NCBI GenBank assembly: GCA_047602405.1
Contig: JASGHJ010000001.1
Coordinates: 1,056,001 to 1,120,000, forward strand
DNA length: 64,000 bases
From: Anaeromyxobacteraceae bacterium
GTDB taxonomy: Bacteria > Myxococcota > Myxococcia > Myxococcales > Anaeromyxobacteraceae
Reading direction: 5' to 3'
The notes under the pieces were generated by a model. The model did not search any database. It worked only from the letters and a program-made list of their open reading frames with translations, and was not told the DNA's origin. Numbering within the stretch: position 1 is the first letter of the stretch; each line of letters begins with the position of its first letter. Positions 1 to 64,000 of the stretch are shown piece by piece. Made by a program: the position numbers and the translations under genes.

Positions 1-348
1 GAGGGTCGCCTGCCCGCAGGCCTCGGCGCCCTCGAGCAGCGTGGCGGGGATCGCCTCGCCGCGGGCGAGCCAGGCGCGCAGCTCCGCCTGCGTCTCCGGG
101 CCGTCGCCACCGTGCACGAAGATGGCCGGCACCGAGGTCCGCGGGCGGCAGCCCGGGGCCTCCGTGAGGACGCGCACCGGGAGCCCGCGCGCGAAACGCC
201 CGACGAGGCACCGCTGGTGCTTGCCGGGCCCGACGGTGCACCAGCTCGCCACGGCCACCGTCGGCGCGGGCGACCCCGCCCGGGAGGGCGCGGCACAGGT
301 CACGCCCGCGAGGAAGGCGAGGCTCGGGGCGAGGTGCCGGACACGCAT
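1..348 (-). CDS. Hypothetical secreted protein (partial, runs off window start)
   Basis: ATG at 348, open frame to position 1 (MRVRHLAPSLAFLAGVTCAAP...), signal-peptide-like N-terminus, GC3-rich codons. Confidence 0.5.
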   Translation of the reverse strand, partial: MRVRHLAPSLAFLAGVTCAAPSRAGSPAPTVAVASWCTVGPGKHQRCLVGRFARGLPVRVLTEAPGCRPRTSVPAIFVHGGDGPETQAELRAWLARGEAIPATLLEGAEACGQATL

Positions 349-400
349 GGTGTCGAGGATACGCGGCCGTGTGACCCGGTCGACAGGTGCGAAGGGCCGC

Positions 401-446
401 CCCTCGGCTTCGGGCCGCTTCGCGGCCCTACGCTCGGGGCGCACGG
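401..446 (+). repeat. REP-like palindromic repeat, intact copy
   Basis: CCCTCGGCTTC-GGGCCGC-TTC-GCGGCCC-TACGCTCGGGGCGCACGG; related copies at 17438-17471/19028-19039 and 37989-38036. Confidence 0.8.
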
Positions 447-476
447 AGGAACGGAGGGAACCGAGGGAACCGCCCC

Positions 477-492
477 CGTTCCACGTGGAACG
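477..492. promoter_or_regulatory. parS: parS centromere-like site
   Basis: Perfect palindrome CGTTCCACGTGGAACG matching the parS consensus; close to oriC. Confidence 0.9.
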
Positions 493-1464
493 TCAGCGCG
501 CCCCGCCGCGGACCCGCATCCAGCTCTCGAAGAACGCGCGCGGCCCGGCCTTCACGAGCTTCACGACGGTCGCCCGGCCCTCGACGCGCTCGATGTGCCG
601 CGCCGCCCGCGCGCCGAGGCGGGCGAAGAGCCGCTCCTCGTGAAGCCCGCGCAGCAGCTCCTTCGTGGCGGCGTCCGCGAGGCCGCCGCGCTCCGCCCGC
701 CTCGCGAGCTCGGCGTGGACCTCGAGGTACCGCGCCTCCAGCCGCCGCATGGCCGCGTCGTCGGAGAGCGCCCGGTAGTCCTCGTCGTCGAGCGCCTTCT
801 CGCGCTCGCGGAGGCCGAGCGCGGTCCAGGTCGCGAGCCCCTCGAGCGCGAGGTGGAACTCGGCCTCGGCGAGGAGGTCCGCCGCGGTGCCGCGCGCCTC
901 GAGGGGCCGCGGCGGGTTGTAGGCGAGGAACACGACCTCGTGGCACTCCGCCAGCGCCACGTACCGGAGCGCGCCGGGGTGCGCCTCGAGCCAGGGGTGC
1001 CCGGCGTCGACGCTCGCGTCGCCGGGCGAGGCGGTGCCGACGAGGGTGTCGCTGAAGATCAGGTGCAGGTGGATCTCGACGTCGGCGTCCCTCGGCACCG
1101 CGGCCCGGAGCGCGTCCCGCCAGACGAGGTCGCGGCGGAGCGGGCCCTCGAACTCGTCGAGCACCTTGCGCGCCTCGGGGAGCCGCGCCGCGAGGACCTC
1201 CCGCGGCGTGACGAGCCGGAGCGCGAGCTCGCGGGTCGAGCCGCGCGGCACGTCGGCGCGCTCGGCGAACCGCGCGTGCGTGAGGAGGTGCGTGAGCGCC
1301 GGCGTCGCGGCGAGGGCCTGCAGCTTGGCCGGGTCTCCGGTCTCGACGTATGCGATCGCGTACCTCGCCGCGGAGGCGTCCAGCCGCACCGACGGGCCCG
1401 GGTGCACGGCCACGGGCCGGGCGGCGAGCGCGAAGGAGAGCAGGAGCGCGGCGGCGAGGGGCAT
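493..1464 (-). CDS. Secreted putative Zn-dependent protease-like protein (DUF5700-like)
   Basis: Signal peptide; AECHE and downstream EGLATW resemble a degenerate gluzincin motif. Confidence 0.5.
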   Translation of the reverse strand: MPLAAALLLSFALAARPVAVHPGPSVRLDASAARYAIAYVETGDPAKLQALAATPALTHLLTHARFAERADVPRGSTRELALRLVTPREVLAARLPEARKVLDEFEGPLRRDLVWRDALRAAVPRDADVEIHLHLIFSDTLVGTASPGDASVDAGHPWLEAHPGALRYVALAECHEVVFLAYNPPRPLEARGTAADLLAEAEFHLALEGLATWTALGLREREKALDDEDYRALSDDAAMRRLEARYLEVHAELARRAERGGLADAATKELLRGLHEERLFARLGARAARHIERVEGRATVVKLVKAGPRAFFESWMRVRGGAR

Positions 1465-1501
1465 CGGACCTTCCTCCGGAAGGAGAGCCTAGCCTCGCCG
1501 A

Positions 1502-1517
1502 TGTTCCACGTGAAACT
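1502..1517. promoter_or_regulatory. parS: parS site (second copy)
   Basis: TGTTCCACGTGAAACT, near-consensus parS just downstream of rsmG. Confidence 0.85.
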
Positions 1518-1542
1518 TTCCCTCGCCTCCGCGGCCGCGCCG

Positions 1543-2229
1543 CTAGGCTCGGGTCGGGGCGGGAGGCGTCCCGGCGGCCTCCCCGGCCGCCCGGAACGTC
1601 GCGATCGCCCGCGCCGCGCCCGACCTCGGCAGCGTGAAGCGCTCGAGCCGCTCGAGCGAGAGCCCGGCGCCCTGGCCGAGCGCCGCGAGCGCGGCCTCGT
1701 CGGCCTCGCGCCCGAGCATCGCGAGCACCCGCCCACCGGGCAGCACGTAGCGGGCGGCGAGCGGGAGCCACGCGGCCGGCTCGGCGAACGCGCGCGACAC
1801 CACCGCCTCGCAGCGCGGGAGCCGCTCGCGCTCCGGCGCCCCCTCCGCGCGGGTCGCGACCGCCCGCACGGCGAGCCCGAGCTCCGCGGCGACCGCCTTC
1901 ACGAACGCGACCTTCTTCGCGACCGAGTCGACGCAGGTGACCTCGAGGTCCGGCCGCGCGCAGGCGAGCGCCGCGCCCGGCAGCCCCGCGCCGGCGCCGA
2001 CGTCGAGCAGCGTGCGCGCCCCCGCGACGGCGCCGAGCGCGAGCAAGGAGTCGACGAGGTGCTTCTCGGCGACCTCGGCCGGCGCGGTGATGGCGGTGAG
2101 GTTGACCTTCCGGTTCCAGGCGAGGAGCCGGTCGGCGTAGCGTTCCAGCTTCTCCTGGGCGGCGGCGTCGACGGGCAGCCCGAAGTGCGCGAGGCCGTCC
2201 CGGAGCGCGTCCTTGAACGCGGCGTCCAC
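1543..2229 (-). CDS. rsmG: 16S rRNA m7G527 methyltransferase
   Basis: [28 protein letters not shown] and VVSRAF motifs; origin-proximal location. Confidence 0.95.
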
Positions 2230-2232
2230 GGC

Positions 2233-2559
2233 TCAGGCCTCGTCGTCGTCGTCGGAGGCGGCGTCGACGGAGCCCGCCGCGTCGTCGCCGCCGGCCCCGC
2301 CCCGCGCCTCGCCGCTCGGCGCGGTGCCCGGCCGCCGCGGCGCGGGCTGGGTGCCCTTGCGGCCGATGGCGCGCTCGACCTCCTCGCGGTGCGCCGCGAG
2401 GAAGGCGGCGACCTCGGCGTCGGTCAGCTCGAGGTCGCGCAGCACGCCGTCGTACACGAACTTGAAGCCCGCCTCGTACTGCTTCTCCTGCAGCTCGAAG
2501 GAGCGCCGGAGCACCGCCGCCGAGAACAGCCGCTCGTCGCGCGTCTTCGGGCGGGCCAT
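2233..2559 (-). CDS. Hypothetical protein
   Basis: 108-aa ORF tightly packed between jag and rsmG with 3-bp gaps; typical codon usage. Confidence 0.7.
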   Translation of the reverse strand: MARPKTRDERLFSAAVLRRSFELQEKQYEAGFKFVYDGVLRDLELTDAEVAAFLAAHREEVERAIGRKGTQPAPRRPGTAPSGEARGGAGGDDAAGSVDAASDDDDEA

Positions 2560-2562
2560 CGG

Positions 2563-3072
2563 CTACGCCCCCGGCTTGGGCTCGGGGACGATGAGGAGCT
2601 GGCGGAAGAGCCCCTCGCCCTCGCTGCGCGTCGAGACGCCCTCGACGCCCACGAGCGCCATGTGGATTTGGCGCCGCTCGCGCGCCGAGATCGGCGCGAG
2701 CGCGAGCACCTTGCCGGTGCGGCGCGCGGTGGCGGCGAGCCGCTCCGCCATCGCCTTCACCGCGGGGTCGGTCTCGTCGGCGAAGCCGCCCACATCGAGG
2801 TTCACCCACTTGCGCCCCTCGGTGCGCGGGTTCACGACGCGGTTCACGAGCACCTGCACCGCCTCGACGAGCGCGCCGCCGAGCTCGAGCGCGTTGCCCG
2901 CGTTCGGCGAGAGCGAGAGGCCGATCGCCTCGGGCGTCTCCTTCACGGCGACGGCGACGTCGCCGCCCATCCGCCGGAGGAGCTCCTCGGTGAACGCCTT
3001 CGCGCGCGCCACCTTCTCGGGCGCCTCGCGCGGCGGGGGCGGGGCGTTCTCGCGGTCGTCGCGGCCGTTCAT
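2563..3072 (-). CDS. jag: Jag/KhpB-like RNA-binding protein (R3H domain)
   Basis: ARERRQIHMAL...STRSEGEG R3H motif downstream of yidC; alternative GTG start at 3081. Confidence 0.85.
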   Translation of the reverse strand: MNGRDDRENAPPPPREAPEKVARAKAFTEELLRRMGGDVAVAVKETPEAIGLSLSPNAGNALELGGALVEAVQVLVNRVVNPRTEGRKWVNLDVGGFADETDPAVKAMAERLAATARRTGKVLALAPISARERRQIHMALVGVEGVSTRSEGEGLFRQLLIVPEPKPGA

Positions 3073-3077
3073 GGTCG

Positions 3078-4733
3078 TCACCCCTTCGCCGGCGCGGTGG
3101 GGGCCGGCATGGCGCGCATCATGATCTGCTGCTGCGCGATGGAGAGCACGTTGTTGACGAAGATGTAGAGCGTGAGGCCGCCCGGCACCGCCAGCATCAT
3201 GAACGTGAAGAAGCCGGGCATGAAGTACAGCATCATCTTCGCCTGGGCCGGGTCGCCCGGCTGCGGCGAGATCTTCTGCATCACGAACTGCGAGATGCCC
3301 ATCGCGATGGGGAAGACGTAGTACGGGTCCTTGCGGGTGAGGTCCGCCATCCAGAGGAACGGCTCGGCGTAGAGCTCGACCGAGGTCTGCAGGGTCGCGT
3401 AGAGCGCGAACCAGATCGGCATCTGCAGGAGGAGCGGGAGGCAGCCGGAGAACGGGTTCACCTTGTTCTGCCGGTAGAGCTCCATCATCGCGACGTTCAT
3501 CTTCTCCTTGTCGTCGCCGTGCTTCGCCTTGAGCGCCTCGACCTGCGGCTGCAGCGCCTTCATCGCGTTCATCGACTTGATCTGCGCGATGGTGAGCGGG
3601 AACAGCAGCACCTTCACGAGCACCGTGAGGAGGATGATCGCGACGCCCCAGTTGTGCGTGAGCCCCTCGAACCAGCGGAGCACGTAGAGCAGCACGCGGG
3701 CGAAGAGCGCGAAGGGCCGGGCCGCCCAGCCGTAGTCGAGGGCGGTCGAGAACTCGCGGCCGTAGCCGCGGAGCGTATCGAGCTCCTTCGGGCCCGTGTA
3801 CACCTTCAGTGAACTCGTCAGCGCTCCACCCTGGGCCGGCAGGCGCACCGCGGTGAGGCCGGCGCCCTTGACCGGGCCGTCGGCGAAGGCGCACTGGCCG
3901 GCCGCCGGCTCGGGGATCAGGGCGGAGACGAAGTAGCCCTGGTCCATGCCGGCCCACTGGACGACGCCCGGCTCGGTGGCCGCGCCCTTGCCGAGGTCGA
4001 AGCGGTGGGTCTCCTCGCCCGCCCGGCAGATGGGGCGCACGAACTCGACCGGCGGGCCGGCGAGGAAGCCGCGCGAGCCGGTCTCCGGCGGGAAGTAGCC
4101 GGGGTAGAGGACGACGATCCCGGCGTTGTCGGCGGCCGGGCCGGAGGCCTGGAGCTCGAGCGCGAGCTCGTGGGGCCTGCCGGTCAGGCGGATTGTCTTC
4201 TTGATCGTGGCCTGGCCGGTCTTGCCCTCGAAGGTGATCGAGGTCGCGTCCTTCGCGACGACGCGCATCGCGGCGAGCGTGGACGGGTCCTTCGCGCCGT
4301 CGGCGGCGCCGCCCCACTCCGGCGTCGCGACGGTGGCGAGCGGGTACGGCTGGCCCTCGGCGATGCGCACGAGGTCGATGGGCAGCTTCGCGCCCTTCGC
4401 GTCCTCGCGCGTGAACTTGTGCCCCTGCAGCACGACGTGCTTCACCGCGCCGCCGTGCGACGAGACCGTCACCTCGAAGTCGGCGCCCCGGAGGACGTGG
4501 AGCTCCTCCGGCGCGTCGGGCACGGCCTCGAGCTGCGGGACCGGCGCCGTGCCGGGCGGCGGCGCGGTGGGCGCGCCCGCGGGGCCGGTGGGCGCCGCGG
4601 GGGCCGGCGCGCTCGCGGTCTCGGCGGGCTTCCTCGGCGGGGGCTTCGGCTGCGGGAACAGCACCTGCCAGCCGAGCAGGATGGCCATCGAGACGACGGT
4701 GAACAGGATCAGGCGGCGGGTGTCGCTGGACAC
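3078..4733 (-). CDS. yidC: Membrane protein insertase YidC
   Basis: NWGVAIILLT, KVNPFSGCLPLLLQMPIW and GLTLY motifs. Confidence 0.97.
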   Translation of the reverse strand: MSSDTRRLILFTVVSMAILLGWQVLFPQPKPPPRKPAETASAPAPAAPTGPAGAPTAPPPGTAPVPQLEAVPDAPEELHVLRGADFEVTVSSHGGAVKHVVLQGHKFTREDAKGAKLPIDLVRIAEGQPYPLATVATPEWGGAADGAKDPSTLAAMRVVAKDATSITFEGKTGQATIKKTIRLTGRPHELALELQASGPAADNAGIVVLYPGYFPPETGSRGFLAGPPVEFVRPICRAGEETHRFDLGKGAATEPGVVQWAGMDQGYFVSALIPEPAAGQCAFADGPVKGAGLTAVRLPAQGGALTSSLKVYTGPKELDTLRGYGREFSTALDYGWAARPFALFARVLLYVLRWFEGLTHNWGVAIILLTVLVKVLLFPLTIAQIKSMNAMKALQPQVEALKAKHGDDKEKMNVAMMELYRQNKVNPFSGCLPLLLQMPIWFALYATLQTSVELYAEPFLWMADLTRKDPYYVFPIAMGISQFVMQKISPQPGDPAQAKMMLYFMPGFFTFMMLAVPGGLTLYIFVNNVLSIAQQQIMMRAMPAPTAPAKG

Positions 4734-4763
4734 GTGAGGACCTCTCTCTTCGAAGCGAGCGCT

Positions 4764-4976
4764 TCAGGGCACCGGATCGATGCCGCCGGGGTGGAAGGGG
4801 TGGCAGCGCGCGAGGCGCCGCACGGTGAGCCAGGAGCCGCGCAGCGCGCCGTGCTTCTCGAGCGCGCCGAGGGCGTAGGCCGAGCAGGTGGGGTGGAACC
4901 TGCAGGCCGGGGGGAGGAGCGGCGACACGAGCCGCCGGTACAGCTTCACCAGGAGTAGAAGGAGCCCCCGGATCAC
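4764..4976 (-). CDS. yidD: Membrane protein insertion efficiency factor
   Basis: [10 protein letters not shown]...[14 protein letters not shown]. Confidence 0.97.
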
Positions 4977-5353
4977 GCGCGCGCGCCTCCGGAGGGGCCG
5001 CCGGACGGGGCGGGGCCGGGGAGCTCTCCGAGCCGGGCGCGGGCCGCCGCGAGGGCGCGGCGGATGCCGTCGAGTCCTGCCTCGGGGGCGGTGCTCCGGG
5101 CGATCACGACCAGATCGACCGGCGGCCAGTCGGCGCGGGTCGCGCGATAGGCCTCGCGCACCCAGCGCTTCACCCGGTTGCGCACCACCGCGTTGCCGAT
5201 CTTGGACGACACCGTGATCCCGATCCGCGGGACGCGCCCGCCGGCCGGGAGGGCGATCACGACGACGTCACCGGCGTGGAGCCGCGTTCCGCGCTGCTGG
5301 ACCCGCAGGAACTCACGGCGGCGACGCAGCCTCGCCGCCTTCGGCAGGTTCAC
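4973..5353 (-). CDS. rnpA: Ribonuclease P protein component
   Basis: [21 protein letters not shown] motif; GTG start at 5353. Confidence 0.95.
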
Positions 5354-5361
5354 TCGTGGTT

Positions 5362-5511
5362 CTACTTCTTCGGCGCGCGCGGCGCGAGCTTCTTGCGCCC
5401 CTTGGCGCGACGACGCTGGAGGACGTTGCGGCCGCCCGGGGTCTTCATCCGCTTGCGGAACCCGTGGGTGCGGTTCAGGCGGCGCTTCTTCGGCTGGTAA
5501 GTACGCTTCAT
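5362..5511 (-). CDS. rpmH: 50S ribosomal protein L34 (not in the ORF track)
   Basis: Translated by hand: [49 protein letters not shown]. Confidence 0.97.
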
Positions 5512-5839
5512 GGCGGGGCAAACTCCTCGATCGACGCCGGTGTGTCAAGGTTCGCGCGCGATCGGAGGGCGCGATCGCGGATCACGCGGCGGCCGGTCCC
5601 CCGATCGTCACATGGGGCGTTCGCAAAACCGCCGTCGTTTCGCGAAGGCTCGCGATCGCGAAACCTCTCGCTTGAACTCGCCACGGATCCTTCGCTAACT
5701 TGCGCCTCCACGCGACAGCACCTCGCCTGACTCCTCGCCGTCCGGCCGTACACGCGCACCACCCTCAGCCTCACCGCCGACAGCAACTCCGCGGCGGACG
5801 TCACCTTTTTCTCGTCGTGGTCATCGGGCCCCCGGAAAC

Positions 5840-7243
5840 ATGGACCGACCTTCGGCAACCGCGCTCGACTCCGCCTCCATGGACGACCTCTGGGATCGCA
5901 TCGACGCGTACCTCCGCACGCGGCTGCGCCCGGATCTGTACGACCGCTGGTTCGCCCCGCTCCGGCCGCTCGCCCTGGGCGAGGGCCGGCTCGAGATCGC
6001 GGCCCCCGATCGGTTCCACCGCGACTTCGTCGAGGACAACTACCGCGCGTTCTTCGAGGAGTTCCTGCCGAACCTCCTCGGGAAGGCCCTCCCGGTCGCC
6101 TTCGTGGTCGACACCACCGCGACCCGTCCGGCGCCCGCCGCCGAGCCCGCCCTCACGCCCGCGCCGCGCCCTGCGGCGTCGGCCCCGACCGTGACCTCCG
6201 GTGCCGACGCCGGCGAGCCGCGCGACGTCCGGCCGAACCCGCGGTACACGTTCGACACCTTCGTCGTCGGCGACTCGAACCAGTTCGCGTTCCACGCCGC
6301 GCGCGCCGTCGCCGACAACCCGGGCCACGTCTGGAACCCGCTTTTCCTCCACGGCGACTCCGGCCTCGGCAAGACCCACCTGCTCCACGCGCTCGCCCAC
6401 GGCATCCTCGACAAGCGGCCGAACGGCCGCGTCGCCATCGTCTCCTCCGAGCGCTACACGAACGACTTCGTCGCGGCGCTCTCCCGCGGCGGCATGGACG
6501 AGTTCCGCCGGAAGTACCGCGAGTGCTCGGCGCTCCTCGTCGACGACGTGCAGTTCCTCGCCGGCAAGGACAAGACCGCCGAGGAGTTCTTCCACACCTT
6601 CAACGAGCTGCACGAGCACCACGTGCAGATCGTCCTCAGCTCCGACCGCTCGCCGAAGGAGCTGAAGGGCCTGGACGCCCGGCTCTGCTCCCGCTTCGAG
6701 TGGGGCATGCGGGTCCAGATCGAGGCCCCGGAGTTCGAGACCCGCGCCGCGATCCTCAAGAAGAAGGCCGACGTCGAGCGGATCGCCTTGCCCGACGAGG
6801 TCACGCAGCTCCTCGCCACGCACATCCGCTCCAACGTGCGCGAGCTCGAGGGGGCGCTGATGCGCCTCGCCGCGTTCGCCTCGCTGAAGGGGGAGCCGAT
6901 CACCATCGCGCTCGCCCGCGACGTCCTCGGCGACCAGATCCCGCCGGAGGGGTACCGGCCGCCCATCGAGCGCATCCAGGAGGCCGTGGCGGCCCACTAC
7001 GGCCTCACGGTGGCGAAGCTGACCTCCTCGAACCGGGAGCAGAAGGTCGCCCTCCCGCGGCAGGTGGCGATGTACCTCTGCCGCGAGCTCGCGCAGGAGA
7101 AGCTCCAGCTCATCGCCGAGAAGTTCAACAAGAAGGACCACACCACCGTCATCTCCGCCGTCGAGCGCGTGAAGTCGCTCATGGAGACCGACGAGGCGGT
7201 GAGAACCGCCGTCCGGACGCTGACCTCCGCGCTCGTCCCCTGA
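5840..7243 (+). CDS. dnaA: Chromosomal replication initiator DnaA
   Basis: YTFDTFVVG, NPLFLHGDSGLGKTHL, LLVDDVQF, SNVRELEGAL, KDHTTV; start may be 5879. Confidence 0.98.
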   Translation: MDRPSATALDSASMDDLWDRIDAYLRTRLRPDLYDRWFAPLRPLALGEGRLEIAAPDRFHRDFVEDNYRAFFEEFLPNLLGKALPVAFVVDTTATRPAPAAEPALTPAPRPAASAPTVTSGADAGEPRDVRPNPRYTFDTFVVGDSNQFAFHAARAVADNPGHVWNPLFLHGDSGLGKTHLLHALAHGILDKRPNGRVAIVSSERYTNDFVAALSRGGMDEFRRKYRECSALLVDDVQFLAGKDKTAEEFFHTFNELHEHHVQIVLSSDRSPKELKGLDARLCSRFEWGMRVQIEAPEFETRAAILKKKADVERIALPDEVTQLLATHIRSNVRELEGALMRLAAFASLKGEPITIALARDVLGDQIPPEGYRPPIERIQEAVAAHYGLTVAKLTSSNREQKVALPRQVAMYLCRELAQEKLQLIAEKFNKKDHTTVISAVERVKSLMETDEAVRTAVRTLTSALVP

Positions 7244-7399
7244 CGGCCTCACCATGACCTCGGGTGTGCCCGGCCGGGCCCGGCCGAGGGCCGCCGTACG
7301 TCCCGAGCCTCCCCGCCGCGAGGCGATGGCGGCGCCGACCGGCGGTCCGCCCCGCGCCCAGGGTTCGGCCCTCCGGTTGCAGAGGGACCCCAGGCCTTC

Positions 7400-7625
7400 C
7401 GTCGCCTTTCGACCGATGTGGACAACATGTGGATGGAGCCCGGGTAACGCTGGGGACGCCGTGCGGACGCGTGTTGACAGGTTTTCCAGCAGCGGGATAC
7501 ACAAACTCGACCCCCTCCCAACCCCACGGATCACCCGCTCGAAAACGCGAGTCGATCCAGGGAGTCAGGTCGGTTGTCCACAGGGGCCTTCCCCCTGCTT
7601 CTACGACGAGCTTCTAGATAAGAGG
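7400..7625. promoter_or_regulatory. oriC: oriC: DnaA boxes and putative basal unwinding element
   Basis: dnaA-dnaN intergenic region; TGTGGACAA 7417-7425, TGTGGATGG 7428-7436, TTGTCCACA 7574-7582 followed by a GC run and trio-like TTC TAC GAC GAG. Confidence 0.8.
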
Positions 7626-7633
7626 ATCCTCAC

Positions 7634-8768
7634 ATGGAACTGAAGATCGGCATCGCGGAGCTCTCCAAGGCGCTGGGCCGGTCTCAGGGGATCGTGGAAA
7701 AGAAGAGGCACGATGCCGATCCTCTCGCACGTGCTCCTCGAGGCGAAGAAGGGCGGCGGCCTGGTGGTATCGGCGACCGACCTCGACATCGCCGTCTCGT
7801 CCGAGCACGCCTGCGAGGTCGTGAAGGAGGGCGCCGTCGCGGTGTCGGCCCGGCACCTCTACGACATCGTCCGCGCGCTGCCCGAGGCCGAGGTCACGCT
7901 GCGCCGCGCGCAGAACAACTACCTCGAGGTGAAGAGCGGGCCGTCCGAGTTCAAGATCGTCGGCCTGCCCGCCGAGGACTTCCCGACCCTGCCGCGCTTC
8001 GAGAAGGTCCCGTTCACCGACGTCCAGGCCGGCACGCTGCTCGAGATGATCGAGCGGACCTTCATGGCGGTCTCGAACGACGAGACCCGGTACAACCTGA
8101 ACGGCGTCTACTTCGAGCCGTCGGCCGAGGCGCTGCGCCTCGTCGCGACCGACGGGCACCGCCTGTCGATGTCCGAGAAGCCGCTCCAGGGCGGCTTCGG
8201 CCTGAAGCGCGGCGTGATCCTCCCGAAGAAGGGGCTCGCCGAGCTCCGGAAGCTCCTCTCCGAGGTCGCCGAGGCCGGCGCCGAGGAGGGCGCGGGCGAC
8301 ACGAAGCTCGGCTTCGTCGAGAACAGCGCGATCCTGCGCCGGCCGGGCGTCGTCCTCTCGATGCGGCTCATCGAGGGGCTCTTCCCGGACTACAAGCAGG
8401 TGATCCCGAAGACCGGCGACAAGGTCGTCTCGGTCGGCCGCGACCGCCTGCTCGAGACGCTCCGCCGCATCTCGATCCTGTCGACCGACAAGGCCCACGC
8501 GGTGAAGCTCGAGCTCGCGAAGGGCCACCTGCGCGTCACCTCGCAGAACCCGGACCTCGGCGAGGCGAAGGAGGAGGTCCCGGTCGAGTACGACGGGGAG
8601 GCGCTGAAGATCGGCTTCAACGCGCGCTACATCCTCGACGTGCTCGCGGTGCTGCGCTCGAAGGACGTGAAGCTCGAGCTCGCCGACGACCTCTCGCCCG
8701 GCGTCGTGAAGGGCGGCGACGAGGTCGACCAGGGCTTCACGGCCGTCGTGATGCCGATGCGCATCTGA
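7634..8768 (+). CDS. dnaN: DNA polymerase III beta clamp (apparent +1 frameshift at about 7707, probably a sequencing error)
   Basis: N-terminus MELKIGIAELSKALGRSQGIVEKK is in one frame and MPILSHVLL...ATDGHRL...VVMPMRI in another; removing one G restores EKKSTMPIL. Confidence 0.95.
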
Positions 8769-8784
8769 TCGCGGGGCCGTCTCG

Positions 8785-9900
8785 TTGCGGCTCCTCGGGC
8801 TCGCCCTCACGGACTTCCGGAACCTCGCGGCAGTGGCGCTCGAGCCGTCGCCGCGGGCGACCGTGCTCGTCGGCCAGAACGGCCAGGGGAAGACGAACCT
8901 CCTCGAGGCGATCTTCCTCCTCACGACGCTGAAGCCGCTGCGGGCGTCGCGCCTCGCCGAGCTCGTCCGGCACGGGCAACCCGGCGCGGCGGTGACCGGC
9001 GACTTCGAGGGGCCGGGCGGCGTGCGCGAGGTCGCGGTGCGGATCCAGGAGGGCGTCCGCACGGCGCTCCTGGACGGCAAGCCGCAGGAGCGGCTCGACA
9101 CGTACTTCGAGGGGCTCGCGGCGGTCGCGTTCACGCCGGACGACCTCTTGCTCGTGAAGGCGGGGCCGGACGGGCGGCGGCGGTTCGTCGACCGCGCCGC
9201 GTTCAACCGCTGGCCGGCGGTGCTCGCCGAGGCGCGCGAGTACGTGCGGGCGCTCCGCGCGCGGAACGCGGCGCTCCGGGCCGAGGGGCCGTCGGCCGAC
9301 GAGGTGGAGGCGAGCTTCCGCGCGCCGCTCGTGCGGGCGGGCGCCCGGCTGCTGCGCCGCCGGAGAGAGCTCGTGCAGGAGCTCTCTCCGCGCCTCAGGG
9401 AGGCGTTCGCGCGGATCTCCGGCGAGGGCGCGCCCGACGCACACCTCACGTACCGCACGGCGGGCGGGGTGCGGGTCGGCGGTGGGACCGAGGAGGAGCT
9501 CGCCGCCGGGCTCGCCGAGGCGCTCGCCTCCCGGCTGGAGCGCGACCGGCAGCGCGGGTTCACGAGCGTCGGGCCGCACGCGGATGACCTCGTGCTCGCG
9601 CTCGGCGGCCACGGCGCCCGCGGGTTCGGGAGCCAGGGCCAGCAGCGCGCGCTCGTGCTCGCGCTCAAGATCGCCGAGATCGAGAACCTGCGCGCGCAGA
9701 ACGGCCGGCCGCCGCTGCTCCTCCTCGACGACGTCTCCTCCGAGCTCGACCCTGCGAAGAACCGGTTCCTGCTCGACTACCTGCGCGCGCTGCCCGGACA
9801 GGCCTTCCTGACGACCACCGATCGCCGCCTGCTCGAGCCCGCCGCCGGCCCCGACACCGCCTTCTTCCAGGTCGTGTCCGGCACCGTTTTACCCCTCTGA
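8785..9900 (+). CDS. recF: DNA replication/repair protein RecF
   Basis: DFRNL, GQNGQGKTNLLEAI, GSQGQQR, LLLLDDVSSELD. Confidence 0.97.
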   Translation: MRLLGLALTDFRNLAAVALEPSPRATVLVGQNGQGKTNLLEAIFLLTTLKPLRASRLAELVRHGQPGAAVTGDFEGPGGVREVAVRIQEGVRTALLDGKPQERLDTYFEGLAAVAFTPDDLLLVKAGPDGRRRFVDRAAFNRWPAVLAEAREYVRALRARNAALRAEGPSADEVEASFRAPLVRAGARLLRRRRELVQELSPRLREAFARISGEGAPDAHLTYRTAGGVRVGGGTEEELAAGLAEALASRLERDRQRGFTSVGPHADDLVLALGGHGARGFGSQGQQRALVLALKIAEIENLRAQNGRPPLLLLDDVSSELDPAKNRFLLDYLRALPGQAFLTTTDRRLLEPAAGPDTAFFQVVSGTVLPL

Positions 9901-12531
<2,631 letters not shown>

Positions 12532-12542
12532 GAGGAGCCCAC

Positions 12543-13538
12543 ATGCCTCGCGCCGCGATCGCCGCCCTCGGGACGTACGTGCCGGACCGCGTCGTCACGA
12601 ACGAGGAGCTCACCCGCTACATGGAGACGTCCGACGCCTGGATCCAGGAGCGGACGGGCATCAAGGAGCGGCGCTGGGTGCCGGAGGGCGTCGGCAACAG
12701 CGACATGGCCCTCGAGGCCACGAACCGGGCGCTCGCGAAGGCCGGCTGGAAGGCCACCGACGTCGAGGCGATCATCTACGCCACGCTGTCGACCGACCAC
12801 ATGTTCCCGGGCGACGGGTGCTTCCTCAACGCGAAGCTCGGCATCCCCGGCGTCCCGGCGCTCGACATCCGCAACCAGTGCTCGGGCTTCGTCTACGGGC
12901 TCTCCATCGCCGACGCCTGGATCCGGGCCGGCGTCTACCGGAAGGTCCTCCTCGTCGGCTCCGAGATCCACTCGACCGGCATCGACGTGACGACGCGCGG
13001 CCGCGACGTCGCGGTGATCTTCGGGGACGGCGCGGGCGCCGCGCTCCTCGAGGCGACCGACGACCCGGACCGCGGCGTGCTCTCGGTGGAGCTCCACGCC
13101 GACGGCCGCGGCGCGAAGGACCTGTGGACCGACGCGCCGGGCAGCCGGTACCACCCGCGGGTGCAGGTCGCGCAGATCGAGAGCGGCGCGATCTTCCCGC
13201 ACATGGAGGGGCAGAAGGTCTTCAAGAACGCCATCGTGAGGATGCCCGAGGTCGTCCGCTCGGTCCTCTCGAAGCACGGCCTCACGCCCGCCGACCTGAA
13301 GCTGCTCGTGCCCCACCAGGCGAACCTCCGGATCGCCCAGATGGTCCAGCGCTCGCTCGAGCTGCCGGACGAGAAGGTCTGGAACAACATCCAGAAGTAC
13401 GGCAACACGACCGCCGCCTCCATCCCGCTGGCCCTCGAGGAGGGCGTCGCCGAGCGGGGCGTGAAGCGGGGCGACCTCGTGGCCCTGGCCGCGTTCGGGG
13501 CGGGTTTCACTTGGGCCGGGGCCCTGCTACGCTGGTAG
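12543..13538 (+). CDS. fabH: 3-oxoacyl-ACP synthase III
   Basis: QCSGF catalytic Cys, FGDGAGA, PHQAN, YGNT; RBS GAGGAG. Confidence 0.93.
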   Translation: MPRAAIAALGTYVPDRVVTNEELTRYMETSDAWIQERTGIKERRWVPEGVGNSDMALEATNRALAKAGWKATDVEAIIYATLSTDHMFPGDGCFLNAKLGIPGVPALDIRNQCSGFVYGLSIADAWIRAGVYRKVLLVGSEIHSTGIDVTTRGRDVAVIFGDGAGAALLEATDDPDRGVLSVELHADGRGAKDLWTDAPGSRYHPRVQVAQIESGAIFPHMEGQKVFKNAIVRMPEVVRSVLSKHGLTPADLKLLVPHQANLRIAQMVQRSLELPDEKVWNNIQKYGNTTAASIPLALEEGVAERGVKRGDLVALAAFGAGFTWAGALLRW

Positions 13539-13589
13539 AGCAACCCGGGTCCCCCTTCGAGCAGGAACGTCCGTGCCACGGAACGGTTC

Positions 13590-13663
13590 TGAGGCGTCGT
13601 CCAACGGCAGGACTGCGGACTTTGGATCCGCGTATGAAGGTTCGAATCCTTCCGCCTCAGCCA
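13590..13663 (+). tRNA. tRNA-Gln(TTG)
   Basis: Cloverleaf TGAGGCG...CGCCTCAGCCA, anticodon TTG at 13622-13624, T-loop GGTTCGAATCC. Confidence 0.96.
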
Positions 13664-13743
13664 GCACCGCTGGTGACAACGCCGCCAGCGCCCCGGGCGC
13701 CGGCGCCACGAAGCCCGCCAACCTTCGCGCGGAGCTGAAGCCC

Positions 13744-14280
13744 TTGCCCCGTCCGGCGCTCATCATCCTCGTCGGCCTGGGGCAGGTGGCCCCCCGCACG
13801 CTCCACGACGCGGCGCACGGCCTCAAGGACGTGCTCGGGATCCCCTCGAAGCTCGGGCCCGGCCTGGACCGGCCGAAGTACGCCTTCAACGAGAGCCGTG
13901 GCCAGTACCACGCGACCTCGATCCTCCGCCGGCTCTCGCAGCTCGGCTCGGGCTCGAACCACGCGCCGGTCATCGGCATCTCCGACGTCGACCTCTTCCT
14001 GCCCGACGCGCCGTACGTCATCGGCGACGCCGACCGTGACGCGTCCGCCGCGCTCTTCTCGCTGTTCCGGCTCTCGCACGGCGACCCCGAGGTCGTGCGC
14101 AAGCGCGCCCAGGTCGAGACCGTCCACGCGGCGGGTCACCTGCTCGGCCTGTCGCACTGCCCGGACGCGCGCTGCGCGATGTTCCTCTCGCGCGACGCCG
14201 CCGACTCCGACCGCAAGGGCCCCGGGCTGTGCGGGGCCTGCCGCGCCGCGATCGGCCTCGAGCACCCACCGCGGCCATGA
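13744..14280 (+). CDS. Archaemetzincin (peptidase M54)-like protein lacking the catalytic Glu
   Basis: RGQY, HAAGHLLGLSHC..RCAM and CGAC motifs; TTG start after GGAG. Confidence 0.85.
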   Translation: MPRPALIILVGLGQVAPRTLHDAAHGLKDVLGIPSKLGPGLDRPKYAFNESRGQYHATSILRRLSQLGSGSNHAPVIGISDVDLFLPDAPYVIGDADRDASAALFSLFRLSHGDPEVVRKRAQVETVHAAGHLLGLSHCPDARCAMFLSRDAADSDRKGPGLCGACRAAIGLEHPPRP

Positions 14281-15095
14281 TCGCGCTCTGCCAGCGCGCG
14301 GCCGGCTCCTGCGGCGCGTGCTGCGGCCTCTACAACGCGCACGACCTCTCCCGCGACCGGCTCCGGGCGGAGCTCCGGCGGAGGACCGCGCGCGTCGCCG
14401 CCGCGCCGCGCACGCTCGAGGGCTTCCGGGCGGCCGCGGCCGACCTCGCGCCGGGCCTGCCCGAGCCGCTCTTCCCGTCGGTGCGGGTGTGCGCGCTGCT
14501 CGGGTTCCTCGATGCGGCGGAGACCCGCGTGGGCTGCCTCGCGCACCCGCTCTCGACGCGCGCGGCCGGCGACGCTCGAGGCCCAGATCTCCGTGACGCC
14601 GGCGTCTACGACGCCGGCATCTGCGAGTCGTTCCTCTGCCCGAGCCACTCCTGGCTCAACGAGGAGGAGGCCACGCTCGTCGAGCTCGCGGCCGGCGACT
14701 TTCACCTCTACGGCCTCGTCGTCACCGACGTGCCGTTCTTCAGGGCCTGCCTCGCCGGCGTCGCCGCGCGGGCGGGCGAGGCGGTCCGCGCGCGGCACCT
14801 CGCGCACGCGCCGTTCGCGGCGGCGCTCCGGCGCCTCCTCGCGCTGAAGGAGGAGCTCGCCCCCGGCTCCGACGGCCTCTTCGGCGCGTTCGAGCCCGCG
14901 CCGGACGGTGGCGAGGCGCCCCGGCACATCGACTACGAGGCCCTGGGCCGCCCTGCGTCGCCGTACGACGAGATCCTGCTCTGCGCCGGCGCGGATCCCC
15001 GGAGCGGCAACGACCTCGACGCGCTCGAGGCCGAGGTCGTGCGCCGGCTGGACGGGGCGGTGCGGGCGTTTCCCGCGCCCCCCGCCCGTCCTTAA
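14277..15095 (+). CDS. Cys-rich hypothetical protein (possible Fe-S or Zn binding)
   Basis: ATGA overlap with upstream gene; CGACCGLYN, VGCLAHP, CESFLCPSH. Confidence 0.75.
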   Translation: MIALCQRAAGSCGACCGLYNAHDLSRDRLRAELRRRTARVAAAPRTLEGFRAAAADLAPGLPEPLFPSVRVCALLGFLDAAETRVGCLAHPLSTRAAGDARGPDLRDAGVYDAGICESFLCPSHSWLNEEEATLVELAAGDFHLYGLVVTDVPFFRACLAGVAARAGEAVRARHLAHAPFAAALRRLLALKEELAPGSDGLFGAFEPAPDGGEAPRHIDYEALGRPASPYDEILLCAGADPRSGNDLDALEAEVVRRLDGAVRAFPAPPARP

Positions 15096-15107
15096 CGTTG
15101 GGATGAG

Positions 15108-16073
15108 ATGGGGCTCATCCGTCGGCTCGTGGACGAGCCGGGCGCGGACTCGCCCGTGGAGTACGCCCGGAGGGTGGGCGCCCTCGCGGTCCTGTACCCG
15201 CTCGTCACCCTGGGGGCGCTCGCGGGCGAGCTCCTGCTGGGCCTCCGCGTCCGCCTGCTCGTGACGCTCGCGCAGCGCTCCAACGTCGAGACGCTCACCC
15301 TCGCCTTCTTCGCGGTCTTCTTCGCCTACGTAGGGGTGCTCGCGGGCCGGGGCGCGCCGGGCGCACTCCGCGTGCTGGCCTGGCGTGCGCTCGCCCGGCT
15401 CCATGGGCGGGAGGCGACCGAGCGTGCGCGGCACCGCGCCCTCCGCCCGGCCTGCGGGGAGGGGCCGTTCGTGGCGCTCAACGTGGTGCTCGAGCGGCCG
15501 GGGCGCCCGGGCGCGCCGTTCTCCCTGCCGGTGGAGGACGCCGCCGGCCGCATCGGCCACCTCGAGGTGGACGGCGCCTGCGTCCGCGACCGGCCGGAGC
15601 GGCAGGACGGCTCGACCAACCTGCTCGCGTTCTTCGCGCGGCAGGTCTCGTCGCTCGCGCCCGCCCCCGGCGGCCGCGGGGTGGACGTGGTCGCCTGGGG
15701 GACCCTCGACGACGACCAGACCCGCGCCTACCTCGCGCAGGTGGACTTCGCGCGAAACCTCGGCGCCGCCCTGGGCCACGAGGGGCTCTGGCCGCGGGTC
15801 GTGCTCGACGACGCGCAGGTGGCGGAGCTCGGGCGCCGGATCGCCGCGATCTGTCCGGCGCTCCGCGAGGAGGCCCAGCTGCCGCACTGGGAGTACGAGG
15901 CGGAGCACAAGCTGCCCATCGTGCCGGAGCCGCTCGGGCTCGCGAGCCTCGGCCGCACCGAGCGGCGCGCCGACCCGCTGCCTGCGCTCGCCGCGCTCAC
16001 CTGGGCGGTCTTCACCGCGCTCGGGATCCTGGTGGCGGTGACGGTCGCCCCGCCCTGGGTGCCGGGGAAGTGA
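15108..16073 (+). CDS. Hypothetical membrane protein
   Basis: Two N-terminal and one C-terminal hydrophobic segments. Confidence 0.65.
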   Translation: MGLIRRLVDEPGADSPVEYARRVGALAVLYPLVTLGALAGELLLGLRVRLLVTLAQRSNVETLTLAFFAVFFAYVGVLAGRGAPGALRVLAWRALARLHGREATERARHRALRPACGEGPFVALNVVLERPGRPGAPFSLPVEDAAGRIGHLEVDGACVRDRPERQDGSTNLLAFFARQVSSLAPAPGGRGVDVVAWGTLDDDQTRAYLAQVDFARNLGAALGHEGLWPRVVLDDAQVAELGRRIAAICPALREEAQLPHWEYEAEHKLPIVPEPLGLASLGRTERRADPLPALAALTWAVFTALGILVAVTVAPPWVPGK

Positions 16074-16411
16074 CCGTGGCTCGGCGCGCGCTCCTGCCGC
16101 TCCTCTGCGGCCTCCTCCTCGCCGCCCTCTACGCGCGCGGCTGCGCCGGCCCGAGGCCCGAGCTCGTGTTCGTCGCGCTCTCGCCGGCGCCGGACGGCGG
16201 CGCCGTCCCCACCGCGCGGGTGCGGAACCGCGGAGGCACGGGGGAGGTCGAGGTGCGCTTCCGGCTCCGCGAGGTGGTGGGCGCTCGCGTCGTCGCGGCC
16301 GAGGCGAACGGGGAGGTCGAGGCGGGCGAGACCGTCGAGCTCCGGGCCGCCGAGCGGGCTCCGCCGGGGCGCTGGACGGTCAGCGCCGAGGTGGAGTACC
16401 CGCCGGAGTGA
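16070..16411 (+). CDS. Hypothetical exported beta-rich protein
   Basis: GTGA overlap; signal-peptide-like N-terminus; Ig-like strand pattern. Confidence 0.6.
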   Translation: MTVARRALLPLLCGLLLAALYARGCAGPRPELVFVALSPAPDGGAVPTARVRNRGGTGEVEVRFRLREVVGARVVAAEANGEVEAGETVELRAAERAPPGRWTVSAEVEYPPE

Positions 16412-16423
16412 GCGGCGGCCGGG

Positions 16424-16452
16424 TTGATTCCTGATATCCAGTTGGATATAAG
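16424..16452 (+). promoter_or_regulatory. sigma70 promoter with overlapping palindromic operator of the TA operon
   Basis: TTGATT-17bp-TATAAG; inverted repeat ATATCCA-GT-TGGATAT at 16434-16449. Confidence 0.75.
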
Positions 16453-16460
16453 CCCACCTC

Positions 16461-16775
16461 GTGTTCGAGGTGCGCTTCTACTCGACCGAAGCGGCCCGGT
16501 CGCAGCCGACCGACTTCCTCGGTTCGTTGCCTGCCCGTGATCGGGCGCAGGTCGTGGCGGACATCGCAGCGCTCCGGGATCACGGACTGCAGGCGCCGAT
16601 CTCCATGAAGCCGATCAAGGGGCGCCAGAACCGGGGCATGTTCGAGATTCGAACGGGAGGATTCCGCACGCTCTTCTGCCAGCGCAGCGGGGTGGTCTGG
16701 ATCCTCCACATCTGTCGCAAGCAGGATCAGGACGCGGGCATCGAGGCGGCCAGCGCAAGGATGAAGAGGCTCTGA
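16461..16775 (+). CDS. RelE/HigB-like (Gp49-type) toxin
   Basis: MFEIRTGGFRTLF...WILHICRKQ; toxin-first gene order ahead of an XRE gene. Confidence 0.8.
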   Translation: MFEVRFYSTEAARSQPTDFLGSLPARDRAQVVADIAALRDHGLQAPISMKPIKGRQNRGMFEIRTGGFRTLFCQRSGVVWILHICRKQDQDAGIEAASARMKRL

Positions 16776-16776
16776 G

Positions 16777-17184
16777 ATGAGGAAGACGACAAGGCCGGCG
16801 AAGCGAACGCCGAAGGCGAAGCGCCCGGGCGGGGTGGGGCTGGACGCGTACCTCGGTCAGCAGCTCGAGGATCCCGGCTTCCGTCACGCGTACGAGCAGC
16901 GGCGGCTCGTTCACGAGGTGGCCATCGTGGTCCGCAGCATGCGTGAGCAGGCCGGGCTCACCCAGGCGCAGCTCGCGAAGCTGGTGGGCGTCAGCCAGCC
17001 GATGATCGCCCGCATGGAGCGCGGCCTCGATCAGCGGACGCCGCGCTGGGAGACGTTGCGGAAGATCGGCCGGGCGCTCGGAAAGCAGCTGAAGCTCTCG
17101 TTCGTCGATGCGGACGGAGACGAGGCGCTCGTGGAGGTGGACGGGATGCCGGTGCGCCGTGCCGAGGCTTCGCAGCGAACCTAG
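16777..17184 (+). CDS. XRE-family HTH antitoxin (HigA-like)
   Basis: REQAGLTQAQLAKLVGVSQPMIARMERG...PRWETLRKI. Confidence 0.85.
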   Translation: MRKTTRPAKRTPKAKRPGGVGLDAYLGQQLEDPGFRHAYEQRRLVHEVAIVVRSMREQAGLTQAQLAKLVGVSQPMIARMERGLDQRTPRWETLRKIGRALGKQLKLSFVDADGDEALVEVDGMPVRRAEASQRT

Positions 17185-17488
17185 AGCGCGAGGCGTCCCT
17201 TCAGGGACATCACCGGTGATGTCCCCGCGGGGTTGCGGTCCTCGTGGAGTCGATGGCGTCGCTCGAGCTCCGTCCGTCCGGAGACGACGGCCGGAAGCGA
17301 GGGCCCTGCGCGTCACGGCCTGGAGGCGCGCCCTGGCGGCGTGGGCGGTCTCGGTCCTGTTCGTGCTCGCGGGCCTGTGGGCTTTCGGGGAGCGGTTCCG
17401 GTCTTGAGCCCGGGATTCGTTCCAGGATCGGGTGCGTCCCTCGTCTTCGGGCCGCTGCGCGGCCCTACGCTGCTTCGAAATGCCGGGG

Positions 17489-18743
17489 TTAGGAGGTGAC
17501 CGCCTCGGGTGTCTGTGAGGTGACGGTCACGCTATAGCCGAGGCGCTCAAGGCGGCGAACGAGGTTCTTGGCGACGCGCTTTTCGTCGACCCGGTCGAGG
17601 TAGGTGTCCCCGAGGTCCTCGTACGGCACGTGTTTCGTGAGGATTCTCATAGGCAGCGTTGAGGATCTTGTGGGCGATGGCGAAGGTGGCTCGCTTGTGT
17701 CCTCGGCGGGCCTTGAGGCGGAAGTACTTGTCTCGCAGGTAGGTCTTCTTGGTGCGGATGGCTGCGCCGGCAGCCTCGACCAGGGTCGACCGGAGGTGAA
17801 CGTTCCCCTTCCGCGAACGCCCGGAGCGCCGCTTCCCGGCCGATTCGTCGTTCCCGGGGCAGACGCCAGCCCAACTCGCCAGGTGGCGCGGGCCGCCGAA
17901 GACGGACATGTCGGGGCCGATCTCAGCGAGAAGTGACGCGCTGGTCTGGACCTTCACGCCCGGGATCGTCGAAAGCAGCTTGACCTGCTCGCGATAGGGC
18001 TCGAGTCGGCGCTCGATCTCCCTCTCTAGCGTGTCGACGTCGCGGTCAGCAGCGTCGAGCCGGTCGAGCTGTAGCCGCAACATGTACCGGTGGTGATCGC
18101 GGAGCCGGCCGTCGAGGGCGGCCTCGAGCTCGGGGATCTTCTTACGTAGGAGCCCTTCGGCGAGCTTCGCGAGGTTGCGCGGGTCGGATTCGCCATCGGC
18201 CATCGCTCGCAGCATCGCCATGCCAGACTTGCCAAAGACATCCGAGGCAACGCTTGCGAGCTTCACGTTCGCGGTCTCGAGGACCTTCTGTAGTCGATTG
18301 CGCTCGGACGTCCGGGCCTGGACGACCGAGCGTCGGTACCGAACGAGGTCCCGTAGGTCGCGAAGGTAGAGCGGCGGCACGTAGCTCTTGCGGATCAGCC
18401 CCATCCTCACGAGTCGGGCGATCCACTCCGAGTCCTTCACGTCCGTCTTGCGGCCTGGGACGTTCTTCATGTGCTGCGCGTTGCCAACGACGAGCTCGAG
18501 CTCGCCCGCCGACTCCAGCACCGCGTAAACGGGCTTCCAGTAGACGCCCGTGCTCTCCATGGCCACGTGCGTGACGTGCTCCTCGCGCAGCCACTCCACG
18601 AGCGCCAGCAAGTCGCGCGTGAACGTCGAGAACTCCCTCACGCACTTGCGCAGCCTGGAGCCCTCTCCCAGCAGCACGCAGGCCGTCACTTGCTCCTTGT
18701 GAACGTCGAGTCCACAGACCCGATCGACAACGATTCCTTCCAT
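17489..18743 (-). pseudogene. IS110 DEDD recombinase/transposase with a +1 frameshift at about 17644 (real or sequencing error)
   Basis: GLDVHK, MESTG, KTDVKD, IPGV and ESAGK motifs; removing one base gives the family-type tail YEILTKHVPYEDLGDTYLDR...LVRRLERLGYSV ending at TAA 17489. Confidence 0.9.
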
Positions 18744-18749
18744 GACCAC

Positions 18750-19000
18750 CTCCGGGGAAGGAGGCGGTCGCTGCGCCGCGGGGTAGCTTCTAGGACACTG
18801 CTTCACGCCCTTCCCAGGCATGCATCTGCCCAGGTACGGCACACCGTGGTACCCATTCGCAGCGCGGGCCGGTCTCGGGGACGGGGTTCCTGGCAGGACC
18901 GCCGAACGTAGCAACGGCCTTCTGAGCGACCACCTCCGAGGTCGATCGCTACACCGGGACCGCCCGCGCGCTCAACCAACGGCAGGCATTTCATGCCCCC
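18750..19000 (-). ncRNA. Putative IS110 bridge/seek RNA (boundaries approximate)
   Basis: Structured non-coding end; internal loop with CUACGUU (18905-18911) and CCCCGAG (18874-18880) complementary to both target flanks; GAAGCAG (18798-18804) matches the donor end. Confidence 0.75.
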
Positions 19001-19074
19001 CGGTGGACGTGTCCGTCCATGAGGTCTCGGGACGAACGGGAGTTGACCTTCCCCGTTCGCCCCGACCGCAGCCC

Positions 19075-19596
19075 TCACGCCATCGCGTGGCCGTGCCCGT
19101 GACCACCGTGCCCGCCGTGCATCCCGCGGCGATGGCCGCACCGGCCGCGGCGCCCGGGGCCCTCGGCGACCATCGCGGCGAGCTCGGTGCGCTGCGCGGG
19201 GTCGAGCGACGCGTGCACGCGGGCGATCGAGCCGGCGAGCCGGGTGCGGAGCGCGGACAGCTTCGCGAGCGGGCCCTCGAGCGCGGCGGAGACGGCGGCC
19301 TCGTCGAGCGCGGGCTCGGCGAGGAGCTTCGCGAGGGAAGCCCGCACGCCGGCGGCCTCGCCGCGCAGCTCCTGGGCGTCGAAGAAGAGCGCGTCGAGCT
19401 CGGCCTTCAGGATGCGCTCCTGCTCGGGCTTCGCGCCGAGGCGGCGGAAGAGCCAGACCATGCGTGCGCGGGGGCCGTGCACGCCGCCCCGGCGGGCGAA
19501 GCGGTGGAAGGCGGCGCGGAAGACGAGGCGGCGCAGCGCGCCGAGGACGAAGAGGGCGGCGATCGCGCCGAGGAAACCGGACCAGAACGGGGACAT
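19075..19596 (-). CDS. Spy/CpxP- or periplasmic metal-sensor-like helical protein with His-rich tail
   Basis: N-terminal TM segment, LGAKPEQ and LDPAQR (LTxxQ-like) motifs, tail HGGHGGHGHGH. Confidence 0.65.
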   Translation of the reverse strand: MSPFWSGFLGAIAALFVLGALRRLVFRAAFHRFARRGGVHGPRARMVWLFRRLGAKPEQERILKAELDALFFDAQELRGEAAGVRASLAKLLAEPALDEAAVSAALEGPLAKLSALRTRLAGSIARVHASLDPAQRTELAAMVAEGPGRRGRCGHRRGMHGGHGGHGHGHAMA

Positions 19597-19701
19597 CGTT
19601 GCTGCCTCCTTGGCAGTCGTTGGACGGTGCCAAGGTAGGGGCCGCCCTTTGCTCGAGGGTTTCGTGAAGGTGAAGAACCGTGAAGGGTAGAATCCCGAGC
19701 G

Positions 19702-20652
19702 ATGACGCCCGCTCTCGTTGCCCTCGTCCTCGCCGCCGCGCCCGCTGCGCCGCCCGACGAGGTGATCCTCCTCGGCCTGCGCCAGAACCGCGGGCTCCTC
19801 ACGACCTGGGTGGTCGACGCGCGCGGCGCCTCCTGCGCCGGCTCCGGCCTCGCCGTGCCCAGGAAGGACGGCTTCTGGCGCCTCGACCTCGTGGAGCGGA
19901 AAGAGGGCGGCTTCATCGAGGCCGTCGTTCGCACCCGCGCCGGCGCCGCGAAGCCGCGGAAGCTCGGCCCGCCCGGCGAGCCGACCTGCTCCGGCTCGAA
20001 GCACGAGAACGTCCTCTTCGTCGGGCCCGACCACGTCTCGGTCGAGCGGCTCGACGAGGGCTACTGCGAGGGCGCGGCGCACCCCTGGGCCGCGCGCACG
20101 CTCCGCACCTTCCGGCTGGACGACCGGGAGCACGACCTCGACGTCCGCGCGGTCTTCGATCCGGCGGCGGGGCCGCTCCTCGCCCAGGCGTCCCGGAAGG
20201 CCCGCGCCGCGATGCGCGACCGCGAGCGCGCGGAGTGCCTCGTCGAGGAGGGCCTGCCGCAGAGCTTCGGGCTCGTCCGGCGGGAGGGCGCGTGGATCGT
20301 CCGCGCCGCGCTCGACCACGGCAACGAGTCCTGCCGGGGCAACGTCGAGTACTACTCGGTCGACCTGCCGGAGGTCCCGGTGCGGCTCACCGGCTCGCCG
20401 GCGTCGGCGCGGCCCTGGGCTGCCTGGGCGGCGGAGCAGCCCGGCCTCCTCGACGTCGTCGACACCGGGCGGCTCGCCGTGCTCGTCCGCAGCGACGGCT
20501 TCGAGGTGCTCGCGGGCGGGAAGCGCGTCGCGAAGGTCCCGCACCCGGGCGCGTCGCTCGTGATGGTGCAGTGGGCGAAGGGCAAGGCCGCGGCGCGCTG
20601 GCGGACCGAGGCGAAGCGGCTCCTCGACGGGCCGCTCGCGGTGCAGCGGTAG
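19702..20652 (+). CDS. Hypothetical secreted protein
   Basis: Signal peptide; GYCEGAAHP motif; GC3 bias. Confidence 0.7.
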   Translation: MTPALVALVLAAAPAAPPDEVILLGLRQNRGLLTTWVVDARGASCAGSGLAVPRKDGFWRLDLVERKEGGFIEAVVRTRAGAAKPRKLGPPGEPTCSGSKHENVLFVGPDHVSVERLDEGYCEGAAHPWAARTLRTFRLDDREHDLDVRAVFDPAAGPLLAQASRKARAAMRDRERAECLVEEGLPQSFGLVRREGAWIVRAALDHGNESCRGNVEYYSVDLPEVPVRLTGSPASARPWAAWAAEQPGLLDVVDTGRLAVLVRSDGFEVLAGGKRVAKVPHPGASLVMVQWAKGKAAARWRTEAKRLLDGPLAVQR

Positions 20653-20683
20653 CGCGCACCGCGCCGCGCGTGGGTCCTCGAGG

Positions 20684-21346
20684 TCAGGGCGGCGCCGCCG
20701 GCACCGGCGAGCCGGCCGCGCGCCACTCGGCGCGGCGCCGGTCCTGCTCGGCCTTGCGCGCGAGCGCGTCCTCGAGGCCGCGCGGCAGCTCCGCGAGGCG
20801 CGCGGCGTTGAGCTCGATCGCGAGCAGCAGCAGGCCGCGGTCCTGGTCGGGCAGGTCCGCGCCGCCCGCGTCGAGCGCCGCCTGCGCGAACCGGACCGCG
20901 TCCTCGTGCTCCTTCCGCCGCTCGGCGAAGTAGGTCCGCACCTCCTCCTCGGTGCCGGTGCCGGACAGGACCTTGCCGTAGAGCACGTTCACCGCCTTCG
21001 CGCGCTCGGCGCGGGCCTTCGCGACCTCCGGGTCCGACGTCGGCGCGCCGGTCTCCCAGTAGAGGTTCCCCGGCGTGACCTCGCGGAGCTGGGCGAGGTC
21101 GAGCGGGTACGGCCGCAGGGGCTCGCGCGGAACGGTCGCTGACCCCGCGCCGGGGTCGGGAGAAGGGGGCTGCGCGGCCGCGGGCACGGCGGGAGCGGCC
21201 GCGGGGACGAGGGAAGGGGCGGTGCCGGAGGGCGGGAGGCCCCGCGGCGGGGCGTCCTCACGCTGCGTGACGGGGCGCGTCGTGAGCCACGCGACCCCGG
21301 CGAGCGCCGTGGCGAGGACGAGGACGGCGAGGGCGGCACGACGCAT
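20684..21346 (-). CDS. Membrane-anchored helical hypothetical protein
   Basis: N-terminal TM segment, Pro/Ala linker, helical C-terminal domain ([19 protein letters not shown]). Confidence 0.7.
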
Positions 21347-21486
21347 CGCGGTGGGCTCCAGGCCGCCTGGGTTTCCTCTTGGGTCGCCTCCTCACGGAGC
21401 GTGGAGGGCGTCCGCGCGGACCCTTAGGCGGTGTGCTTCCCATGGCCGGTTCCCCGACCGGCCGCACCTCCCGGAGGGATGCTCCC

Positions 21487-22803
21487 ATGCGACGGCTCCT
21501 GCTCGTCTCCCTGGCCACGCTCGTCCTCACGCTCCCGCCGTCGGCGCGGGCGCAGACGCTCACCGACCTCCTCGTCAACGTGCTCGTGGACGGAGGCAAC
21601 AGCTGGACGTGGGAGAAGGTCGCGCTCCCCGGCGCGGTGTGTGGCAACGGCTCGCAGTACAAGTTCTTCGTCCACGCGACCGGCTCGCCGAACGTGCTGT
21701 TCTACTTCCAGGGCGGCGGCGCGTGCTGGGACTACGACACCTGCAGCGGCCGCGCCGGGGTCCTCGGCGCCGCGAACCCGAACGGCATCCCTGACGACTT
21801 CATGTCGTCGTTCACGGCGAAGTACGTGTCACCGATCGTGAACGGCGCCGACCCGGGGCTCGCGGGCGTGCGCCCAAAGACCTCGCTCGTCACGGCCGGC
21901 TGGAACGTCGTGTTCATGCCGTACTGCACGGGCGACGTGCACGTGGGCAACAGCACCGTGACCTACGTCGACCCGACCGGCGCCGAGCCGCCGCTCCCCT
22001 GGCACCACGCGGGCTTCACGAACACGATGGCCGCGCTCGACTGGACCCACGCGCGCTTCCCGGCCATCCAGAAGCTCCTCGTCTCCGGCTACAGCGCGGG
22101 CGGCACGGCGACCGCGGCGGGCTACTACTTCGTGCGCACGAAGCTCGCGCCGCAGAAGTCCTACTACCTCGACGACTCCGGCCCGATCTTCCCGGCGCCG
22201 ACGTCGGCCTACAACTCGCGGAAGCTCCACGACACCATCCGCGCCTCGTGGGCGCTCGACTCGGTCTTCGCGCTCCTGCCTCCGAGCTTCGACCGGAGCG
22301 ACTTCGGCTCCATCAACCGCATGGTGGCCCTCTCGTTCCCGAACGACCGGATCGCGTACACGGGCTACACGCGCGACTACAACTACTCGCGCTTCAGCTA
22401 CGAGCGGTTCCTCACGCCCAACGACGAGGCCTCCATCCACGCGTACTGGCTCACCGACCAGACCAACCTCGTGAACCAGCTGAAGGCCTACCCGAACACG
22501 AGCTACTTCGTCCCGTACCACCGGCCCATCAACGCCTCGCACTGCGACACCATCATCACGTTCATCGGCAGCCACGCGTGCCAGCAGATGCTCAAGAAGA
22601 AGTACTTCTGGGAGTACCTCGAGTGGCCCTGGGGCCAGACGTACAAGTGCTACAGCGAGTTCGTGCCGATGGAGACGTTCCTCACCCGCTTCGTCGGCCA
22701 GGACGCGCAGGTGCGGATCGTCGAACCCCCGAACTGGTACAACAACGAGGATCCCGGGATGAAGATCGTCGCGCCGCTCATCAACTCGGCGATCGGGAAC
22801 TGA
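21487..22803 (+). CDS. Secreted pectinacetylesterase-family hydrolase
   Basis: [21 protein letters not shown] and GYSAGG nucleophile motifs; signal peptide. Confidence 0.85.
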
Positions 22804-22865
22804 CCCGCCGGCGCGCGGCGGAGGGCTCGCGGGGCCCGCGGTTCGCCGCGTGGCCCTTCGCCGCC

Positions 22866-23792
22866 TCAGCGGAGCGCCCGCCGCGCCACCTCGCGGATCG
22901 CGTCCGCGATGGGCACCGGGGCCTCCTCCTGCAGGTAGTGCCCGGCCGGCACCGTGATCACCGGCGCCCGCGGCAGGAGCTCCTGGTTGCGCCGGAGCGC
23001 GCGGGCGAGGATCGGATCCAGGTCGGCCCACACGATCGCCGCCGGCCCCGCGTACGCGCCCGTGAACGCCTCCACCGCGCGGAGCCCCTCGAGCGACGGG
23101 TGCGCCCCGCCGGTCGGCACCATCCGCGCGAGCGCGAGCGGCGCCGTGCGGTCGGCACGGGCGCGGAGCGGCCAGGTGTAGGCGTACGCGACGTCGCCGG
23201 CGATCGAGTCCGGGTCGGCCTGCGTGCGCTGCAGGAGGTTCTGCGGGAAGCCGAGCCAGTGGAACGCGAGCTCGGCCACCCCGGGCAGGTTCGCGAAGCG
23301 GTGGAACGCGGTCGGCCGGTGCCCGTCGCGCGGCGGGCGCAGCACCGTGTTCGTCAGGACGAGCCCGGCGAGCCGGTCCGCGAGCCCGGACATCGCGAGC
23401 ACGCCGATCGGCCCGCCCCAGTCGTGGACGGCGAGCACCACGGGCGCGCTCCCGAGCGACCGCACGAGGCCGCGCAGCACCGCCGCGTGGCGCTCGAGCG
23501 TGTGCCAGGCAGGGTCGCGCGGCTTCTCGGAGAGCCCGAGCCCGGGGAGGTCCGGCATCACGACGCGCAGGCCCGTGCCGGTGAGCGCGCCCGCGACCTT
23601 CCGCCAGAGGAAGCCCCAGGTCGGGTTCCCGTGCACGAGGAGCGCGACGGGCGCGGTCGCGCTGCCCGCCGCGCCCGCCTCCATCACGTGGAGCCGGAGC
23701 CCCTCGACCTCGACCACCCGCCGCTCGAACGCGCCGAGGTGCCGCGCGAGGCGCGCGGGCAGCTCGGGCGCGGGCGGGTGCGCGTCGCTCAC
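22866..23792 (-). CDS. Alpha/beta hydrolase (haloalkane dehalogenase-like)
   Basis: HGNPTW, PDLPGLGLSEKP, HDWGG, GHYLQEE. Confidence 0.88.
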   Translation of the reverse strand: MSDAHPPAPELPARLARHLGAFERRVVEVEGLRLHVMEAGAAGSATAPVALLVHGNPTWGFLWRKVAGALTGTGLRVVMPDLPGLGLSEKPRDPAWHTLERHAAVLRGLVRSLGSAPVVLAVHDWGGPIGVLAMSGLADRLAGLVLTNTVLRPPRDGHRPTAFHRFANLPGVAELAFHWLGFPQNLLQRTQADPDSIAGDVAYAYTWPLRARADRTAPLALARMVPTGGAHPSLEGLRAVEAFTGAYAGPAAIVWADLDPILARALRRNQELLPRAPVITVPAGHYLQEEAPVPIADAIREVARRALR

Positions 23793-25786
23793 GCGGCGGG
23801 ATCCGCCTTCTGACCCTCCGCGGCCGGCGCGTCCGCGGCCGCCTTCCTCGGCAGCCCGAGCGCGACGATCTCGGCGACGTCCATCACCTTCAGCCGGCCC
23901 TCGCGGCCGGTCTCGTTGATGCCGTCCTTCACCATGGTCAGGCAGAACGGGCAGCCGGTCGCGACGACGCCGCCCGCGGCGCCGAGCGTCTCGTCGGCCT
24001 CGCGCACGCGCTCCTGGTTGATGCGCGTGCCGAGCTTCTCCTCGAGCCACATCCGCCCGCCGCCCGCGCCGCAGCAGAAGCCCTGGCGGCCGTTGCGGGG
24101 CATCTCCTTCACGTCCACGCCCGCCGCGGCGAGCGCCGCGCGCGGGGCGCGGGTCTCGCCGTTCCACCGGCCCAGGTAGCAGGGGTCGTGGAAGGTGACC
24201 TCGCCGAGCCCCTCCGCCTTGCCGGCGGGGAGCTTCCCGTCGGCGACGAGCCGCGCGATGAGCTGCGTGTGGTGGACGATCTCGAACTTCCCGCCGAACT
24301 GCGGGAACTCGTTGCCGATGGTGTTGAGGCAGTGCGGGCACTGCACGAGGATCTTCTTCACCCCGTAGCCGTTCAGGGTCTCGACGTTCGCGGCGGCCTG
24401 CATCTGGAACAGGTACTCGTTGCCGAGCCGGCGCGCGGCGTCGCCGGTGCAGGTCTCCTCCTCGCCGAGGATCGCGAACGAGACCTTCGCCTCGCGGAGG
24501 ATCTGCACGATCGCGCGGGAGACCTTCTTCTGCCGGTCGTCGAACGCGCCCGCGCAGCCGACGAAGAACAGCCACTCGAACGGCTCGCCGGAGGAGGCGC
24601 GCGGCACGTCGAGGTCGGCGCACCACTCGGCGCGCTTGTTGGAGCCGATGCCCCAGGGGTTGCCCTGCGTCTCGAGCGCCTTGAACATGCGCGCGGCCTC
24701 GTCCGGGAAGACCGAGTCGACCTGCACCGCCTGCCGTCGCATGTCGACGAGGCGGGGCACGTTCTCGATGAGCACCGGGCAGGCCGTCTCGCACCAGCCG
24801 CAGGTCGTGCAGGCCCAGAAGGTCTCCGGCGGGACGACCTCCGAGATCGGCGGGAGCTTCGCGAGGGCGGCCTCCTTCGCGGCGGCGTCCGGCGCCCTCG
24901 CGAGCGCCACCAGATCAGGGCCGATCTTCTGGATGTGGTGCCGGATGGCCCGGTTCACCTCCTTGTGCGAGAGCGGCTTCCCGGTCACGTAGGTCGGGCA
25001 GTGGGTCTGGCAGCGGCCGCACTCGGTGCAGCTGTAGGTGTCCCAGGCCTCCTTCCAGGAGAGGTCCTTCACCGTCGCGGTGCCGTAGCTCGCGTCCTCG
25101 CTCTCGAGGTCGAGCTTGCGGAGCGCGCCGGCGGGCGGGAGCCGCGCGAAGAAGACGTTCGGGAGCGAGGTGATGATGTGGAAGTGCTTCCCGTACGGGA
25201 GCACGTTCAGGAAGGCGAGGATGATCGCGAGGTGGAGGAGGAGCGAGGCGAGCGCGAGGCCGTACCCGCCCTCGCCCGCGCGCAGCCCCGCCTCGTAGGT
25301 GAGCTCGGTCACCATGAGGCCGGCGATCATGAAGAGGATGACGACGCCCTCGGTCGAGAGCGTGAGCCGGTCCGGCTTCGTGACGAGCCGGCGCCACAGG
25401 AAGCCGAGCACGCCCGCGAGCGCGCCGATCACCACGACGTCCTTCACGAACGCGTACACCCGGCCGATCGCCTGGTCCTCGCCGAGGAGCGGCAGGTGGA
25501 ACCCGGGGCCGGCGAAGCCGACGCCGAAGAGCGTGATGGTGCGGAGCGCGAGCACCATGAACGCGGCGAACACGAGGACGTGCAGGAAGCCCGGCCCGGC
25601 CTCCTCGGGGTCGACGAGCCGCTGCTGCCCGAGGCCGAACCGCGCCACGAGCCCGGCGCGCTCGCCGGCGCGGGAGAGCCGGTCGTCGGCCCGGAACGCG
25701 CGGAGCGGCATGAGCCGCCGCGACATGGTCCAGCCGAAGAAGCCCAGTCCGACGAGGAGCATCACCGCGGTGACGAGGGGGGCCAT
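23789..25786 (-). CDS. Membrane Fe-S oxidoreductase (FadF/HdrD-like, CCG domains)
   Basis: TM N-terminus, CTECGRCQTHCP, CTTCGWCETACP, HDPCYLGR, CCGAGGG. Confidence 0.9.
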   Translation of the reverse strand: MAPLVTAVMLLVGLGFFGWTMSRRLMPLRAFRADDRLSRAGERAGLVARFGLGQQRLVDPEEAGPGFLHVLVFAAFMVLALRTITLFGVGFAGPGFHLPLLGEDQAIGRVYAFVKDVVVIGALAGVLGFLWRRLVTKPDRLTLSTEGVVILFMIAGLMVTELTYEAGLRAGEGGYGLALASLLLHLAIILAFLNVLPYGKHFHIITSLPNVFFARLPPAGALRKLDLESEDASYGTATVKDLSWKEAWDTYSCTECGRCQTHCPTYVTGKPLSHKEVNRAIRHHIQKIGPDLVALARAPDAAAKEAALAKLPPISEVVPPETFWACTTCGWCETACPVLIENVPRLVDMRRQAVQVDSVFPDEAARMFKALETQGNPWGIGSNKRAEWCADLDVPRASSGEPFEWLFFVGCAGAFDDRQKKVSRAIVQILREAKVSFAILGEEETCTGDAARRLGNEYLFQMQAAANVETLNGYGVKKILVQCPHCLNTIGNEFPQFGGKFEIVHHTQLIARLVADGKLPAGKAEGLGEVTFHDPCYLGRWNGETRAPRAALAAAGVDVKEMPRNGRQGFCCGAGGGRMWLEEKLGTRINQERVREADETLGAAGGVVATGCPFCLTMVKDGINETGREGRLKVMDVAEIVALGLPRKAAADAPAAEGQKADPAA

Positions 25787-25945
25787 GACGCGGCAAGCTA
25801 CCACCGCGGGTCGCGGCGGCAAGCGCGAAGGCAGGTCCCTGATCGGAAAAGAGAAACGGCCGCGCGCCGCCCAGCGGACGAGGAGAGGGCCGCCCCGGTT
25901 CGACCGGAGCGGCCCTCGAGCCTTCGTCCGACTCCCGGCAGCCGG

Positions 25946-27244
25946 TCAGTTCACGCGGCGGCGGAAGCTGGGCGAGCCGTTGCTGGCGTCATCCTTCTTC
26001 TTGTCGTCCTTCTTCTCTTCCTTCTTCTCCGGCGGCCGCGCGGGCGGCGGGGCCGGAGCCGGCGCGGGCGCCGGGGCGGGCTGCGCGCGGGGCCGGTCGT
26101 TCTCGACGGGTGCGCCGCGCGGGATGCCGGGGTTGCGGGTCGGCGGGCTCACGCCGCCGGACCACGGGCGGTCGGGCCGGCCGGGCCCGGGCCCTGGGGC
26201 CGGAGCCTCGACGCCGCCGCCACGGTTGCCGTTCCCGGGATTCCCGCGGCCGGGGTTACCGTTGCCGGGGTTGCCCGGGTTGCCGGGCGGCGGGAAGCCG
26301 GGAGGGGGAGCGGGCTGGGGCGCGGGCTGCTGGCCGGGCGGGGTGCCGCCCTGGCCCGGGGGCAGGTTGCCGTGGCCGAGGGCGTCGTCGCCGCGGCCGG
26401 GGAAGCCGGGCCGGTTGCGGCCGGGCGGGAAGGGCTGGCTCGGATCCGCGGGCGGGCCGGGCTGCGGCGTGGGCTGCGGGGCCGGCTGGGGGTTCGTGCC
26501 CGGGTAAGGCGCGGGCGTCGGGCGCTCGCGGCCGGGCATGGGCGGAGGGTACGGCTGCGGCGCAGGCTGCGGATACGGCTGCGGGCTGGGCGCCGGCCGG
26601 GGCTCGCGCTCACGCGGATCGTACGGGCGCGGCGCGGGGGCCGGCGTCGGGTTGGGGCGCGGCGGCGGCGGGCGCACCGGCGTGGGCGCGGGGCGCGCGT
26701 CGTGCGGCGGGCGCGCGGGCCGCCACGGGGCCGGGGCCGGCCAGTAGTTCACCGGCGGTGGACGGTTGTGGCGCCACGGGCCGACGTACACCCAGCCCTC
26801 GCCGCGGCGCCAGACGAAGTCGGCGCCCGAGCGCGGCGCGTAGTCGTGGTAGTGCGGGCCGGAGAGGAAGCACCAGCCGCCGCCGGGCAGCGGGTGACCG
26901 GCGGTGTACGTGAACTGGTACGGGCCGGCGTAGGAGTAGTAGCCGCGGTCGAGCGTGTACCAGTCGAAGTTGTCCGGGTAGTAGTCGTGCCAGTGGGCGC
27001 CCTCGAGGAAGCACCAGCCGCCGCCGACCTCCTCCGGGATCCAGTGCTGGCCGTAGTACCAGACCTGCAGCGGCTGGGGCTGCGCCACCGGCGGCGGGAC
27101 GGGCTGCGGGTAGCTCTGCGGATACGTCTGGGGCGCGTAGGTCGGCTCGGGCGGCGGGATGTACGTGCTGCGGCTGCGCGTCTCGTAGACGTAGCAGCCC
27201 GTGCCGAACGCGAGCGCGAGGGTCAGCGTGAGGATGCGCTTCAT
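25946..27244 (-). CDS. Proline-rich lipoprotein with two His/Cys repeats
   Basis: Lipobox-like FGTGC; repeats GGGWCFLEGAHWHDY and GGGWCFLSGPHYHDY; long P/Q/G-rich tail; RBS-like spacing. Confidence 0.75.
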   Translation of the reverse strand: MKRILTLTLALAFGTGCYVYETRSRSTYIPPPEPTYAPQTYPQSYPQPVPPPVAQPQPLQVWYYGQHWIPEEVGGGWCFLEGAHWHDYYPDNFDWYTLDRGYYSYAGPYQFTYTAGHPLPGGGWCFLSGPHYHDYAPRSGADFVWRRGEGWVYVGPWRHNRPPPVNYWPAPAPWRPARPPHDARPAPTPVRPPPPRPNPTPAPAPRPYDPREREPRPAPSPQPYPQPAPQPYPPPMPGRERPTPAPYPGTNPQPAPQPTPQPGPPADPSQPFPPGRNRPGFPGRGDDALGHGNLPPGQGGTPPGQQPAPQPAPPPGFPPPGNPGNPGNGNPGRGNPGNGNRGGGVEAPAPGPGPGRPDRPWSGGVSPPTRNPGIPRGAPVENDRPRAQPAPAPAPAPAPPPARPPEKKEEKKDDKKKDDASNGSPSFRRRVN

Positions 27245-27412
27245 CGGAGGATTCCTCCCAGGGATCCGACGTGCAGGGGTGGCGCGTGATTCACGCACCT
27301 GGGAGGCGATCCTAGCAGCGCCCGTGCCACGGCCCAAACCCGCGTCCGCACGGACGTCCCGACGCACACGGGCGTGCCGCCCGCGCACGCCTGGGGCACG
27401 CCGCGGACTGCC

Positions 27413-27937
27413 TCAGTGGAGGGTGCGCTCGGGTGGGAGGGACGGCGCGCGCGCGAGCCACCGCTGCAGGATCTCGGCGTACTCGTCGGCGGAGCGGGTG
27501 CCGGACACGAGCCACGCCTCGCCGATCACGAGCGCGGGCGCCGCGCCGATGCCGCGGCAGCGCGCCGTGCGCCAGGTGGCGAGCACCGCCCGCTCGGTCG
27601 AGGGGCGGCCGAGCGCCTCGGTGAACCGGGCGCGGTCGAGGCCGGCGAGCTCCGCGAGCTCCACGAGCACCTCGGCGCTGGCCGTCTCGAGCCCGCGCTC
27701 GAGGGTCGCCTCCCTGAGCACCCGGCGGAGCGCGGCCTCGCGCGCCGGTCCCTGCTCGCGCGCGGCGGCGAGCGCGGCGAGCACGCGCACCGACCCCGGG
27801 GCGAGCGGGAACGGAGCGTGGCGCAGCGCGACCTCGACGCCGAGGGCGTCGGCGGCCGCGGCGATGCGCGCCTCGGCGAGGGCGCACCAGGGCGAGAGAG
27901 GATCCTCGTAGAGGACGACGTCGACGGTGGCGGGCAC
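27413..27937 (-). CDS. DsbA/FrnE-like thioredoxin-fold protein
   Basis: YEDPLSPWC (SxxC), GIGAAPAL, cis-Pro region. Confidence 0.65.
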   Translation of the reverse strand: MPATVDVVLYEDPLSPWCALAEARIAAAADALGVEVALRHAPFPLAPGSVRVLAALAAAREQGPAREAALRRVLREATLERGLETASAEVLVELAELAGLDRARFTEALGRPSTERAVLATWRTARCRGIGAAPALVIGEAWLVSGTRSADEYAEILQRWLARAPSLPPERTLH

Positions 27938-28151
27938 GGGTCACCTCGCTGCGCGGGAACTTCGCGCGGGCGGCTCGAACGGGTCCGAACCTAGCGTGTC
28001 GGCCCGCGCTCGCGCGAGGGACGACCCGCCTCGCGCCCGCTTGCCCGGACGAGTCTCCATTTCGCGGGGCGCTCGGCGCGCCCCGCCCCGCCGACCCTGA
28101 GCGGGTCGTCGGGGACCCCACCGCGGCAGCCGGGCCAACCCCCCGTGGCAC

Positions 28152-29135
28152 CTACCCGATCCGCCCGTGGATGGCGTCCGCGAGCCGCGCGTGGCCGAAC
28201 TCCAGCGCGTGCTCCACGTACGCGCGCGCGATGTCGAGCCCGGTGGCGCTCTCGAGCCCCTCGAAGCCGGGCGACGAGTTCACCTCCATGATCTTCGGCC
28301 CGCTGCGCGCCTCCAGCATGTCGACGCCGGCGACCTCGAGCCCCATCACCCGCGTCGCCTTCACCGCCGCCTCGGCGAACTCGCGCTCGAGCGTCACCGC
28401 CTCGGCGACGCCGCCGCGGTGGATGTTGGAGCGGAACTCGCCGGAGCGGGCGGTGCGGCGCATGGCGGCGACCACGCGATCGCCCACCACGAACGCGCGC
28501 ACGTCCTTGCCCCGCGACTCGGCGACGAGCTCCTGGATCAGGATCTCCTGGCCGAGCGTCCAGAGCGTGTCGAGCATCGAGCGGAGCTCCGGCTCGCTGG
28601 TCGCGATCATCACGCCGACCCCCTGCGTGCCCTGGATGAGCTTCACGATGCACGGGAGCCCGCCGACCTGCTCGAGCGCGGTCGGCACCTCCTCGCGGTA
28701 GCGGCACATCACGGTGCGCGGGATCGGGATGCCGAAGCGCGAGAGGAGCTGCAGCGCACGCAGCTTGTCGCGCGAGCGGGCGATGGGGATGGAGGCGGCG
28801 AGGACCGGCACGCCCATCATGTCGAACTGGTTCACGACCGCGAGGCCGTAGCCGGTGATCGAGGCGCCGATGCGCGGGACGACGACGTGGACCGCCTGCG
28901 GGAGCACGTCGGCGCCGCGGTAGAGGATGGCCGGCCGGTCGGGCCCGAGGACCATGTTGCAGCGCAGGGTGTCGAGCACCTGCGGGCGGTGGCCGAGGGC
29001 CTTCGTCGCCTCCACGAGCCGCCGGGTCGAGTAGAGCTTCGGGTTCCGGGAGAGGATGAGGACGCCGAGGCGGCCGCCCGGGGGGACCGGTCGCCTCGCG
29101 AGCCTGGCCTTGCGCTTCTTCCTGGGGGGAGCCAC
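28152..29135 (-). CDS. rimK: RimK-family ATP-grasp glutamate ligase
   Basis: LYSTRRL, PRIGASIT, RSRDKLR, GTQGVGV, FRSNIHRGG, EVNSSPGFEG; start approximate. Confidence 0.92.
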   Translation of the reverse strand: MAPPRKKRKARLARRPVPPGGRLGVLILSRNPKLYSTRRLVEATKALGHRPQVLDTLRCNMVLGPDRPAILYRGADVLPQAVHVVVPRIGASITGYGLAVVNQFDMMGVPVLAASIPIARSRDKLRALQLLSRFGIPIPRTVMCRYREEVPTALEQVGGLPCIVKLIQGTQGVGVMIATSEPELRSMLDTLWTLGQEILIQELVAESRGKDVRAFVVGDRVVAAMRRTARSGEFRSNIHRGGVAEAVTLEREFAEAAVKATRVMGLEVAGVDMLEARSGPKIMEVNSSPGFEGLESATGLDIARAYVEHALEFGHARLADAIHGRIG

Positions 29136-29177
29136 CGGACGCACCACGTTAGCGGTGGGGCGGTGTGGGGGCAACTC

Positions 29178-29254
29178 GGCAAGTCCCCGGCTTCGGTGCT
29201 GACGCACCTCAAGGCGCCGAGGGCAAGCCCCCGGCTTCGGTGCCGGCGCACCTC
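29178..29254. repeat. Tandem 33-bp direct repeat (44-bp period) with internal hairpin
   Basis: GGCAAGTCCCCGGCTTCGGTGCTGACGCACCTC and GGCAAGCCCCCGGCTTCGGTGCCGGCGCACCTC (30/33 identical). Confidence 0.8.
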
Positions 29255-29309
29255 GGGGCAAGCCAGGAAGGAGCGCGGCGCCCGCTCCTCTGCCATGATT
29301 GGAGCCGAA

Positions 29310-29690
29310 ATGCCGCGGTCGATCCTCATCGTCGAGGACGAGGAGAACGTCTCCGAGCTCCTCGCCTTCGCGTTTCGCCGCGCGGGGTACGAGCCCATCG
29401 TGCTCCGCGACGGCCGCGCCGCCGTCGAGCACGTGCTCTCGAGCGAGCCCGCCTCGGCGGTGCTCCTCGACGTCATGCTGCCCTGCCGCGACGGCTACGC
29501 CGTGGCCGAGGTCATCCGCGGCGACGAGCGCTGGGGCGCGGTGCCGGTGGTGATGCTCTCGGCGCGCGCCGGCGAGGCCGACGTGATGCGCGCCCGCGCC
29601 GTCGGCGCCGACGAGTACGTGGCGAAGCCCTTCAGCCCGCGCTCGCTCGTCGAGTGCGTGCAGGGGCACGTGGACAAGGGCCGGGGATGA
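29310..29690 (+). CDS. Single-domain response regulator
   Basis: ILIVEDE, LLDVMLP, VMLSAR, YVAKPF. Confidence 0.92.
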   Translation: MPRSILIVEDEENVSELLAFAFRRAGYEPIVLRDGRAAVEHVLSSEPASAVLLDVMLPCRDGYAVAEVIRGDERWGAVPVVMLSARAGEADVMRARAVGADEYVAKPFSPRSLVECVQGHVDKGRG

Positions 29691-30466
29691 GCCGAACGCT
29701 GCCGGGGCTGCTCGTGGTCGCGGCGTGCGGCGCCGTGGCCGGGCTGGCCGCGCCCGGCCGCGCGGCCGCCGGCGAGGTCGAGCTCTCCCACGCCGAGGAC
29801 GTCCTCACGGACGGCCAGCCGGGCTGGCGCGAGACGGCGCTGCGGGTCGACTGGACCGCGCGCGACCGCCCCGGCCTCGCCGCGCAGGCGAGCCGGGTCG
29901 AGCGCTTCGATCGGGTCGACGCCGCGTTCTCGGCGGCCGCCTCCGCGCCGCTCGGGGAGCGCTGGGTCCTCGCGGTCGAGGGCGGCGGGAGCGCGACGCA
30001 CCACGTGCTGCCGGCCCTCACCGCCGGCGCCCGGGCCCAGTGGGCCCCCGGCGGCGGCCTGGTCGCCGTGGCGGCCGGGCGGTTCTCCCGGTTCCGGGCC
30101 GTGTCCGGCACCACCGACGTCGCCCTGGGTTCGCTCGGGATCGAGCGTTATCTCGGGACCTTCCGCGTGTCCGGCACCGGGTTCGCGGCGACCGTGTCCG
30201 GCACCTGGGGCCTCTCCGGCGCGCTCGCCGCGGACGTGTACTTCCGCGAGCGGGACCGGGCCGGGCTGGTCCTCTCCGCGGGCCGCGAGCTCGAGAGCCT
30301 CGGCGGCGGCCGGGTGCTCGTGACCGGCGTGCGCGCAGTCGCTCTCGCCGGCAGGAGCGCGCTCGGGCGGAGCCCCTGGTCGGTGAGCTGGGGCGCCGGG
30401 GTCCAGCGCCAGGGCAGGTTGTACACGCGGACGGGGGGCCACCTTGGCCTGGTTCGCGAGTTCTGA
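29687..30466 (+). CDS. YaiO-family outer-membrane beta-barrel
   Basis: Signal peptide, amphipathic strands, C-terminal aromatic VREF; context with HEAT and GT2 genes. Confidence 0.75.
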   Translation: MSRTLPGLLVVAACGAVAGLAAPGRAAAGEVELSHAEDVLTDGQPGWRETALRVDWTARDRPGLAAQASRVERFDRVDAAFSAAASAPLGERWVLAVEGGGSATHHVLPALTAGARAQWAPGGGLVAVAAGRFSRFRAVSGTTDVALGSLGIERYLGTFRVSGTGFAATVSGTWGLSGALAADVYFRERDRAGLVLSAGRELESLGGGRVLVTGVRAVALAGRSALGRSPWSVSWGAGVQRQGRLYTRTGGHLGLVREF

Positions 30467-31496
30467 TCCGTTCGTCGTCGTCGCCTGGGGCGCGGCGCTC
30501 GCGACGTTCTCGCTCTCCGCCGCGCTGACGGTGCAGGTGCTCCGCGTGCGCCGCGCGACCGCACGGCGCGAGGTCCGGCGCGACGCCTTCCTCGCGGCAT
30601 GGCGGCCGCGGCTCTTCGAGGCGGCGATGGGCGGGAACCCGCCGGCGCCGCCGGTGGAGCCGCCGGACCTCGACGCGTTCATCGCGCTCTGGAACGACGT
30701 CATGGACGCGCTCGACGTGGAGTCGCGCGCCGCGCTGGGCCGCGTCGCCGAGGGCGCCGGGGCCGACGCGGAGGCCCGCCGCCGCCTCGTGCGCGGCCGC
30801 CCGGTCGAGCAGGTGCAGGCGCTCCGGCTGCTCGGCCACCTCGGGCGGCCCGACGACTTCGACGCCGTCCACGCGCACCTCGACGACCCGCGCGCCTACC
30901 TCTCGCTCACCGCGGCGCGGGCGCTCGTGCGGATCGACCCGGCCCGCGCCCCCGCCGCGGTCGTCCCGCGCATCGCGCGCCGGCAGGACTGGCCGGCCTC
31001 GCTGCTCGTCACCGCGCTCTCGAGCGCGGCCCCCGCCGCGGTCGGGCGCGAGCTCGAGCGGGCCTGCGCCGGCGCGCCCGCGGAGCAGCTCGTGCGCCTC
31101 CTGCCCCTCGTCGAGGTCGTGGAGCGGGACGTGGCGGAGGAGATCCTCTTCTCGGTGCTCGCGCCGGACGCGGACCCGGAGGTCATCGCCTCGGTGCTGC
31201 GCCACGCCCGCACGCCCGGCCTCGTCGGGCTCGCGCGCGAGGGGTGCCTCCACCCGTCCTGGGCCGTGCGCACGCAGGCCGCCTCCGCGCTCGGCCGCAT
31301 CGGCACCCCGCCCGACCGCGACCGCCTGCTCGCGCTGCTCCGCGACGGGCAGTGGTGGGTCCGGTACCGCGCCGCCCAGGCGCTCTGCACCGGGCGCTTC
31401 GGCCCCCCGGCGTCGCACGCCGCCGACGTCGTGAAGCTCGCCGACCGCTACGCGGCCGACATCTTCGCCCACGTGCTCGCGGAGGGCCGCGCCTGA
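30444..31496 (+). CDS. Membrane-anchored HEAT-repeat protein
   Basis: WAVRTQAASALGRIG and WWVRYRAAQAL repeats. Confidence 0.85.
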   Translation: MAWFASSDPFVVVAWGAALATFSLSAALTVQVLRVRRATARREVRRDAFLAAWRPRLFEAAMGGNPPAPPVEPPDLDAFIALWNDVMDALDVESRAALGRVAEGAGADAEARRRLVRGRPVEQVQALRLLGHLGRPDDFDAVHAHLDDPRAYLSLTAARALVRIDPARAPAAVVPRIARRQDWPASLLVTALSSAAPAAVGRELERACAGAPAEQLVRLLPLVEVVERDVAEEILFSVLAPDADPEVIASVLRHARTPGLVGLAREGCLHPSWAVRTQAASALGRIGTPPDRDRLLALLRDGQWWVRYRAAQALCTGRFGPPASHAADVVKLADRYAADIFAHVLAEGRA

Positions 31497-32905
31497 CCCC
31501 GGGCGGCGCCATCGGCGTCCTGGAGGCGCTCTTCCTCGCCTACTTCGCGGGGGTGAACCTGCTCTACCTCGCGCTCACGCTCATCGCGGCGCGGGTCATC
31601 GAGCGCGATCTCGGCGCGAGCGTGTCCTGGGACCGCAAGGACCTCTCCGCGCTCGTGCCGCCGGTGACGCTGCTCGTGCCCGCGTACAACGAGGGCGCCA
31701 CCATCGCCGAGTCGGTGCGCTCGATGCTCCAGCTCGAGTACCCGTCCTTCGAGATCCTGGTCATCAACGACGGCTCGAAGGACGACACGCTGGAGGTGCT
31801 GCGGCGCGAGTTCGAGCTCGTGCCGTTCCCCGAGGCCTACCGGGTCGCAATCCCGACGAAGCCGGTCCGCACCGTGTACCGGTCGCTCCGCCACCCGAGC
31901 CTGCGGGTCATCGACAAGGAGAACGGCGGGAAGGCCGACGCGCTCAACGCCGGCATCAACGCCGCCCGCTCGCCGCTCTTCTGCGCCGTGGACGCCGACT
32001 CGATCCTCCAGCGCGACAGCCTCTTCCGCGTGGTGCGGCCGTTCCTCGAGGACCCGCGGACCATCGCGAGCGGCGGCACGATCCGGGTCGCGAACGGCTG
32101 CCGCGTCTCGGAGGGCTTCATCGAGCAGATCGGCGTGCCGGGGGGCTGGCTCGCCCGCGTGCAGATCGTCGAGTACCTGCGCGCGTTCCTGTTCGGCCGG
32201 CTCGGCTGGTCGCCCTTCAACGCGGTGCTCATCGTGTCGGGCGCGTTCGGGCTCTTCCGGCGGAACGTGGTGCTCGAGGCGGGCGGGTACGCGCCGGACA
32301 CCGTGGGCGAGGACATGGAGCTCGTGGTCCGGCTCCACCGCCTGCACCGCGCCGCGGGCGCGCCGTACCGGATCGTCTTCGTGCCGGACCCGATCTGCTG
32401 GACCGAGGCGCCCGAGTCCGTCGCGGTCCTGCGCAAGCAGCGGATGCGCTGGCAGCGCGGGCTCCTCGAGAGCCTCTCGGCGAACCGCGGGCTCCTGTTC
32501 CACCGGCGGGGCGGGGCGGCGGGCTGGTTCGCGTTCCCCGCGCTGCTCCTCTTCGAGGGGCTCGGCCCGCTCGCCGAGGTGACGGGCTACCTCGCGCTCG
32601 CCGCCACGGTCGCCACGGGCCACCTCTCCGGCCAGGCGTTCCTCGCCTTCCTCGTCGCGGCGACCGGCCTCGGCGTCCTGCTCTCGGTGAGCGCGCTCCT
32701 CCTCGAGGAGGTGTCGTTCCACCTCTACAAGCGCCCCGCCCACCTCGCGGCGCTGCTCGCCGCGATCGTGGTCGAGAACGCCGGCTACCGGCAGCTCACC
32801 GCGATCTGGCGGCTCGCGGCGATGGTGGAGTGGGCGACCGGGCGGCGCCGCGCGTGGGGGGAGATGAAGCGCACCGCGTCGTGGGCGGCCCGCCCGGGGC
32901 CGTAG
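31493..32905 (+). CDS. Processive GT2 glycosyltransferase (PgaC/IcaA-like)
   Basis: VPAYNE, NDGSKD, GGKADALN, VDADS, GEDME, QRMRW; start uncertain (CTGA overlap). Confidence 0.9.
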   Translation: MTPGGAIGVLEALFLAYFAGVNLLYLALTLIAARVIERDLGASVSWDRKDLSALVPPVTLLVPAYNEGATIAESVRSMLQLEYPSFEILVINDGSKDDTLEVLRREFELVPFPEAYRVAIPTKPVRTVYRSLRHPSLRVIDKENGGKADALNAGINAARSPLFCAVDADSILQRDSLFRVVRPFLEDPRTIASGGTIRVANGCRVSEGFIEQIGVPGGWLARVQIVEYLRAFLFGRLGWSPFNAVLIVSGAFGLFRRNVVLEAGGYAPDTVGEDMELVVRLHRLHRAAGAPYRIVFVPDPICWTEAPESVAVLRKQRMRWQRGLLESLSANRGLLFHRRGGAAGWFAFPALLLFEGLGPLAEVTGYLALAATVATGHLSGQAFLAFLVAATGLGVLLSVSALLLEEVSFHLYKRPAHLAALLAAIVVENAGYRQLTAIWRLAAMVEWATGRRRAWGEMKRTASWAARPGP

Positions 32906-32961
32906 GGCCCGCGGCTGGCGCGCCGCGGGTGAGGGACTAAAGACCCCGGAGGTCCCGCCGC

Positions 32962-33348
32962 ATGCCGAACCTCGCCCGGCGCCTCGCACCGCCCGTGCTC
33001 GCCGCGCTCTGCGCGTGCGGGAGCGGCGTGGACATGCCGCAGGCCCCCGCGCCCACCCTCCCGGTGATCGCCGTCCAGCCCGCCGACGTGACCGCGCTCG
33101 AGGGCACCGAGGCCTCCTTCATGGGCGGCGCGACCGGCACGCCGCCCCTCGAGTTCCAGTGGGAGTTCAACCGGGACGGCAGCTGGTTCGACGTCCTCGA
33201 GGCGACGCGCCCCCGCTACACCATCGCGGAGGCGCGCCTGCTCGACGACGGGACGCTGTTCCGGCTGCGGGTGCGGAACGCCGCCGGGATCGTGACGAGC
33301 GAGGCCGCCCGGCTGACGGTGCTGCCCGCGCCTGCGCCCGGGCCGTGA
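32962..33348 (+). CDS. Ig-like domain lipoprotein
   Basis: LCAC lipobox; QPADVT...FQW...DDGTLFRLRVRNAAG immunoglobulin pattern. Confidence 0.75.
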   Translation: MPNLARRLAPPVLAALCACGSGVDMPQAPAPTLPVIAVQPADVTALEGTEASFMGGATGTPPLEFQWEFNRDGSWFDVLEATRPRYTIAEARLLDDGTLFRLRVRNAAGIVTSEAARLTVLPAPAPGP

Positions 33349-33466
33349 CCGCGCGTTTCACCTCCCTCGACGCGTTCGTTGATCGGACCCCCCCCGGCTG
33401 CTAAAAAGTCCTCATTCCGCGGGAGTCGCGCCCCCGAGCGCCGGCCCCGCAGGTACCCGAGGACCC

Positions 33467-36307
33467 GTGGACTACAAAGAGACCGTGAACCTCCCGCAGA
33501 CGGGGTTCGCCATGAAGGCGAACCTCCCGCAGCGGGAGCCCGAGATCCTGCGCGGCTGGGAGGAGTCGGCGATCTTCCAGCGCGTCGTCGCCCAGAACGC
33601 GGCCCGCCCCGGCGCGAAGCGGTACGTGCTGCACGACGGCCCGCCGTACGCGAACGGCGACATCCACATCGGCCACGCGCTCAACAAGATCCTGAAGGAC
33701 ATCGTCGTCCGCTACCGCAACCAGAAGGGCGAGGCGGCGGACTACGTGCCCGGCTGGGACTGCCACGGCCTGCCGATCGAGCTCAAGGTCGACAAGGAGC
33801 TCGGCCCGAAGAAGCGCGACATGGACCGGCCGGCGATCATCGAGGCCTGCCGCAAGTACGCGCAGAAGTGGATCGACAAGCAGCGCGAGTCGTTCAAGCG
33901 GCTCGGCGTGTCCGGCCGCTGGGCGACGCCGTACCTGACGATGTCGCGCGGCTACGAGGCCGCGATCGTGCGCGCGCTCGCGAAGGCGGCCGCGAAGGGC
34001 TTCCTCTACCGGGGCAAGAAGCCGGTCTACTGGTGCGTCACCGACCGCACGGCGCTCGCCGAGGCCGAGGTCGAGTACGAGGACCACACCTCGCCGTCGA
34101 TCCACGTGGCGTTCGACCTCGTGGACCCGCTGCCGGACGCGAAGCTCGCCGGCCGCAGCGCCCGCCTCGTCATCTGGACCACCACCCCCTGGACGCTGCC
34201 CGCGAACCTCGCGGTCGCGGCGCACCCGGACTTCACCTACGTCGCGTACGACCTGAAGGGCACGGTCGTCGTCGTCGCGAAGGACCTCCTCGCGTCGTTC
34301 CTCGAGGCCTGCGCGCCGGACGAGCTCGCCGTGAAGTCGGTGCCGGTGCCGCACTCGCCGGAGGCGCACGCCGCCTCCACGGGCGGCGGCGCGGTCTCGG
34401 CCGAGCACCTCGTCGACCCGAAGCGCATCCTCGCCTACCTCGAGGGCAAGGACCTCGAGGGCCTGAAGTACCGCCACCCGTTCATGGACCGCACCTCGCC
34501 GGTGATCCTCGGCGACCACGTCACGCTGGAGGCCGGCACCGGCCTCGTGCACACGGCGCCGGGCCACGGCGCCGAGGACTACGTGGTGGGCCTGAAGTAC
34601 GGGCTCGAGATCCTGAACCCGGTCGACGGCGCCGGCCGCTTCACGCCGGAGGCCGGCAAGTACGCCGGGAAGAAGATCTTCGAGGCGAACCCGGAGATCG
34701 TGGCCGACCTCCACGCGTCGGGGCACCTGCTCTCCGACCCGAAGGCCTCGCTCTCGCACAGCTACCCGCACTGCTGGCGGTGCCACAACCCGGTGGTCTT
34801 CCGCGCGACCGACCAGTGGTTCGTGTCGCTCGAGCACGACGACCTCAGGAAGAGGTCGCTCGCCGAGATCCGCAAGGTCTCCTGGGTCCCGCGCTGGGGC
34901 GAGGAGCGCATCCACGGGATGATCGAGAACCGCCCGGACTGGTGCATCTCGCGGCAGCGCACCTGGGGTGTGCCGATCCCGGTCTTCTACTGCGAGGGGT
35001 GCGACGAGGCGCTCGTGTCGCCGACCGCGATGGAGCGCGTCGCGGCCGCGTTCGAGGAGGAGGGCATCGAGGCGTGGTACCGCCACGCCCCGGCCGACTT
35101 CACGAAGGGTGAGAAGTGCGGGAAGTGCGGCAAGGAGGCGTTCCGCCGCGAGCAGGACATCCTCGACGTGTGGTGGGACTCCGGCGTGTCGTGGTTCGCC
35201 GTCGCCGAGCGCGAGGGCATGGGCGTGCCGGTGGACCTCTACCTCGAGGGCTCCGACCAGCACCGCGGCTGGTTCCACTCCGCGCTGCTGACCGCCGTGG
35301 GGATCCACGGCGGCGCCCCCTACAAGACGGTGCTCACCCACGGCTTCGTGCTCGACGAGAACGGCCGGCCGATGTCGAAGAGCGCCGGCAACGGGACGAC
35401 GCCCGAGGAGATCATCAACAAGTACGGCGCGGACGTGCTGCGCCTGTGGGTGTCCGCGTCCGACTACCGCGACGACGTGGCGCTCTCGCCGCAGATCCTC
35501 GCCGGCCTCGCCGAGGGCTACCGGAAGATCCGCAACACCATCCGCTACGCGCTCGGCAACCTGCACGGCTTCGACCCCGCGAAGGACGCCGTCAAGGTCG
35601 AGGAGATGGAGCCCATCGACCGGTGGGCCCTCGCGCGCCTCGCCGCGTGGGACGAGAAGGTGAAGCAGGCCTACGAGGAGTACGAGTTCCACGTCGCGTA
35701 CCACGCGACCACGCAGCTCTGCTCGGTGGACCTCTCGGCCGTGTACTTCGACGTCCTGAAGGACCGGCTCTACACCTGGAGGAAGGACGGCAAGGCCCGC
35801 CGCTCCGCGCAGACCGCGCTCTGGATCATCGCGCAGGATCTCCTCAGGCTGCTCGCGCCGGTGCTCTCCTTCACGGCCTCCGAGGCCTGGGAGTTCCTGC
35901 CCGGCAAGACCGCCGAGTCGGTGTTCCTGGCGGGGCTCCCCGATCGGAAGGCCCCGGCCGACGCCGAGGCGCTCGAGGCCCGCTACGGGCGGCTCCTCGA
36001 GGTGCGCGCGCTCGTCCAGGGCAAGCTCGAGGAGGCCCGGCGCGCGAAGCTCATCGGGTCCGGCCTCGAGGCCATGGTGACGGTGAAGGCGGACGGCGAG
36101 ACGAAGCAGCTGCTCGCGGCCAACCTCGCGGAGCTCCCCGGGATCTTCATCGTCTCGAAGGTGGTGCTCGCCGACGGCCCGCTCGGGGCCGAGGTCGCCC
36201 GCGCCCCGGGCCAGAAGTGCGACCGCTGCTGGATGTTCACCGAGGACGTCGGGAAGGCGCCGGCGCATCCGACGGTTTGTGGGAAGTGCGCGGAGGCCCT
36301 GACGTGA
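33467..36307 (+). CDS. ileS: Isoleucine--tRNA ligase (type 1)
   Basis: HDGPPYANG.IHIGH, WTTTPWT, DWCISRQR, EGSDQHRGWF, MSKS, C-terminal Zn finger. Confidence 0.98.
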   Translation: MDYKETVNLPQTGFAMKANLPQREPEILRGWEESAIFQRVVAQNAARPGAKRYVLHDGPPYANGDIHIGHALNKILKDIVVRYRNQKGEAADYVPGWDCHGLPIELKVDKELGPKKRDMDRPAIIEACRKYAQKWIDKQRESFKRLGVSGRWATPYLTMSRGYEAAIVRALAKAAAKGFLYRGKKPVYWCVTDRTALAEAEVEYEDHTSPSIHVAFDLVDPLPDAKLAGRSARLVIWTTTPWTLPANLAVAAHPDFTYVAYDLKGTVVVVAKDLLASFLEACAPDELAVKSVPVPHSPEAHAASTGGGAVSAEHLVDPKRILAYLEGKDLEGLKYRHPFMDRTSPVILGDHVTLEAGTGLVHTAPGHGAEDYVVGLKYGLEILNPVDGAGRFTPEAGKYAGKKIFEANPEIVADLHASGHLLSDPKASLSHSYPHCWRCHNPVVFRATDQWFVSLEHDDLRKRSLAEIRKVSWVPRWGEERIHGMIENRPDWCISRQRTWGVPIPVFYCEGCDEALVSPTAMERVAAAFEEEGIEAWYRHAPADFTKGEKCGKCGKEAFRREQDILDVWWDSGVSWFAVAEREGMGVPVDLYLEGSDQHRGWFHSALLTAVGIHGGAPYKTVLTHGFVLDENGRPMSKSAGNGTTPEEIINKYGADVLRLWVSASDYRDDVALSPQILAGLAEGYRKIRNTIRYALGNLHGFDPAKDAVKVEEMEPIDRWALARLAAWDEKVKQAYEEYEFHVAYHATTQLCSVDLSAVYFDVLKDRLYTWRKDGKARRSAQTALWIIAQDLLRLLAPVLSFTASEAWEFLPGKTAESVFLAGLPDRKAPADAEALEARYGRLLEVRALVQGKLEEARRAKLIGSGLEAMVTVKADGETKQLLAANLAELPGIFIVSKVVLADGPLGAEVARAPGQKCDRCWMFTEDVGKAPAHPTVCGKCAEALT

Positions 36308-36891
36308 GGCTCGGGAAGTGGCAGCTGCTCGCGGTGTGCTTCGTCGTGCTGGTCGCGCTCGACCAGTGGACGAAGTACCTCGCCGTCGAGCACCTCACGT
36401 CGGTCTTCGGCCGCGTCGGCGCGGAGACCACCTTCGAGAAGGTCGGGATCTTCTACCGGGCGCGCCACCTCGAGGGGCTCGCCACGGCGCCGTACATCGT
36501 CCACCCGGCGTGGTGGCGGATGAGCTACGCCGAGAACCCCGGCGCCGCCTTCTCGATGTTCAGGAACCTCTCGCCCGACACGCGGAACTGGTTCTTCACC
36601 GCGGTCATCGTCGCGGCGGTGATCTTCATCATCACCACCTACCGGAAGGCGCGGGAGGACCAGCGGCTCCTGCAGCTCGCGCTCGCGGGCGTGCTCTCCG
36701 GCGCGGTCGGCAACTTCATCGACCGCCTCGCGCGCCACTACGTCATCGACTTCATCGAGTGGCACTGGTGGAACCGGCCGGACATCGCCTGGCCGACCTT
36801 CAACGTCGCCGACTCGCTCATCGTCGTCGGCGTCGCGCTCCTGATCCTGCACCCCGGCCCCGCGAAGGAGCGGGCGCCCGCGTCCGCCTGA
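36304..36891 (+). CDS. lspA: Lipoprotein signal peptidase II
   Basis: DQWTK, NPGAAFS, GNFIDR, VIDFI, FNVAD. Confidence 0.95.
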   Translation: MRLGKWQLLAVCFVVLVALDQWTKYLAVEHLTSVFGRVGAETTFEKVGIFYRARHLEGLATAPYIVHPAWWRMSYAENPGAAFSMFRNLSPDTRNWFFTAVIVAAVIFIITTYRKAREDQRLLQLALAGVLSGAVGNFIDRLARHYVIDFIEWHWWNRPDIAWPTFNVADSLIVVGVALLILHPGPAKERAPASA

Positions 36892-36899
36892 AAGGCTCC

Positions 36900-37973
36900 A
36901 TGCTGCCCGTCATCTTCACGATCGTGATCCCCGCCGGCTTCGGGAAGCCGGTCGCCCTGGGCCTGTTCGTCCTCTTCGTCGTCGGCCGGGCCATCGCCTA
37001 CGTGCGCCGCGCGAAGGCCGAGGGGCACCCGGTCTCCTTCGTCCAGGCGCTCAAGGACGACGCGTTCCTGGTGGTGATCCTCGCGGCGGTGGTGGGCGTG
37101 CTCTGGTCGCGCGGCCTCCTGGACGGGCGCCGCGAGCTGCCGCTCCACACCTACGGCCTCCTCATCGCGTCCGCGTTCCTGGTGGGCATCTGGCTCTCGC
37201 AGCGCGAGGGCGCGCGGCGCGGGCAGGACCCCGAGAAAATCGCCGACCTCTCCTTCTGGATCCTCGTCGCGGCGCTGGTGGGCAGCCGCGTCTACTACAT
37301 CCTGCTGCACCTCGACGACTACTTCGGCCCCGGCCGCTTCATGGCCGAGACCGCGGTGGGCTCGATCCCGCGCATCCTCGCGGTGTGGGAGGGCGGGCTC
37401 GTGTTCTACGGCGGCTTCATCGGCGCCGTGCTCGCGGCCATCCTCTACATGCGCGCGAACCGGATGAACTTCCTCGCGCACGCCGACACGATGATCCCGC
37501 AGGTCGCGCTCGGCCACTTCCTCGGCCGGCTCGGCTGCTTCGCCGCGGGCTGCTGCTGGGGCGGCCGCATGACCGGCGAGCACGCCTGGGGCGCGAAGTT
37601 CGGCACCGAGTCGCTCGCCTACCAGACCCTCGTCATCGAGAAGCCGGAGCTCATCGCGCCGGACCACCTCCACACCGTCGCGCTGCACCCCACGCAGCTC
37701 TACGAGGCGTTCGGCGAGCTCGGGCTGTTCTTCGTGCTCGTGCTGCTCGTCCGCCCCCGCAAGCAGTTCCACGGGCAGGTGCTCGCGGCGTGGCTGATGA
37801 TGTACGGCATCCAGCGGAGCATCACCGAGCTCTTCCGCGGCGACCTCGACCGCGGCTACCTCGCCGGCATCAACTCGGCGCAGTGGACCTCGGTGTTCAT
37901 CTTCGCGGCCGGCCTCGCGGTGTGGGCGATCGGGCGCCGGGCGCGCGCCGCGCTCGCTCCGGCCCCCGCGTAG
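36900..37973 (+). CDS. lgt: Prolipoprotein diacylglyceryl transferase
   Basis: YGLL, WEGGLVFYGG, GRLGCF, HPTQLYE. Confidence 0.95.
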   Translation: MLPVIFTIVIPAGFGKPVALGLFVLFVVGRAIAYVRRAKAEGHPVSFVQALKDDAFLVVILAAVVGVLWSRGLLDGRRELPLHTYGLLIASAFLVGIWLSQREGARRGQDPEKIADLSFWILVAALVGSRVYYILLHLDDYFGPGRFMAETAVGSIPRILAVWEGGLVFYGGFIGAVLAAILYMRANRMNFLAHADTMIPQVALGHFLGRLGCFAAGCCWGGRMTGEHAWGAKFGTESLAYQTLVIEKPELIAPDHLHTVALHPTQLYEAFGELGLFFVLVLLVRPRKQFHGQVLAAWLMMYGIQRSITELFRGDLDRGYLAGINSAQWTSVFIFAAGLAVWAIGRRARAALAPAPA

Positions 37974-37988
37974 CAGTGCTTTCAGGGT

Positions 37989-38036
37989 CCGGACGCCCCG
38001 AGCGTAGCCGCCGCTCCGCGGCGGCGGAGACGAGGG
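37989..38036 (-). repeat. REP-like palindromic repeat, intact copy
   Basis: Reverse strand CCCTCGTCTCC-GCCGCCGC-GGA-GCGGCGGC-TACGCTCGGGGCGTCCGG; same flanks as 401-446, different stem. Confidence 0.8.
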
Positions 38037-38084
38037 GTCGACGGCCCGTTTGCCCGTGGCCGGGCCGCGCCGTAGACTCCGCCC

Positions 38085-38885
38085 GTGGCCGTTCCCCCGC
38101 GCATCCCCGGCAAGCCGGGCCTGCCCCGCCCCGGCGCGGCGCCGCCGCAGGAGTCGGAGGCGGACGCCCTCGCGCGCGCGAAGCGCGAGAAGGAGCAGCT
38201 CAGCCTCGAGGTGAAGGAGATCGAGGAGGAGCTCGAGCGGGTGAAGGCGCGGTACGACCAGTACTTCCTGGGCTACGAGCGCCGCGAGCCGAAGCGCGAG
38301 CAGGGCGAGATCCGCAAGCGCGTCATGATCGTGAAGGACGCCTTCACCCGCAACGCCGCGCTCAAGTTCCGTATCCAGTCGCTGCACGCGCGGTACCTCG
38401 CGTACGAGCGGCTCTGGGTGCGCAGCGCGCGCGAGAAGGAGGAGGGCACCTACCGGCGCGACCTCTTCAAGGCGCGCCTCAGGTCGAAGGACGCGCCCGC
38501 CGAGCAGCGCCCGCCCACGCCGGCCGGCGGGACGCCCGCCCAGGCCGCGCCGTCCCCCGCCAGCGCCGCGCCTCTCGTCGCCGCCGCACCCCCGAAGCCG
38601 GCCCCGGTGGCCGCGGCCGCCACCCCGAAGCCCGCCGCGTCCCCGGTCCCCGCCGCTCCGCGCCCGGCCGGCGTGGATCCCAAGGTGAAGCAGCTCTTCG
38701 ACCAGTACGTCGCCGCGAAGAGGCAGTGCGGCGAGGACGTCTCGAAGATCAGCCTCGACGCCGTCGCGCGCACCGTGGCGAAGCAGACGCCCGAGCTCAT
38801 GGCGCGCTTCAAGGCGAAGGCCGTCGACTTCAGGGTCGAGGTGAAGGACGGCCGCGCCGTGCTGAAGGCGATCCCGAAGGTGTAG
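38085..38885 (+). CDS. Myxobacterial MXAN_5187 C-terminal-domain-like protein
   Basis: YDQYFLG.ERREP N-terminal domain, Pro/Ala linker, C-terminal VDFRVEVKDGRAVLKA. Confidence 0.75.
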   Translation: MAVPPRIPGKPGLPRPGAAPPQESEADALARAKREKEQLSLEVKEIEEELERVKARYDQYFLGYERREPKREQGEIRKRVMIVKDAFTRNAALKFRIQSLHARYLAYERLWVRSAREKEEGTYRRDLFKARLRSKDAPAEQRPPTPAGGTPAQAAPSPASAAPLVAAAPPKPAPVAAAATPKPAASPVPAAPRPAGVDPKVKQLFDQYVAAKRQCGEDVSKISLDAVARTVAKQTPELMARFKAKAVDFRVEVKDGRAVLKAIPKV

Positions 38886-38990
38886 CGGCAACCCTCCCCT
38901 CGGGCGCTGTCCCGCACTCGCGGTGCTCCCCAGGTTTTCCCCGTCCGGGCCGTCGCGCCCGCACGGGGAGGAACCCTGGAGAGGATCGTC

Positions 38991-39344
38991 ATGCTCGCCG
39001 CCCTCGCGGCGCTCGCCACCGCCTGCGGCGCGTCCGACCGGACGGTGCGCCTCGCCCGGCTCGACGCCGAGCGCGCCGCGCTCGACCGCACGTTCGACGC
39101 GCTCGAGGAGCGCATGCTCGCGACGCAGGCCCGCGTGCACTTCTGGCAGGAGATGAAGGAACGCCACGCCGGCGTGACCGCGCTCGCCTGTCAGAACCAG
39201 GACGCGCACGCGCGCGGGATGGCGCTCCACGCGCTGCCGCCGGAGCCCGCCCGCCCCCGCAGCCTCGCCGGCCGCCGGCTCGCCTCCGCCGCCGGCCCCG
39301 CGAAGCGACCCGCGCCTCCCCGCCCGGCCCCGGCGACGCCCTGA
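38991..39344 (+). CDS. Hypothetical coiled-coil lipoprotein
   Basis: LATAC lipobox, helical core. Confidence 0.6.
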   Translation: MLAALAALATACGASDRTVRLARLDAERAALDRTFDALEERMLATQARVHFWQEMKERHAGVTALACQNQDAHARGMALHALPPEPARPRSLAGRRLASAAGPAKRPAPPRPAPATP

Positions 39345-39356
39345 GCCGACGGAGGC

Positions 39357-40235
39357 CTACGCGTCCGGGGTGAACACCGGTCGCAGGTGCTCCACGAGGA
39401 GGTCCACCAGCGGGCGGATCGCCCGCGAGCGGCGCAGGTCGCGGTGGTAGACCACCCAGAGCTCGCGCTCGAGCGGCCTCACCGCCGGCAGCACGCGGAC
39501 GAGGTCGGGGTGGCGCGCCGCGACGGCGCACGGCAGCGCCCCCAGGCCGCCCCCGGCGCGGATCGCCTCCAGGAGCGCGAGCAGGCTGTTCGTCTCGAGG
39601 AGCGGGCGGACGCCGGGGGCCACCCGGGCGAGCCAGCGCTGCTGCGGCGTCCGCGCAAAGCCGGCGTCGAGCACGCAGAGCGGATGACCGGCGAGCTCCG
39701 CGGGGCTCCGGGGCGGCGGGTGCGCGCCGAGGTGGGCGCGCGAGGCGTAGAGCCCGTACGCGACGGCCCCGATCCGCCGCCCGGCGAGCGACTTCCCGGC
39801 CGGCCGCCCCACCCGCAGCGCGACGTCCGCCTCGCGCAGCCCGAGGTCGAGCGCGCGGTTCTCGATGCGCAGGCGCAGGCGCAGCTCCGGCCGCGAGCGC
39901 GCGAGCTCCACGAGGACGGGCGTGAGGAGCGGCACGCCCCACTCGGCGGAGGTCAACGTGAGCGCGCCCGCCGCCGACTGGCCGAGCCGCTCCCGCTCGA
40001 AGGCGAGCTGCACGCCCTCGAGCCGCTCCGCGGCCGCGACGACCTCGGCCCCGTCGGGCGTCGGCTCGAGGCCGCGGGGACCCCGCACGAACATACGGGT
40101 GCCGAGGCGGCCCTCGGCGGCCTCGAGGCGCCGGCCGACGGTGGCGGGGTCCAAGCCCAGGGTGACGGCCGCGCCCTTCAGCGAGCGGGCGCGGGCCACG
40201 TGCAGCGCGTCGCGGTAGTCCTGCGGCTCGAGCAT
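39357..40235 (-). CDS. LysR-family transcriptional regulator
   Basis: N-terminal HTH (SLKGAAVTLGLDPATVGRRL...LGTRMF), READVALR. Confidence 0.92.
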   Translation of the reverse strand: MLEPQDYRDALHVARARSLKGAAVTLGLDPATVGRRLEAAEGRLGTRMFVRGPRGLEPTPDGAEVVAAAERLEGVQLAFERERLGQSAAGALTLTSAEWGVPLLTPVLVELARSRPELRLRLRIENRALDLGLREADVALRVGRPAGKSLAGRRIGAVAYGLYASRAHLGAHPPPRSPAELAGHPLCVLDAGFARTPQQRWLARVAPGVRPLLETNSLLALLEAIRAGGGLGALPCAVAARHPDLVRVLPAVRPLERELWVVYHRDLRRSRAIRPLVDLLVEHLRPVFTPDA

Positions 40236-40364
40236 GGCTGCATCCTCGCATGTCTCGAATGCGTTCTCGCCGTCGCGCAGCGCCGCGGGTCGCGGCAGGA
40301 AGGGGCCTCGAGCACGTGGCGGTCCGCCCATCCCGGGCGCCCGCGGCCACGGAGGAGGTGCAGC

Positions 40365-40784
40365 ATGACGGGTGGCAGAGCAGGGCACGACGGCAGCGCG
40401 GACGCGGTGCGCAGGTTCTTCTCGGCGTTCGGGCGCGGCGACGTGGACGGCCTCGTGGCGGCGTTCCATCCGGAGGCGCTCGTCGCCGCGGTCCGGGAGG
40501 GGCCGCGGGACGGGGGCATCCACGGGGCCTACCGCGGGCACGCCGGCGTCCGCGAGTTCGTGGGCGCGCTCGGGGCGGCGCTCGAGACCGAGGCCTTCGA
40601 GGTGGACGGCGTGGTGGGCGAGGGGGACGTCGCCTTCGCGAGCGGGCGATTCCGGCACCGGGTCCGGTCGACCGGTCGGCCCTTCGAGAGCGCCTGGGCC
40701 CTCCGCTGCCGGGTCCGCGACGGCCTGATCCAGGAGTTCCGGTTCTACGAGGACTCCGCCGCCTACGAGGCCGCTCGCCGCTGA
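40365..40784 (+). CDS. SnoaL/NTF2-like protein
   Basis: AFGRGDVDGL...YRGHAGV...VRDGLI...YEDSA; RBS GGAGG; divergent from LysR. Confidence 0.85.
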   Translation: MTGGRAGHDGSADAVRRFFSAFGRGDVDGLVAAFHPEALVAAVREGPRDGGIHGAYRGHAGVREFVGALGAALETEAFEVDGVVGEGDVAFASGRFRHRVRSTGRPFESAWALRCRVRDGLIQEFRFYEDSAAYEAARR

Positions 40785-40867
40785 CGCCCGGTGCGGCTCA
40801 CTCGACCGTTGCCTTTCGGCCCGGTCGATCGTAGAACCGTCGCCCCGCGGCCCGCCGTGGGGGTAAC

Positions 40868-40940
40868 GCCTGGATAGCTCAGCTGGTAGAGCAGGGGATT
40901 GAAAATCCCCGTGTCCCTGGTTCGATTCCGGGTCCAGGCA
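40868..40940 (+). tRNA. tRNA-Phe(GAA), CCA not encoded
   Basis: GCCTGGA...TCCAGGC-A acceptor stem, anticodon GAA at 40901-40903, T-loop GGTTCGATTCC. Confidence 0.96.
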
Positions 40941-40962
40941 CTCCATCTCGTCCGACATCGAA

Positions 40963-41003
40963 GGGGCCCCGGGACTGCAAAGTCCTCGGGGCCTCAGTGT
41001 TTT
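40963..41003 (+). terminator. Probable intrinsic terminator after tRNA-Phe
   Basis: GGGGCCCCGGGAC-loop-GTCCTCGGGGCCTC followed by AGTGTTTT. Confidence 0.55.
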
Positions 41004-41022
41004 CGGTGCGGAGGGGACCTCA

Positions 41023-41385
41023 TTGAAGAAGCACAGGTTCGGCATCGCGGTGGCGCTCGGGCTCGGGACCCTGGCGGTCGTCCAACTCTTCGTGCAACAG
41101 CGGCGGTACACCATCGCTGTGCACGTGATGTCCGAGCTGGTCGAGGAGATCCGGAACGGACGGGCCAAGGACGTTCGGCACCTCGAGGACGGCGACGTGC
41201 GGGAGCGGAATTGGATGCAGTCGCCGTTCACGGTCCACTGCGATCTCGTGCCTCCGTTCTCGTGGACTCGCTTCGCGTGTGTCGCCCGGTTCGACGACGG
41301 CGGTTCGGCTGCCGCCGACGTGGACACGAAGACGGGCCGGATCCTTGGCGCGCGCGTCCTTCCGCCCAGGCGCGCGGGGGACTGA
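41023..41385 (+). CDS. Hypothetical membrane-anchored protein
   Basis: TTG start after GGAGG; N-terminal TM segment. Confidence 0.55.
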   Translation: MKKHRFGIAVALGLGTLAVVQLFVQQRRYTIAVHVMSELVEEIRNGRAKDVRHLEDGDVRERNWMQSPFTVHCDLVPPFSWTRFACVARFDDGGSAAADVDTKTGRILGARVLPPRRAGD

Positions 41386-41432
41386 CGCGGCCAAGATGCT
41401 GAAATCAACAGTAACCATCCTCAACGAACCAG

Positions 41433-41482
41433 GTTGCGTTTGGGTCGTCTGGAGTTGCGTCTGGGTCGTTTGGTGCTAGGCT
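41433..41482 (+). promoter_or_regulatory. Direct-repeat operator and promoter of the HTH-PIN operon
   Basis: Two 21-bp units containing four CGTYTGG cores; TTGCGT and extended TGcTAGGCT -10. Confidence 0.65.
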
Positions 41483-41499
41483 CAACACCGGAGGTTCCA

Positions 41500-41997
41500 A
41501 TGGCCAACGCCCTGCCCTCGCTCGAAGACCAGATCCGCCGGATGACGCCCGTCGCCGCGCCGCCCGAGCAGCGCGCCCAGGTCGTCGAGCTCTCGAAGGC
41601 GCTCGACGTGATGGCTCAGGCTCGGACGCGCAGCGCACCCGCGTGCAAGCTCGTCGGTCCGGGCGGCAAGGCCATCCCTTTGCCCGAGTCGGTGTTCTAC
41701 GTGCTCGAGCGCGTCGCCGAGGTCCTGGCGCGCGGCGACTCCATCACGGTCGTGCCGGTCGGGCGCGAGGTGACGACCCAGCAGGCGGCCGACCTCCTCA
41801 ACGTCTCGCGGCAGTACCTCGTCAGGCTTCTCGAGGGCGAACGCATCCCCTACCGGAAGACCGGGAAGCACAGGCGCCTGAAGATCGAGGACGTCCTGGC
41901 ATTCAGGGCGAGGCGAGACCAGGAGCGCCGGGAAGGCCTGCGCCAGCTCTCGCGGACGACGCAGGAGTTCGGTGGATACGACTCCGAGTTGAAGTAG
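41500..41997 (+). CDS. Excisionase-like HTH_17 DNA-binding protein (putative antitoxin)
   Basis: TTQQAADLLNVSRQYLVRLLEGERIPYRKTGKHRRL. Confidence 0.88.
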   Translation: MANALPSLEDQIRRMTPVAAPPEQRAQVVELSKALDVMAQARTRSAPACKLVGPGGKAIPLPESVFYVLERVAEVLARGDSITVVPVGREVTTQQAADLLNVSRQYLVRLLEGERIPYRKTGKHRRLKIEDVLAFRARRDQERREGLRQLSRTTQEFGGYDSELK

Positions 41998-42015
41998 TCT
42001 CGGGCGCGAGGCCTC

Positions 42016-42582
42016 ATGGTCCCCGCGCCCTTCGTCGTCATCGTCGACGCGAACCTGCTCTACCCATTCACCCTGCGGGACACGATCCTGCGCGCGGCCG
42101 CGCGCGGCTTCTTCCAGCTCCGCTGGAGCCGCGAGATCCTCGACGAGATGGAGCGCAACCTCGTCGAGCACGCGGTCATGCCGGCGGACAGGGCCGCAAG
42201 GCTGCGGGCGATCATGGAGGCGAACTTCCCGGAGGCCGACGTGTCCGGGTACGAGCTGCTGACCCCCGTCATGCCGAACCACGAGAAGGACCGTCACGTG
42301 GCTGCGGCGGCCGTGAAGGGCGGCGCCCAGGTGATCGCCACGGCCAACCTGCGGCACTTCGAGCTGCTGCCGGACGGGGTCGAGGCTCAAGCGCCGGATG
42401 CGTTCCTGTGCAACCTCTTCGACCTCGACCCGAACGGCTTCGTCGAGCTGCTGGCCGAGCAGGCCGAGGACCTGAAGAATCCGCCGATGACGTTCGAGCA
42501 GCTGCTGGGGCGGCTCGCTCGTGACGTGCCCGAGCTCGTGGCCGGCGTTCTCAGGAGGATCGGACGAGGCGGTGTTCGCTAG
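42016..42582 (+). CDS. PIN-domain protein (VapC-like toxin)
   Basis: VDANLL, WSREILDE, DRHVAAAA, TANLRHF. Confidence 0.88.
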   Translation: MVPAPFVVIVDANLLYPFTLRDTILRAAARGFFQLRWSREILDEMERNLVEHAVMPADRAARLRAIMEANFPEADVSGYELLTPVMPNHEKDRHVAAAAVKGGAQVIATANLRHFELLPDGVEAQAPDAFLCNLFDLDPNGFVELLAEQAEDLKNPPMTFEQLLGRLARDVPELVAGVLRRIGRGGVR

Positions 42583-42628
42583 ACGGCCAAAGGTGCGCGG
42601 CGCGCATGGCGAAGCGCCAGGTGAGACG

Positions 42629-42931
42629 ATGAAGCCAGTACTCGTACTCGATGGCAGTGCGTTCGACGACCTGCAGGGATTCGCCCGCGAGGTGAGCACC
42701 AGTCTCCTCGGAGGGCACCACCCGTTTCACGGCAAGCTCGACGCGTTCAACGACATCCTGCGCGGTGGATTCGGAACGCCAGAGGGTGGGTTCGTTCTGC
42801 GATGGAAGGACTCGGCGAGGTCACGTGCCGCGCTCGGTCCAGGACTCTTCGACACACTCGTTGAGATCATCCGAGATCATGGTCCAGGAGGCGCAGAGGC
42901 GGAGGATGGAGTGCTCCTCGAGCTGGCGTGA
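42629..42931 (+). CDS. Barstar-family protein
   Basis: LDGSAFDDLQGF...GKLDAFNDILRGGFG...LRWKDS. Confidence 0.8.
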   Translation: MKPVLVLDGSAFDDLQGFAREVSTSLLGGHHPFHGKLDAFNDILRGGFGTPEGGFVLRWKDSARSRAALGPGLFDTLVEIIRDHGPGGAEAEDGVLLELA

Positions 42932-43005
42932 TTGCGCCGTCGGCCTTCACCTCAGCGCACGCCATCCGTTCGTCGAGCGCCTGCAAGCCTTCAGACGGGT
43001 GAGCC

Positions 43006-43413
43006 TCACTCGCCGAGCGACCAGATGCCCGTGCACTTCCCGGCGCTCGTGCAGGACGCGGCATGCAACTCGGGTGGCGGACAGAAGCAGGCGAGGCGCG
43101 TGCACCCCGCGCCGTCGTAGCGCGCGAGGAGGGCATCCAACCTCGCCGTCCGCTCGGGGTTGACCGCCCCCAGGCACTGGCAGAGCCCCTCCAGCGTGAC
43201 CTTGCCGCCCGCATCTTGCTTCGAGACGATGAGCGGACGTCCCGCGTCGCACGAGCCGACCTCCGTGGGGTCACAGACCATCGCATCCGGCATGGCGGCC
43301 TGGTACTCGCGAGCGAGGTCCAGGCACGAGGCGCCGTCACCGCATCCCGCGAGGACGAGCACGGGCAGGACGCACCCCAGCAAGCGCCTTCGCGCGCCGT
43401 CGCTGACGTTCAT
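43006..43413 (-). CDS. Cys-rich lipoprotein
   Basis: LAGC lipobox; many Cys residues; RBS GGAGGGAG. Confidence 0.65.
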   Translation of the reverse strand: MNVSDGARRRLLGCVLPVLVLAGCGDGASCLDLAREYQAAMPDAMVCDPTEVGSCDAGRPLIVSKQDAGGKVTLEGLCQCLGAVNPERTARLDALLARYDGAGCTRLACFCPPPELHAASCTSAGKCTGIWSLGE

Positions 43414-43547
43414 GTCTCCCTCCTCCGCTCCGGAGTATGGAACGGCACGCCCCCTGGGAGTGCAACGCGGCGTCCTCCGGGCCCACGGCAAGTTGTCGCC
43501 CTCCCGGTGCTCACGCGGGCCAGGTCATCGTGGACGGTGCCGTGACC

Positions 43548-46082
43548 TCACCCCCCGCGCCACCACGTCCACTTCACCATGAACGAGTCGACCTTCGGCC
43601 CCCGGAAGAGCTCCGGCGTGCCAATCCCGTCCGGCGGCGCGCGGTCGCCCGGCGGCGGGAGCTCGCTCTGCGAGCGCGTGTACACGACGTAGATCGTCGA
43701 GCCGAGCCGGTACTCCCAGCGCAGGACCGCGTTCACGTTCACGACCGCGTCGTGCGCGCTCGGGTCCTTGTCGTAGGTGATCGGGACGAGATCGGAGTGG
43801 GAGAGGTCGCGCCGGCCCACGATCGAGGCGCCGTAGAAGGTCGAGCCCCAGCGGATCGCCTGGCTGAAGAACTGCACGTAGAGCTGGGCGGTGAGGCGCG
43901 GCGTGAAGACGAGCTGTTGACGGAGCGTGAGCGAGAGGAACTCCGGATCCTGCACGCCGAAGACGGCGGTGCCGTCGCCGAGCGTCTCGATCCAGCGCGG
44001 GCCCTGGGGCTTCAGCCCGTAGGCGCCCTCGAGCCGCGTCTCGAGCCTCGGGTGCGGCCGCCAGCTCGCCGCGAGGTCCCAGCCCCAGCCGGTCTTCGCC
44101 GTGAACGGGCCCGCTCCGATGGTGCGGATCAGGAACACGTCCCCGTTCGCCTGCAGCGCCTGGTGCGGGTCGGACGCGAGCACGAGGGCGACCCAGCCGT
44201 CGCTCGTGCGCTCGAAGGGCACGCCGGCCCGGACAATCTCCCTCGCGTCGTACTGGAGGACCTCCAGCGCGACGCGGACGCCGATCTTCTGGTACCCGGG
44301 GAGCTGCAGCGACGAGTAGACGTTCGTGTTGACGCCCCGGGGGAGCCGGCCGTCCGCGGTCCAGTTGAGGTCGAGGTTGTAGTCGACCTGGAACGCGTGG
44401 AACGGGCCGATGCCGTTCGGACGGACGTAGTGGAGGTTCAGGTCCGCCCACTGGTAGTCGGCGAACGGCTGGAAGCCGATGCGGTTGAGGTCGAGCTTCG
44501 GCGGCTGGTAGACGTACTGAACGTCGAAGCGCCACGGCTCGCCCCGGAGCTTCCCCCAGCGCATGTGGCCGCCGAGGCCGAGGTCGCCCGAGTGCAGCAC
44601 GGTGCCGTCGCGCAGCGTGCGGCCCGCGGAGCCCCCGCCGACCGCCTGGGACAGCGAGAGCTGGCCGAAGCCGCCCCACTCGCCCGCGTCGTTCAGGTCG
44701 AGGGCGAGCGCGTTCGCGCCGGTGACGCCGCAGCCGGCGCCCTCGTAGCAGCGCTGCTCGAGCGGCGTCGCCGCCGCGACCGTGACCCCGGCGCTGAGAT
44801 CGCCCGCGAGCTTCTTCCGCGCGACGGCCGCGAAGTAGTTCGTGGTGACGGGGCGCTCCGCCGGGAACGCATCTTCCGGCCCGAAGCGGAACGGCTGGCG
44901 CGCGTGGAGGCGCCAGCGCCGGTCGGGATCATCCTCGGGCGAGTCGCTCGCCGCCCCCATGACGACGCTGTCGAGCACCCCCACCTCGAGCCCGGGCCCG
45001 GCGTTCCCGGTGAGCTTCGCCGCCGCGAGGATCGGCGCGTCGAGGCCCACGCGGCGCGAGTAGAAGAGCTGCTGCTGGGTCCCGTACTCGAAGCCGACGG
45101 GCTGGAAGATGTCGAGCCCCTCGAGGAAGAACGGCCGCTTCTCCGGGAAGAACTGCTCGAAGGTGGAGAGGTTCTGGATCACCTCGTCGGTCTCGACCTG
45201 CCCGAAGTCCGGGTTCACGGCGCCGGTGAGCGTGAGCCGGCGCGTGAGCGGGAGCTTGAGGTCGAGGCCGACGTCGAGGATGGGGTCCACGAGCCGCGGG
45301 TTCGGCCGGGCGGGATCCGAGTACTGCGGCCGCAGGATCCCGCGCGCCGCCACGTACGGCAACAGCTCGAGCGGGCGCGGCGGATCCACGCCGGCGAGCC
45401 CCTCGAGGCGGCCGAGCCGCGAGACCACGAGCTCGCCGGGCTTGCGCGGGTTGGCCTCCTGGGGGACGAGCGTCGAGCCGAACACCTGGTGCGTCCTCGG
45501 CACGTGCCGGCGCACGACGAAACCCCACGCCTGCCCCGCGTCCTCGCCGAGGCGGAGGGAGCGGAACGGGATGGCGAGCTCGGCGCCCCAGCCCTGCTCG
45601 CCGACGTGGACGGCGGCGTCCCAGACCGCGTCCCAGCTGTCGGTGGTGTTCACGTCGCCGAAGAGGAGCGCGTCGCGCAGCACGCCCGCCGCGTTCACGA
45701 CGAAGACGTAGGCGGTGCGGCCGCCGGCGCCCGGGTCGATCGCCACCTCGACGCGGTCGGAGGTGGTGTCGGTGTCCCGCCGGGCGAGCTGACGGATGAT
45801 CCGGTCCGGCGCCGGGTCCGAGCAGGTGACCGCGACGTAGAGCGTGGTGTCGTCGAAGACGACCCGGAGCTCGGTCGGCAGGCTCGCGGGCGCTCCCGCC
45901 TGCGGGAAGCTCTCGACGAACCGGGAGAAGACCGGCGCCTCGGCCCAGTCGGGTTCATCGAGCCGCCCGTCGAGGTGGATCTCGCCGGTGGCCCGGCGCG
46001 CGACGACGGGGTCGGGCTCGGCGGCAGAAGCGGCGCCGGAGAGCAAGCAGGCGAGAGCCGCGAGACTCCAGCGCTTCAGCAC
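43548..46082 (-). CDS. CBM9-like plus DUF5916 outer-membrane protein
   Basis: Signal peptide, LDGRLDEPDW, NPDFGQVE, FFPEKRPFFLEG, FYSRRVG, LRWEYRLGS. Confidence 0.85.
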   Translation of the reverse strand: MLKRWSLAALACLLSGAASAAEPDPVVARRATGEIHLDGRLDEPDWAEAPVFSRFVESFPQAGAPASLPTELRVVFDDTTLYVAVTCSDPAPDRIIRQLARRDTDTTSDRVEVAIDPGAGGRTAYVFVVNAAGVLRDALLFGDVNTTDSWDAVWDAAVHVGEQGWGAELAIPFRSLRLGEDAGQAWGFVVRRHVPRTHQVFGSTLVPQEANPRKPGELVVSRLGRLEGLAGVDPPRPLELLPYVAARGILRPQYSDPARPNPRLVDPILDVGLDLKLPLTRRLTLTGAVNPDFGQVETDEVIQNLSTFEQFFPEKRPFFLEGLDIFQPVGFEYGTQQQLFYSRRVGLDAPILAAAKLTGNAGPGLEVGVLDSVVMGAASDSPEDDPDRRWRLHARQPFRFGPEDAFPAERPVTTNYFAAVARKKLAGDLSAGVTVAAATPLEQRCYEGAGCGVTGANALALDLNDAGEWGGFGQLSLSQAVGGGSAGRTLRDGTVLHSGDLGLGGHMRWGKLRGEPWRFDVQYVYQPPKLDLNRIGFQPFADYQWADLNLHYVRPNGIGPFHAFQVDYNLDLNWTADGRLPRGVNTNVYSSLQLPGYQKIGVRVALEVLQYDAREIVRAGVPFERTSDGWVALVLASDPHQALQANGDVFLIRTIGAGPFTAKTGWGWDLAASWRPHPRLETRLEGAYGLKPQGPRWIETLGDGTAVFGVQDPEFLSLTLRQQLVFTPRLTAQLYVQFFSQAIRWGSTFYGASIVGRRDLSHSDLVPITYDKDPSAHDAVVNVNAVLRWEYRLGSTIYVVYTRSQSELPPPGDRAPPDGIGTPELFRGPKVDSFMVKWTWWRGG

Positions 46083-46172
46083 ATGACCTCGGCAGGTTGA
46101 ATCACGAGTGAAAGAGGTCCTACGCGCCCAGGCGTGACGCGACATCTTGGGCGCAGTCCCGCCCGCGTTCGC

Positions 46173-47017
46173 TCAGTCGACCCAGCGCACGCCGTCCACC
46201 CAGGCCAGCCCGTCGCGCTCCACCGCCTCAGCGTTCCGCACGACCTTGCACCAGGCCGAAAGCCGCACCGTGTCGTGGTCCACGTGCCGGACGCGCCCGC
46301 GGACGAGCACGAAGGCCGGCGCGGCGGAGCGCCCGGGCACGTCGGCCTCCGGCGGCACGGCCGGCGTCGCGGGCACCTCCACGCGCTCGTCCGCGACGTG
46401 CGGGTTGCGGCCCGGCCCGACCGGGACGCCCCGCTGCACGACGGTGCGCTTGGCGCGGAGCGCCTCCTCCAGCGCGGCGAGCTCGGCGGAGGTCGCCGGC
46501 GGGAAGAACCACTCGCCCTGCCGCGGCACCGCGCCCGCGCGGGCGACCTCCGGTGCCCTCAAGGCCGCGTGGGCCGCGCGGTGGTGACCGCCCGCGGCAG
46601 CCGGCAGATGAACAGCTGGCGCTCGTCCCGGCCGCAGAGGAAGTGGCGCTTGCGGGCCGGCGCGCGGCGCTCGACCCAGACCCGCGAGCGGTCCTCCCGC
46701 ACGATGGCGGCGCCTCGGAGGTCGAGGGTCCCGTTCTTCCAGAACATCTGGTGGAACGAGCGGGGCGGCTCGTGGACGAGGAGGACGAGCTGGTGGAGCG
46801 CGGGGTCCACGCCCTCCACCTCCACGCGGTTGTTTGCGGCGCCCGGCCAGATGCGGAAGTACTCGTCCCTCCCCTTGCCGACGATGGTCAGCTGGAAGAT
46901 GTCGGCGGAGTCCACCGTCCCGGGGAACTGCGCGGCGGTCGCGCGGCCCCGGTCGATCACCTCGGCGCGGAGGTTCGCGGCCGCGAACCGGCGCACCAGC
47001 AACTCGGAGTTGCCCAT
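46173..47017 (-). CDS. Uncharacterised RQGEWFF/HxxH-motif protein, split by an apparent frameshift at about 46575
   Basis: 5' frame ...FLCGRDERQLFICRLP joins 3' frame AAHAALR...RQGEWFF...PHVADE...VRGRVRHVDH...VVRNAE; both halves show coding bias. Confidence 0.65.
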
Positions 47018-47327
47018 GTCGCTCTCCATGCAGGCCGGCAAAGGCCTGCGGTCGGTTGTCTTCGTGCTGTTCGGACGACCAACGATGGGGCGACCACGGG
47101 AACCTCCTTTCCTGCGACGTGACTGAGGGTGTACGCCTCCGGCGCGCGCGCGTCAACGGGTGGGGCGCCGCCGAGGGCGTGTCCGGGGTGGGTGGAGAAT
47201 GAAGCGGCGGCGCCGGTGCGAAGCGGGTGTTATCCCACCGTATCCTATTCGAGACGGCCGTATAAGGCGTCAGACCCGCCCGTCCAGGGCTCCCCAGCCT
47301 ATTCGCCCACTTGCAGGCGCCCCGACG

Positions 47328-47346
47328 CTGGCACGCCCGCTGCTCT
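47328..47346 (+). promoter_or_regulatory. sigma54 -24/-12 promoter of the Ro60/Y RNA operon
   Basis: CTGGCACGCCCGCTGCTCT (GG-N10-GC), identical to 52580-52598. Confidence 0.88.
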
Positions 47347-47420
47347 ACCGGTCCAAGTCGCACGCACCCCGCCGCCCGGCCGGAGTCGAGGCCGGGCGGC
47401 GGTGGGGCAGGGAGATCGCC

Positions 47421-48971
47421 GTGGCCAACAGGAACCTGTTCCGCTCCATCTTCGGAAAGCTCATCCCTTCCGCCGACGCGGTGAACGAGGCCGGCGGCCG
47501 CGCCTACGCGCTCGCCCCGAAGGCCGCGCTCGCGCAGTGCGCCGCGACGGGCTGCCTGAACGGCGTCTACTACGCGACGGCCGAGACCCAGCTCGACCAG
47601 GTCCTCACCCTGGCGGCCGGCGTGGAGCCGGCGTTCGTCGCGCGCACGGCGGTCTACTCGCGCGAGCGCGCCTTCATGAAGGACATGCCGGCGCTCCTCC
47701 TCGCGCACCTCAGCGTCCGCGAGCCGGACCTGTTCGAGCGGGTGTTCCCGCGGGTCGTGACCGATGGGCGCATGCTCCGCACCTTCGTGCAGATCCTCCG
47801 CTCGGGCGCCGTCGGCCGGAAGTCGCTCGGCTCGCGCCCGAAGCGGCTCGTGCGGGAGTGGCTGGCCTCGCGCGACGGGGACCAGGTGTTCCGCGCCTCG
47901 GTGGGCCAGTCGCCGTCCATCGCGGACATCGTGAAGATGGTCCACCCGCGCCCCGAGGGCGACGAGCGCCGCGCCCTCTACGGCTACCTGCTCGGCCGCG
48001 CGCACGACGCCGCGGCCCTGCCGCCGACGGTCCGCGCGTACGAGGCCTTCAAGGCGGGCGCCTCGACGATCGTGCCGGACGTCCCGCACCTCATGCTCAC
48101 GGCGCTGCCGCTAGGGCACCGGGAGTGGAGGGAGATCGCCCTGCACGCGAGCTGGCAGACGGTCCGCATGAACCTCGCCACCTTCGCTCGGCACGGCGTC
48201 TTCGAGGAGCCGGGCCTCGCCGAGGTGATCGCGGCGAAGCTGCGCGATCGCGAGGCGATCCGTCGCGCGCGGGTCTTCCCGTACCAGCTGCTTGCCGCCC
48301 GGATGATGGCGGACGGCCTGCCGCTGTGCGTGAAGGATGCCCTCGCGGAGGCGCTCGAGCATGCGACCGAGAACGTGCCGGCGGTCCAGGGCAAGATCTA
48401 CGTTTGCCCGGACACCTCCGGGTCGATGGGCTCGCCCGTGACCGGTCACCGCACCGGCGCGACCTCGAGCGTGCGGTGCATCGACGTGGCGGCGCTCGTG
48501 ACGGCGGCGCTCCTCCGGAAGAACCCGGAGGCCGAGGTGCTGCCGTTCGCCGAGGGCGTGAAGCGGGCGCGGCTCGACCCGCGGGACACCATCGCCACGA
48601 ACGCCGCCGCGCTGGCGGGGCTCGGGGGCGGTGGGACGAACTGCAGCGCGCCGCTCGCGGAACTGAACCGCCGCGGCGCGAGGGGTGACCTCGTGGTGTA
48701 CGTGTCGGACAACCAGTCGTGGATCGACGTCCACGCAGGGAGGGGCACCGCGACGATGGAGGAGTGGAACCGCTTCCAGCGGCGCAACCCGCACGCGAAG
48801 CTCGTGAACATCGACATCCAGCCGTACGTGACCAGCCAGACCGCGCCGCGCGCCGACATCCTCAACGTCGGCGGCTTCTCGGACCAGGTGTTCGAGGTCG
48901 TCTCGGAGTTCCAGCGCGGAGGCCACGACGGCGCGTACTGGATCCGGACGATCGAGGAGGTGACCGTCTAG
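47421..48971 (+). CDS. rsr: Ro60/Rsr ortholog (TROVE plus vWA domains)
   Basis: NEAGG.AY, RMNLATFARHGVF, FPYQLL, MIDAS motif DTSGS, GGGTN, VSDNQSW, VGGFSDQVF. Confidence 0.92.
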   Translation: MANRNLFRSIFGKLIPSADAVNEAGGRAYALAPKAALAQCAATGCLNGVYYATAETQLDQVLTLAAGVEPAFVARTAVYSRERAFMKDMPALLLAHLSVREPDLFERVFPRVVTDGRMLRTFVQILRSGAVGRKSLGSRPKRLVREWLASRDGDQVFRASVGQSPSIADIVKMVHPRPEGDERRALYGYLLGRAHDAAALPPTVRAYEAFKAGASTIVPDVPHLMLTALPLGHREWREIALHASWQTVRMNLATFARHGVFEEPGLAEVIAAKLRDREAIRRARVFPYQLLAARMMADGLPLCVKDALAEALEHATENVPAVQGKIYVCPDTSGSMGSPVTGHRTGATSSVRCIDVAALVTAALLRKNPEAEVLPFAEGVKRARLDPRDTIATNAAALAGLGGGGTNCSAPLAELNRRGARGDLVVYVSDNQSWIDVHAGRGTATMEEWNRFQRRNPHAKLVNIDIQPYVTSQTAPRADILNVGGFSDQVFEVVSEFQRGGHDGAYWIRTIEEVTV

Positions 48972-48975
48972 GAGT

Positions 48976-49056
48976 GGGAGGGAGCCGAATGCTGGCCGGG
49001 AGTACATCGCTTGGGACGATATTCGCTCTCTGTGACGTCCTCGTCGGCTCCCTCCC
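48976..49056 (+). ncRNA. Y RNA-like 1 (short, no tRNA-like domain)
   Basis: Terminal stem GGGAGGGAGCCGA/TCGGCTCCCTCCC; GCCGAATG and CTCG Ro-binding-type motifs; immediately 3' of rsr. Confidence 0.75.
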
Positions 49057-49065
49057 TGCAGTACG

Positions 49066-49220
49066 TCGTTCGATGGACGAAGCGCCGGATGCCGCCGGGA
49101 CTACACTCCAACGTGCCAGGTCGCGGGTTCGAGTCCCGCTCCGGGGTGTCCCCTCGGGTAGCTCAGCTGGTAGAGCAGGACGTCTCGGCAACACTCGCCG
49201 GCGCTTCCTCGATCGAACGA
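49066..49220 (+). ncRNA. yrlA: Y RNA, YrlA-type tRNA mimic
   Basis: Stem GAAGCGCCGG/CCGGCGCTTC; T-arm GCGGG-TTCGAGT-CCCGC precedes D-arm TAGCTCAGCTGGTAGAGCA (permuted tRNA order). Confidence 0.88.
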
Positions 49221-49224
49221 TCAT

Positions 49225-49375
49225 CGACGGCCGCACGGACGGGCGGCGAATGCTGCGGGGACTACATGGTCCTTCGCCGGGGTTCGAGCCCCCGGGCAGG
49301 CGCAGCAAGCCTGCGGGCGGGGTCACACCCGCTACGTCTCCGCGCCCTCGTCGCCGCCCGTCCGTGCGGCCGTCG
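49225..49375 (+). ncRNA. Y RNA-like 3 (T-arm retained, D-arm replaced)
   Basis: Perfect 25-bp terminal stem; GGCGAATG, GGGACTACA and CTCG motifs; T-loop TTCGAGC; two further hairpins. Confidence 0.78.
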
Positions 49376-49380
49376 GCTCA

Positions 49381-50876
49381 GGGACCGTGAAGGAATGGCC
49401 CGGCGGTAGCGGAGGCGGCTCCCGGGCTGGCCGTCGCGGGCGGTGGGCGGGGTGAGAGGCCGACGACGGCCCTCACGCCTGTGGGCGGGATTCGTCGAGG
49501 ACGATCGATCGGCTTCGCCCGATGTCAGGTCGCCGCGCTCGCGGCGACGACCCGCAGGAGGTTGAAGGTCAGGGCGGCGAGCAGCACAACCGTCTTCACT
49601 TTCACGATGCCGCGGACCTTGAGGCGATCGAGCCCTCGGTGTCCTCGAAGATCGGCGTTGGTCCGTTCGGCGAGCACGCCACGCTGGACGTAGATGCGCT
49701 TCGCATCCTCGGTTCCCATCCGGACGCGCCAGGCGGCTACGTTCGGTGTGTCGCCGCGCTTGGGGGCGTACCGGTCTACGGTGTCGTTCTTCGGCTTGGG
49801 GGTCGGCGCGTAGATCGTGGCGCCGCGGTGCGAGACGACCTCGATGTTCTCGAGGCTCGTGAAGCCGCCATCCACCAGGTACTCGTCCGGCACCTTGCCT
49901 GTGCGCCGCTCGATCTCATCGAGCATCGGCACGACGTGGGGTTGGTCCGTCCCGTGGTTCGTCACGTCGACGCCCACGATGATCCCGCTCTCGTCGGTTG
50001 CGAGCTGGACGTTGTATGCGGGCCGGAAGCCACCGTCCGCCATCTTCATCACCCTGCTCTCGGCGTCCGTCGTGCTGACGCGGATCTCCTTGCGCCGCTT
50101 GGCCTCGGAAGGCTTCCTCGCGTCGCGCTCCGCACGATCCCGCTCGATGATCGGCAGTTCCTTCAAGGCCGCCTCGATCGCGGCCTGGCGAGCCGTCGCC
50201 GCGCGCTCCTTCGCGGCCGAGACCCGCTTCGACGACGCGGACGGGTCCGACTCGATCTCTCGGCGCAGCTTACGAACCTGTTGCTCCGCCTCGTCGCGGC
50301 AGCGCTCCAGGGACTGCCGCCGCCGAAAACTCGCTGCACCAGCGCTCGCTCGGACCTTCATCCCGTCCTGCGCGACACGCCGCAACTTCACCACGCCTTC
50401 CTTCATGAGGACGGCGAGCACCTGGGTCAAAAGGCCATCGAGCTTCTTCCCGTGGTCCACGCGGAAGTCCGCGAGCGTGTGGTAGTTCACCGGGACTCCG
50501 CCGCAGATCCACCGATACGGAGCATCCCGGACGCAGAGCTGCTCCAGCAGCCGCGCGCTACCGACACCCTCCGAGTTCGCGAACAGCCACAAGGCGAGCA
50601 TCACGGCGGGATCCGTGGCGGGGCGCCCAGCGATGCTGCCTCGCGCGCGGATCTCGTCGTAGAACGCCGACAGGTCGAGGCGCTCGACCATGGCCCAGAT
50701 CCCACGCACCGGGTGGTCGTCGGGCACCATCGCCTCGAGGTCCGTCGGCTGCAACGCCAGCTGATTCCGGACCGGCCTCAGCACTCGCGGCGCGTCGTCG
50801 TCGCTCACGCCACCAGAAGATCACGGCCAGGGGGCCCCAGTCCATGGGACACCCCGGCCGATTCCTTCACGCTCTC
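49381..50876 (-). mobile_element. IS1182-family insertion sequence
   Basis: IRs GGGACCGTGAAGGAAT and ATTCCTTCACGCTCTC (14/16); CTCAG at both junctions (TSD TCA, 3-5 bp). Confidence 0.88.
49525..50808 (-). CDS. IS1182-family DDE transposase
   Basis: DHPVR, GRPATDP, SARLLE, AQDGMKVRA, TTDAESRVMK, YNVQ, VDGGF, AERTNA, FNLLR. Confidence 0.92.
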   Translation of the reverse strand: MSDDDAPRVLRPVRNQLALQPTDLEAMVPDDHPVRGIWAMVERLDLSAFYDEIRARGSIAGRPATDPAVMLALWLFANSEGVGSARLLEQLCVRDAPYRWICGGVPVNYHTLADFRVDHGKKLDGLLTQVLAVLMKEGVVKLRRVAQDGMKVRASAGAASFRRRQSLERCRDEAEQQVRKLRREIESDPSASSKRVSAAKERAATARQAAIEAALKELPIIERDRAERDARKPSEAKRRKEIRVSTTDAESRVMKMADGGFRPAYNVQLATDESGIIVGVDVTNHGTDQPHVVPMLDEIERRTGKVPDEYLVDGGFTSLENIEVVSHRGATIYAPTPKPKNDTVDRYAPKRGDTPNVAAWRVRMGTEDAKRIYVQRGVLAERTNADLRGHRGLDRLKVRGIVKVKTVVLLAALTFNLLRVVAASAAT

Positions 50877-52481
<1,605 letters not shown>

Positions 52482-52579
52482 ATCGCCTGGTCTAGCACCC
52501 GTATCCTGTCAGATAAAGTCGGTTGGCGCCGAGGGACCGCTTGTCCCGGGAACCGCGCGTAGAATCAGGGAGAACGCAC

Positions 52580-52598
52580 CTGGCACGCCCGCTGCTCT
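52580..52598 (+). promoter_or_regulatory. sigma54 promoter of rtcBA with upstream TATC-N6-GATA putative RtcR site (52502-52515)
   Basis: TGGCACG-N4-CTGCT; divergent from rtcR. Confidence 0.88.
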
Positions 52599-52608
52599 CT
52601 AGGCTGGC

Positions 52609-53859
52609 ATGGAGACCGCCATCACCGAGACGCGCGAGCGCACCCACGAGGTCCAGGACGTGCCGGGGGGCGTGCCGGTCCGCTCCTGGACCCTGGGCGT
52701 CCAGTTCGAGGAGAAGGCGCGCGAGCAGGTCCTGCGCGTCGCCGCGATGCCGTTCGTGCACCCCTGGGTGGCCGTGATGCCCGACGTGCACGCAGGGATC
52801 GGCGCCACGGTCGGCTCGGTCATCCCGACGGCGGGCGCGATCATCCCGGCTGCGGTCGGGGTCGACATCGGCTGCGGGATGATGGCGGTGCGGACCACGC
52901 TCACCGCTGCCGATCTCCCCGCCGACCTGAGGCCGCTCCGCGAGACGATCGAGCGCGCGGTCCCCCACGGTCGGACGAACCACGGCGCTCGCGGCGACAA
53001 GGGCGCGTGGCACAACCCGCCCGAGCGCGTGACCGCGGCCTGGGCACGCCTCGAGCCGGGGTACCAGACGCTCGTCGCGCGGGTGCGCAAGCTCGATCGC
53101 GGCGCGACGCTCGAGCACCTGGGGACGCTCGGGACGGGGAACCACTTCATCGAGGTGAACCTCGACGAGGCGGCGCAGGTCTGGTTCATGCTGCATTCCG
53201 GCTCGCGGGGGGTCGGGAACCGCATCGGCACGGACTACATCGAGCTCGCGAAGCGGGAGGCGAAGCGCTGGTACCTCGACCTTCCCGATCCCGACCTCGC
53301 GTACTTTCCGGAAGGCACGGAGCTCTTCGAGGACTACCTGCGCGCGGTGACCTGGGCGCAGGAGTACGCGGCGACGAACCGCGAGCTCATGATGGAGGCG
53401 GTCGTGGAGACGCTGAAGCGCTGCGGGCGTCTCCCGCCGTTCGAGCTCGAGGGAGCGCGCGTGAACTGCCACCACAACTACGTGGCGCGCGAGAGGCACT
53501 ACGGGAAGAGCGTCCTCGTGACCCGCAAGGGCGCCGTGCGGGCCGGCCCCGGTGACCTCGGGATCATCCCGGGCTCGATGGGGGCGCGGTCGTACATCAC
53601 CCGCGGGCTCGGGAACCCGGAGGCGTTCATGAGCTCGAGCCACGGAGCGGGCCGGGCGATGTCTCGCACCGCGGCGAAGAAGGCATTCACCCTCGAGGAC
53701 CACGCCCGCGCCACCGCGGCCGTGGAGTGCCGCAAGGACGCCGAGGTGATCGACGAGACGCCGGCGGCGTACAAGCCCATCGACGCCGTGATGCACGCGC
53801 AGCGCGACCTCGTCGAGGTCGTCCACACGCTGCGCCAGGTGATCTGCGTGAAGGGATAG
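52609..53859 (+). CDS. rtcB: RNA ligase RtcB
   Basis: MPDVH.G.GATVG, VGVDIGCG, GTGNHFIE, HSGSRG, HHNY, PGSMG, HGAGR, YKPI. Confidence 0.97.
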   Translation: METAITETRERTHEVQDVPGGVPVRSWTLGVQFEEKAREQVLRVAAMPFVHPWVAVMPDVHAGIGATVGSVIPTAGAIIPAAVGVDIGCGMMAVRTTLTAADLPADLRPLRETIERAVPHGRTNHGARGDKGAWHNPPERVTAAWARLEPGYQTLVARVRKLDRGATLEHLGTLGTGNHFIEVNLDEAAQVWFMLHSGSRGVGNRIGTDYIELAKREAKRWYLDLPDPDLAYFPEGTELFEDYLRAVTWAQEYAATNRELMMEAVVETLKRCGRLPPFELEGARVNCHHNYVARERHYGKSVLVTRKGAVRAGPGDLGIIPGSMGARSYITRGLGNPEAFMSSSHGAGRAMSRTAAKKAFTLEDHARATAAVECRKDAEVIDETPAAYKPIDAVMHAQRDLVEVVHTLRQVICVKG

Positions 53860-53862
53860 CCG

Positions 53863-54894
53863 ATGGCGACGCTCGAGATCGACGGGGCGCAGGGCGAGGG
53901 CGGGGGCCAGCTCCTCCGATCCTCGCTCGCCCTCTCCCTCGTCACCGGGACACCATTCCGCATCGTGAACATCCGCGCCGGGCGGCGCCGGCCGGGGTTG
54001 ATGCGCCAGCACCTGACGGCGGTCCTCGCGGCGGCCGAGGTGGGCCAGGCGCAGGTGTCCGGCGCGGACATCGGATCTCGCGAGCTCACCTTCGAGCCCG
54101 GCGCGGTCCGCCCTGGCGAGTACGCCTTCTCCGTGGGCACCGCCGGCAGCGCGACGCTCGTCCTCCAGACCGTGCTTCCCGCGCTCGCGCTCGCGAAGGG
54201 CCGCTCGAGCGTCACCGTGGAGGGTGGCACCCACAACCCGATGGCGCCGCCGTTCGACTTCCTCGCCCGCGCCTTCCTGCCCCTCGTGTCGCGGATGGGC
54301 CCGCGGTTCGAGGCGGTCCTCGACCAGCCGGGCTTCTATCCGGCCGGGGGCGGCCGCCTGCGGGTGGCCATCGAGCCGGCGGCGGGCTTCGGCCGGCTCG
54401 AGCTGCGCGAGCGCGGGGAGGTGAAGGCCCGACGGGCGACAGCGGTCGTCGTGATTCTGTCGCGCACGATCGCGGAGCGCGAGCTCGCGGCCGTGCGCCA
54501 GCGGCTCGGCTGGGAGGAGTCCGCGCTCCGGATCGAGTCGGTCGGGAGGGCGGCAGGGCCGGGAAACGTCGTGACGGTCGAGGTCGAGAGCGAGCACGTG
54601 ACCGAGGTCTTCACCGCCTTCGGCGAGCGCGGCGTGTCGGCGGAGCGCGTGGGGTCCACGGTCGCCGACGAGGCGGCGGCGTACCTCGCGGCGGGCGTGC
54701 CGGTGGGGCCACACCTAGCCGACCAGCTCCTCCTCCCCATGGCGCTCGGCGAGGGCGGCGTGTTCCGCACGCAGCGCCTCACCGGCCACACGCGCACGCA
54801 CATCGCGCTGCTCCGGGCGTTCCTCGGCGCCGAGATCCAGGTGCGCGAGCTGGGGGACGCCGTGCGGGAGCTCGAGGTGCCCCCACGGAGATGA
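53863..54894 (+). CDS. rtcA: RNA 3'-terminal phosphate cyclase
   Basis: GEGGGQLLR, RPGLMRQH, GGTHNP, GFYPAGGG, HLADQL. Confidence 0.97.
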   Translation: MATLEIDGAQGEGGGQLLRSSLALSLVTGTPFRIVNIRAGRRRPGLMRQHLTAVLAAAEVGQAQVSGADIGSRELTFEPGAVRPGEYAFSVGTAGSATLVLQTVLPALALAKGRSSVTVEGGTHNPMAPPFDFLARAFLPLVSRMGPRFEAVLDQPGFYPAGGGRLRVAIEPAAGFGRLELRERGEVKARRATAVVVILSRTIAERELAAVRQRLGWEESALRIESVGRAAGPGNVVTVEVESEHVTEVFTAFGERGVSAERVGSTVADEAAAYLAAGVPVGPHLADQLLLPMALGEGGVFRTQRLTGHTRTHIALLRAFLGAEIQVRELGDAVRELEVPPRR

Positions 54895-54950
54895 GGGGCA
54901 ATTGCCTGCTGGAGCCGCGAGGGCGCGGCGCGGCCTCGCCGTCCGGCCGC

Positions 54951-55511
54951 TCACGCCTCCCGCGCCACCGCCACCCCGACCTTCCGCCCCGCGACCGCCC
55001 TGACCGCGAGCACCGCCCCGTGGGCCCCCGCGGCGACGAGCACCGAGACGAGCAACCCGGGCTGGTTCACCATCAGGAAGAGCGTCGCGATGCCGTTCGC
55101 GAGCAGCGCGTCGGCGCCGCGGTTCCAAGGCGCCGCGTGCCGGAGGGCGTCGAGCGCCGGCGGGATCGGGCCGCGGGGCGCCGCGACGGCGGCCGCGGCG
55201 AGCTGCTTGCCGGCGCGCGCGACGATGGCCATCGCGATGACCGCGCTCGCGACGAAGAGCGCCGCGGAGACCTCGAGCCAGCCCTCGCCCCAGCGGCCCT
55301 CGGCGAGCCAGAGGCCGGTCGCGAGGACCACGAGCGACGCGAGCGGGTTCAGCTTCGCGGAGTCGCGCGCGAAGCCGAGCCAGGGCAAGAGCGCCTCGAC
55401 GGTGGGCGCGCGCTTCACGGCCGCGTGGACGAGCGGCGAGGCGAGGCCGTGGCCGACGAGCGCGGTCGCGCCGAGGATGTGGAGGAAGACGACGATGGTG
55501 AACGGGCTCAT
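54951..55511 (-). CDS. DUF2269-like membrane protein
   Basis: FLHIL N-terminus, multiple TM segments, LFLMVNQP. Confidence 0.65.
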   Translation of the reverse strand: MSPFTIVVFLHILGATALVGHGLASPLVHAAVKRAPTVEALLPWLGFARDSAKLNPLASLVVLATGLWLAEGRWGEGWLEVSAALFVASAVIAMAIVARAGKQLAAAAVAAPRGPIPPALDALRHAAPWNRGADALLANGIATLFLMVNQPGLLVSVLVAAGAHGAVLAVRAVAGRKVGVAVAREA

Positions 55512-55697
55512 CTCGAGGGACCTCGCAGGGGAACGGGTTTCGGTGTGGCGAGGTCTACGCCTCTCCCGGCGGGCGATTTCCTCAGAGCTCGCTCGCGGAA
55601 CCTTAAGAATTCCCTATCCGGGACCCGCCCGGGGCCGTCACGTGGCGGGCCGAGACCGGTTCCGTCTTCGGGCCTCGTGTGGCCCGGGGGATCTCGC

Positions 55698-56363
55698 ATG
55701 GCTCATCGAAGGTCGATCGCGCTCGCCGCCGCCGCGTGGGCCGTCCTCGCCTCGCCTCTCGTCGCGCGCGGCGAGGAGTACGACTGGCTCACGCTCCAGG
55801 CCGGGAAGTTCACCGGCCACTCCAGCACCACCGGGGACCGGGACCTCACCCAGACGCAGTTCGGCGTGCGCCTGCACACCGGGATCGGGGACACGCCCTT
55901 CTGGGAGAACGTGAGCGAGGTCGCGGTCCTGAAGTGCCAGTCGGGCTGGTTCGCCGACTTCGACTTCCTCGCCACCTGGCAGTTCAACGTGGGCAGCCTG
56001 TGGCTCCAGCCCGCGATGTCGGTGGGGATTCCGATCGGGATGGTCGGCAACCCCTACTACTTCAGCGGCTGGGACGTCACCTGGGGTGGAGGCCTCACCG
56101 CCCGCATGCCCGTGGGACCGCTGAAGCTCGAGGCGCGCGGGCAGGCGTCCTTCAACTTCCTCTCGTACCTCTCGAAGCTCAACGGCGACCCGTACGACGC
56201 CGGCGGCGACGGCCGGCCCGGGCCCCACGGCGCCATGCTGCTCTACCGGGTCGTCGCCGCGGCCTGGATCCCGCTCGGCCGGCAGGAGCTGCGCCTCGAG
56301 GTCCGGCGCGACAGCTTCAACAAGTTCCGGATGACCGGGGCCAGCCTCGGCATGGCGTTCTAG
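55698..56363 (+). CDS. Probable small outer-membrane beta-barrel
   Basis: Signal peptide, aromatic amphipathic strands, C-terminal Phe. Confidence 0.65.
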   Translation: MAHRRSIALAAAAWAVLASPLVARGEEYDWLTLQAGKFTGHSSTTGDRDLTQTQFGVRLHTGIGDTPFWENVSEVAVLKCQSGWFADFDFLATWQFNVGSLWLQPAMSVGIPIGMVGNPYYFSGWDVTWGGGLTARMPVGPLKLEARGQASFNFLSYLSKLNGDPYDAGGDGRPGPHGAMLLYRVVAAAWIPLGRQELRLEVRRDSFNKFRMTGASLGMAF

Positions 56364-56399
56364 ACCGGGAGTCCGGTAGGCTCCTCCGAGGAGCCCGCC

Positions 56400-56789
56400 A
56401 TGACGAACCGGACCTCGCTCGCGCTCCTCCTCGCGCTCGCCGCCCCGGGCTGCATCGAGTCCGAGACCGCGTGCGACTGCGCGCCGTGCCCCCCGCCGTA
56501 CGCGACCGTGAGCGTCTCGGACGCGGCGACGGGCGGCCCGGTCGCGGGCGCGAGCGTCATGGGCGGCGGCGTGGCCTGGCTCTGCGCGCCGGACGCGGGC
56601 AAGACGCTCTGCACGCCCGCCGGTCCGCTCGAGGGCGGGGCGCCCATCGCGCTCACCGTGAGCGCGCCCGGCTACGCGCCGGGCGGCACCGCGGTCGTCG
56701 CCACGTATCCGCACCCCACGCGCGGCACCTGCTGCGGCGGGTGCGCGACCTACGCGGCGGCGCCGGTCGCGCTGCAGGCGCTCCCGTGA
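56400..56789 (+). CDS. Cys-rich lipoprotein (carboxypeptidase regulatory-like fold)
   Basis: APGC lipobox; VSDAATGGPVAGASV...VSAPGY. Confidence 0.65.
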   Translation: MTNRTSLALLLALAAPGCIESETACDCAPCPPPYATVSVSDAATGGPVAGASVMGGGVAWLCAPDAGKTLCTPAGPLEGGAPIALTVSAPGYAPGGTAVVATYPHPTRGTCCGGCATYAAAPVALQALP

Positions 56790-57316
56790 GCGCGCGGCCG
56801 AACCCGGCGCTCGAGGCCGCGCTCTGGTACGCCGTGGCCGGGCTGGCGGGGTGGCTCGCCCATGGCTGGGCGCCGGCGCAGCCCGACGCGGCCGCGCTCG
56901 GCCTCGCGGCGTCCCTCGCCTGCCAGGCCGCGTTCGTGCTCGCGTCGCTGGCGCTTCAGCGCCTCCTCGGCGGCCCCGGTCCCGTGCGCCGGGGCCTGCT
57001 CGTCGGGCTGGCGCTCCTCTCGGCGCCGGTCGTCTTCGCGGCCGGGCCGCACGCCGCCGCGATCCCCTGGGGCGCCTGGCTCGTCGCCCTCGGCGCGCTC
57101 GCGCGCCGCGCCGGCCTCGCGACACGGGGCCTCGTCGCGCTCCTCTGGCTCGGCGGTCTCGCCCAGGCCGTGGACGGGCTCCTCTCGCTGCGCGTGCCGG
57201 ACACCGCCATCCTGGTGGCGCCGCTCCTCGGCCTCGCGATCGGCGCCGGACAGCTCACGGTCCTCGCCTGGCTCCTCTGGCTCGGACTCCGCGCGCGTCG
57301 CGACCCGGCGACCTGA
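56786..57316 (+). CDS. Hypothetical multi-pass membrane protein
   Basis: GTGA overlap; highly hydrophobic. Confidence 0.6.
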   Translation: MSARPNPALEAALWYAVAGLAGWLAHGWAPAQPDAAALGLAASLACQAAFVLASLALQRLLGGPGPVRRGLLVGLALLSAPVVFAAGPHAAAIPWGAWLVALGALARRAGLATRGLVALLWLGGLAQAVDGLLSLRVPDTAILVAPLLGLAIGAGQLTVLAWLLWLGLRARRDPAT

Positions 57317-57442
57317 CCCGGTCGCCACCCCCGAGGCCCGAGTCCGGCCACCCGCAGTGGACCCCATCGGGCCGGCGGGGCCGTGTCGATCGGGTTGCGT
57401 CCCGCCCGACGTACGGGCACACGACGCAGCCTGGGAGCCACC

Positions 57443-58024
57443 ATGCGAAAGCTCATCGTTCACGAGTTCATGACGCTCGACGGCGTCATGCAGGCGCCGG
57501 GCGGCGAGGACGAGGACCGCGACGGCGGATTCACGCACGGCGGCTGGGTCGCCCGGAGCTTCCACGAGGAGATCGGGAAGACCTTCGGAGGGCTGATGCA
57601 GGGCGTGGACGCCTTCCTGCTCGGCCGGCGGACCTACCTCGGCCACGCCGGCGCCTTCGAGCCGATGCCGGCCGGCGACTTCTTCGGCGACCTCATGAAC
57701 GCGCCCAGGAAGTACGTCGTCTCGAGGACGATCGAGAAGCCGACCTGGCGCGACACGACCATCGTCCGCGAGGATCCGGTCGCCTTCACCCGCACGCTCA
57801 AGACGCAGCCGGGCGGCACCATCCTCATCGACGGCTCGAGCCCGCTCGTCCACGCGCTCCTCGGGGCGAACCTCGTGGACGAGCTCCACCTGACGACGTT
57901 CCCGCTGGTGCTCGGCCAGGGGAAGCGCGTCTTCCCGGCGGGCTGGAGCGGGACGCTCACGCTCGAGGCGGCGCGGCCGTATCCGAACGGCGCGGTCCAC
58001 CTGCACTACCGGTCGACGCGCTGA
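57443..58024 (+). CDS. RibD C-terminal / dihydrofolate reductase-family protein
   Basis: FMTLDGVMQAPGG, LLGRRTY, KYVVSRT, LVDEL, PLVLGQGKRVF. Confidence 0.9.
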   Translation: MRKLIVHEFMTLDGVMQAPGGEDEDRDGGFTHGGWVARSFHEEIGKTFGGLMQGVDAFLLGRRTYLGHAGAFEPMPAGDFFGDLMNAPRKYVVSRTIEKPTWRDTTIVREDPVAFTRTLKTQPGGTILIDGSSPLVHALLGANLVDELHLTTFPLVLGQGKRVFPAGWSGTLTLEAARPYPNGAVHLHYRSTR

Positions 58025-58157
58025 CGGGCGGGCGGACGCGAGGCCGCCCGATGGTGCGACGCGCCATCGCGGGAACGAGCGCCGGGTCCGGCCCGGACGG
58101 ACCGTAAGCGTGCCGGGTACTGGCGTGGGCGCCCACCTTGGATTACATCAGCCCGCC

Positions 58158-58553
58158 GTGTACATCCTCCGCCAGGAGCCGGGCGACGCGCTCGTGCTCG
58201 ACTCGATCGACGGCCACGCCGGGACCCGGCTGCGGATCGTCAACTTCGCCGGCTCCGAGGCGCCCGAGCTCGAGCTGCCCGCGCGCGGACGCTGTCCGGT
58301 CGCGCCGACGCTCCCGCCGATCCGCGCGCTGCGCATCCTGAAGCGCCCCGGGCTGCTCCGGACCTCGCTCACCGCGGACGGCACGCTCGAGGTGAGCGGC
58401 CGCCCCGAGCTGCTCGCGCTCTACGCCGAGGCCTTCACCTTCGCGCCGCACGCCGACGGCGACGAGCACGTCCCCGAGCACGCCTTCCGGGACATGCTCG
58501 AGGACGGCTCGCTCTCGGTCGTGGTCCGCGCCGAGGAGGACCTCGCGCGCTGA
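58158..58553 (+). CDS. Hypothetical protein
   Basis: ORF with coding bias directly upstream of the acetyltransferase; start uncertain. Confidence 0.55.
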   Translation: MYILRQEPGDALVLDSIDGHAGTRLRIVNFAGSEAPELELPARGRCPVAPTLPPIRALRILKRPGLLRTSLTADGTLEVSGRPELLALYAEAFTFAPHADGDEHVPEHAFRDMLEDGSLSVVVRAEEDLAR

Positions 58554-58561
58554 CCCCACGG

Positions 58562-59344
58562 GTGCCCACGCCCGCGCCCCTCGCGATCGAGGCCGTCGCC
58601 GCCCAGCTGCGCGCGCTCGGCGTGGCGCCCGGCGGTGTGCTCCTCGTGCACGCCTCCTTCCGCGCGGTGCGGCCGATCGAGGGGGGGCCGGCCGGGCTCC
58701 TCGAGGCGCTCCGCCGCGCGCTCGGCCCCGAGGGAACGCTGGTGCTGCCGTCGTGGACCGGCGAGGACGACGCGCCCTTCGACCCCGCGGCGACGCCCGC
58801 GGCCGGGGACCTCGGCGTGCTCGCCGACACGTTCTGGCGGCTGCCCGGCGTGACCCGGAGTGATCACCCGTTCGCGTTCGCGGCGGCGGGGCCCAGGGCA
58901 CGCGCGATCGTGGAGGGGCCGCTGCCGCTCCCGCCGCACGCCCCGGGCAGCCCGGTGGACCGGGTCCAGGAGGCCGGCGGGCAGGTGCTGCTCCTCGGCG
59001 TGGGCCACGACGCCGACACGACGCTCCACCTCGCGGAGCTGCTCGGCGGTGCGCCGTACCGGGTGCCCAGGCGGATCACGGTGCGCGAGGGTGGCCGGGT
59101 GCGGACGATCGCCTACGGCGAGAACGACTCCTGCTGCGCGCGGTTCGCGCTCGCGGACGGCTGGCTCCGCGCGCGGGGGGCGCAGGCCGAGGGGCCGGTC
59201 GGGCACGGCGTGGCCCGGCTCGCCCGCGCGCGCGACGTCCTGGCCGTCGCGCTCGAGGCGCTCGCCCGGGATCCGCTCGTCTTCCTGCACGCGCCCGGCG
59301 ACGGCTGCGCGGACTGCGACGCGGCGCGCGCGACGTCGCGCTGA
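58562..59344 (+). CDS. Aminoglycoside 3-N-acetyltransferase, AAC(3)-IV-like
   Basis: GGVLLVHASF, TFWRLP, HPFAFAAAGP, PLPLPPH, LLGVGHDADTTLHLAE, ENDSCC.RF, C-terminal C.DCDAAR. Confidence 0.9.
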   Translation: MPTPAPLAIEAVAAQLRALGVAPGGVLLVHASFRAVRPIEGGPAGLLEALRRALGPEGTLVLPSWTGEDDAPFDPAATPAAGDLGVLADTFWRLPGVTRSDHPFAFAAAGPRARAIVEGPLPLPPHAPGSPVDRVQEAGGQVLLLGVGHDADTTLHLAELLGGAPYRVPRRITVREGGRVRTIAYGENDSCCARFALADGWLRARGAQAEGPVGHGVARLARARDVLAVALEALARDPLVFLHAPGDGCADCDAARATSR

Positions 59345-59387
59345 CCGCGCGCGGAGTGGTGGACCCCGGCCGGCCTTCCGGGCGAAC

Positions 59388-60158
59388 ATGCCGCCCGCCA
59401 TGGCCTCCGAGGTCCCGACCGCGCTCGTCGTGCCCTGCTTCAACGAGGCCTCGCGCCTCGACGCCGGCGGGTTCGCGCGCCTCCTCGACCTCGCGCCGGC
59501 GCTCACGCTCTGGTTCGTCGACGACGGCTCCACCGATCGCACCGTGGACGTGCTCGAGCGAGCCGCGGCGCTCCGGCCGGGCCGGGCGCGGGTGCTGCGC
59601 CTCGAGCGGAACGGCGGGAAGGGCGAGGCGGTCCGGGCGGGCCTGCGGGCGGCGCTCGAGGCGGGCGCGGCGATCGTCGGCTACGCGGACGCGGACCTCT
59701 CGACGCCGCCCGAGGAGCTCGCCCGCCTCGCGGGGCTCGCCACGGCCTCGCGCGCGCAGGTCACGCTCGGCTCGCGCGTGCTGCTCCTCGGCCGTCACAT
59801 CGAGCGGCAGGCCTCGCGCCACTACCTCGGCCGCGTCTTCGCGACCGTGGCCTCCGTGGCGCTCGCGATCCCGGTCTACGACACGCAGTGCGGCGCGAAG
59901 TACTTCCGCGCCGGGCCCGCGCTCGACCGCGCGCTCGGCACCCCGTTCCGCACGCGCTGGGTGTTCGACGTGGAGCTCCTCGCGCGGCTGCTCCGCGGCG
60001 GCGGGCCTGCGCTCCGGGTCGAGGACCTCGTCGAGGAGCCGCTGCTCGCCTGGCGCGACGCGGGCGACTCGCGCCTGTCGGCGCTCGCGATGCTGCGCTC
60101 CGGGCTGCAGGTGATCGGGCTCGCGGTGAGGCTGCGCACCGGCGGCTCGCCGTTCTGA
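59388..60158 (+). CDS. Polyprenyl-phosphate glycosyltransferase (GT2, DPG-synthase-like)
   Basis: VPCFNE, VDDGSTD, NGGKGEAV, DADLS, DTQCGAK, FDVE. Confidence 0.88.
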   Translation: MPPAMASEVPTALVVPCFNEASRLDAGGFARLLDLAPALTLWFVDDGSTDRTVDVLERAAALRPGRARVLRLERNGGKGEAVRAGLRAALEAGAAIVGYADADLSTPPEELARLAGLATASRAQVTLGSRVLLLGRHIERQASRHYLGRVFATVASVALAIPVYDTQCGAKYFRAGPALDRALGTPFRTRWVFDVELLARLLRGGGPALRVEDLVEEPLLAWRDAGDSRLSALAMLRSGLQVIGLAVRLRTGGSPF

Positions 60159-60195
60159 GCTTCACGGGGAGCACGGCGCCCCCACCCCGGCAGCA

Positions 60196-61845
60196 TCACC
60201 GGAGCCCCTCGGGCGCCGGCGGCCCGGTCCACGTGCCGCGCGCACGACGCTCGTAGACGGTGACGAGCGGCACGCCCATCCGCGTGACGGCGTGGATCGG
60301 CCGGCCCATCTCCGGCAGGCAGCGGTAGCGCGGGGTCGCGACGAGGAGGTCCGGGTCGGCGTCGAAGCGCACGACCACGAAGGGCCCCGTGGGCTGCGCC
60401 TCCTCCAGCCAGTAGCCGACGAGGAACTCCGCCGCGCAGTCCGCGACGCGCACCGGGCCCGACGGGCGGTAGTGCCGGACGACGTCCTCGATCGCCTGCC
60501 GGTAGCTCTGGCCCCAGTAGTCGGTCTCGAACCGGCCCGCGGCGCCGGGGAGCCCGCCGACCGTGACGCGGTTGAAATAGACGGTCTCGTACGGGTGGAG
60601 CCGGGCCATGTCGACCGCGGTCAGCGCGAGCGAGCCCGCGACGGCGGCGGCGAGCGCGAGGCGCGCCGGGCGCGGCACCATGCGGTCACCGAGGAACCGC
60701 ACGAGCCCGGCCGCCATCAGCACCGCGAGCGGCGGCAGCACGAACAGGAACTGCCGGTGCCCGTCGTACATCACCGGGCGGAGCAGGAGGACCGTGAGGA
60801 ACGGGAACGCGACCGCGAAGCCGACCGCGCCGAGGTCGAGCGCGGCGCGGAGCGGGCCCGCGCCGTGGTGGCCGGGCGCGGGCGCACGCGCCACGTGCCG
60901 GCGCAGCGCGAGGCCCATCGCGGCCGCGCCGGCGAGGAGCGCGAGGAGGTGCGCCTCCGGCAGCGTGATGGTGAACCAGGTCGGCAGGTAGCGGAGCGGC
61001 AGCCGGAGCGCCCAGACCTGCTGGCCGTCGAAGAGCACGTTGCCGTTCCAGTCGAACCGCGTCGCGGCGCGGATCGCCTCGAACGGGCGCGTGAACGGCC
61101 CCTCGAGCGCCCAGGGCCAGCACGCGAGCATCACCGGCCAGGCGACCGCGACCACCGCGAGGAGCCGGGGCGCGAGCGCGCGCGCGGCGGCGAGCGCGGG
61201 CCGCGGGCCGCGCCACGGCAGGAGCGCGGAGGCCGTCCAGAGGAGCCCGACGTAGCCGAGGAGGAACGCGCCGCCCACCCGCACGCCGAGCGCGGCGCCG
61301 GTGGCGAGGCCCGTGAGCACGACGAGCCGCCACGGCACGCGCGGCGCCTCGTGCGCGGCGCGCACCATCGCGAGGAGCGCCAGGGTCGCGAAGGCCGCGA
61401 ACGGCACGTCCTTCGGGTTCGCGAAGGTGTGCCCGTACCACGCCGGCACGAGCGCGAGGAGGAGCGCCGCGAGGAGCCCGGCCGCCTCGCCTGCGACGAG
61501 CGCGCCGAGGCGCCAGGTGGCCGCGACGCCGGCGAGCCCGAGGAGCGCGCTCGCGAGGTGCCGCGTCTCGTAGACGCCGAAGGGCGAGGCGCGCGCGAGG
61601 AGGTTGGCCGGGACGTCGAAGAGCCCGCCGTAGAGCCAGAGGTTCGAGAACGTCATCGCCGACCGGTCGGTGAACCCGGACGCCCACCAGCGGATGACGT
61701 GGTCGCCGTAGCGGCGCTGGAGCTCCTCGTCCCAGACCGTCCCGTACCCGCGGAACGTGGCGAGGACGAGCGCGAGGAGGAGGCCGAGGAGGGCCAGCCC
61801 GGCAAGCCGCCACCGGTGGCCCGTGATGGCATCGCGTTCGACCAT
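60196..61845 (-). CDS. GT-C (ArnT/PMT-like) membrane glycosyltransferase
   Basis: WDE loop, multi-pass TM, NPKDVPF, YDGHR, ETDYWG. Confidence 0.8.
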   Translation of the reverse strand: MVERDAITGHRWRLAGLALLGLLLALVLATFRGYGTVWDEELQRRYGDHVIRWWASGFTDRSAMTFSNLWLYGGLFDVPANLLARASPFGVYETRHLASALLGLAGVAATWRLGALVAGEAAGLLAALLLALVPAWYGHTFANPKDVPFAAFATLALLAMVRAAHEAPRVPWRLVVLTGLATGAALGVRVGGAFLLGYVGLLWTASALLPWRGPRPALAAARALAPRLLAVVAVAWPVMLACWPWALEGPFTRPFEAIRAATRFDWNGNVLFDGQQVWALRLPLRYLPTWFTITLPEAHLLALLAGAAAMGLALRRHVARAPAPGHHGAGPLRAALDLGAVGFAVAFPFLTVLLLRPVMYDGHRQFLFVLPPLAVLMAAGLVRFLGDRMVPRPARLALAAAVAGSLALTAVDMARLHPYETVYFNRVTVGGLPGAAGRFETDYWGQSYRQAIEDVVRHYRPSGPVRVADCAAEFLVGYWLEEAQPTGPFVVVRFDADPDLLVATPRYRCLPEMGRPIHAVTRMGVPLVTVYERRARGTWTGPPAPEGLR

Positions 61846-61976
61846 GGGTCAATCCGGTGGGCGGTCGGTTCAGCGCTGCGTCCGCGTCGATGGGCGAATT
61901 GATCGATTCTGGGGCCGCCCCGACCCCGAACGCCTCCCGGAAGGGTGTAGCCTGGAACGCCGGGGAGGGGAAGCCG

Positions 61977-63830
61977 ATGGACGAGGTTCGACCGGCGGCG
62001 CGAGGGCCCGCCTGGCGCGGGTACGCACTCGCGGTGGTGGCGACCGCCCTCGCGTTCTTCGTGCGGGCCGTGCTCCAGCCCTGGCTCGCCCCTCCGTTCA
62101 TCCTCTTCTACCCGGTCGTCCTCCTCGTGGCGCTCGGGTGCGGCCGCGGGCCGGGGCTCGTGGCCACCGCGCTCGCGTCGACGCTCACGCTCGTGTTCGT
62201 CCTGCCGACGAGCGGGCCCCAGGCGGCGCCGGGGGTCGGCTTCGCGGTGGCGGCGTTCTCCGGCGTCTGCGTCGCCGTCAGCCTGCTGTCGGGCCGCTTC
62301 AGGGAGCTGCAGGAGCGCGTCGCCCGGTCGGAGGCGCAGCGGGACTTCCGGGCGCTCTTCGATCAGGCCGCCGTGGGCATGGCCGAGACCGACCTCGAGA
62401 CGGGCCGGTTCGTGCGCGTCAACGATCGCCTGTGCGAGCTCCTGGGCTATCCACGCGAGGAGCTCCTCGCGCTGCGCATCCAGGACGTCACGCACCCGGA
62501 GGATCTGGTGTCGGCCCGGGAGGGCGTGGCGCGCATGCGGGCGCGCGGCGAGCCCTACCGCGTGGCCAAGCGCTACGTGTGCAAGGGCGGCGCGGTCCGC
62601 TCGGTCCGGCTCACCGCGGCGCCGCTCTCGGCGCCGGGAGGGCCGGCCCGGCGCGCCGTGGCCGTGATCGAGGACGAGACCGAGCTGCGCGCGCTCGGGG
62701 ACCAGCTCCGGCAGGCCCAGAAGCTCGAGAGCGTCGGGCGGCTCGCGGGCGGCGTCGCGCACGACTTCAACAACCTCCTGACCGTCATCCTCGGGTGCGT
62801 CGAGGTCGCCCGGCAGGACCGCGCGGACGGCCAGCCGGTGAGCCCCGAGGATCTCGACGAGATCCGCGGGGCGGCGCTGCGCGCCCGGGATCTCACCCGC
62901 CAGCTCCTCACCTTCGCGCGCAAGGGCGTGGCCGAGCCGGTGCCGCTCGACCTCGCCGCGGTGGTGCGCGACACCGAGAAGCTCCTGCGCCGCGCCCTCG
63001 GCGAGGACGTCGGGCTCGCGCTCGAGCTCGAGGCCGCGCCCTGGACCGTGGTCGCCGACCGCGGACAGCTCGAGCAGGTGCTCGTGAACCTGGCCGTGAA
63101 CGGACGGGACGCGATGGGGCCCGGCGGGCGGGTCGAGGTCTCGGTGCGGAACGTCGAGGCCGAGGCGGCCGGGCGGCGCTCGCCCCTGCTCGCCGGGAGG
63201 GACTGGGTGTCGATCGCGGTCCGCGACACCGGCAGCGGCATGTCGGAGGTGGTGAAGGCCCACCTCTTCGAGCCGTTCTTCACGACGAAGCCCGTCGGGA
63301 AGGGCACCGGCCTGGGCCTCGCGAGCGTGCACGGGATCGCCACGCAGGCCGGAGGCCACGTCCTCGTGGAGAGCGCGGAAGGCCGGGGCACCACGGTCGA
63401 GGTGCTCCTGCCGCGGGACCGGGCCCCGCGCGCGGGTGACGGGGGCGGCGCGCCGGAGCGGCGGGGGACCGAGACCGTGCTCGTCGTGGAGGACGACGCC
63501 GCGGTCCGCGCGGTCACGACGCGCACGCTCGAGCGCGCCGGCTACCGCGTGCTCCAGGCTGCCGACGGGGCCGAGGCGCTCGAGGCCGCGCGCGCCCACC
63601 CGGTCGTCCGCGCGGTCGTCACCGACGTGGTCATGCCGGGGATGCCGCTCGCCGAGCTCGTGGACGGGCTCCGCCAGACGCTGCCCGGCGTGAAGGTGCT
63701 CTACGTGTCGGGGTGCCCGAACGACGTGCTGGGTGAGCGCGGGATCGCGGCCGCGCGGGACGAGCTCCTCACGAAGCCGTTCCCGCCCGAGGCGCTGCTC
63801 GCGCGGCTGCGGCAGGTGCTCTCGGCCTGA
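61977..63830 (+). CDS. Hybrid sensor histidine kinase (TM/DUF4118-like, PAS, HisKA, HATPase, REC)
   Basis: GGVAHDFNNLL, QVLVNLAVN, DTGSG, EPFFTTK, GTGLGL, VLVVEDD, TDVVMP. Confidence 0.93.
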   Translation: MDEVRPAARGPAWRGYALAVVATALAFFVRAVLQPWLAPPFILFYPVVLLVALGCGRGPGLVATALASTLTLVFVLPTSGPQAAPGVGFAVAAFSGVCVAVSLLSGRFRELQERVARSEAQRDFRALFDQAAVGMAETDLETGRFVRVNDRLCELLGYPREELLALRIQDVTHPEDLVSAREGVARMRARGEPYRVAKRYVCKGGAVRSVRLTAAPLSAPGGPARRAVAVIEDETELRALGDQLRQAQKLESVGRLAGGVAHDFNNLLTVILGCVEVARQDRADGQPVSPEDLDEIRGAALRARDLTRQLLTFARKGVAEPVPLDLAAVVRDTEKLLRRALGEDVGLALELEAAPWTVVADRGQLEQVLVNLAVNGRDAMGPGGRVEVSVRNVEAEAAGRRSPLLAGRDWVSIAVRDTGSGMSEVVKAHLFEPFFTTKPVGKGTGLGLASVHGIATQAGGHVLVESAEGRGTTVEVLLPRDRAPRAGDGGGAPERRGTETVLVVEDDAAVRAVTTRTLERAGYRVLQAADGAEALEAARAHPVVRAVVTDVVMPGMPLAELVDGLRQTLPGVKVLYVSGCPNDVLGERGIAAARDELLTKPFPPEALLARLRQVLSA

Positions 63831-63903
63831 GGCCGAGGCCCGGGGCCAGCGCTCGACGCGCCACCGGCCGGCGGCGCGGAGCTGCGGGCGCGGCGCGGTC
63901 GCG

Positions 63904-64000
63904 CTAGGCGGCGAGGCCGAGGGCGACGAGCGCCTCGGAGCCGTGCGCGACGGCGCGGGCGAACTCGTCCGGCGTGCGGCAGGGCCTGCCGTTGCGCGCG
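63904..64000 (-). CDS. 3' end of a gene entering from beyond the window
   Basis: ...NGRPCRTPDEFARAVAHGSEALVALGLAA then TAG at 63904. Confidence 0.45.
   Translation of the reverse strand, partial: ARNGRPCRTPDEFARAVAHGSEALVALGLAA

Follow-up and report, generated by a model that had tools for sequence, protein, structure and literature searches.

An IS110-group element lies on the minus strand of the 64,000-nucleotide stretch of Anaeromyxobacteraceae DNA analyzed here (the window), at 17470..19027 from core to core, and is one of four copies in the genome that are near-identical (about 99% to one another). In all four, a short AG on the gene strand is common to both ends without other duplication, as a preliminary description of the locus had said of the transposase strand; on the plus strand this core reads CT, at 17470..17471 (right junction) and 19026..19027 (left junction). 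The non-coding left end is identical among the copies, and divergence starts just outside the AG at both ends. The recombinase gene (17489..18743, minus strand) gives profile matches to PF01548 and PF02371 and scores 293.6 bits against NF033542 (cut-off 140). Its DEDD residues (D13, E63, D101, and D104) and Tnp serine (S301) align with catalytic residues of IS621, so that the enzyme has the DEDD RuvC-like domain and the Tnp domain with catalytic serine of an IS110-family bridge recombinase. One of the other copies (C2, locus L006) carries a 9-nt in-frame duplication within this gene. Just past the right flank, at 16461-17184, lie a Gp49/DUF891-like gene and an HTH gene, presumably a toxin-antitoxin pair.

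As assembled, the recombinase has 398 aa and ends at 17547; those of relatives mostly have 408 to 428 aa. The cause is one extra base near 17645; beyond it, the conserved C-terminal helix is read in a different frame, up to a stop at 17489-17491. The helix is lost in this way from all four copies, with the extra base in the form GAATC in three and GATTC in one. Across the genome, +1 shifts of coding phase were seen at 121 of 242 GAATC sites and 120 of 238 GATTC sites scored, and shifts in the opposite direction at 8 and 12, respectively. Most of the +1 shifts (241 coding-context sites in all) stand in an AGATC-like context, and GATC sites show shifts at only 219 and 223 of 19451. Given these systematic one-base insertions, the apparent frameshift is probably an assembly error and the gene probably intact; a real lesion or a programmed shift is disfavored, and the repair of the transposase foreseen in the preliminary description would probably not be needed. 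It also follows that pseudogene calls in this assembly are unreliable.

All four copies interrupt one and the same REP-like host repeat, at its AG/CT core. Here the split repeat occupies 17435..17469 (first half, with its own hairpin at 17449-17465) and 19028..19040 (second half) of the plus strand, and intact copies lie near 428 and 38007. The core motif of the repeat is present in 176 copies; for 200 shuffled motifs, the mean was 12, the median 5, and the maximum 168. A hairpin of variable sequence and kept pairing stands just before the left target, 4 to 5 nt from the core; the donor hairpin discussed below lies on that side too. An RNA loop had been read as matching the REP flanks of the CT core, and it does; the site named for it, GCTACG-CT-CGGGG, is that of only one of the four copies. 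The empty site of the studied copy is CCCTACG-CT-CGGGA, with one mismatch to each target guide, and the commonest form of the repeat is CCTACG-CT-CGGGA (78 copies, versus 28 for GCTACG-CT-CGGGG).

Upstream of the recombinase gene, the minus strand encodes a predicted bridge RNA whose core, with two internal loops, spans 18760..18935. The target-loop sequence first quoted for it is exact, and the internal loop between two stems is reproduced by RNAfold and by RNAalifold on 43 related sequences. Its outer stem, GGCCG/CGGCC, joins 18919-18915 to 18871-18867, and its 5′ and 3′ strands are 18914-18905 and 18881-18872. The z score of the whole 286-nt region in RNAfold is only -1.58. In the family fold, which has the same target loop and two internal loops overall, both partners have changed in 23 of 30 pairs (0 of 500 for shuffles), the structure being derived from the same alignment. 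The non-coding end is thus predicted to fold into two internal loops. Rfam gave no match at E up to 1 in 17200-19300; no sigma-70 consensus promoter was found in 17300-19300, nor a clear promoter, by eye, at the circle junction. A 455-aa ORF from a TTG at 18914 through the RNA region was treated as incidental. In the predicted leader fold, the likely ribosome-binding site, at 18745-18775, is base-paired; published systems are described here and below from the accessible parts of the papers cited, and a paired ribosome-binding site is described there for the ISPpu9 leader (PMC8450116). We regard the bridge-RNA reading of the element as nearly certain, and judged from its sequence the recombinase would be guided by this RNA.

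Covariation between guides and DNA was scored in a family of related elements. The 164 loci collected comprise 7 found in 3 of the 92 family genomes, 77 taken from the best 80 of 578 genome matches, and the best 80 of 594 metagenome matches. Anchoring succeeded for 144, and both ends were present in 129; after removal by hand of L052 and L081 (mis-called or doubtful repeat), 127 loci remained, which form 62 clusters at 90% protein identity. From the protein tree of 84 distinct elements, 42 independent pairs were cut. Loci L173-L176, whose ends and guides were not mapped, were left out of scoring.

The 5′ target guide, T1 (UUGCUACGUU, 18905..18914, minus strand), pairs with the gene strand over the core and the flank beyond the right end. 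It matches CTACG plus the core, with one G-U, in all four genome copies, and the next base in one. The 3′ target guide with its handshake, T2 (UCCCCGAG-AC, 18872..18881, minus strand), pairs with the plus strand across the left junction and matches CCCG-AG in all four copies and the fifth base in three, the exception being the studied copy. For cores placed without use of the guide, T2 scored 4.82 of 6 against its own left flank, compared with 2.04 when flanks were swapped (62 clusters; 0 of 5000 permutations), and 61 of the 62 clusters scored above their swapped mean. A count of T2 co-changes (85:0) was set aside as circular, the core having been placed with T2. T1 is the looser target guide: it scored 5.04 of 8 on its own flank and 3.85 on swapped flanks (56 clusters), with own pairing ahead of crossed pairing in 24 and behind in 4 of 34 independent pairs, and in a relative with 13 distinct sites the T2 flank is kept and the T1 side varies widely. 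Both target guides thus vary with their flanks across 62 clusters of differing targets, the covariation check set beforehand, and the same loop was not found to persist there despite different targets. The main claim of the preliminary description, a decodable target guide, therefore holds. A reversal of guide order relative to IS621 had also been noticed; it is true relative to the gene, yet the order is the one published for IS1111 seekRNAs (PMC11187229). The layout within the RNA is that of IS621 (PMC11208160), the element merely being inserted the opposite way relative to the CT core. Such target reading, and the targeting of REP repeats, belong to an already known kind of system.

In the second internal loop, the 3′ donor guide, D2 (UGAAGCAG-UG, 18796..18805, minus strand), pairs with the plus strand of the core and right end through 8 nt (18805-18798, one G-U) followed by a 2-nt handshake. 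The preliminary description had the positions right, matching GAAGCAG (18798-18804) to CTGCTTC (17470-17476); it took the guide for a hairpin loop, a form that the single-sequence fold also gives and that the family fold supersedes by placing it on the 3′ side of the second internal loop. D2 scored 7.50 of 8 against its own right end and core and 5.19 against swapped ones; in the 42 independent pairs its co-changes ran 46:0, with 16 guide-only and 3 site-only changes. The dinucleotide that follows T2 agrees with the start of the element (its first 2 nt), and the one that follows D2 agrees with the target, with one G-U. The target-loop handshake scored 1.93 of 2 against its own non-cognate DNA versus 1.37 (0 of 5000), and the donor-loop handshake, which is weaker, 1.10 versus 0.87 (14 of 5000). 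Loci L062, L086-L089, L100, L161, and L162 have an AA core, with a matching AA in both 3′ guides.

The second donor guide, which the preliminary description had missed, lies at 18842..18851 (D1, UACCACGGUG, minus strand). An IS621-type 5′ donor guide would pair with the opposite strand beside the core. No signal of this kind appeared in any register tried: pairing beside the core scored 4.11 on own and 4.19 on swapped sites, and four canonical registers gave 2 to 5 concordant against 2 to 5 crossed co-changes. D1 instead matches, in the same sense, a site 20 to 29 nt inside the left end (18996..19005, plus strand), its predicted partner. Over the 62 clusters, the match to this internal site is 6.31 of 10 for own and 4.46 for swapped sites (0 of 5000 permutations), and 3.13 versus 1.80 for the variable half of D1 alone. 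In a scan of 59 offsets in both senses, this was the single peak (excess 1.81; next, 0.38), antisense showing nothing, and slides of 1 to 3 nt lose the signal. The 42 independent pairs contain 31 concordant and no crossed co-changes among the double changes, with 19 of other kinds; 19 pairs favor own and 3 favor crossed pairing. Single-sided changes are frequent (34 guide-only and 50 site-only), making D1 much looser than D2, and 11 of the 62 clusters score 5 or less. In the studied element itself, 6 of 10 positions agree exactly between D1 and its own site (7 with G-U), compared with 5.4 for the sites of other clusters; other registers score equally, and the claim for D1 thus rests on the family.

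Ten further elements (8 plasmid elements of cultured bacteria and 2 relatives with the RNA downstream) gave D1 scores of 7.1 on own versus 4.6 on other sites, ranging from 4 to 9 (0 of 20000), in a test whose D1 motif filter and two registers were chosen after the loci had been viewed. In those 2 relatives (L074 and L163, each at 2330-2500), the RNA is about 1.3 kb away from the left end, and D1 matches 9 and 8 of 10 positions with hairpin and spacing kept. Both encode 385-aa recombinases lacking the C-terminal helix. Since they keep the left-end layout, we rejected the helix as a required binder of the hairpin. In L163, the left end is duplicated.

Taken at face value, the weak D1 match in the studied element would suit an ordinary IS621-type duplex donor, in which the 5′ donor guide has been missed or has decayed and the internal match reflects chance or shared ancestry. 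The lack of canonical signal in every register tried, the 31:0 concordant changes in independent pairs with one sharp peak, and the agreement of the ten held-out elements make this explanation highly improbable, and the 42-pair covariation largely refutes it. D1 very probably does pair with the internal site.

What, then, surrounds that site? Reading inward from the left core, the order is core, hairpin, internal site, and an inverted repeat of the right end. The hairpin in the DNA (19004..19019; 6-bp stem, 4-nt loop) is 6 nt from the core; the 8-bp sub-terminal repeat (18985..18992) is 34 nt from the left core, and its right counterpart (17477..17484) 5 nt from the right core. A left-end stem of at least 5 bp, 6 to 7 nt from the core, is present in 48 of 57 clusters (13% of shuffles), and in 32 of the 57 the spacing is 6+11 or 7+12 nt. 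With this near-fixed spacing, the layout is 7+2+5, as in the 14-nt site of IS621/IS622. The hairpin varies in sequence with its pairing kept (54 to 55 of 56 Watson-Crick at four positions, the arms having been chosen for best pairing). The six central pairs of the inverted repeat are Watson-Crick in 54 to 57 of 57 clusters, with compensatory changes, figures that are partly circular because the left repeat was located through its match to the right one. In the linear element, the left repeat can also form a competing local hairpin (18985-18997).

Along the plus strand of a circle junction, the left repeat would come first, followed by the site, the hairpin, 7 nt, the CT core, 5 nt, and the right repeat. 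When such junctions were computed, the two repeats paired in 51 of 57 clusters on the CT strand and in 53 of 57 on the AG strand; because the repeats themselves set the window limits, the z scores of these folds are inflated. The internal site is unpaired with the 7 nt that it faces in this fold (mean 1.8 of 7). Right end, core, and left end are also joined in natural DNA, among relatives only, in the tandem elements of L021, L023, and L026-L029, which have the circle-junction form; in the L023 junction the repeats pair, and the fold is no better than shuffles (z of -0.32 and -0.75). In L167 (1815-1890), the left target is repeated after the right end, and a second left end also follows there. 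Wobble pairs differ by strand. At D1 positions 1 and 3, the G-U bias (37:1 and 14:1) favors the CT strand, as does the G-T bias beside the hairpin (29:4 and 12:2); in the inverted repeat, it mostly favors the AG strand (14:2, 17:3, and 14:1, with one position at 0:10).

That last bias falls on the transcribed strand, and the IS621 bridge RNA begins with a 5′ stem-loop (PMC11208160), as would be expected if the left-end hairpin and repeat acted within the transcribed RNA. This is improbable: sequences of the same sense are unable to pair within one transcript, D1 and its site change together at individual positions and still match when the RNA is about 1.3 kb distant, and in ISPpu9 transcription starts about 84 nt inside the element, past the 41-nt A box (PMC8450116).

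Since both donor guides match the same strand, the ends are likely recognized as one folded strand, and we lean toward the view that the element reads its own ends in this way, with the folded donor as the working substrate. We imagine that the RNA-loaded recombinase would copy the CT strand (the plus strand of the window) out as a circle. The junction strand would then fold back, with the left-end hairpin capping one arm, the paired inverted repeats forming the other, and the internal site taking the place of the absent opposite strand inside a pre-opened bubble. D2 would pair with the core and right end and D1 with the internal site, while T1 and T2 paired with the two strands of the repeat; the strand would be inserted through a single strand exchange at the core, which the two handshake dinucleotides would lock, and host replication or repair would complete the process. 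This proposal also covers a supercoiled duplex circle from which the fold is extruded as a cruciform, the data fitting both alike. All four guides covary with their sites, and the anatomy of the ends is plain to see; from these we infer that the RNA is expressed and pairs as mapped, that the strand folds, and that a single-stranded route is taken. That CT would be the strand copied out follows by analogy with IS621, where the first strand to be cut is the one paired with the 3′ guides (PMC11208158). Single-stranded circles have been reported for IS621 (10.64898/2026.08.31.748434) and CazIS110-1 (10.1101/2025.10.25.684509). Counted against a folded donor are the weak D1 match of the studied element, the AG-strand bias in the repeat, the weak L023 fold, the ISPpu9 palindrome mutant, which still formed circles (PMC12288879; integration was not assayed there), and CazIS110-1, whose duplex circles integrate about 20-fold better at one junction (10.1101/2025.10.25.684509).

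Several of these observations would suit a different role for D1, in which it contacts duplex DNA as an accessory anchor or for regulation, with the 3′ guides alone driving the chemistry ("half-match"). The hairpin and inverted repeats would then be protein-binding signals without fold-back, and D1 might, for example, occupy the left end near the promoter. D1 pairing is looser than that of D2, circle formation by the ISPpu9 mutant needs no intact palindrome (PMC12288879), half-match excision is reported for IS621 (10.64898/2026.08.31.748434), the wobble bias of the repeat is off the predicted strand, and for IS1111 elements, whose sub-terminal repeats are perfect, the accessible text describes no fold-back (PMC11187229). 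Left unexplained by such an anchor are the spacing of hairpin, site, and repeat that rebuilds a 14-nt donor, the varied hairpin sequence with its kept pairing, and the persistence of the match with the RNA downstream. We consider the anchor a serious contender, though a doubtful one.

The element resembles IS621 and ISCro4 (IS622) in its DEDD and Tnp-serine enzyme, 2-nt core, and REP target (PMC11208160; PMC11208158; 10.1101/2025.05.14.653916; PDB 8wt6 and 9t56), and in an upstream RNA with target loop before donor loop; as in IS621, the handshake dinucleotides match non-cognate DNA (PMC11208158; PMC13626964). Unlike IS621, it has a distant protein (E of 2e-16) about 90 aa longer, a core that is AG on the gene strand, a left-end hairpin with 8-bp inverted repeats, and a 5′ donor guide that covers an internal same-strand site rather than core-adjacent donor. 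With IS1111 seekRNA elements, it shares a top-strand match before the bottom-strand match and sub-terminal inverted repeats (PMC11187229). In that group, the RNA is downstream, the repeats, of 11 to 13 bp, lie 7 and 3 nt away from the ends, and the enzymes have 330 to 350 aa (PMC11187229), whereas here the RNA is upstream, the repeats are 8 bp at 34 and 5 nt, and the enzymes have about 410 to 420 aa; in repeats, RNA position, and enzyme length, the element departs from the IS1111 group.

Closer in its ends is ISPpu9 of Pseudomonas putida, also of the IS110 group, with an AG core, a left-end palindrome, and a REP target (PMC12288879; PMC8450116). By our reading of its published A and B boxes, 7 nt, a 5-bp hairpin, 14 nt, and a 6-bp repeat follow one another, and this repeat is complementary to one in the B box 5 nt before the core, the same end geometry as in our element. 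The likeness is thus one of core, target, and end geometry. The accessible parts of both papers describe no guide map or fold-back (PMC12288879; PMC8450116). The authors leave the role of the palindrome in integration open and describe the group as lacking inverted repeats (PMC12288879). A stem-loop 5′ of the left target in REP is shared with ISPpu10; the work on that element concerns the target, whereas the unusual feature here is on the donor side (10.64898/2026.03.19.712850).

The novelty lies in the donor loop, with four guides mapped to the base. We found no description of a fold-back or a same-strand donor guide in the literature searched, which covered the text of mostly freely readable papers. 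The accessible text of 10.1101/2025.05.14.653916, 10.64898/2026.08.14.744561, 10.64898/2026.10.21.760802, and PMC8450116 contains no such guide; figures and bioRxiv supplements beyond that text, such as Extended Data Fig. 10 of PMC11208160 with its six bridge RNA maps, may bear on novelty.

It is an evenly poised question, in our judgment, whether the bridge RNA in a large branch of IS110 elements became rewired and now grips both donor halves on one self-folding strand, as an RNA-guided counterpart of attC committed to single-strand copy-and-paste. In integrons, the folded single strand of attC is the recombination substrate, and one strand exchange is finished by replication; the recombinase there is a tyrosine enzyme, and the site is read by protein rather than under RNA guidance. 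The likeness is one of analogy only.

Whether IS110 circles are single or double stranded is openly disputed (10.64898/2026.08.31.748434; 10.1101/2025.10.25.684509). An IS621-type donor loop requires both strands; if our proposal is true, a loop reading a single folded strand would show how full recognition of a single-stranded circle is possible, and it would give the left-end palindrome of ISPpu9 a role. It would also explain why such orthologues could fail with a reconstructed duplex donor: survey donors were rebuilt from 25 nt on each side of the core (10.64898/2026.10.21.760802) and miss most of the internal site. Elements of this kind may then offer programmable insertion of single-stranded cargo.
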